Of a stretch of 16,827 nucleotides of DNA, positions 1 to 16,827 are shown piece by piece. The DNA lies in contig CALXXY010000011.1 of NCBI GenBank assembly GCA_944392815.1, forward strand, positions 1 through 16,827, in the 5' to 3' direction. The notes under the pieces were generated by a model that saw only the letters and a list, made by a program, of their open reading frames with translations, had not been told where the DNA came from and ran no database searches. The translations under genes were made by a program, and so were the position numbers. This DNA is from an uncultured Alphaproteobacteria bacterium. Lineage in GTDB: Bacteria; Pseudomonadota; Alphaproteobacteria; Rs-D84. Numbering within the stretch: the stretch's first letter is position 1; each line of letters starts with the position of its first letter.

Positions 1-112
1 CTCGTACACGCCGGCCGATGTTTGTGCCATGCAGTGCGCGTCCACCTGTGCGTCCGCCGTCCGGAACTCTGCGGCCTTTCGGTCTGCGATGTTCGGTTCA
101 CTTTCTGACTAA
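1..112 (+). CDS. 3' end of a truncated gene; Cys-rich C-terminus ...SYTPADVCAMQCASTCASAVRNSAAFRSAMFGSLSD*
   Basis: The frame starting at nt 2 is open to TAA at 110-112 and has a regular CAxxCAxxCA motif. Its stop abuts the next gene. It is absent from the ORF track because the start lies outside the window. Confidence 0.7.
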   Translation, partial: SYTPADVCAMQCASTCASAVRNSAAFRSAMFGSLSD

Positions 113-123
113 TGGGGGCGACG

Positions 124-402
124 ATGAAACGAATCATTTTTGTGATATTGGCAATTGCGCCGGTGTGCGCAATTGCCGCCGAACCGTCCACTTCATGCCC
201 GTCGGGCTATACTGCGGTGGTCGAGGAATATATGGATATCGCCAGCAGTTCATGCCCATCGGGCCATACGTCCGCCGGCACAGCGACAAGTTGTATCGCG
301 TCCAACCCCGGCGGGTCATGTATTATGTACGCCCCGGTGGGTGTATCATATACAGACAGCACCGGTACGTATGAATTTGAACAGGCGTGTGCCATGGAAT
401 AA
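124..402 (+). CDS. small secreted cysteine-rich protein (two SCPSG[YH]T repeats)
   Basis: MKRIIFVILAIAPVCAIAA is a classic Sec signal peptide, with a GGGGG SD-like run upstream of ATG124. An alternative ATG at 112 overlaps the upstream stop (TAATG). Five Cys in the mature part. Confidence 0.8.
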   Translation: MKRIIFVILAIAPVCAIAAEPSTSCPSGYTAVVEEYMDIASSSCPSGHTSAGTATSCIASNPGGSCIMYAPVGVSYTDSTGTYEFEQACAME

Positions 403-545
403 ACCACCCCGCCCTAGCCACCCACGCGACACGTCGCGCGGGGTCCGGTGTTGGGGCACCCCTCCGTAGAGGGGAACTTTGCCCCGCGACAGAACGAATA
501 CCAAGTTCCCCTCTACGGAGGGGTGGCGCGAAGCGCCGGGGTGGT
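403..545. repeat. REP/MITE-like inverted pair of GC-rich palindromic units
   Basis: Perfect 23-bp inverted repeat CACCCCTCCGTAGAGGGGAACTT (457-479) / AAGTTCCCCTCTACGGAGGGGTG (503-525). Outer IR ACCACCCCG (403-411) / CGGGGTGGT (537-545). Internal hairpins GGCGC-GAA-GCGCC and CGCGAC-AC-GTCGCG. Confidence 0.75.
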
Positions 546-577
546 CAGAGAGCAAAAAAAACACCCTTACTCCCCAT

Positions 578-607
578 TGTCATCGCGAGCACAGCGTGGC
601 GATCCAG
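578..607 (+). repeat. REP/RPE-like palindromic unit TGTCATCGCGAGCACAGCGTGGCGATCCAG
   Basis: Resembles the GTCAT(T/C)GCGAG...GC(A/G)ATC family of alphaproteobacterial palindromic repeats. Recognised from memory, not searched. Confidence 0.45.
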
Positions 608-650
608 TAAATTAAAAAAGTACTGCGGGCATATCGCCCGCAGACATTAT

Positions 651-680
651 CTACACTCTATACTCTTCACTCTTCACTCT
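651..680. repeat. short tandem heptamer repeat (CTACACT CTATACT CTTCACT CTTCACT CT)
   Basis: Four imperfect 7-nt copies read directly from the sequence. Confidence 0.6.
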
Positions 681-709
681 ATTATTCCCGCGCACACGCG
701 GGAATAATA
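680..709. repeat. perfect 13-bp hairpin TATTATTCCCGCG-CACA-CGCGGGAATAATA (ATTCCC...GGGAAT REP-like)
   Basis: Exact inverted repeat read from the sequence. Confidence 0.6.
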
Positions 710-738
710 AAAAACGGGGCGATGCCCCGTTTTTTATT
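706..738. terminator. bidirectional intrinsic terminator downstream of rplI
   Basis: AAAAAACGGGGC-GAT-GCCCCGTTTTTT, overlapping the rplI stop codon. Confidence 0.85.
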
Positions 739-1324
739 CTTCAACTGGTTTTTCCTCGGATTTTTCTTCTGACTTTTCTGTCTCGGCCACTGGGGCTTCG
801 GCGACAGGTTCTTCTTCGTCAACCTTTTTGGTGCCGAATGTCAGAACTTTGCCCGCAACCAACGCGTCAATTTCGTCCTGAGTTTGTGCGACATAGATTT
901 TAACCGGCACAATCACATCAGGGTGCAACGCGATTTTTGTATCAAACACACCAACTGATTTAATTGGCGCGCCCAACAAAACCTGGGCTGATTCAACGGC
1001 AACATTGGCGACTTCCTTTAACATGCGCGCAACATCGCGTGTGGACACAGACCCATACAATTGGCCCGTATCACCGGCCTGGCGAATCATGTACAGTTTC
1101 GCGTTCTTTACCGCATCAACATTGGATTCAGCAGATTTACGTGCCGCTTCCTGGCGTGCCTGTAATTCGGCCTTTTTGGCCTCGAACAAAGCGACGTTTT
1201 CGCGGGACCAGCGCATGGCTTTGCCCAACGGCAACAAATAATTGCGCGCGAAACCGGTCTTAACCTCTACTGTATCGCCGATATTACCCAGTTTGGTAAT
1301 TTTTTCCGTTAAAATAACTTTCAT
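734..1324 (-). CDS. rplI: 50S ribosomal protein L9
   Basis: MKVIL...LGNIGDTVEVKTGFARNYLLPLGKA and GQLYGSVSTRD motifs; acidic C-terminal tail typical of alphaproteobacterial L9; synteny with rpsR/rpsF. Confidence 0.99.
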   Translation of the reverse strand: MKVILTEKITKLGNIGDTVEVKTGFARNYLLPLGKAMRWSRENVALFEAKKAELQARQEAARKSAESNVDAVKNAKLYMIRQAGDTGQLYGSVSTRDVARMLKEVANVAVESAQVLLGAPIKSVGVFDTKIALHPDVIVPVKIYVAQTQDEIDALVAGKVLTFGTKKVDEEEPVAEAPVAETEKSEEKSEEKPVEE

Positions 1325-1384
1325 TTTATCTGTCCTTTATTTCAAGTTAGGGTTAACCACCCAAATATTCCCAGTAATTCAATA

Positions 1385-1612
1385 TTACCCCAGGTTATTG
1401 CGAACAAATGGCAACAACCCCAAATGACGTGCGCGTTTAATGGCGGTTGCCAATTGACGCTGATCTTTCTGGGATACACCGCTGATACGCGACGGAACGA
1501 TTTTGCCACGTTCAGTGATATAATGTGACAAAGTTTTAATATCTTTGTAATCAATAACCTTGCCCTTTAATGGGTTAGATTTTTTACGATAAATTGCTGC
1601 ACGAACTGCCAT
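1385..1612 (-). CDS. rpsR: 30S ribosomal protein S18 (Cys-free form)
   Basis: [22 protein letters not shown]...[19 protein letters not shown] motif; 1-nt overlap with the rpsF stop. Confidence 0.99.
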
Positions 1613-1950
1613 TATTCTACCTCCTCGGTATTCTTTTTCATCATGATTGACGGCGTGGTTGACAATGCAGAAACACGAACATTCAGGAAACGAATGACGT
1701 CTTCGTCAATACGTGCGCGACGTTCGAATTCAGCCAATTTGTCACCCGGCAATTCAACATTCAGCATGACATAATGTGCCTTGCGATTTTTACGAATGAT
1801 ATACGCCAAATTTTTCAAACCCCAGAATTCTGTGGATTTAACATCACCACCCAATTCTTTGATGATATCTGCGTATTTTGCCGCTTTTTCTTTGACCTGC
1901 GGTTCGGTCAAATCCTGGCGGAAAACCAGGACGCTTTCATAGTAAGCCAT
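1612..1950 (-). CDS. rpsF: 30S ribosomal protein S6
   Basis: MAYYESV..FRQDL and [18 protein letters not shown] motifs; AAGGAA SD upstream. Confidence 0.99.
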
Positions 1951-1958
1951 ATTATATT

Positions 1959-2003
1959 TTCCTTTGGTTTATACAGCCGACGACACCACGTCATCAGCAG
2001 GAA
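1959..2003 (-). promoter_or_regulatory. putative S6:S18 autoregulatory leader of the rpsF operon
   Basis: The minus strand reads UUCCU-GCUGAUGAC-GUGGU-GUCGUCGGC-UGUAUAAA-CCA-AAGGAA. UUCCU can pair with the SD AGGAA, a 9-bp inner hairpin forms, and a CCR motif lies just before the SD, matching the known S6:S18 leader architecture. Confidence 0.6.
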
Positions 2004-2011
2004 TCCCACAC

Positions 2012-2039
2012 ATTATGCAGAAAATTCCAATAAAATCAA
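2012..2039 (-). promoter_or_regulatory. sigma70-like promoter for rpsF-rpsR-rplI
   Basis: TTGATT-16 nt-CATAAT on the minus strand just upstream of the leader. Confidence 0.5.
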
Positions 2040-2075
2040 GTAAAAATATAAATGTACTTTTTATTACAATCCCTA

Positions 2076-2105
2076 TTGACTTAAATCTGGAATTTTTACT
2101 AATAT
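2076..2105 (+). promoter_or_regulatory. sigma70-like promoter for the MotA/MotB-like pair
   Basis: TTGACT-18 nt-TAATAT in an AT-rich divergent intergenic region. Confidence 0.4.
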
Positions 2106-2137
2106 CATTATAAAGATATATAAAAGAAGAGAGATTT

Positions 2138-2887
2138 ATGACACATCAATTTCACCGTGCATTAAATCGTATGGCGTTTTTCACCGCTTTGTTGGTTGCG
2201 GGATTGATTTTGTTTTATGACGCATTTCTGCGTGTGGCATCGGCAAATATTTTTCTGAATGGCATTATTATCGGCACAACGATATTCGGCATTGGGTTAT
2301 GCTTTGTGGAAATGTTCAAATTATTGCCGGAATATAAATGGGCACGCGCATATTTTGCGGGCAAAAAAAATGCCCCCCTGCCCCCGCGTCTGTTGCGTCC
2401 AATTGCGTTGATATTGCGCGCACGCCCGGTACGCATATCGGCCACCACATTGAACGGCATGCTGGACATGATTTTAACCCGATTCGAAGATTCCCGTGAA
2501 TCCACCCGCTATATAACAAACACATTGGTATTTTTGGGATTACTGGGCACATTTTGGGGATTGATTTTAACGGTCGGCGGATTTGCGGATTTAATTGGCA
2601 ATTTGAATTTTGCCGATGAATCAGTTCTGCAAAACATGCAGGCCGGCCTGACACGCCCGCTGTCTGGCATGGCAACGGCATTCACCAGTTCGCTTATGGG
2701 TCTGGCGGGCAGTTTGGCCGTCGGATTCCTGGGGCTGCAGGTTCAATTGGCACAAAACGCCATTTTTCGCGAGGTCGAAGATTACCTGTCCGCCCACACC
2801 AGCGTCGCAACAACAGACACAGTTTCAACTGTATTGCCCCAGATAAATGAAAATCTGACCGCAATCAGACAAACATTTACCGAATAA
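2138..2887 (+). CDS. MotA/TolQ/ExbB proton-channel family membrane protein
   Basis: Two N-terminal hydrophobic segments plus the family motifs LVFLGLLGTFWGL and GMATAFTSSLMGLAGS. Confidence 0.85.
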   Translation: MTHQFHRALNRMAFFTALLVAGLILFYDAFLRVASANIFLNGIIIGTTIFGIGLCFVEMFKLLPEYKWARAYFAGKKNAPLPPRLLRPIALILRARPVRISATTLNGMLDMILTRFEDSRESTRYITNTLVFLGLLGTFWGLILTVGGFADLIGNLNFADESVLQNMQAGLTRPLSGMATAFTSSLMGLAGSLAVGFLGLQVQLAQNAIFREVEDYLSAHTSVATTDTVSTVLPQINENLTAIRQTFTE

Positions 2888-2911
2888 ACCAAACGAAAGA
2901 GAGAGAAAACC

Positions 2912-4024
2912 ATGTTAAACATCAGATTTCGGGAAAAAACAAATACCTGGCCGGCGTTCGTGGATTTATTTTCGAACCTGGTGATTATACTTATCTTTTT
3001 ACTGATAGTATTTGTGTTTTTATGGACAACCACCAGCGTATTTAACCGCGACAGCGGCGCAAAAACTGTGGCCGATTTGAAAAAAACAAACGCCGAACAG
3101 GCCGAACGCATTGTTCAAATGACCGCAGACGAAGAAGAAGCCAAACGCCTGTTGGTGCTGGCGCGCGCCGAATTGGAAAATCTGTCCGCAAACAATGACG
3201 CGCTGTCAAACGAATTGACTCAGGTCGACGCCAGCATGGACGAATTAATCGCCGATTACGAGGCACGCGTTGCCGAACTGCAGGCCCAGGGCACTGATTT
3301 ACAGGCCCAGGTTGCGACCCTGACCACACAACTGAACCAGGCAACACTGGATAAACAGCGCACAGCCGAACTGGAACAGGAACGTCGTGCATTACAGGAA
3401 CAAATGGCCGCCCAACGCGCGGATTTGGCCGAACAATTGAATAAATTACAGGCCGCCCTGGACGCCGCCGAAGAAGCGTCCCATCAAAAGGATATTCAAT
3501 ACGTTGAAATGTCCACCCGCCTGAACAAGGCTTTGGCTGACAAAGTTGCTGAATTAAACGATGTTGCGCAATATCAATCTGTGTTTTACAAAGCGATAAA
3601 AGACGCACTGGGCGACGACAGTTTTATCGAAACTCAGGGCGACAGATTCATTATTTCCAGCGACATTTTATTCGGCAGTGGTTCATATACCATTTCGCCC
3701 GAGGGTAAAAATCAACTGCGTCTGATTGCGAATGTCATTAAAAATCTGGAAAACAAAATCCCAACCAATATCGATTGGATTATTCGCGTCGATGGCCACA
3801 CAGATCGCAAACAGGTCATTGCCGGCACACGTGGGTATTCCAACAATATGGAACTGTCATTATTGCGTGCAAACGCGGTTGTAAATGAATTGGTGGCCGA
3901 TGGCGTATCGCGTCGTCGCCTGGTCCCCAGTGGCTTTGGCGATTTGCACCCGGTCGTACTGGGCACAGACGCACAAAGTTTGCAACAAAACCGCCGCATA
4001 GAATTACAATTAACCAACAGATAA
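2912..4024 (+). CDS. MotB/OmpA-family peptidoglycan-binding protein with long coiled-coil stalk
   Basis: WPAFVDL transmembrane segment carrying the MotB-type Asp; heptad-rich middle region; C-terminal OmpA domain (SDILFGSGS, IRVDGHTD, NMELSLLRA, NRRIEL). Confidence 0.9.
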   Translation: MLNIRFREKTNTWPAFVDLFSNLVIILIFLLIVFVFLWTTTSVFNRDSGAKTVADLKKTNAEQAERIVQMTADEEEAKRLLVLARAELENLSANNDALSNELTQVDASMDELIADYEARVAELQAQGTDLQAQVATLTTQLNQATLDKQRTAELEQERRALQEQMAAQRADLAEQLNKLQAALDAAEEASHQKDIQYVEMSTRLNKALADKVAELNDVAQYQSVFYKAIKDALGDDSFIETQGDRFIISSDILFGSGSYTISPEGKNQLRLIANVIKNLENKIPTNIDWIIRVDGHTDRKQVIAGTRGYSNNMELSLLRANAVVNELVADGVSRRRLVPSGFGDLHPVVLGTDAQSLQQNRRIELQLTNR

Positions 4025-4031
4025 AAACCAA

Positions 4032-4055
4032 AAATCCCCACACATGTGGGGATTT
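4032..4055 (+). terminator. hairpin/terminator after the OmpA-domain gene
   Basis: AAATCCCCACA-CA-TGTGGGGATTT. Confidence 0.6.
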
Positions 4056-4064
4056 CATATATAA

Positions 4065-4093
4065 TAAAAAATCCGCCGTTGGCGGATTTTTTA
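4065..4093. terminator. bidirectional terminator between convergent genes
   Basis: AAAAAATCCGCC-GTT-GGCGGATTTTTT. Confidence 0.85.
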
Positions 4094-4098
4094 CACGA

Positions 4099-4476
4099 TT
4101 ATAATTTTTCGACATAATCGACGTCGATTTCTGTTTTGAACAGGCCGGCGTCAACCTCGCCATACAGTTTAACTTTATCAGATGGGGTCACTGTCTGGCC
4201 GCGCCAATCGTCATCATCAATTTCGACGGTCACCGAATCAGTTGCATCTTCGAACAAATATTTTTCACCGCCCATACGCTGTACAATATGTCCCTGGACA
4301 ATCACAGGCACATCATCGCGCATTTCTTTGACCTGTTTAACGGTGGAAATAACCTCTTCCCCGCCGACGAAACCACCACGAGGCATCTGTCCCTGTGGCA
4401 TATCTGATTTAAAACCAGCCAATGCCGCGCCCGATGTCATGGCAACCACAGCCGCCATAGTGAAAATTTTTTTCAT
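4099..4476 (-). CDS. YgiW/YdeI (bacterial OB-fold, BOF) periplasmic protein
   Basis: Signal peptide, GGFxG motif, DD..V...G.I......EKYLF.D....V.VEIDDDDW.G..VTP.DKV...GEVD pattern; AGGGG SD. Confidence 0.9.
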   Translation of the reverse strand: MKKIFTMAAVVAMTSGAALAGFKSDMPQGQMPRGGFVGGEEVISTVKQVKEMRDDVPVIVQGHIVQRMGGEKYLFEDATDSVTVEIDDDDWRGQTVTPSDKVKLYGEVDAGLFKTEIDVDYVEKL

Positions 4477-4551
4477 TTATCACCCCTTTTGTTCATTTAC
4501 GTATAATAAATATCTCATTTATTTTTCAAAATGTCCAGGGGAATTTATTAC

Positions 4552-4580
4552 AAAAAATCCCGCATAACGCGGGATTTTTT
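4552..4580 (-). terminator. intrinsic terminator of the Cys-rich protein operon
   Basis: AAAAAATCCCGC-ATAAC-GCGGGATTTTTT directly after the stop at 4582. Confidence 0.85.
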
Positions 4581-4581
4581 A

Positions 4582-7086
4582 TTACATTACAATATCTTCA
4601 CAAACCTCTTCGGACGTTTCAGTTGTACAACTTGTATTTCTGTTGTTGTGGAACCAACTGCTGCTGCCCGTTGTTTTGCAATTCTGGGTGACAGTTTGTG
4701 TACAGATATGACATGTTCTGGTATCGCGGCTGAATATAGCACGCACAGTTTTGGTCATACCGCCACCATTCAAACTGGACCCGCCCAGATAGCCGCTGTT
4801 TGTAAACGTCACGCCATCTGCCTGCAGTACCCCAGCGCCGCCCTTGGCCAAATCTTCGGTCGTCAAACCAGAACCAACGTCATAACTGATTGAATATGGC
4901 GGGGTCAACGGTGTTGACGCTTCTACATTGCCGCCGCCCGAACCGCCGTTCTCAGCGATTTTCTGACACATATACTGTGCCAAATCGGCGGACGCATCAC
5001 GTGTGGCCTCGGCAATGGCTGTATTTAATTTATTGTTATAATTATCCTGTGCCTGGCGCAGTGCCGATGCCGCAATCTGCATTTTTACCTGATTCAACAG
5101 GTTCGGGAAACGCCCACTGGTCATGTCGCCTTCGTTCCCGGTGATTTGCGACAAATCACGCCCATTAATGCAGTACTGAATTTCCGGATCACTTTCGATT
5201 AAATCGATGGTGCGGTTAATAGTCCCGGCGATATTGTTCAATTCTTCTTCTATCGCGGAAATAATACCCTCGGAATTTTCAACATTGGCATTACGTTCAC
5301 GTATTTTGGTTATATAATCGCCAACGCCAATATCACCCGGCCCCAGTTTAACTGTGCCGCCTTCGCCATCACCGACAGTTTCGCCGTCCATATCGCCCAT
5401 GACGATACTGCCGAACGAAATCATACCAGTCACACGATATGTTGTGCCGTCTTTTTGGCTGCGCAAAGAACCGGTCCCAATCGTATCATCAGACGCGAAA
5501 CGATTACAATCAGTTGTACTGCCGCAAATTTCAGCCATTTTTTGGTCGACCAAATTCTGGCATTGATCCATCATAGAATTGTCGATATTCAAATACAATC
5601 CCATCAGCATATCGTCCAAATCGTCCATAGAAAATCCTGGATTATTCGCCTTGCACACGACCAGCGAATCAATCGGACAGATATCGTGGATGTAATCGTA
5701 ATCCATACCGATACAGTTTTCGAAATTCGGCCCACAGCGTGTATCCGCGGTAAAGCAATCTTTGACCTCTTGGGTACAGGCATCGACACGCATTGCCGCC
5801 AATTTATCTTCTACATATCCCCAAATCAGTGGTTCCATACGTTCGCACGGGTCAATTTCAACCTTGCAGAAACTGCGCGCCATTTCCGGCCGTGACAAAC
5901 ATGCGTCCATTGTTGCGACGCCTTTGCCCGCGATATCGTCGCGACACGCGGTTTGAATGCACTCGGAAATGCTGGTCAAACATGACTGACGGAATTTAGA
6001 TTCCGCCTGGCTTTCCGCGACCTTTATCGTCGGTGCAGATTCACGCAGGAAATTCGGCCACACCTGGTCACGCACGGCCACGCATTGATCCAAAACATTT
6101 TCGCAAATTGGTCGTTTGGCACTTAACATTTCCATGGTCGACGCAGTTATATCATACGTATCAACCGTATCCACAGTTGTGCCGGCCGTGCTGACCGCGG
6201 CATTATTTTGCATATTTTCCATGGCAATGGTTGCAACGCAGTTTTCCCAGTTTTCGCCACACGCATCCGCTGTCTGCATGCACTTTTTAAATTCAACCAT
6301 ACATTGCCCCAGGTCGTATTTATTCGCGCTTTCGAAACTTTCCTGCAACGCATTACGCACCGCAGATTCCGCCGACGCCAATTCATTTTCGGCCTTGGCA
6401 CGTTGCTGGGCCAACGAATTTTTATACCCCAAACAATCAGACGTTATTTGCCGCGAATACAATTGTTGCAAAAACGCAATATCCCCAGAACATGATTCAG
6501 GCACCTGGTTCACGCACAACTGATTGGCGGCATCATATAATTCCCGCCCCACCATATCGGCAATATTGGCACCCGTCGACGTTCCCCACAAATCATCATC
6601 TGAATCATCAATCGACGTATTCCACAGTGACAACAAATCGGCACGCTTTTTTTCTTTTTCTTCGGCCTCGCTTATCTCGCCCTCGTCCAGGATATTGCCA
6701 TCTTCGTCATAACGACGTTCCCCGGTAAAAATAATATCGGCATCAGCACCCGCCTTGACACGTTCGACTTCTTCGGTGTTCAGGCGATTGGCCTCGTCCA
6801 AAATGTCCTGGATAGCGGCTAATTCGTCGTTATATCCAACTATATCATCGCTGCAATTGCATGCGCCACCACTGGCGTTATCAGTTATACAAAACTGATC
6901 CATACAGCCAAAATACGCGTCATAGCACGCCTGGTCATACAGACCGGTCGCCTCTATCTTGGTTCGAACGGTTGTGCCCTGTTGTATGGCAGATTGTGTC
7001 CCCGACCGGGCCACAGCCAACGCCGCGCCCCCCGCGCACAACGCAACCACAGAAATCACAGCACACGATACAGTTTTTATTTTCAT
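4582..7086 (-). CDS. large secreted cysteine-rich helical protein, paralog A (834 aa), function unknown
   Basis: Long ORF with signal peptide, AGAGAGAG SD, 36 Cys in the mature chain, CxDAYxxCMDQFC motif, ends CEDIVM. Confidence 0.9.
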   Translation of the reverse strand: MKIKTVSCAVISVVALCAGGAALAVARSGTQSAIQQGTTVRTKIEATGLYDQACYDAYFGCMDQFCITDNASGGACNCSDDIVGYNDELAAIQDILDEANRLNTEEVERVKAGADADIIFTGERRYDEDGNILDEGEISEAEEKEKKRADLLSLWNTSIDDSDDDLWGTSTGANIADMVGRELYDAANQLCVNQVPESCSGDIAFLQQLYSRQITSDCLGYKNSLAQQRAKAENELASAESAVRNALQESFESANKYDLGQCMVEFKKCMQTADACGENWENCVATIAMENMQNNAAVSTAGTTVDTVDTYDITASTMEMLSAKRPICENVLDQCVAVRDQVWPNFLRESAPTIKVAESQAESKFRQSCLTSISECIQTACRDDIAGKGVATMDACLSRPEMARSFCKVEIDPCERMEPLIWGYVEDKLAAMRVDACTQEVKDCFTADTRCGPNFENCIGMDYDYIHDICPIDSLVVCKANNPGFSMDDLDDMLMGLYLNIDNSMMDQCQNLVDQKMAEICGSTTDCNRFASDDTIGTGSLRSQKDGTTYRVTGMISFGSIVMGDMDGETVGDGEGGTVKLGPGDIGVGDYITKIRERNANVENSEGIISAIEEELNNIAGTINRTIDLIESDPEIQYCINGRDLSQITGNEGDMTSGRFPNLLNQVKMQIAASALRQAQDNYNNKLNTAIAEATRDASADLAQYMCQKIAENGGSGGGNVEASTPLTPPYSISYDVGSGLTTEDLAKGGAGVLQADGVTFTNSGYLGGSSLNGGGMTKTVRAIFSRDTRTCHICTQTVTQNCKTTGSSSWFHNNRNTSCTTETSEEVCEDIVM

Positions 7087-7117
7087 GACTTCTCTCTCTG
7101 ACCTGTATGACTATGCG

Positions 7118-9325
7118 TCACATATTAATATCTTCGCAACTTTCAATTTCCTGACAGAACTCTTGTTCACCGCCAGCACTGCGTCCCGCGAAATATCCAC
7201 CGACACCGCCAACAACTGCACCGATTGCGGTTCCCCACCCGGGCGATACCATCGTACCGGCCGAAGCCCCCGCCGCCAATCCACCGGCCGCGGCCTGCAG
7301 ACCCGCTGCGCCTTTGGACTGACCACCTGTTTCGCATACCTGCTGCATACGGCACACATGGCAATTACGCAACGCAGGTTCCCACGATACACTGCGGATA
7401 TAACTGTAATTTTTGCTGGATTCGTCCGGTGTTTCAACCTTGTACGTATTATAGCAGTTTTGTTCGGCTGCCTCTAAATCCTGTTGGCGTGACAATTCGG
7501 CAATTTTCGTTTCCAATTCACGCATAGAACGATTTTCCGCATTAATTTGCGCAATCATTTTCGCACTGTTAAACACGCTGTCACCCAAACTGTTGCGGTC
7601 AGACGGTTTTTGACTGTCCTGACACGCGGCCACAGTTTTATCCTGCTCGAACTGTTCGAAAAATTCGTCCACGGCGGCCTCGGTATTGGCGCGAACACTT
7701 TCACGCAACGTCGCCAATTCTTCCTGGGTTTCTGGAACCTCGACCAGTGACGCAATCTGGGTATCTGTCGGCAAACAGGACATATCCGTTCCGCACACAG
7801 CCCCCAATTGTTCGCTGAAATAATTCAAACAGCCCTGCAACATTTGATAATCCATCTGCAACATAGCGGCCTGGACAATAATATCAAATTGCGTTTCATT
7901 TTTGCATGACGGGAACATATCCTGGGGACACATTTCGGCAATTTCCAGCGCACTTTTGCCCACGCATTCAGGCGCAGTGAAATTTTCGCCACATCTGTCA
8001 CGCAAACATGCGTCCACATCGTTTTGACAGAACTGCGTCCGCAAATATCCCAATTTGTCATTTACAACAGTTTTAATCCCCGGAATCATTTCTTCGCATT
8101 CGTCAATAACCGGGCAAATTCCCGCTGCGACATTAACATCAGTCAAACACGCAGAATTCGTTTCTGTGGAACAGCTGTCCTCCAGACACAATTGAATTCG
8201 CGCCAAACATGTTCCACGCGCATTACGATCTGCATACTTTGCGGCATCGGCCAAAATGCTTACGGCTTCGTCCTGCCAATCCTGTAATACGTATTCACGC
8301 ACAGCCATACACTGATCCAAAACATTTTCGCATGCATTGGCACGACGCTGCAGCAAATCCGCATCCAAACAGTTTTCAAAATTCACACCACAACCGCCCT
8401 TGTCCGCGATACAGGACCGATACGCCAACAAACATTCACCACGGTTATATTTGTTTGTCGTATCCAGCATTTCCAAACGCGCCTGGCGAACCGCGGCCTC
8501 GGCCGTGCGCTTGTTGGATTCAGCAATACGTTTTTGGTCATTCAAATATGATTCAAATGTTTTACAATCCTGGACAATCATGCGCGAATACAGCATTTCT
8601 TCCATTTCGGCATCATCGCCACACGCATCCAATCTGCTGGCGCAATATTCAGACGCCATCGCATACAAATTGTCACCAATATCATAATCAGTACCCAAAC
8701 TGACATCGTCATCGGTACCACTGCTTATCCAGTCGGCAAAATTTATCCCCGACACACGGGAACTTTTTTGTGCGGCCTCGCTTTCACCGAACACCAAACG
8801 TGCCTGGGCACCCATTTGTTCACGTTCGACACCCTCGGTATACAGTAAATCCGCCTCTTCCTGAATTTCTTGAATTTCCTGAATCAAAGATTTCGATTGA
8901 TTTATATTTGATGAACATGCGCAACGACTGCCCTCGGATTCGTCCAGCAAACAAAATTCGTCCATACACGCACGATACGCATCACGACACGATTCACTGT
9001 TCGCCACAGGCGTTGCACTTACCGTTGGGGTGGTATTGGTCGCACCGCCGCTGACCGATGGGGTTGTGTTCGTTGAACCCGTTGTTGTATTTGTTGTTGT
9101 GGTATTTGTGACGGCACCAACACTGTCCGACAGCGTCGGCATAAACGTCCCGGCCGTTGTTGTACCGGTATTTGATAAATCAACCGACATGTTTGGCGCA
9201 CGTGCCCCCGCCTGGGCCATGCGGCTGACCCCCACGCGCACCGCCGCAGAATCCGCGCGTGTCGCGGCATTTGCAATCCCAGGCAACACACATAACAATG
9301 TGAAAACAGGTAATAATTTCATCAT
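7118..9325 (-). CDS. large secreted cysteine-rich helical protein, paralog B, with C-terminal glycine zipper
   Basis: Start most likely MMKLLPVFTLLCVLPGIANA (9325 or 9322) after GGGGTGGGA. Thr-rich linker, CRDAYRACMDEFC, 36 Cys collinear with paralog A, ends CEDINM. Confidence 0.9.
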   Translation of the reverse strand: MMKLLPVFTLLCVLPGIANAATRADSAAVRVGVSRMAQAGARAPNMSVDLSNTGTTTAGTFMPTLSDSVGAVTNTTTTNTTTGSTNTTPSVSGGATNTTPTVSATPVANSESCRDAYRACMDEFCLLDESEGSRCACSSNINQSKSLIQEIQEIQEEADLLYTEGVEREQMGAQARLVFGESEAAQKSSRVSGINFADWISSGTDDDVSLGTDYDIGDNLYAMASEYCASRLDACGDDAEMEEMLYSRMIVQDCKTFESYLNDQKRIAESNKRTAEAAVRQARLEMLDTTNKYNRGECLLAYRSCIADKGGCGVNFENCLDADLLQRRANACENVLDQCMAVREYVLQDWQDEAVSILADAAKYADRNARGTCLARIQLCLEDSCSTETNSACLTDVNVAAGICPVIDECEEMIPGIKTVVNDKLGYLRTQFCQNDVDACLRDRCGENFTAPECVGKSALEIAEMCPQDMFPSCKNETQFDIIVQAAMLQMDYQMLQGCLNYFSEQLGAVCGTDMSCLPTDTQIASLVEVPETQEELATLRESVRANTEAAVDEFFEQFEQDKTVAACQDSQKPSDRNSLGDSVFNSAKMIAQINAENRSMRELETKIAELSRQQDLEAAEQNCYNTYKVETPDESSKNYSYIRSVSWEPALRNCHVCRMQQVCETGGQSKGAAGLQAAAGGLAAGASAGTMVSPGWGTAIGAVVGGVGGYFAGRSAGGEQEFCQEIESCEDINM

Positions 9326-9351
9326 TCCCACCCCATACATAATTTATAGTA

Positions 9352-9380
9352 ATTTTATCAAAAGCACCGCCCATGTGCAA
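9352..9380 (-). promoter_or_regulatory. sigma70 promoter for the paralog B-A operon
   Basis: TTGCAC-17 nt-TAAAAT with an extended -10 TG on the minus strand. Confidence 0.6.
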
Positions 9381-9395
9381 GCACATAAAAACAAC

Positions 9396-9424
9396 TTGCA
9401 TTTATTTTTGCAAAATAATATCAT
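9396..9424 (+). promoter_or_regulatory. sigma70 promoter for infA
   Basis: TTGCAT-17 nt-TATCAT, back-to-back with the paralog B promoter. Confidence 0.55.
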
Positions 9425-9464
9425 ATATGCCGAAAAAAATTTCAGTAAATACATAGGATAACTT

Positions 9465-9716
9465 ATGGCAAAAGATGATGTAATTGTATTCAACGGCACG
9501 GTAGAGGATAAATTACCCAACACCATGTTCCGCGTACGTTTGGAAAACGGGCACGAAATTTTGGCAACCGTTTGCGGCAAAATGCGCAAGGCACGCATCT
9601 GGGTCAACGTTGGTGAACACGTTCGTGTTGAAATGACCCCATACGATTTGGACAAGGGCCGCATAACATTTGTCGAACGTAATCGTCCCGCATCGGACAA
9701 CACTGAAAACAAATAA
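9465..9716 (+). CDS. infA: translation initiation factor IF-1
   Basis: MAKDDVI...G.V...[18 protein letters not shown]...GKMRK.RI....[15 protein letters not shown]; AGGA SD. Confidence 0.99.
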
Positions 9717-9723
9717 AACAGAC

Positions 9724-9748
9724 ATGACCGCAAAATGCGGTCATTTTT
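9724..9748 (+). terminator. infA terminator
   Basis: ATGACCGCA-AAA-TGCGGTCAT followed by a T run. Confidence 0.75.
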
Positions 9749-9827
9749 GTTGCCTGTGTGAATAATTATTACTTTTCAATAAAATATATTTTTGTTATCA
9801 TTTATATACATATTATACACAACGGGA

Positions 9828-12305
9828 ATGAAAAGGTTTTTATTCTTTGTCATGGCGTGTTGCATCAGCATCGCGAATGCTGGTGCTGCTGTTCGTGGAA
9901 CAAACTCGGTTGACCGCGCCCAATCCGCCGCGACATCGAACACAAATTCCCAAACGGTAATCGCGCGCACAACAACGCGCACACCCGCGGCCGTATCCAC
10001 AACACGCACAGCCACCGCCCGTGGCGGCGCAACAAATACGGTATCCCGCGCGTCATCAACCGCACGCGGCGCAACCACGTCCCAAACGGTCGCCCGCACC
10101 GCAACCAATCCACGCAGCGCGAACGCCACCCAAACCACCGCCCGCAGCGCGCGCACCAACACCGTCGTACGCAGCGCCACCCCCCAGCAATCACGCGGCA
10201 CCTCAACCGCGGCCCGCAGCGCACGCGCCGCACGCGCAACAACTGTGGCGCCGTCCAGTGTCACGAACACATTCGGCACAGAATACAATGTTTGTCGTGA
10301 CGCATATTTCACATGCATGGATCAATTCTGTGCGACCGCCAACGACAGTTATCGCCGTTGCGTCTGTTCGTCCAGATTGACAGATATCCAGGAACGCGAA
10401 CGCGCCCTGTCCCAGGCGGCCGGACAATTACAGGATTTTCACGATTTAAACATAGAAGTTATTCCCAAAACCGCGGCCGAGGTTAACGCCATGCTGTCCG
10501 CCAGCGAAGGCGAACTGGCCATTACCGAGGACGATTCGGAATCATCGCAACAACTGGCCGGCATACGCGAGGTTTTAAACACATCTAAATCCCAGGCACT
10601 GTCAACACTGGGCACATTGGACATTGCGGGCGACATAAATCAAATTTGGGCAACAACGGATTTGGCGTCTGGCCAAAACATTGCGAATTTAACCGGTGAA
10701 TCATTATACAACGCTGTACACGCCCAATGCGTGGATTTGGTCAGCGAACAATGCGCCAACCAATCAACACTGAACATGGTTGTATCCGCATACGGCATGT
10801 ACATAGAAAACGATTGTTCTGCATTGCTGAACGCATTGGACACCCAATTGGTCCAGGCCAACAGCACAATTCGCGACACAGAACGCGAAATGAACATGGC
10901 GCGCCTGGAAAATTATAACGCCCATAATTCCACCGCCATCAACGAATGTATCGCCCAGGTTCGCACAGACATCACCGCCGACACGGCATGTGGTGCGGAT
11001 TATGTTCATTGCCTGGACATAACAGGGCGTTATTTAAATCGCGACACAGGCGAACCGATTTATTCCCCAGAATTCTATGAATTGGAACATCAAATATCAT
11101 TGGACGGCGACGTATTAACCAACGCAACCAACCGTTTAATTGTCGCCGAATTAAACAGCAAACGTATATATGCCGAACGCGGTCTGGAAACATGCCGCGA
11201 CATCGCGGACGAGGTTTGGGACGAATTCGTCCGCCAGGCCATCGTCGAAATATACCAGGGTCAACAGGAAAAAATCCGCACGGTTAAAAACGAATGCCTG
11301 GACGTGGTGAACGCATGTTATGACGAACAAAGCGAATCGTTAAAGGACTTTAGTAATATCAAAGAAGAATTATTATTGGGTTCCCGTCTGGAATTATCCG
11401 AAGAATTATGCCAGGAAAAATTATACGCCTGCAGCAACCTGTACGGCGACCCGGACGGCGACGGATTGGATTTATTGCTGTCCGCTATGCGTGATATCAC
11501 AGACCAAAAAATCGCCGCCAATTGCCAGGAATTGTTGCAGGCCTTTGCCCAGGATACCTGCACCGTCCCCAGCAACGACAGTTTGCATGCATATCCATAC
11601 GGTTGCCGTGTATACGCACCGGGCGACGCAATATATGCGTCCAAACCATATTGTAATCAATTGCAATGGTCCAACACAGGCGGTGGCCTGGGTGGCGATG
11701 ATGACGACCCCACCCCCACGGGTCCCGGATATTCATGCCCACCATATAAAAAATACATATCATGCACCACTGGCTATTTCATGGCAACAAAAAATGACGA
11801 AGGCACATGGAAATATAACGGCACCCCAACCGTCGGCAATTCATGCCAACCATGTTTACTGCATTATACATGCCCCGGTGGCACAGACAAACCCATTCCA
11901 CCCGTTGGCACGGAAGAAAACGGTGAAATGGACAAAGATTGCGGTGTGGACTATGCCGGCAGTTTGTATCAGCGCATAGTCAGATACGCAACCCAGGTAT
12001 GCACCCGCCCATCTGAATACGACCAGATTACCGCGGGCACCATGAACATTCCAGCCAACGTATTACAGGACGTCAACATTGTCATGGATTCGATCAAGGT
12101 TGACATGTCCACTGCGCTGTCGGCCGAATGTGAACGATTGGGCGGCATATGGGTTGACACCCAATGGGTGGACGAAGATGAAGATCCAGGTGCCCACGAC
12201 GTCACAGGCGACAAACAATACAAATATTTCTATGACGAAACGGGGTCAAATACCAAATGGGGATATTGTGCGGAAATAACGGATACTTCCACATCGTCGC
12301 CATAG
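9828..12305 (+). CDS. large secreted cysteine-rich protein, paralog C, with basic Arg/Thr/Ala-rich N-terminal tail
   Basis: Start reassigned to ATG9828 (MKRFLFFVMACCISIANA signal peptide). CRDAYFTCMDQFC...RCVCSS motif shared with paralogs A/B; about 29 Cys in the mature chain. Confidence 0.9.
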   Translation: MKRFLFFVMACCISIANAGAAVRGTNSVDRAQSAATSNTNSQTVIARTTTRTPAAVSTTRTATARGGATNTVSRASSTARGATTSQTVARTATNPRSANATQTTARSARTNTVVRSATPQQSRGTSTAARSARAARATTVAPSSVTNTFGTEYNVCRDAYFTCMDQFCATANDSYRRCVCSSRLTDIQERERALSQAAGQLQDFHDLNIEVIPKTAAEVNAMLSASEGELAITEDDSESSQQLAGIREVLNTSKSQALSTLGTLDIAGDINQIWATTDLASGQNIANLTGESLYNAVHAQCVDLVSEQCANQSTLNMVVSAYGMYIENDCSALLNALDTQLVQANSTIRDTEREMNMARLENYNAHNSTAINECIAQVRTDITADTACGADYVHCLDITGRYLNRDTGEPIYSPEFYELEHQISLDGDVLTNATNRLIVAELNSKRIYAERGLETCRDIADEVWDEFVRQAIVEIYQGQQEKIRTVKNECLDVVNACYDEQSESLKDFSNIKEELLLGSRLELSEELCQEKLYACSNLYGDPDGDGLDLLLSAMRDITDQKIAANCQELLQAFAQDTCTVPSNDSLHAYPYGCRVYAPGDAIYASKPYCNQLQWSNTGGGLGGDDDDPTPTGPGYSCPPYKKYISCTTGYFMATKNDEGTWKYNGTPTVGNSCQPCLLHYTCPGGTDKPIPPVGTEENGEMDKDCGVDYAGSLYQRIVRYATQVCTRPSEYDQITAGTMNIPANVLQDVNIVMDSIKVDMSTALSAECERLGGIWVDTQWVDEDEDPGAHDVTGDKQYKYFYDETGSNTKWGYCAEITDTSTSSP

Positions 12306-12316
12306 TAAAACTGTGT

Positions 12317-12345
12317 TTGCCTTGGTATCAAAAATTTGTTAAAAT
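12317..12345 (+). promoter_or_regulatory. sigma70 promoter for the downstream Cys-rich gene
   Basis: TTGCCT-17 nt-TAAAAT with an extended -10 TG. Confidence 0.55.
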
Positions 12346-12366
12346 TTGATTAAGCAAGAGAGAAAA

Positions 12367-13068
12367 ATGAAAAAAGCATTCATTGTATCGTTTTTATGTT
12401 TATCGTTCGCGCCCGCGGTGGCGGCGTCAATTCCATGGTGGGAACGCCCAACAGTTTGCAAATTGGATCCAACAAAATGCTATACATCTATGGGCATTGG
12501 TTATGACACAGAACAATGGGACGCTGATTCCGGTTGTTGGGGCATGAAAATAATTTGTCCCGACGCATTGACCGCCGGCGGCGATGACCCTGTGGCAATG
12601 GGGCTGCGTGATATTGAACGCGGCACCGGAATCAAATCGGATTTTGACACAAACGTTTTAAATGGCGATTGTTTCGGCATGCGCAAAACAATGGATAACG
12701 GCGCAATGGTAATGTATGGCGACGAATACGTACGCGTATGGTGCGACGCAGGCATATTGGACGGCGACGTTGAATACACTGAATTCGGCGCGTATACATC
12801 ACCGGAAAATCAGCCCACCTGTTCTGAATTGGCGGACATGGGATTGGTCGCAACATTAAACGGCAAATGCTATGGCAAATATTATGACACCGCAAAATAT
12901 CACATTCAGTGCGATGGCAATGATATTTTGCCCAGCCGCCTGGTTTTATTAAACGGTGCTGATTATACGACATCATCAAACGCACCGGCCGATAAAAACG
13001 CCGCAAACAAATTGTTTGACGCGATGGAATCAAAATCCGCCGAACAGCGTAATATTTATTTTGATTAA
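12367..13068 (+). CDS. secreted cysteine-rich hypothetical protein
   Basis: Start reassigned to ATG12367 (MKKAFIVSFLCLSFAPAVAA signal peptide) after AGAGAGA. Nine mature Cys; repeated C[WFY]G motif. Confidence 0.85.
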   Translation: MKKAFIVSFLCLSFAPAVAASIPWWERPTVCKLDPTKCYTSMGIGYDTEQWDADSGCWGMKIICPDALTAGGDDPVAMGLRDIERGTGIKSDFDTNVLNGDCFGMRKTMDNGAMVMYGDEYVRVWCDAGILDGDVEYTEFGAYTSPENQPTCSELADMGLVATLNGKCYGKYYDTAKYHIQCDGNDILPSRLVLLNGADYTTSSNAPADKNAANKLFDAMESKSAEQRNIYFD

Positions 13069-13090
13069 AAAATAAATTTTTTATCAAATA

Positions 13091-13116
13091 AAAAATCCCC
13101 CATTCGGGGGATTTTT
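13091..13116. terminator. bidirectional terminator
   Basis: AAAAATCCCCC-ATTC-GGGGGATTTTT between convergent genes. Confidence 0.85.
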
Positions 13117-13132
13117 CTTTACATGCCGATTA

Positions 13133-16100
13133 TCAGAAATCATATCTGAATTTCAACATACCTGTCTGGGACGTGTAATCTTCGTGTAAATCCAATTCAT
13201 AGTTTACAGAAAATTCCCAGCCCTCGTACATGGCGGTCAACCCGATACCGAATTCACCACCGAACCGCGACAGGCGATCTGCGTCAATCACGTATGACAC
13301 ATTACCCGGTGCGACAACAGTTGACACCACCGCATCAGACAGGAAATCATACGTTGCCGCAGCACTGATTTCCGGACGGAATTTCAAACGTGCCTGCGAT
13401 TCGATATCGAACGCATATTTCACGCCGGCAACCCCGGTCAGATAATCTGTGTCCACGGCTTTGACTGTACCGATTGCACTTTCGTGTTCGTCCTGGGTGA
13501 TGTGCAAATAACGTGCACCAACCATCGGTGTCAACCCAGACGCAAAATCATATCCAGTCATGATTTGTCCACCAAACGAATCGACATCGTATTCAGATTC
13601 CAACGCAAACGCACCATACAGATTGGATTTTTCTGTATAATTCGACATTGTGTAATTCAATGTGCCGTTCACGAACCATTGTGATGGTTTGTATTGGCCA
13701 TACACAAACAAACTGCTGGAATCGATTGTTGTATCACGCGAATTCGAATCGACATCAGTATCATTGTACGCATACCCGACACCGATTGTGTATTTACCGT
13801 TAATCAGCGCATCTGCACCAACGGAAATACCCATGGTATCACCGGTAAACTTGTCGGAATATTTCGCATGATTGTACAGTCCCTGGGCCCAGATACCATA
13901 ATCCATATTGGCACTGTCACCACCGCTGCGGCCAACGGCACCACCCGCCATACGACCCGCCGCCAGTGATAACACCTGGTTCTGGACAGACGACGCAACA
14001 GATTGCGCCACAGGTGTATCGTCCGGGTTCAGTTTGGCTATTTCCTGTTCGACATACCCAACATTCCCCGCGGCCAACTCCTGTTGCGAACGCAGTGAAA
14101 TCGCATTCAGTACCGCATTGTTGGAATTTGCCAACCCCGCAACACTTGCAGCGCCCTGGGTGGACAGCCCTGTGTTTTTGGCAATTTCATCAACAGATTT
14201 TGTTGTCACAATGAATTCGCCGGCCTCGGTACCGCCCGTGACATTATAAATATCACCAAAATCAACCGTGGTGAAATCAACATCATCTGTGCCAAAGATA
14301 TTGTACGTACCAACGCCGCCGATGTTCAATTTCAACGTGCTGTCCGACACAGAAATGCTGTCCGCGTCAATTTTGCCATAATTGTCGGAATTCAACAACG
14401 ACGCAACCAAAGTGCTGCCATCAAACGTGACAGAATTCTGGACGATGGTCGACGTACCAATATCCAGCACGGCACCACCTGATACAGTCAATTTGCCTGT
14501 GTCACCAGTAATACCGCCGGTCAGTTTGGTTGTACCACCATTAATGGTCACAGTTCCCAAATTATGAATGTCGTTGGCCTGGCCACCGGCATAGTTATTT
14601 GAAAACACATTATCCCCAGACATGGTGATTACGCCCGATTTTTCATTATAAATGGCGCCACCAAATTCACCAGCAACATTGGCCTCGAATGTGGTGTCGT
14701 TTAACTTAATCTCTGCAAAATCATTTGCCTGATTACCAACATTCGCAATTGCACCACCCTGCTTGCCGGCCTGATTGCCAGTAAATTCGGATTTATCAAT
14801 CAAACCAATTTTTCCGGCATTGGTAATTGCACCACCCTGTTGGTTAACATTTTCTGTGATCGCCATATTATTCACGAACCGCACATTGGTCATGGATTCA
14901 ACCACGCTGCCCAGCGACCCGTTCCAAAACGCGCCACCATTTCCAGAAACATTGCCTTCGAACAACACGGTGTCCAATTTAGTAATCGTATTTTGATTAC
15001 GCACAGCACCACCGTTGCCACCGATATTATTCATAAACGATGTATTACGTATGGTTCCGATGGTTCCGCCATCACCCTGACTGGTATTATTGATAGCGCC
15101 ACCATTATAACCCTCGTTTTTCACGAACAATGTATGCGCAATTTCATCAATATTGCCCTTGTTATAAATGGCACCGCCACCGCCAGATGATCCTGTGGCT
15201 TTGTTATCGCCAAATGTCATTTGCGATGTACCATTATTGAATACCAATTCGCCTTCGTTCCAAATGGCACCAGCAAAACCCGCCTCGTTCATGGTAAACG
15301 ATGTATCGGCCCCCAAAGTGGTTGTCCCGGCGTTATACAATGCACCACCCCAGGCATTTCCAGTTTCAGACACCACTTTATTACCTTTGAACGCGCCATT
15401 TACAGTCAACGTACCTTCGTTATAAATTGCACCACCCAGTGCGTCCGTTGCATTTGTCGTCACCGAGTTTGTTTCAAAATCGCCATTAACCGTCACCGTG
15501 GCATCCTTGTCGCCGTCAACCTTGATAGAAATCGCACCACCGGTTGACGCTTTGCCAACAGCTTGTTCTGTCAGGGCCGTCACCGTATTCGATTTGAATC
15601 CGCCATTAATGGTCCCAATTTCCACGGGTGTTTTTGTGCCACCTTTGACATAAATGGCGCCACCATTGGCATATGCGTCACCAGTTGCCGAATTGGATTC
15701 AAAATTGCCGTTAATTGTCCCGATTTTGGTAATATCGCTTGACGCCTGGTTTTCTTCGACCCATTTGCCTTCTATATGAATCGCACCACCACCGGCCGAT
15801 ACCATTTTATCTGTATTAGCATACTCGCGTGATTCAACCTTTTCGTCCAACACAGCAGAAACATAATTGCCAATAAAATCGCCATTGATTTCATCAATCT
15901 GGCTGCCAGAATATGCGGCTATGGCACCACCATTTGCCGTTGCTTTACCGGCTATATTCGATGTATTTTCCACACCATTGTTTGTAAAGTCAGCGTTTAT
16001 CGTACCAATTAACCCCAGGTTATAAATCGCTGCGCCCTGGCCATATACGTCATTTTCTTTGTTCGCGTCATTATCACTTTTTGTTATAACAATTTTATTG

Positions 16101-16312
16101 CCAGAAATTCCACCGGGAACATCAATTAACGTATACTCGTCGTTATTAACAGGAACATGCAATACCCCGCCGCCCCTTGATTTGTCTGTCTCGACGGTAA
16201 AAGGTTTATTGCCAGACCATTGTATATCGTCCGCAAATGCGGGCATAATCGCCAACGCCGGCAACACAGAACAGATTTTCACCAAATCTGTCAAACGTTT
16301 GTATGCTGACAT
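13133..16312 (-). CDS. autotransporter (type Va) with Pmp-like GGA(I/L/V)/FxxN beta-helix passenger
   Basis: Start reassigned to ATG16312 after AAGGAGA, with a signal ending PAFA. About a dozen GGA[ILV] and about 15 FxxN motifs. The C-terminal amphipathic beta-barrel runs from YGIWAQG and ends LKFRYDF (terminal Phe). Confidence 0.92.
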   Translation of the reverse strand: MSAYKRLTDLVKICSVLPALAIMPAFADDIQWSGNKPFTVETDKSRGGGVLHVPVNNDEYTLIDVPGGISGNKIVITKSDNDANKENDVYGQGAAIYNLGLIGTINADFTNNGVENTSNIAGKATANGGAIAAYSGSQIDEINGDFIGNYVSAVLDEKVESREYANTDKMVSAGGGAIHIEGKWVEENQASSDITKIGTINGNFESNSATGDAYANGGAIYVKGGTKTPVEIGTINGGFKSNTVTALTEQAVGKASTGGAISIKVDGDKDATVTVNGDFETNSVTTNATDALGGAIYNEGTLTVNGAFKGNKVVSETGNAWGGALYNAGTTTLGADTSFTMNEAGFAGAIWNEGELVFNNGTSQMTFGDNKATGSSGGGGAIYNKGNIDEIAHTLFVKNEGYNGGAINNTSQGDGGTIGTIRNTSFMNNIGGNGGAVRNQNTITKLDTVLFEGNVSGNGGAFWNGSLGSVVESMTNVRFVNNMAITENVNQQGGAITNAGKIGLIDKSEFTGNQAGKQGGAIANVGNQANDFAEIKLNDTTFEANVAGEFGGAIYNEKSGVITMSGDNVFSNNYAGGQANDIHNLGTVTINGGTTKLTGGITGDTGKLTVSGGAVLDIGTSTIVQNSVTFDGSTLVASLLNSDNYGKIDADSISVSDSTLKLNIGGVGTYNIFGTDDVDFTTVDFGDIYNVTGGTEAGEFIVTTKSVDEIAKNTGLSTQGAASVAGLANSNNAVLNAISLRSQQELAAGNVGYVEQEIAKLNPDDTPVAQSVASSVQNQVLSLAAGRMAGGAVGRSGGDSANMDYGIWAQGLYNHAKYSDKFTGDTMGISVGADALINGKYTIGVGYAYNDTDVDSNSRDTTIDSSSLFVYGQYKPSQWFVNGTLNYTMSNYTEKSNLYGAFALESEYDVDSFGGQIMTGYDFASGLTPMVGARYLHITQDEHESAIGTVKAVDTDYLTGVAGVKYAFDIESQARLKFRPEISAAATYDFLSDAVVSTVVAPGNVSYVIDADRLSRFGGEFGIGLTAMYEGWEFSVNYELDLHEDYTSQTGMLKFRYDF

Positions 16313-16408
16313 ACTTTCTCCTTTGTTTAAGTATACAAAACCCTTCTGTTCTTTTACGGTATCACAGTTGGTAATACTTGCAACAAAAATTAATTTGAAC
16401 AATTTCCC

Positions 16409-16665
16409 AAAAACGATACCGCCAATCCAAATGGAAATGGCGGTCGGGTGGGTTCAAAAAATCACATAACAGTATGACCCCGCCAGCTTTCGGGCCAGGC
16501 CCTGTTTTATCACTGGCGGCCCCCCGACCATACGGCGGGGAATCACACAATAAAAGGCGCACGTGCGCCACAACATTATTGTGTGCGGATTTTGATACGC
16601 CACATCGCGTACCACTGTTATGCGGGATTTTTGACGTCCCCGAACCCAAATCCCTTTGGATTCAT
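16409..16665 (-). ncRNA. putative structured non-coding RNA / leader of unknown family
   Basis: Own promoter (16671-16699), extensive nested complementarity, and a terminal hairpin ACCGCCA...TGGCGGT followed by a T run. No convincing ORF. Confidence 0.6.
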
Positions 16666-16670
16666 GACAA

Positions 16671-16699
16671 ATTATACGCGTCCCACCAACAAAAGGCAA
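16671..16699 (-). promoter_or_regulatory. near-consensus sigma70 promoter driving the putative ncRNA
   Basis: TTGCCT-17 nt-TATAAT on the minus strand. Confidence 0.7.
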
Positions 16700-16713
16700 A
16701 TAAAAAAAATAGA

Positions 16714-16742
16714 TTGCAAACGCCCCAGATACAATATATAAT
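16714..16742 (+). promoter_or_regulatory. sigma70 promoter of the tRNA gene
   Basis: TTGCAA-17 nt-TATAAT followed by a GC-rich discriminator (AGCCCGC). Confidence 0.75.
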
Positions 16743-16753
16743 AGCCCGCACAT

Positions 16754-16827
16754 TGGGGCATAGTTTAACGGTAGAACTCCGGACTCTGACTCCGTCAGTG
16801 TTGGTTCGAATCCAGCTGCCCCAACCA
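16754..16827 (+). tRNA. tRNA-Gln (anticodon CUG)
   Basis: Acceptor stem TGGGGCA/TGCCCCA (U1-A72), D arm GTTT-AACGGTA-GAAC, anticodon loop CT-CTG-AC, GGTTCGAATCC T arm, encoded CCA. Confidence 0.97.

Follow-up and report, generated by a model that had tools for sequence, protein, structure and literature searches.

Genes A, B and C of the window (the whole stretch of 16,827 nucleotides that was analysed) encode exported proteins that are shown here to be strings of a six-cysteine helical module, and they belong to a family of rod proteins that is categorically new as far as searched. We propose, with a probability of about 45%, that A, B and further A-like paralogs (A2-type) are rod subunits of an outward-facing apparatus which would dock on a partner cell and enter its membrane, whereby we infer both the binding and the pore formation. 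C is assigned to a sister subfamily with the rod base but without the tip.

The window is an entire contig of a genome of 927 kb in 18 contigs, the closest relatives of which are Candidatus Enterousia of the order Rs-D84. This uncultured, widespread gut lineage of rod-shaped cells has reduced genomes of about 0.9 Mb that lack most biosynthesis; it presumably draws on other cells for its living and is described as partner-dependent, with the lifestyle of a symbiont or parasite (PMC12306168). Part of another study reports Rs-D84 in flagellate-free termites too (PMC11257099). The rod family is not mentioned in PMC12306168, and no description of it was found in the literature on Rs-D84 and Enterousia, supplements aside.

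On the minus strand, B and A form a tandem in which B lies 31 nt upstream of A, and B probably starts at 9325/9322, downstream of a GGGGTGGGA ribosome-binding-like site (Table 1). The genes infA, C and D are transcribed in the opposite direction. Among 77 loci that had been picked by the A/B motif, D, C, B and A were all present in 61, D was found directly 3' of C in 62, and infA separated C from B in all 67 loci containing both; exceptions to the order D-C-B-A were mostly contig ends or loci of A2 paralogs. A hairpin behind the stop codon of A likely marks the end of the B-A transcript. A promoter scan gave 25 sites as compared to 16.7 ± 4.2 in shuffles, which is a weak excess. Two metatranscriptome runs gave short contigs on A, B and C, from which strand and level cannot be read; one contig covers 7080-7323 and thereby the border of B and A. 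From a further run, almost no such contigs were obtained.

Table 1. Position, strand and characteristics of features in the window.
Feature	Position	Strand	Characteristics
Gene A	4582..7086	-	834 aa and 36 mature Cys; has a signal peptide, a head with 8 Cys, helical modules with 6 Cys each, long helices and a beta-hairpin domain at the C-terminus
Gene B	7118..9340	-	740 aa as called; 36 mature Cys
Gene C	9828..12305	+	825 aa; a signal, a linker rich in Arg/Thr/Ala/Ser, the common head and module, and a Cys-rich C-terminal part of its own that evolves faster; 29 mature Cys; different subfamily from A/B
infA (translation initiation factor 1)	9465..9716	+	between C and B; outside the rod family
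Gene D	12346..13068	+	exported 10-Cys protein, probable ATG at 12367; outside the rod family
Terminator-like hairpin 3' of infA	9724..9744	+	parts infA from C
Hairpin with A/T runs on both sides	4552..4580	.	directly 3' of the A stop; read from the sequence, absent from the terminator scan listing
Head motif of A (C54-C78)	6853..6927	-	
Head motif of B (C118-C142)	8915..8989	-	
Head motif of C (C156-C180)	10293..10367	+	
Predicted glycine-zipper two-helix hairpin of B (aa 680-719)	7184..7303	-	inserted at the site of A's tip loop; in 67/67 aligned B sequences
Hairpin tip loop of A (aa 804-819)	4630..4677	-	between C803 and C820; aromatic/hydrophobic, basic-flanked in orthologs
Swappable tail of A (aa 708-834, ~125 residues)	4582..4965	-	'WFHN' allele in the window; no spare cassette

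To judge from their sequences, A, B and C are genuine paralogs with a homology far past chance; BLASTP aligned A with B at 31% identity over 479 aa (E 2e-55), A with C at 24% (E 2e-25) and B with C at 25% (E 6e-15). A previous sequence-only reading of this DNA had assigned signal peptides to all three, and each protein does begin with a hydrophobic signal-like segment. The motifs it had listed, C-x-DAY-x2-CMD[QE]FC-x9-C-x-CS, G-x2-LY-x6-C and R-x-CH[IV]C...CEDIxM, are present, and a block given as CG-x6-C has the correct spacing CG-x5-C. The total numbers of cysteines amount to 38 in A, 37 in B and 31 in C, of which 36, 36 and 29 lie past the signal, corresponding to Cys contents of 3.8-5.0% as compared to a median of 1.0% for 693 crudely called ORFs of at least 150 aa. 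The one-to-one correspondence claimed for the mature cysteines, of which A and B have 36 each, was confirmed, as all 36 of A co-align with cysteines of two B orthologs (92% identical to the B of the window) and of a B-like protein from another taxonomic family; an automatic three-way alignment of A, B and C misplaces the last five cysteines, which the tail alignment sets right. C has only the N-terminal core in common with A and B, the tail being missing.

All 36 cysteines are retained in at least 98% of 65 A orthologs and 66 B orthologs, and in C the first 19 mature cysteines are retained in 63/63 orthologs and the remaining ones in 79-100%. Median dN/dS values of 0.072 (B), 0.087 (A), 0.095 (C) and 0.108 (D), as compared to 0.051 for L9 and 0.178 for a neighbouring autotransporter, were obtained against 10 close loci of the 77 and are rough, since dS is near saturation. 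At this resolution the cores of A and B are shown to be under purifying selection and to be conserved almost like ribosomal L9, and they are fixed parts rather than variable antigens.

The module comprises about 65 residues with the pattern C-x6-C-x4/6-C(G)-x5-C...C-x6/7-C. A profile built solely from 10 repeat units of distant-family proteins matched A three times (35.7, 8.6 and 15.6 bits), B twice (34.4 and 9.2 bits) and C once (22.6 bits), the best of 600 shuffles reaching 6.7 bits. The AlphaFold models of A and B agree with this result. That of A (pLDDT 72.6, pTM 0.42) is helical, with helices of 35-53 residues and a terminal beta-sheet with a long hairpin, and its global shape is uncertain; that of residues 295-530 of B (pLDDT 86.2, pTM 0.57) consists of small helical knots on continuous helices. 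Export signals, even counts and invariance suggest that the cysteines pair as intramolecular disulfides. In 10 of 11 members scored, a linker with 54-76% Ser/Thr/Ala/Arg follows the signal; it is very short in A.

The earlier remark that no known domain was recognised was borne out, and no known family or fold was found. None of A, B and C reached a cut-off in Pfam or NCBIfam, three profiles had no match among PDB sequences, and Foldseek at E <= 0.001 returned none for the A model or the B model. Similarly, no PHROGs profile matched A, B or C over cut-off, and just the glycine zipper matched tape-measure profiles. The ESM Atlas yielded unnamed clusters at 0.79-0.83. For A, the best match in VIA-align was a designed coiled coil (Z 8.9, rmsd 9.7, 110 aligned), and for the modules of B the best Z was 6.0. 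GFR-alpha, ciliate Er pheromones and CFEM, which we take to be look-alikes, were absent from the fold-search listings. Two sets of candidates were rejected: DUF637, colicin and PT-TG clusters for an A2 tail (ESM Atlas 0.75-0.79) are at chance level, and gasdermin-like RCD-1, perforin, C5b8 pores and levivirus coats for the tail strands of A (VIA-align Z 5.3-5.7) are generic long-hairpin matches.

An iterated profile recovered 13 family members in the source genome and the repeat profile adds one more; the three paralogs that had been described are part of a family with 13-14 members. Together, these genes occupy 30.7 kb or 3.3% of the genome and are scattered among housekeeping genes. With respect to taxonomic range, a profile of 11 cores gave matches in 119/121 Rs-D84 genomes, namely 9-19 in each of 91 other genomes of the same taxonomic family and 0-6 in other Rs-D84 families (match numbers of this profile are not copy numbers). 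In a sample of Alphaproteobacteria 4/401 genomes matched, all four being Rs-D84, as compared to 0/397 others. A library-wide profile search returned 908 representatives at E <= 0.001, to which no taxonomy is attached.

In a tree of 38 cores, in which several branches are long and the deep forks open, the orthologs of A, of B and of C each make up a starred clade of their own, the A2 group is the sister of the A clade, and C groups with paralogs on contigs C12, C3 and C4. Both the separate clade of each ortholog group and the joint occurrence of D-C-B-A in the 61 loci support the earlier view of ancient, non-redundant paralogs. The triad A+B+C was not supported: C is in another subfamily, lacks the tail hairpin, is transcribed away from B-A and has infA between itself and B. 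In a genome of another taxonomic family (G003), a B-like gene and two A-type genes in tandem, followed by two smaller relatives, are located two genes past rpoA-rplQ; this tandem was seen only there among the loci examined. The A2 gene of the source genome, truncated by a contig end, also adjoins rplQ. That the two A-type genes of G003 are one-to-one orthologs of A and A2 was considered and rejected, as they group with each other in the tree. From the G003 tandem, the position of A2 by rplQ and the placement of C in the core tree, it follows that B, A and the A2-type genes belong together as a natural set, and that C, of another subfamily, lies beside it as a neighbour. The tail-bearing set consists of B, A and one to four A2-type genes.

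The C-terminal end of A, B and the A2-type paralogs is a beta-hairpin. A tail profile matched 93/121 genomes, that is the source genome, 91/91 others of its taxonomic family (2-8 matches each) and G003, which was in the training set; it matched 0/28 genomes of four other Rs-D84 families having the core, and therefore the tail subfamily is not order-wide. The hydrophobic, Gly-rich tongue that had been noticed on one paralog corresponds to a predicted membrane-type glycine-zipper hairpin in B. Against Pfam glycine-zipper models, B scored 16.6 bits (E 0.007; cut-off 25) and its G003 ortholog 23.9 bits (E 3.6e-5; cut-off 27). The hairpin of B is mildly hydrophobic (Kyte-Doolittle about 1.0) and resembles the zippers of outer-membrane lipoproteins that sit in a cell's own envelope, an observation that counts against partner contact. 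In A, the tip loop with its Lys/Arg flanks may act at the membrane interface; among 65 orthologs, 61 carry one of the three named loop types (WFHN in 35, GFLGI in 21, NWFR in 5) and 4 another one. Many A2-type genes have two or three hydrophobic helices just ahead of the tail strands, with Kyte-Doolittle values of 1.6-3.2 in the 9 that were scored, a selection made by eye among 17 frames with a tail; by eye, the remaining 8 are without such a stretch. C has no hydrophobic segment other than the signal. The idea of a pore or fusion complex thus gains from hydrophobic tips at one common end of A and A2, but no homology to Hbl/Nhe or fusogens was found. These three kinds of membrane-type element at one end of the chain are counted in favour of contact and insertion.

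Helical paralogs whose membrane elements differ in length, as described in part of the work on AhlABC (PMC6602965), together with the B/A-type tandem of G003, could also point to a released multi-component pore-forming toxin like Hbl, Nhe or Ahl; this takes up the analogy drawn in the sequence-only reading, with B, A and A2 instead of A, B and C. We consider such a toxin quite improbable, as models of ClyA/Hbl gave no sequence match, the proteins have 740-830 aa and 36 Cys, the genes are strict single-copy core genes and not patchy accessory loci, and many family members are without any hydrophobic element (C was scored).

The same elements would have a different meaning in an envelope scaffold, a disulfide-braced lattice in the periplasm or outer membrane of the bacterium itself, comparable in function to chlamydial Cys-rich envelope proteins, where the zipper of B would anchor in its own outer membrane like SlyB/YfgH rings. 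A core family under purifying selection, scattered among housekeeping genes and taking up this share of the genome, is what a scaffold would lead one to expect, and the weak glycine-zipper scores of B and its distant ortholog recall the outer-membrane zippers of YfgH/SlyB treated in part of 10.64898/2025.12.22.696046. However, a lipobox pattern is absent in 11/11 members scored, even, invariant and module-wise cysteines would fit intramolecular bonds better than cross-links, and the allele exchange and invertible spare tails described below remain unexplained at an end abutting the cell's own membrane, so that we regard a scaffold as rather unlikely.

The last ~125 residues of A are a swappable allele that segregates apart from the core. 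For example, A of the window (P0001) and its homologue P0056 are 100% identical in the core and 39% in the tail, and for P0054 the corresponding values are 92% and 100%; the break lies at about aa 690-750. The best 120 of 1487 A homologues comprise 101 with a WFHN tail and 19 with a GFLGI tail. Across species, identity falls by over 25 points between core and tail in 11/67 orthologs of A, 0/68 of B and 15/63 of C, the drop in C being uniform and not in two classes as in A. On a 64-row tree (A core plus B), the tip class of A changes 21 times, the minimum for four states being 3; shuffled classes give a mean of 25.35 changes, and 1.2% of 500 shuffles give 21 or fewer, which indicates that some tree signal is retained.

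Three genomes carry a second tail in inverted orientation, without signal and core. In L005, arms of 373 nt that are 99% alike enclose 708 nt and the tails are WFHN and GFLGI; L214, a contig of 1849 nt, begins and ends with identical arms of 141 nt and holds two tails that differ from each other; in L223, the gene is A2-type and the arm, of 69 nt, is perfect. According to their coordinates, the arms share one common reading frame, and therefore inversion of such a cassette, which we predict from the arm layout, would exchange the tails. Spare cassettes are rare (1/59 A loci with at least 1.2 kb downstream), and A of the window has a single tail. No neighbour of the cassettes resembled the recombinase-like proteins of the source genome, to which the comparison was limited. 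This rarity, the restriction of the tail subfamily to part of the order and the tree signal in the allele pattern are observations that speak against partner contact.

Tail variation in A would be natural where a protein touches something beyond its own cell, and there would be little reason to swap an end that faces the cell's own membrane. Phage or antibodies could just as well be the driving force, and tail swapping and inversion cassettes would also suit a surface coat or adhesin fibres, that is non-piercing rods in which variable tails would allow evasion of phage or antibodies or a change in adhesion. The C-terminal part of C, which evolves faster (36% mean identity of C orthologs over aa 601-700), and EGF/EB-like sub-threshold matches in 3/11 C-terminal pieces of other family members are in line with this explanation. 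We nevertheless think it unlikely, as the tail of B is conserved like its core, and all tip alleles are hydrophobic or aromatic and the A2 hairpins of transmembrane length, features that are needless in plain adhesins. If this end points outward, a device for contact and insertion would require just such a pair, a variable tip that grips and, next to it, a conserved hairpin that inserts.

Regarding export, VirB4, VirB11, VirD4, a PilB-type ATPase and a secretin were found in 5/5 genomes from five taxonomic families. The source genome also has VirB8, VirB9, VirB10, TcpQ, a prepilin peptidase, BamA and Slam, and its type IVb pilus comprises the secretin and TcpQ. VirB5 (PF07996) matched none of A, B and C and was over cut-off in 0/5 genomes, and TrbL/VirB6 in 1/5. 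Inside the window, no link of A, B or C to secretion genes was seen; by eye, type IV pilus genes occur near some family loci. A motif scan and Pfam revealed one DsbA-like and one exported glutaredoxin-like protein, and DsbB and VKOR were each over cut-off in 0/5 genomes; the expanded Dsb system that the sequence-only reading had brought up was thus not encountered among the proteins tested.

In the proposed apparatus for partner contact, the rods would be exported by Sec and stapled by intramolecular disulfides in the periplasm, and would reach the surface via the type IVb pilus/secretin or VirB/D4. Paralogous rods would then assemble side by side with their beta-hairpin ends together. The variable tail of A would select or first grip the partner surface by its hydrophobic loop, and the glycine-zipper pair of B and the hydrophobic hairpins of A2 would insert to form an anchor, pore or conduit. 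In its boldest form, for which we see rather less than an even chance, this would be a new contact machine in which B and A2 pierce the partner membrane as a feeding or delivery conduit and the exchangeable, sometimes invertible tip of A sets the partner. If true, the machine would represent a type of pore or junction without relation to known secretion translocons, toxins and fusogens, and its tail alleles could be used as probes in the search for the host of Rs-D84.

About 3% of Rs-D84 DNA is spent on the rod family in a lineage whose partner and contact mechanism lack description (PMC12306168), and the question of the host can be tested directly with the natural tail alleles. Should contact and insertion hold, the rods would represent a new fold family as well as a new mode of attaching to a cell and tapping it, and even as a scaffold the rods would be a new helical disulfide repeat family that is kept without a recognisable DsbB.

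Like the tripartite alpha-pore-forming toxins of the ClyA family (AhlABC, SmhABC, Hbl, Nhe), the rods are paralogous helical proteins, with a predicted division of membrane roles. In contrast to these toxins, they show no sequence match, are built of disulfide modules, carry the membrane element on a C-terminal beta-hairpin and comprise about 14 paralogs that are core genes, and A, B and C do not form one operon; they are presumably also two to three times longer than the toxin components. A ClyA-type helical bundle was not among the fold matches listed, the model of A having a pTM of just 0.42. Toxins of the AhlABC type have one single-leaflet binder and one membrane-spanning hairpin, their membrane elements differing in length, as stated in part of PMC6602965; in the rods, predicted membrane-type segments of different length are present as the B hairpin, the A loop and the A2 hairpins, and C has none. 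With regard to fusogen folds of class I or II, BFVD and PDB returned no match at E <= 0.001.

Chlamydial OmcA and OmcB are likewise exported, Cys-rich core envelope proteins of a host-dependent bacterium. The rods differ from them in having no sequence match (Pfam), in their helical modular build, in the swappable hydrophobic tails and in that DsbB was not found. The FTGG/FTAG-type turns of the A2 hairpins recall, as we take it, segments of T3SS translocators; neither VirB5 nor the hydrophobic translocators of T3SS gave a Pfam match in the rods. VirB5-type pilus-tip proteins are Sec-exported helical bundles as well, and the VirB/D4 system here has no recognisable VirB5. The predicted two-helix glycine zipper of B resembles that of SlyB/Pcp and YfgH outer-membrane lipoproteins (weak Pfam matches), YfgH and SlyB being outer-membrane glycine-zipper proteins according to part of 10.64898/2025.12.22.696046. 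Unlike these, B is a large Cys-rich rod, in which the zipper is inserted at the tip of a disulfide-closed beta-hairpin where its paralogs have a short loop, and the lipobox count is 0/11 for A, B, C and eight more members.

PilV adhesins of the R64/TP114 shufflons resemble A in combining a constant N-terminal part with an exchangeable C-terminal domain, and part of PMC9045228 describes how their C-terminal domains are switched by DNA inversion and set partner specificity. In contrast, A is not a pilin, having an ordinary signal-like N-terminus and no N_methyl match. The repeats of A/A2 are 69-373 nt of coding sequence and not short recombination sites, a cassette holds no more than two tails, and cassettes are missing from most genomes. 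In its working, the proposed device would resemble a pore or translocon of several components whose tip sets specificity in the manner of a shufflon, while being a member of neither family.

The position of gene D, directly behind the cysteine-rich paralog C, is conserved. D gave no Pfam match and has no paralog; it is possibly a partner of C. The MotA/ExbB-like gene and the OmpA-domain gene form a strongly conserved pair that is frequently found downstream of paralog A. The autotransporter of the window has evolved much faster than A-D, and in the contig from one metatranscriptome run 517 nt of its passenger were exchanged for 556 different letters. Also, a small Cys-rich ORF adjoins repeated intergenic elements, and similar ORFs occur in related loci. 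The A2-type genes (A-type paralogs with a tail) are present in 2-4 copies, and assemblies frequently break within them; these observations come from the A2 gene of the source genome G000 (Ca. Enterousia) and from loci L256-L263.

Features discussed in the text (contigs C1 to C16 belong to G000; L, extracted loci)
Feature	Location	Remarks
MotA/ExbB-like gene, then coiled-coil OmpA-domain gene	window 2138-4024	
Small Cys-rich ORF	window 112-402	exported, 96 aa
Gene D	window 12346-13068	exported, 10 Cys
Autotransporter	window 13133-16402	Chlamydia-PMP-type repeats
A2	C2:3-1667	3' half absent from assembly
CPxC membrane protein 1	C12:10771-11280 (= L079:2772-3281)	CPxC directly behind signal-like segment
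CPxC membrane protein 2	C2:184985-185536	CPxC directly behind signal-like segment
VirB10	C1:257282-259765 (= L175:12283-14766)	827 aa, unusually long
Exported gene run, mostly Cys-rich	L205:2014-10642 (G001)	
Exported gene run, mostly Cys-rich	L207:2560-7997 (G029)	
Small-beta-domain/hairpin proteins, exported	C9:15838-21216	
	C16:59-2152	
	C10:15481-18642	
	C1:193646-195385	
	C2:68419-69864	
	C2:72638-73543	
	C3:73196-74362	
Tandem exported pair 1	C4:76062-80272	~315 aa + ~1000-1100 aa; Gly/Thr-rich hydrophobic hairpins
Tandem exported pair 2	C5:398-4353	~315 aa + ~1000-1100 aa; Gly/Thr-rich hydrophobic hairpins

Two CPxC membrane proteins of G000, for which Pfam gave no match over the cut-off, are present in three of five genomes. 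One candidate role for them is that of the DsbB-type oxidase that is missing here; another is that of a different redox partner. VirB10 of G000 carries an Ig-like domain at its N-terminus and a Cys-rich extension at its C-terminus; no recognisable VirB5 or VirB6 was found in G000. In two other Rs-D84 families (genomes G001 and G029), runs of 4-6 exported genes adjoin a pilin-like gene or the prepilin peptidase gene; a connection with the type IVb pilus is possible.

An additional set of exported G000 proteins possesses a small C-terminal beta domain bearing one or two glycine-rich hydrophobic hairpins, and some of its members also contain the 6-Cys module, the helical repeat of the A/B/C family. 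The tandem exported pairs gave no match over the cut-off in a family search; judged by eye, they resemble translocator or two-part pore pairs.

Follow-up and report, generated by a model that had tools for sequence, protein, structure and literature searches.

Background

The window analysed here, a stretch of 16,827 nucleotides from the ~0.9-Mb genome of Candidatus Enterousia, a gut alphaproteobacterium of the order Rs-D84, encodes two neighbouring paralogs, A and B, only one of which carries a long glycine- and alanine-rich insert in a cysteine-flanked loop near its C-terminus. The question raised by this locus is what the insert of B does, and in particular whether it places a large exported protein in a membrane. 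Two-helix hairpins built on glycine zippers have been described chiefly in small outer-membrane lipoproteins, such as SlyB and YfgH, and in toxins.

Locus and gene architecture

Gene B (7118-9340, minus strand) encodes an exported, cysteine-rich protein of 740 residues and gene A (4582-7086, minus strand) an 834-residue paralog without the insert, both defined by open reading frame and translation. The two are separated by a 31-nt spacer (7087..7117, minus strand), with a purine-rich stretch directly upstream of the ATG of A, and probably form one operon. Across 42 B-related loci, found in Candidatus Enterousia and in other Alphaproteobacteria MAGs, B is followed by an A-like gene in 40, the remaining 2 being truncated; the neighbours of the pair are paralogs and housekeeping genes, with a PMP-repeat autotransporter nearby. 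A third family member, gene C (9792..12305, plus strand), is divergently oriented and has a different C-terminus; it serves as context only, and its translation contains a signal peptide and the CRDAY..CMDQFC head motif common to the family. Open reading frames overlapping the Gly/Ala-rich DNA on the plus strand (6959-7477 and 7225-7527) and in other frames of the minus strand (7111-7437 and 7167-7364) were set aside because homology supports the frame of B.

The architecture of B is that of its family: a signal peptide, a low-complexity linker, a C-x6-C-x4-C head motif, an ordered ladder of conserved cysteines and a helical body. Judged from the sequence, the signal peptide (9263..9340, minus strand; residues 1-26) is of the SPase I type and has no lipobox, with predicted cleavage at ...GIANA|A, and its residues 10-23 are helical in the AF2 model. 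The ortholog consensus begins at MKL, and the true start of B may lie a few codons further in. A fast-evolving, low-complexity linker rich in Thr, Ser and Asn follows (8996..9259, minus strand; residues 28-115; AF2 pLDDT <50, majority identity 0.37), and then a cysteine-rich body (7445..8995, minus strand; residues 116-632), mostly helical in AF2, which is the part that B and A have in common by BLASTP. B has 37 cysteines, 36 of them after the signal peptide; those of the body are retained in 42-44 of 44 sequences, and 29 of the cysteines of B in at least 42 of the 44. At E<=1e-3 we obtained 955 homologs of B and, for the family as a whole, 724 cluster representatives, with about ten members in this genome. 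The full model of B had 0 matches in the PDB at E<=1e-3 (Foldseek), NCBIfam gave no match for A or B, and we found nothing in print on the clasped hairpin or on the Enterousia/Rs-D84 family of cysteine-rich helical exported proteins.

The C-terminal module in A, B and other paralogs

A and B align with 31% identity over 479 aa (BLASTP, E 4e-60) and end in the same five-cysteine module, the insert of B being located between the third and fourth cysteine. BLASTP pairs RNCHVC with RTCHIC and CEDINM with CEDIVM between A and B, and hhalign matches residues 651-673 of B with the corresponding part of A (E 3.7e-4). Between the cysteines equivalent to the insert-flanking pair of B, A carries KTTGSSSWFHNNRNTS, so that a 16-residue loop (4630..4677, minus strand; between C803 and C820) takes the place of the 59-residue loop of B. 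An earlier, sequence-only reading of this DNA had placed a Trp-Phe pair at the tip of the loop of A, and the AF2 model of the last 250 aa of A bears this out: W811-F812 form the tip (pLDDT <50) of a loop at 223-232 (fragment numbering), and strands at 187-202, 207-222, 233-240 and 244-249 (pLDDT 64-75) make up the C-terminal sheet module (4585..4776, minus strand; residues 771-834). In A-like genes of other species the loop tip is mostly aromatic or hydrophobic, and basic residues flank several of them. Complex prediction with the C-terminal 181 residues of A and 166 of B scored 0.14 relative to a mark of 0.32, which speaks neither for nor against binding. The structural matches of the C-terminal model of A among 48,161 chains (VIA-align), which comprise pore formers, levivirus coat proteins and secretins, were discarded: the best of them (Z 6.0) falls below the noise level stated by the tool itself (Z 7-8), and they reflect long antiparallel strands only.

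The insert had been described as present in B only. This is true of the A/B pair and of the genome itself, where, among paralogs with readable ends, B alone has a hairpin inside a C-x2-C...CEDI-x-M module and those other than A lack the module altogether. It does not hold for the family, since members elsewhere carry more hydrophobic, small-residue hairpins near their C-terminus (Kyte-Doolittle 1.4-2.0), with the same P-x-G-W turn, just ahead of the conserved terminal motif; these hairpins suggest that membrane attachment is a recurring theme. Gly-rich uncharged segments occur near the end of a paralog on contig C10, and other envelope proteins of the genome also hold glycine-zipper-like segments.

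A putative disulfide clasp

In the AF2 model, the C-terminus of B is ordered as strand 1 (7379..7408, minus strand; residues 645-654), strand 2 (7325..7366, minus strand; residues 659-672), two helices and strand 3 (7124..7165, minus strand; residues 726-739), with pLDDT block means of ~83-88 across residues 640-669. Strand 2 contains C660, C663 and C669, as checked at the codon level, and strand 3 contains C729 and C735, then the terminal CEDINM. All five cysteines are kept in 32 of the 44 B homologs; C669 and C729 are lost jointly in 4 and C663 and C735 in 8, and loss of one cysteine of a pair alone occurs in none of the 44. Paired losses without single ones point to two putative disulfides, C663-C735 and C669-C729, which also fit one antiparallel strand register (663+735 = 669+729). 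The loop had been called Cys-clamped, and its flanking cysteines do behave as disulfide partners. With the clasp cysteines paired, both ends of the hairpin would lie on the same, oxidising side. Searching PDB chains with the sequence profile of the module returned matches at chance level only (best E 0.1), and an ESM Atlas search with residues 640-740 of B was uninformative (best score 0.76).

Sequence and conservation of the glycine-zipper hairpin

The insert as first delimited (7184-7312, minus strand; residues 677-719) comprises 43 residues, and the translation matches the C-terminus quoted for B exactly. It contains 14 Gly, 12 Ala and zero D/E/K/R. Low-complexity Gly/Ala sequence is, as a class, prone to convergent or spurious similarity. 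The description of the insert as uncharged applies to this B and to 13 of the 44 homologs but not to the 28 that carry one charged residue; position 682, Q in this B, is K/R in 28 of the 44. Residues 683-719 (37 consecutive positions) lack D/E/K/R in nearly all of the homologs, two of which have Lys at 696 or 697, and basic residues (K676, K/R682, R720) are placed at the base of the hairpin, with none at the turn.

The structure prediction agrees with the helical hairpin and SPGW turn that had been proposed. Helix 1 (7247..7315, minus strand; residues 676-698 in AF2) carries the zipper G687-x3-G691-x3-G695, the turn (7235..7246, minus strand) consists of S-P-G plus W702, and helix 2 (7175..7234, minus strand; residues 703-722, helical from 702 in AF2) carries G703-x3-G707-x3-G711, followed by G714, G715 and G719. 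Confidence in both helices is low (pLDDT only ~51-68), and their hydrophobicity is modest, with Kyte-Doolittle means of ~0.9-1.1 per helix. Across 44 sequences, conservation is concentrated on the zipper and the turn: G691 and G695 (98% each) and G687 (89%) in helix 1; P700 (84%) and W702 (93%) in the turn, which is one residue shorter in 9 distant homologs; and G703 (100%), I706 (98%), G707 (98%), G711 (95%) and G719 (98%) in helix 2. Glycines are kept best, with a mean of 0.81 as compared to 0.55 for alanines.

Conservation of the insert among orthologs, which the sequence-only reading had put forward as a check, proved strong. There are no gap columns or indels among 27 orthologs; the hairpin is found in 41 of the 42 related loci, the 42nd ending at a contig end; and, of 201 genomes sampled from the order Rs-D84, 171 contain the hairpin-bearing module (169 of 171 in family f1 and 1 of 1 in family f4), nearly always with one match per genome, as a single-copy core gene in family f1. 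The pN/pS ratios of the insert (0.26), the core (0.20) and the N-terminal linker (0.79), which are comparative only, with synonymous sites near saturation, indicate that at sequence level the insert is under purifying selection. We discarded the reading of the insert as a flexible linker of no function because its length is strictly conserved and its glycines are near-invariant.

Resemblance to SlyB-type hairpins

The glycine-zipper likeness originally noted extends to an in-register resemblance to known membrane-embedded glycine-zipper hairpins. Compared by hhalign with 20 SlyB-like lipoproteins, a set that includes the genome's own (33 bits on PF05433, cut-off 24.2), the module of B aligned helix onto helix over 40 columns (probability 84.5%, E 7e-6), and its score of 37.9 was reached by 0 of 200 column shuffles (16.5 +/- 4.0, maximum 31.5). 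An in-register profile match of this kind would fit common descent or convergence alike. No family in Pfam attained its gathering cut-off with B, and for the glycine-zipper families the cut-off was reached in 0 of 27 orthologs: on B, PF13488 scored 16.6 bits with the whole protein and 18.3 bits with the module (cut-off 25), and PF05433 scored 10.9 bits (cut-off 24.2). Below threshold, Gly-zipper_Omp (PF13488) was found in 19 of the 27 (best E 3.7e-5) and YMGG (PF13441) in 17. In BLASTP, composition-corrected and too weak for such sequence, the module had no match to the genome's own SlyB-like protein, and it shared 7/13 identities at the turn with a 388-aa Gly-zipper protein (E 0.021).

Like the glycine zipper 2TM domains (PF05433, PF13488; SlyB, YfgH, OsmB, YiaD), the hairpin of B spans ~40 residues, with two GxxxGxxxG helices joined by a short turn, is modestly hydrophobic and has a basic residue after helix 2. 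In contrast to these small lipoproteins, B is a 740-aa cysteine-rich helical protein with the hairpin at its far C-terminus and a signal peptide ending in ...IANA|A, without the L-x-[GA]-C lipobox; LPAM_1 had no match in B but matched the genome's own SlyB-like protein. The turn also differs, being a tight P-G-W in B and a polar loop of 7-8 residues in the SlyB-like protein of the genome. Finally, the hairpin of B sits between two beta strands stapled by putative disulfides, an arrangement not known to us from SlyB-type proteins. In the outer membrane, SlyB assembles into transmembrane complexes shaped as rings, and YfgH is described as a 2TM glycine-zipper lipoprotein (PMC13067283; preprint 10.64898/2025.12.22.696046).

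Membrane anchoring and its alternatives

On this evidence, we consider it somewhat probable that B is anchored by its hairpin, as a membrane hairpin of the SlyB kind. B would be exported via Sec, and its 36 mature cysteines would become oxidised once in the periplasm, a DsbA-like gene being available. The last ~100 residues would fold as a three-stranded antiparallel sheet with strands 2 and 3 stapled by C663-C735 and C669-C729, and the glycine-zipper hairpin, with two helices of ~18-22 residues and a P-G-W turn, would jut from the tip of the stapled strand pair. Working like the 2TM hairpin of SlyB, YfgH and OsmB, it would enter a membrane from the periplasmic side and anchor the large helical, disulfide-rich body of B, its small-residue faces letting the helices pack closely and perhaps letting copies of B associate side by side. 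A, with the same stapled sheet and a short aromatic-tipped loop, would at most touch the membrane surface. We infer membrane insertion of the hairpin, its oligomerisation and an envelope role of the whole protein, and we lean towards the outer membrane as the membrane entered. Counting against the anchor reading, B has no lipobox, so that it cannot follow SlyB along the Lol route to the outer membrane, and no other targeting route is evident in B. The sub-threshold Pfam scores, the missing BLASTP match to the genome's own SlyB-like protein, the low-complexity composition, the low pLDDT of the helices and their modest hydrophobicity count against it as well.

The absence of any outer-membrane targeting signal would suit an inner-membrane stop-transfer hairpin, integrated by SecYEG with its turn in the cytoplasm, which would make B a periplasm-facing inner-membrane protein. 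Each helix, at 18-22 residues, can span a bilayer, and the hydrophobic variants in other family members would probably be held by the translocon. Such a topology nevertheless contradicts the positive-inside rule, for the turn of 3-4 residues is without positive charge and the basic residues would be periplasmic; with basic residues at the base and none at the turn, periplasmic entry fits better. A crude, position-independent hydrophobicity sum puts the best 19-residue window at ~+4 to +6, in the range of SlyB-like hairpins, and these have to avoid retention in the inner membrane; the sum is positive even for signal peptides, and we give this weak evidence little weight. We judge an inner-membrane hairpin improbable.

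A hairpin of such modest hydrophobicity might also remain outside the bilayer, as a protein-protein interface packing on the helical body, on other B copies or on paralogs in a periplasmic or surface lattice. GxxxG faces are known to drive the packing of helices in soluble proteins as well; the approximately ten family members of the genome could co-assemble; and similar Gly-rich segments are present in other envelope proteins of the genome. However, the near absence of charge over 683-719 in 44 homologs is at odds with this interpretation, a basic collar together with a conserved turn Trp is more usual for hairpins embedded in lipid, it is a transmembrane domain that the module matches in register, and related members have clearly hydrophobic segments instead (Kyte-Doolittle 1.4-2.0). 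An interface role is, on balance, unlikely.

The sequence-only reading had drawn an analogy to pore-formers and bacteriocins, under which B would be the subunit that inserts into the membrane in a pore-forming toxin or a weapon like a bacteriocin, and its zipper would oligomerise to form a channel through the membrane of a target or host. A C-terminal, uncharged segment rich in GxxxGxxxG, as in B, characterises zipper toxins (CdzC/CdzD of Caulobacter, Tse4, TelE, LXG-T2; class II bacteriocins, PF10439), and C-terminal glycine zippers are needed for membrane damage by CdzC/CdzD, Tse4, TelE, LXG-T2 and Tde1, as described in PMC12955049. Of the 27 orthologs, 17 match Bacteriocin_IIc below threshold (best E 2.4e-4) and 19 likewise match the ejection protein gp7 of P22, and the sheet of A weakly resembles RCD-1 (Z 6.0) and OlyA/PlyB (Z 5.3), under the noise level. 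The analogy was not borne out by the context of the gene, which belongs to the single-copy core (169 of 171 family genomes), keeps its synteny and evolves under purifying selection, unlike a patchy or polymorphic toxin locus. Among the listed open reading frames, none that lies between B and A or after them resembles a small immunity gene; export relies on a Sec signal peptide only, and Pfam detects no toxin-delivery domain in the form of LXG, T6SS, T1SS/RTX-type or double-glycine leader; PF10439 (class II bacteriocin) scores 10-15.4 bits, far from its cut-off of 27.1; and the profile match goes to SlyB-like hairpins. Moreover, the cited toxins are small or have the zipper as a free C-terminal domain, whereas both ends of the hairpin of B are held by a rigid stapled sheet, and the protein that carries it has ~700 residues. 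We judge a weapon of this sort improbable.

A more ambitious version of the anchor reading can be envisaged, in which many B hairpins would zip into SlyB-like transmembrane rings or rows and rivet a disulfide-linked lattice of A, B, C and other members to the outer membrane, as a protein exoskeleton with B as sole integral rivet and A-type aromatic loops as peripheral contacts. We regard it as a long shot. In function it would be like the cysteine-rich outer membrane complex of chlamydiae, made of OmcB/OmcA with Pmps, but built from an unrelated helical family. What is common to both is a disulfide-rich set of envelope proteins, and the resemblance is by concept only: the body of B is helical, not beta-rich, and at E<=1 B shows no resemblance, in Pfam or in sequence, to the envelope protein families of chlamydiae. 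Enterousia retains peptidoglycan-shape genes, according to PMC12306168.

Conclusions

The locus presents a known type of zipper hairpin that sits, as we read it, at the tip of two strands stapled by disulfides, in a large, otherwise soluble-looking protein without lipid anchor. The disulfide map proposed here (C663-C735, C669-C729) lends itself to direct testing, as do the conserved glycines of the zipper. If the hairpin is a true anchor, it would represent a lipoprotein-independent way of attaching periplasmic proteins to a membrane, and it would provide a first handle on an undescribed cysteine-rich family with about ten large members in a genome of ~0.9 Mb, that of a widespread gut bacterium not yet in culture.

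The B/A gene pair and its family

Gene B (7118-9340, minus strand; 740 aa) is followed on the same strand, across a 31-nt gap, by gene A (4582-7086, minus strand; 834 aa). Both products begin with a signal peptide and align by BLASTP over 479 residues (31% identity, E 4e-60), pairing RNCHVC with RTCHIC and the terminal CEDINM with CEDIVM. Neither protein receives a name from Pfam or NCBIfam; the sole match in these databases is a weak Gly-zipper_Omp hit to B residues 684-722 (E 0.0073; 16.6 bits against a cut-off of 25), and no model reaches the Pfam gathering cut-off in B or in any of 27 orthologs. A profile of 27 B orthologs recovered 724 cluster representatives (E<=1e-3) among 1.84 billion proteins, and about ten family members in the window's genome (927 kb in 18 contigs, 96.8% complete).

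The 42 loci related to B, which share 56-89% identity with it, belong to metagenome-assembled genomes named Candidatus Enterousia, uncultured Alphaproteobacteria or Rickettsiales, with one record labelled Muribaculaceae. Enterousia (order Rs-D84) are described as inhabitants of the gut whose reduced genomes are fermentative (PMC12306168). In the literature covered on Enterousia, or on Rs-D84 with cysteine, we found no description of the B family or of its hairpin.

Gene C (9792-12305, plus strand), a third cysteine-rich family member, lies divergent from B; counted from a likely ATG at 9828, its product has about 825 aa and contains a long linker rich in Arg, Thr, Ser and Ala; its C-terminus differs from that of B and does not carry the C-x2-C...CEDI-x-M module. 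Between C and a 1089-aa autotransporter (13133-16402, minus strand; beta-domain E 1.4e-33, Chlamydia-PMP-type repeats) lies an exported protein of 240 aa (12346-13068, plus strand) that has a signal peptide, about 10 cysteines and no Pfam match. Most related loci also have an autotransporter upstream of B. At 2138-4024 (plus strand), a 249-aa protein with a below-cut-off MotA/ExbB-like match (E 0.0095) precedes a 370-aa OmpA-domain protein, and the two may form a stator-like or Tol/Pal-like envelope pair.

Directly after the signal peptide, B carries a short R..RVGV.R.S.A..R.P motif (residues about 27-41; window about 9220-9260, minus strand) that is kept among orthologs, with R35 and G37 invariant in 27, while the linker following it is not kept. 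An AA-x-R start also occurs in other B-family paralogs, and the motif might serve as a signal for sorting or binding.

Sequence and conservation of the insert

The sequence-only reading described a 43-residue uncharged glycine zipper inserted near the C-terminus of B but not of A, and translation bears out both description and coordinates: B residues 677-719 (nt 7184-7312) read GAAGLQAAAGGLAAGASAGTMVSPGWGTAIGAVVGGVGGYFAG, with 14 Gly, 12 Ala and no charged residue, where A has 16 residues between the equivalent cysteines, KTTGSSSWFHNNRNTS. The absence of charge holds for B itself and does not extend to most homologs, since the insert is charge-free in 13 of 44 and has one charged residue in 28; position 682 is K/R in 28 of 44.

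The insert proved conserved among orthologs, as the same reading had proposed to check. The hairpin is seen in 41 of 42 loci, the remaining one being cut by a contig end, and the insert contains no gap column among 27 orthologs; mean majority identity there is 0.79 in the insert, compared with 0.76 over the full protein and 0.84 in the core. The corresponding pN/pS ratios (insert 0.26, core 0.20, N-terminal linker 0.79) serve for comparison only, because synonymous sites are near saturation. Across 44 homologs, distant representatives included, glycines of the insert are better conserved than alanines (mean 0.81 vs 0.55); conservation is 95-100% at G691, G695, G703, I706, G707, G711 and G719, and 93% at W702.

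Searched with a profile built from the C-terminal 101 residues of B, 171 of the 201 genomes sampled from the order contain the five-cysteine C-terminal module, nearly always as a single match. By family, it occurs in 169/171 genomes of f1 and 1/1 of f4, and in 0/28 of f2, f3, f5 and f6 together. The f4 genome retains the hairpin together with the full set of five cysteines, and its B gene has an A-like neighbour.

An A-like gene follows B in 40 of 42 loci; in the other two it is truncated. Each of the 40 A-like neighbours ends in the module, presumably disulfide-stapled, and lacks the zipper; their loops are of the types S-W-F-H-N (23), G-F-[LW]-G-I-G (12) and others (5, including N-W-F-R-K), and that of the f4 genome reads R-A-F-W-S-K. 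Several carry basic residues beside a hydrophobic or aromatic tip, a composition compatible with contact between the tip and a membrane surface. With at least three loop types across species, this slot is either filled by different paralogs or holds a loop that evolves in jumps.

Predicted structure and cysteine pairing

An AlphaFold2 model of full-length B (44-row alignment; mean pLDDT 74, pTM 0.40) has a helical body (residues 118-632), then two strands (645-654, 659-672), two helices (676-698, 702-722) and a final strand (726-739). Block means of pLDDT are about 83-88 for residues 640-669, 83 for the last ten residues and 51-68 in the hairpin. The helical hairpin proposed from sequence is reproduced as a prediction at this lower confidence. 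The model of the last 250 residues of A (38 rows, mean pLDDT 61) contains long strands like those of B, with a short loop at the hairpin site whose WF tip falls below pLDDT 50. Neither model convincingly matches any solved fold.

All five C-terminal cysteines are kept in 32 of 44 homologs; C669 and C729 are jointly missing in four and C663 and C735 in eight, with no single loss from either pair, although these losses may come from few events because the sequences are related. Such a pattern is what disulfides C663-C735 and C669-C729 would produce, and 663+735 equals 669+729, the condition for both bonds to fit a single antiparallel strand register. The invariant C660 probably pairs with an upstream invariant cysteine, C629 or C573. 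The window's genome encodes a DsbA-like thioredoxin-fold protein (contig C4:1591-2106); a search of the assembly (96.8% complete) found no DsbB and no VKOR, even though it codes for about ten proteins that have 20-40 cysteines apiece.

Likeness to known glycine zippers

Glycine zippers are reportedly the subject of a 2005 paper by Kim et al. Among the proteins of the window's genome is a bona fide SlyB-like glycine-zipper 2TM lipoprotein, with a lipobox and PF05433 scores of 30.9-33 bits, over the 24.2-bit cut-off (L055:1330-1785; contig C3, 63240-63695). Used as a single-protein query, it was found in 3 of 41 sampled family genomes, its own included, whereas B is nearly universal in the family. 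Aligned by hhalign to 20 SlyB-like proteins, the B module profile gave 84.5% probability (E 7e-6, 40 columns), pairing B 681-721 with the SlyB-like hairpin helix on helix. The score of 37.9 was reached by none of 200 column shuffles of the insert (16.5 +/- 4.0, maximum 31.5), and the match therefore lies in residue order, beyond composition. YfgH, SlyB, OsmB and YiaD are reported as 2TM glycine-zipper lipoproteins (preprint 10.64898/2025.12.22.696046), and SlyB is reported to assemble into transmembrane rings in the outer membrane (PMC13067283). Two points speak against counting B among the known glycine-zipper families: its scores stay below every Pfam gathering cut-off, and unlike SlyB-type proteins it is not itself a lipoprotein.

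A 388-aa exported protein of the same genome (L057:1024-2187; contig C3, about 73.2-74.4 kb) combines a (GT)n repeat, a glycine-zipper hairpin and a 12-Cys C-terminal domain. Its turn, A-P-G-L-G-T-A-I-G, closely resembles that of B, and this kind of hairpin thus also occurs in an unrelated cysteine-rich protein. In a further member of the B family (L058; contig C10, 1062-aa frame), two uncharged Gly-rich stretches that give weak glycine-zipper matches lie close to the C-terminus, outside the C-x2-C...CEDI-x-M type module.

Candidate role of the hairpin

Toxins whose C-terminal glycine zippers damage membranes have been described (PMC12955049), and the sequence-only reading pointed to pore-formers and bacteriocins. 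That B is a single-copy, syntenic, slowly evolving core gene, with neither a delivery domain nor an immunity-like neighbour found by Pfam or among the listed ORFs, weakens this proposal, and we consider a toxin pore quite improbable.

The hairpin geometry fits entry into the membrane from the periplasm by analogy with SlyB-type hairpins: its ends would be tied together on the oxidising side, with basic residues at the base and a tight, uncharged P-G-W turn. An inner-membrane stop-transfer hairpin with a cytoplasmic turn would accommodate these basic residues and this turn less well, and we give it little credence. A protein-protein zipper outside the lipid seems to us unlikely, if less so. In other lineages, family members have small-residue segments that are longer and more hydrophobic, share the P-x-G-W turn and lie near the C-terminus, directly before the conserved terminal motif. 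Given these counterparts, the tied ends, the basal basic residues and the uncharged turn, we lean somewhat towards the B insert being a membrane anchor, and attachment to membranes by way of a C-terminal hairpin seems a recurrent feature of the B family.

Follow-up and report, generated by a model that had tools for sequence, protein, structure and literature searches.

The minus strand of the window, the 16,827-nucleotide stretch of DNA that we analyzed, encodes a structured RNA of 256 nt upstream of an autotransporter gene, and we think it probable that this RNA is a cis-acting leader, that is, a transcription attenuator that determines whether transcripts begun at its own promoter continue into the autotransporter gene. 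Two sets of helices, referred to here as state A and state B, are mutually exclusive, and both sets covary among homologous copies. An attenuator of the adhesin was among the readings offered by a first-pass annotation made from the sequence alone, and it is the one that the results below support best.

The features of the RNA and its surroundings are collected in the table. In a promoter scan, the TTGCCT-17-TATAAT motif upstream of the RNA agreed with the consensus at 10 of 12 positions, and a TTG at -35 together with a TAnnnT-like -10 element lies equally distant from the 5' hairpin across 18 aligned copies. The minimum free energy (MFE) of the leader RNA is -119 kcal/mol, compared with a mean of -89.6 kcal/mol for shuffled sequences (n = 200; z = -5.98), none of which folds as well. 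Together with covariation in 74 copies, these results bear out the proposal of an unannotated structured RNA with its own promoter. Further, every helix that the first-pass annotation had listed is present on the minus strand, as read directly from the sequence, and pairs changed on both sides are found in its 5' hairpin, closing helix, long-arm tip, CCGCCAG/CUGGCGG stem and terminator. The terminator it had placed upstream of the autotransporter start is likewise confirmed, with a covarying stem and with the start codon at 16312 lying 96 nt past the U-run; a simple terminator scan missed it (the "loop" spans 14 nt, and 4 nt separate the stem from the U-run), but the stem is conserved and covaries nonetheless. 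The tRNA-Gln neighbor, suggested as a marker for homologues, is present at only 2 of 15 orthologous loci and is not a feature of the family.

Features of the leader RNA and its surroundings in the window, with pair changes counted over the aligned copies
Feature	Position	Strand	Remarks
Sigma-70-type promoter	16671..16699	-	-35 TTGCCT 16694-16699; 17-nt spacer; -10 TATAAT 16671-16676
Whole leader RNA	16409..16664	-	256 nt, predicted start to U-run; R1 match 222 bits, E = 4.6e-57
P1, 5' hairpin GAAUCCAAA-GGGA-UUUGGGUUC	16642..16663	-	5/5 pairs changed on both sides; 98% of cells paired
S5 (UUCGGGG), G-rich, X'3' partner in state A	16638..16644	-	Helix 54-58/377-381
P2', small local hairpin GGGGA-loop-UCCC, state B only	16624..16641	-	Loop is the 5' strand of P3a
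Closing rod, 5' strands	16614..16635	-	P3a 16626-16635, P3b 16614-16623; 16/18 pairs changed on both sides
P4, variable hairpin GGUACGC...GCGUAUC	16594..16613	-	In the MFE folds of 16 long copies
P5, long arm CACACAAUAA/UUAUUGUGUG, cap GGCGC-ACGU-GCGCC	16544..16585	-	Tip helix: 5/5 pairs changed on both sides
X'up (UUCCCCGCC), C-rich, X partner in state A (local hairpin)	16534..16542	-	
X (UAUGGUCGGGGGG), central G-rich switching segment	16520..16532	-	Pairs with either X'up or X'3'
P7, arm CCGCCAG/CUGGCGG, internal loop GAUAAAACA / GAAAG, inner stem GGGCC/GGCCC	16480..16519	-	Outer stem: 8/8 pairs changed on both sides; part best fitting the sRNA-Xcc1 model
P8, local hairpin GGUCA-loop-UGAUU, state B only	16460..16479	-	Loop is the 3' strand of P3b (16464-16473)
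P3a, 3' strand (GAUUUUUUGAAC)	16452..16463	-	Covariation in the 74-copy alignment
X'3' (CCCACCCGACCG), then CCA	16441..16452	-	Partner is S5 in state A, X in state B
Intrinsic terminator ACCGCCA...UGGCGGU, then AUCG, UUUUU	16409..16444	-	First 3 stem bases shared with X'3'; 6/6 pairs changed on both sides; 98.4% of cells paired
Autotransporter gene, 1059 aa, Chlamydia-PMP repeats	13133..16312	-	PF03797 E = 1.4e-33; PF02415 E = 1.8e-11

Covariation was counted on 74 homologous copies, in an alignment based on the full-length covariance model (R1), and the quantitative helix analysis left out a short subfamily. For the 47 pairs of state A, 96.6% of cells are paired versus 74.8% in shuffles (none of 500 as high), figures that are inflated because the alignment was fitted to state A and whose significance the shuffle controls overstate because the copies are related to each other. 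Changes on both sides occur in 42 of the 47 pairs, and controls in which the strands were slid are 38-55% paired. Within this state, the helix formed by S5 and X'3' (columns 54-58/377-381) is paired in 96.1% of cells, with 2 of 5 pairs changed on both sides and a mean duplex energy of -9.8 kcal/mol. P4 is an optional arm because it is missing from the short copies.

The helices specific to state B were scored in this same alignment, whose fitting had not involved them. Over its 11 pairs, X:X'3' is paired in 95.6% of cells (its key pair is AU in 32 copies, GC in 20, UA in 11 and GU in 7), and taken alone its mean duplex energy of -21.3 kcal/mol makes it stronger than either S5:X'3' or X'up:X (-14.1 kcal/mol, versus -9.0 with a shuffled partner). 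P2' (4 pairs) is paired in 85-93% of cells, with 2 of 4 pairs changed on both sides, and P8 (5 pairs) in 88.4%, with 4 of 5 so changed (e.g. UA/CG and AU/GC); the 3' strand of P8 is one column off in about half of the MAFFT core rows, and P8 was omitted from the core model (R2). The two states draw on the same four mutually complementary segments, the G-rich S5 and X and the C-rich X'up and X'3': columns 377-381 of X'3' have S5 as their partner in state A and X in state B, and columns 358-365, the 3' strand of P8, serve in state A as the 3' strand of P3. Further, X:X'3' extends into columns 382-384, where the 6-pair stem of the terminator has its first 3 pairs. The core of X, GGUCGGGG, is nearly invariant, and X'up and X co-vary between subfamilies. 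Thus the switch-like alternative pairings anticipated by the first-pass annotation do exist, in the conserved X:X'3', P8 and P2', but the long rod that it drew is not conserved: its AAUCCAAA/UUUGGAUU pairing, which involves the terminator loop, is peculiar to the window copy, the terminator loops of other copies being unrelated, and its GGGUUC/GAACCC pairing is not kept (copy G016a, for example, has GGCUUC and UAACCC).

We propose that in state A the rod (S5:X'3' with P3a and P3b) would close a junction from which P4, P5, X'up:X and P7 project as arms; the terminator hairpin would form as well, and transcription would stop with release of an RNA of ∼256 nt. In state B, the local hairpins P2' and P8 would replace the rod and X would pair with X'3'; with 3-4 bases at the start of the terminator stem captured in this way, RNA polymerase would read through. 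For the window RNA, the computed energies are -117.8 kcal/mol for state A and -103.2 kcal/mol for forced state B; because state A is more stable by 8-15 kcal/mol in silico, state B would need help or kinetic trapping. We infer that the two folds gate termination, which of them is the default, and that some factor shifts the balance; candidates for this factor are a small ligand, a protein, RNase P and transcription speed. In the terminator-less relatives L079, L101 and L103, X'3' is complementary to a Shine-Dalgarno sequence ∼12 nt downstream, as is usual where such a switch acts on translation. Because states A and B would both free the Shine-Dalgarno sequence in these variants, the simple two-state logic is incomplete; a third form with all of the local hairpins is likely. 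In the window copy, a second promoter may lie in the gap between the terminator and the start codon. The RNA resembles classical terminator/antiterminator leaders in having four complementary segments, the last of which the terminator overlaps, and in that terminator and Shine-Dalgarno versions occur in one family. Unlike trp-type attenuators, it has no leader peptide; attenuation through such a peptide was considered and rejected, because the codons of the short NUG frame at the 5' end are not conserved whereas the base pairs are.

The covariance model found at least 14 copies in the 0.93-Mb genome, and the window RNA is therefore not a single-copy gene. It also matched 106 of the 121 genomes examined from the order and, beyond these, 15 of 149 other families of the class. 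The core model R2, which was built from this family alone and whose E-values are rough, matches in addition other Proteobacteria, 8 viral contigs and a Bartonella plasmid, and the element is also seen in integron cassettes. BLAST alone, with matches in 20 of 24 genomes of the same genus and 0 of 16 others, had suggested a genus-restricted element, a view that the covariance model overturned. The element of genome G190, searched together with its XRE gene, had no BLAST match among plasmids; a pattern derived from the G190 copy hit tRNA-Tyr genes at all 8 loci checked among the matches listed for named genomes, and none of the 20 pattern loci checked among the matches listed scored below E = 0.1 with R1. 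Because the element is partly palindromic, reverse-strand pseudo-matches arise.

A co-oriented ORF lies downstream of 79 of 81 copies. In most copies a Shine-Dalgarno sequence and start codon follow within about 6-33 nt of the terminator, and in the autotransporter orthologues the start codon lies 74-123 nt past it. At least 13 other genes in the genome of the window carry the same leader in front of them, most of them coding for exported or envelope proteins; one signal acting on this device would thus make them a single regulon. One paralogue, at C2:26047-26239 of this genome, lies 29 nt upstream of an HTH_3 gene. Across Proteobacteria the downstream genes encode adhesins, porins, glycosyltransferases, XRE regulators, recombinases, nucleases and DNA methylases. 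Taken over its copies, the leader would thus act as an attenuator of envelope and accessory genes.

An experimental precedent comes from the Brt RNAs of Bartonella. According to the available portions of Tu et al. 2016 (PMC5387305) and of a review (PMC8070961), Brt1-9 are multi-copy RNAs of ∼200 nt, each transcribed from a promoter of its own, and a stem-loop at their 3' end attenuates transcription of the adjoining downstream gene; Brt1 of Bartonella henselae is abundant with little read-through, and deletion of its 3' stem-loop increased transcription of the downstream gene. These experiments are a precedent in a relative, and we count them in favor of the attenuator. The window RNA likewise has its own promoter, is multi-copy, and has a covarying terminator stem and U-run, from which attenuation is predicted. 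On the Bartonella grahamii plasmid pBGR3, R2 matched positions 26560-26652(+) (31.4 bits, with a rough E-value of 2.1e-5), ∼40 nt upstream of the sole annotated HTH regulator gene, and a second time positions 25884-25971(-) (27.5 bits). The link needed R2, since R1 was weak there (14.4 bits for the minus-strand copy and 6.5 bits for the plus-strand copy). The 199-nt region on pBGR3 has a folding z of -6.54 and the same plan of 5' hairpin, closing rod, X'up:X hairpin and P7-like arm. This locus presumably corresponds to the plasmid-borne Brt copy included in Table 1 of PMC5387305, and, if it is taken as such, the R2 match and the shared architecture argue for homology with the Brt RNAs. The two differ in length and position: Brt RNAs measure 194-203 nt and end 10-18 nt before an XRE gene, whereas the window RNA measures 256 nt, has the extra arms P4 and P5, and ends 96 nt before the autotransporter gene. 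Moreover, Brt RNAs were described as Bartonella-specific, whereas the family studied here extends across Alphaproteobacteria and beyond.

No Rfam family reaches threshold on the window RNA, and ARAGORN finds no tmRNA. The nearest family is sRNA-Xcc1 (RF02221), which scores 32.9 bits (E = 7e-4) at 16434-16529(-), below its gathering score of 53. Its model gives further sub-threshold matches at this position in 7 of 20 loci, scoring 29.7-44.5 bits, and in 2 of the 8 loci examined at class level. The 3' domain of the window RNA (X, P7, P8 and X'3') aligns end to end with model positions 1-87. Both have a closing helix, an arm with an AUAMAAYAG...GAA internal loop, a second hairpin and a UUUUGA-type junction; in the window family the three-way junction consists of a ∼9-bp closing helix, an arm with an AUACAA...GGAA loop, the second hairpin and a U-rich junction, and all three helices covary in the 74 copies. 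In the reciprocal direction, R2 scores 41.8 bits (E = 2.7e-5, again rough) at G331:C1:5110275-5110363, where RF02221 scores 66 bits, above its gathering score; this was one locus among 10 checked. A further likeness, noted in the available part of bioRxiv 10.1101/2025.06.18.660453, is that sRNA-Xcc1 is also found upstream of a gene, symE, in integron cassettes. Unlike sRNA-Xcc1, the window RNA has a 5' part of ∼130 nt (P1, S5, the 5' strands of P3, P4, P5 and X'up) able to undo the Xcc1-like fold, and a canonical terminator after the domain. The 3' half of the window RNA is a sub-threshold relative of sRNA-Xcc1 and not a member by the Rfam rule. With this relative, and with the same architecture at the HTH gene of the Bartonella plasmid, the suggestion of a wholly novel noncoding RNA no longer holds. 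The family is widespread and barely catalogued, and from these matches it would appear to include both the Brt RNAs and sRNA-Xcc1.

Another possibility, which we regard as real if somewhat doubtful, is that the RNA is a precursor from which a small RNA of the phage-C4 or sRNA-Xcc1 type, acting in trans, is released, a reading that can coexist with attenuation. The three-way junction at the 3' end of state B resembles the acceptor end of a tRNA, RNase P would cut 5' of X, and the exposed P8 loop and junction of the ∼90-nt product, which the 5' strands of P3 mask in the precursor, would pair with target mRNAs. C4 antisense RNA of phages P1 and P7 is a small structured RNA encoded in the leader of the operon it controls, and its precursor is reportedly a substrate of RNase P (as described by Hartmann et al. 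in 1995), with maturation aided by a 3' CCA and with the active loops masked by upstream sequence. As judged from sequence, the window RNA has comparable features, namely U(-1), G(+1), a helix and a 3' RCCA, and upstream strands masking the P8 loop and junction. Around X:X'3' in the 74 copies, position -1 is U in 46 and position +1 is G in 67, and the bases after the helix are R in 73, C or U in 72, C in 69 and A in 59. The Rfam model of sRNA-Xcc1 begins at the first base of this helix. We count for the same reading the reported C4 maturation and, from the accessible parts of the respective papers, the 88-nt length of sRNA-Xcc1 by RACE (PMC2996969), the recognition of 3' RCCA and preference for U(-1) by bacterial RNase P (PMC4919922) and an effect of Brt1 on badA expression (PMC5387305). 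However, 16250-16827 yields no hit to a C4-type Rfam family up to E = 10, ARAGORN finds no tRNA-like gene here, the RCCA is buried in the terminator stem of terminated transcripts, and 14 of the 74 copies have UCA in place of CCA. Nor, unlike C4, is there a complementary target in the RNA's own translation-start region: in a crude test covering the last 60 nt up to the start codon +28, the 3' strands of P3 paired no better with cognate regions than with non-cognate ones (-8.23 versus -8.07 kcal/mol; cognate mean rank 34 of 72), and such a self-target is not supported. The resemblance to C4 is a lead and falls short of established membership.

Somewhat less likely, in our estimate, is a metabolite- or ion-sensing riboswitch, in which the junction of state A or the three-way junction of state B would bind a ligand and set the terminator for a surface-gene regulon. 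A large conserved multi-helix junction whose closing helix competes with the expression platform, the presence of terminator-type and Shine-Dalgarno-type platforms within one family, and the many copies per genome before functionally related genes are all consistent with such a device, and read-through in a brt1 reporter reportedly rose as heme fell (available text of PMC8070961). Against it, few positions outside the helices are invariant, P4 and P5 are optional, the P1 loop varies by subfamily, and the downstream genes across Proteobacteria are very mixed, unlike a metabolite regulon. No known aptamer and no Rfam riboswitch match were found for the leader RNA, and the same part of PMC8070961 states that temperature and pH were without effect.

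That the element is a repeat without RNA-level function, either a palindromic intergenic repeat or a mobile promoter cassette, would fit its multi-copy nature, its partly palindromic sequence with the attendant pseudo-matches, and its occurrence on plasmids, viral contigs and integron cassettes, but is very improbable: pairing is kept across 663 cells with double changes, even though the copies are only 67-76% identical, the copies are always oriented in the same way with respect to promoter, U-run and downstream gene, and no terminal repeats or transposase genes lie beside the copies inspected. Least credible is a divergent housekeeping RNA (6S, RNase P RNA, tmRNA, SRP RNA or T-box), for which size and a high degree of structure are the only arguments, since none of these Rfam families matches at E up to 10 in 16250-16827, ARAGORN finds no tmRNA, and the 14 divergent copies per genome each stand before a different gene; the divergent 6S RNA that had been left open falls with it as far as the Rfam models can show, the RNA having a multi-arm junction rather than a rod.

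The attenuator reading can be extended into a broader model that we advance tentatively and think rather unlikely as a whole. It would posit a virtually uncatalogued class of bistable leaders that spans the Proteobacteria and brings together Brt and sRNA-Xcc1 with hundreds of copies from gut Alphaproteobacteria; the read-through fold of this class would be a mimic of the tRNA acceptor (U-1/G+1, a ∼11-bp helix and RCCA) cut by RNase P. Antitermination would thereby be coupled to release of a ∼90-nt RNA, and one signal would switch at least 14 genes for adhesins, porins, secreted proteins and glycosyltransferases in genomes of 0.9 Mb.

Overall, the Brt RNAs, reported in Bartonella alone, and sRNA-Xcc1, first reported in Xanthomonas campestris alone, appear to be parts of one large two-state family, and both fields now have a consensus structure to work from, along with natural variants in the hundreds and specific mutations that can be tested. 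The trigger of the switch is now a well-posed question. In the reduced-genome Alphaproteobacteria of the gut the element stands before a large share of the surface-protein genes, and it is therefore probably the main means by which these uncultured organisms change their surface.

The first-pass annotation had proposed a structured RNA with its own promoter and terminator upstream of an adhesin gene, and the analysis confirmed such an RNA. The leader RNA has a minimum free energy of −119 kcal/mol against a shuffle mean of −89.6 (z = −5.98; 0 of 200 shuffles equal), is preceded by a promoter-like site and ends in a hairpin and U-run. The ATG of an autotransporter gene follows 96 nt past its end, and the 1059-aa product carries Chlamydia-PMP repeats and an autotransporter β-domain (PF03797, E = 1.4e-33, Pfam). 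The sole Rfam match at gathering thresholds in the whole window was tRNA-Gln, and nothing reached the threshold for the leader RNA. A relaxed search of 16250–16827 (E up to 10) gave a single meaningful additional match, sRNA-Xcc1 (RF02221; 32.9 bits, E = 7e-4), which lies below the gathering score of 53, so that by Rfam's threshold the leader falls outside RF02221. Models of 6S, tmRNA, T-box, riboswitch and C4 RNAs gave no match in that region at E up to 10, which argues against the divergent 6S RNA considered earlier. The promoter-like sites of tRNA-Gln (plus strand) and the leader RNA (minus strand) stand back to back and are divergent. Three large window ORFs have no Pfam family (E up to 0.001), nor do two ~240-aa ORFs within 4582–12305.

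Coordinates of features in the window
Feature	Position	Strand	Basis
Promoter-like site TTGCCT-17-TATAAT	16699..16671	minus	promoter scan
Leader RNA, 256 nt, hairpin + U-run at its end	16664-16409	minus	read from sequence
sRNA-Xcc1 (RF02221) match	16434-16529	minus	relaxed Rfam search
Autotransporter gene, ATG	16312		
tRNA-Gln, Rfam match	16754-16824		Rfam, gathering threshold
tRNA-Gln(CUG)	16754-16827	plus	
Promoter-like site TTGCAA-17-TATAAT of tRNA-Gln	16714-16742		
ORF, 834 aa	4582-7086	minus	
ORF, 740 aa	7118-9340	minus	
ORF, 837 aa	9792-12305	plus	

Full-length BLAST relatives (67–76% identity) were found in 20 of 24 genomes of the genus, several of which hold 2 or 3 copies, and in 0 of 16 genomes from other families. 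An alignment of 16 copies, with compensatory changes in 27 of its 47 consensus pairs, was used to make a full-length covariance model, R1. A core model, R2, was made from 46 diverse copies and covers 93 positions and 21 pairs, from the central G-rich switching segment X to the C-rich partner segment X'3'. R1 matched 16 sequences at E up to 1 in the genome that carries the window (0.93 Mb, 45.6% G+C), 14 of them at E < 0.01. A long subfamily comprises 7 copies of 193–269 nt with the core GGUCGGGG...CCCGACC, all 7 scoring 50–92 bits with R2; the 193-nt copy is without the long arm P5. A short subfamily also has 7 copies, six of 174–182 nt with GGUUGGAG...CUCCAACC and a seventh of 213 nt with GGUCAGGAG...CUCCUGACC, so the G-rich and C-rich segments co-vary between subfamilies. 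One long copy (G000, the window's own genome, C8:14090-14358, minus strand) has an atypical 3' end with two hairpins, and the 230 nt downstream of it contain no ORF preceded by a Shine-Dalgarno sequence; it may be stand-alone or decaying.

Throughout the order, R1 matched in 106 of 121 genomes (by family, 88/91 in f1, 14/19 in f3, 2/4 in f2, 1/3 in f6, 0/1 in f4 and 0/2 in f5), with at least 882 matches overall; scoring was limited to 17 candidates per genome, which caps the count for each genome. Matches in other families of the class were found in 15 of 149 genomes (E from 1.6e-30 to 2.2e-5). Of 151 genomes sampled across the phylum, 13 gave an R2 match, 5 of these lying outside the class (37–43 bits). 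R2 also confirmed all 8 viral contigs that a consensus pattern retrieved from IMG/VR (57–73 bits).

Two mutually exclusive folds emerged when 74 copies (59 in the order, 15 in the class's other families) were fitted to R1. State A, the structure stored in R1, combines the 5' hairpin P1 with a closing rod (the G-rich segment S5 paired with X'3', plus P3a and P3b), the P5 tip, arm P7 and the terminator; 96.6% of the cells at its 47 pairs are paired, with double-sided changes in 42, and in controls 0 of 500 shuffles were as good and slid partners were 38–55% paired. State B is formed by three helices absent from R1 and counted on the same alignment: X:X'3' (GGUCGGGGNG with CNCCCCGAYC; 11 pairs, 95.6% of cells paired, the N:N pair being AU in 32 copies, GC in 20, UA in 11 and GU in 7), P8 (5 pairs, 88.4% paired, double changes in 4) and P2' (4 pairs, double changes in 2). 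Because these helices occupy the S5:X'3' and P3 columns, they are incompatible with state A. As X lies inside the P3-closed region and X'3' one base beyond it, this topology makes a pseudoknot between the two appear sterically implausible.

The first three of the six terminator stem pairs also fall within X:X'3' (columns 382–384), and state B is therefore a predicted antiterminator. Folding of the window RNA gave −117.8 kcal/mol for state A and −103.2 kcal/mol for forced state B; the isolated duplexes X:X'3', X'up:X (X'up being a further C-rich partner) and S5:X'3' gave −21.3, −14.1 and −9.8 kcal/mol, respectively. Forcing state B in silico led S5 to pair with X'up, which gives the 1:2 + 3:4 versus 1:4 + 2:3 arrangement of classical attenuators. 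An attenuator of the adhesin gene, as first suggested, is the best-supported reading of the leader RNA and probably the correct one.

Processing of the leader RNA by RNase P would compete with attenuation or complement it. Among the 74 copies, U precedes the X:X'3' helix in 46 and G is its first paired base in 67; the positions just past the helix are R in 73, C or U in 72, C in 69 and A in 59, a U(-1), G(+1), RCCA-like signature. One subfamily has X and X'3' segments that match a tRNA-Tyr acceptor stem exactly, and in the two copies at locus L104 (G190:C23) the X:X'3' helix together with ACC is the same as a tRNA-Tyr acceptor end. U(-1) and 3' RCCA are the exact features recognised by bacterial RNase P (PMC4919922). 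Such processing would also agree with sRNA-Xcc1, the model of which starts at the X:X'3' helix, and with phage C4 RNA, which is reportedly matured by RNase P. However, a search of the translation-start region of each copy gave no C4-like target, and RNase P processing is therefore kept beside attenuation as a possible rival or complement.

Downstream of 79 of 81 copies examined lies an ORF in the same orientation that has a Shine-Dalgarno-like sequence. A strongly hydrophobic 10-residue window occurs within the first 45 residues of 61 of these 79 products, compared with 224 of 627 in a rough whole-genome gene call, an enrichment rather than a statistical test because the copies are kin. Pfam, run on 51 chosen products, identified autotransporter and PMP-repeat proteins, a YadA-anchor trimeric autotransporter, OMP β-barrels, GT2, GT-D, LicD, FkbM and pyruvyl-transferase enzymes, HTH_3 regulators and a ResIII helicase; 26 had no Pfam family, many of them small cysteine-rich exported proteins. 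Three short copies (G000 C1:75455-75667, C3:90033-90213 and C4:90096-90276) precede paralogous cysteine-rich exported proteins of ~145 aa with mature N-termini VTKCVA..., VTKCVAL... and ATKCVNL.... Beyond the order, lipoproteins and small unknown proteins also lie downstream, as do a DNA methylase and a nuclease (N-terminal sequences read by eye, not Pfam), and some relatives (L079, L101 and L103) are without a terminator and have X'3' complementary to a Shine-Dalgarno sequence ~12 nt downstream. The viral-contig elements precede serine-recombinase-like, GIY-YIG-like and membrane protein genes (translations read by eye, not Pfam).

RF02221 re-matched the 3' domain at 7 of 20 further loci (29.7–44.5 bits) and 2 of 8 class-level loci, and at one locus an R2 match (41.8 bits) falls on a genuine RF02221 member (66 bits); thus, both models detect each other's sequences. 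sRNA-Xcc1 is an 88-nt RNA by RACE (PMC2996969) and, in integron cassettes of Xanthomonas, has symE downstream of it (bioRxiv 10.1101/2025.06.18.660453). At L232, in a non-alphaproteobacterial genome, ~1.1 kb separates an Xcc1-like element from a type II hammerhead ribozyme (2894-2958, minus strand; 66.4 bits, gathering score 37).

Brt1–9 of Bartonella henselae are nine highly transcribed RNAs of 194–203 nt, each separated by 10–18 nt from a downstream XRE-type HTH gene, with low read-through; they were described as genus-specific and with one copy counted on the B. grahamii as4aup plasmid (PMC5387305). Deletion of the brt1 3' stem-loop raises trp1 transcription, and heme is a proposed signal (PMC8070961). 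The Brt/Trp arrangement is also seen at L104, where two near-identical 206-nt copies (3534-3738 and 5269-5474), 1.7 kb apart in a 2.3-Mb alphaproteobacterial genome, each precede an 80-aa HTH_31 protein by 20 nt. On the B. grahamii as4aup plasmid pBGR3 (NC_012847), R2 matched 26560-26652 (plus strand; 31.4 bits, E = 2.1e-5), ~40 nt upstream of the sole annotated HTH regulator gene (26691), and 25884-25971 (minus strand; 27.5 bits, E = 1.6e-4), the next best match having E = 0.17. The 199 nt of 26474-26672 fold (z = −6.54) into a 5' hairpin, closing rod, X'up:X hairpin and inner arms. The 16-nt hairpin UGCGAGGGCGCUCGCA occurs unchanged after the element's ACCA on pBGR3 (L226, 26653-26669), in a 3.5-Mb alphaproteobacterial genome and on an IMG/VR contig (L231 and L245), and may be a conserved 3' module. 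Our literature search found no paper joining sRNA-Xcc1 with Bartonella, and none of the entries it listed on Brt1, Bartonella and riboswitches describes relatives outside that genus. The ncRNA that the first-pass annotation considered novel has known kin: overall, the leader RNA belongs to the known, poorly understood Brt / sRNA-Xcc1 kind as a new and longer variant.
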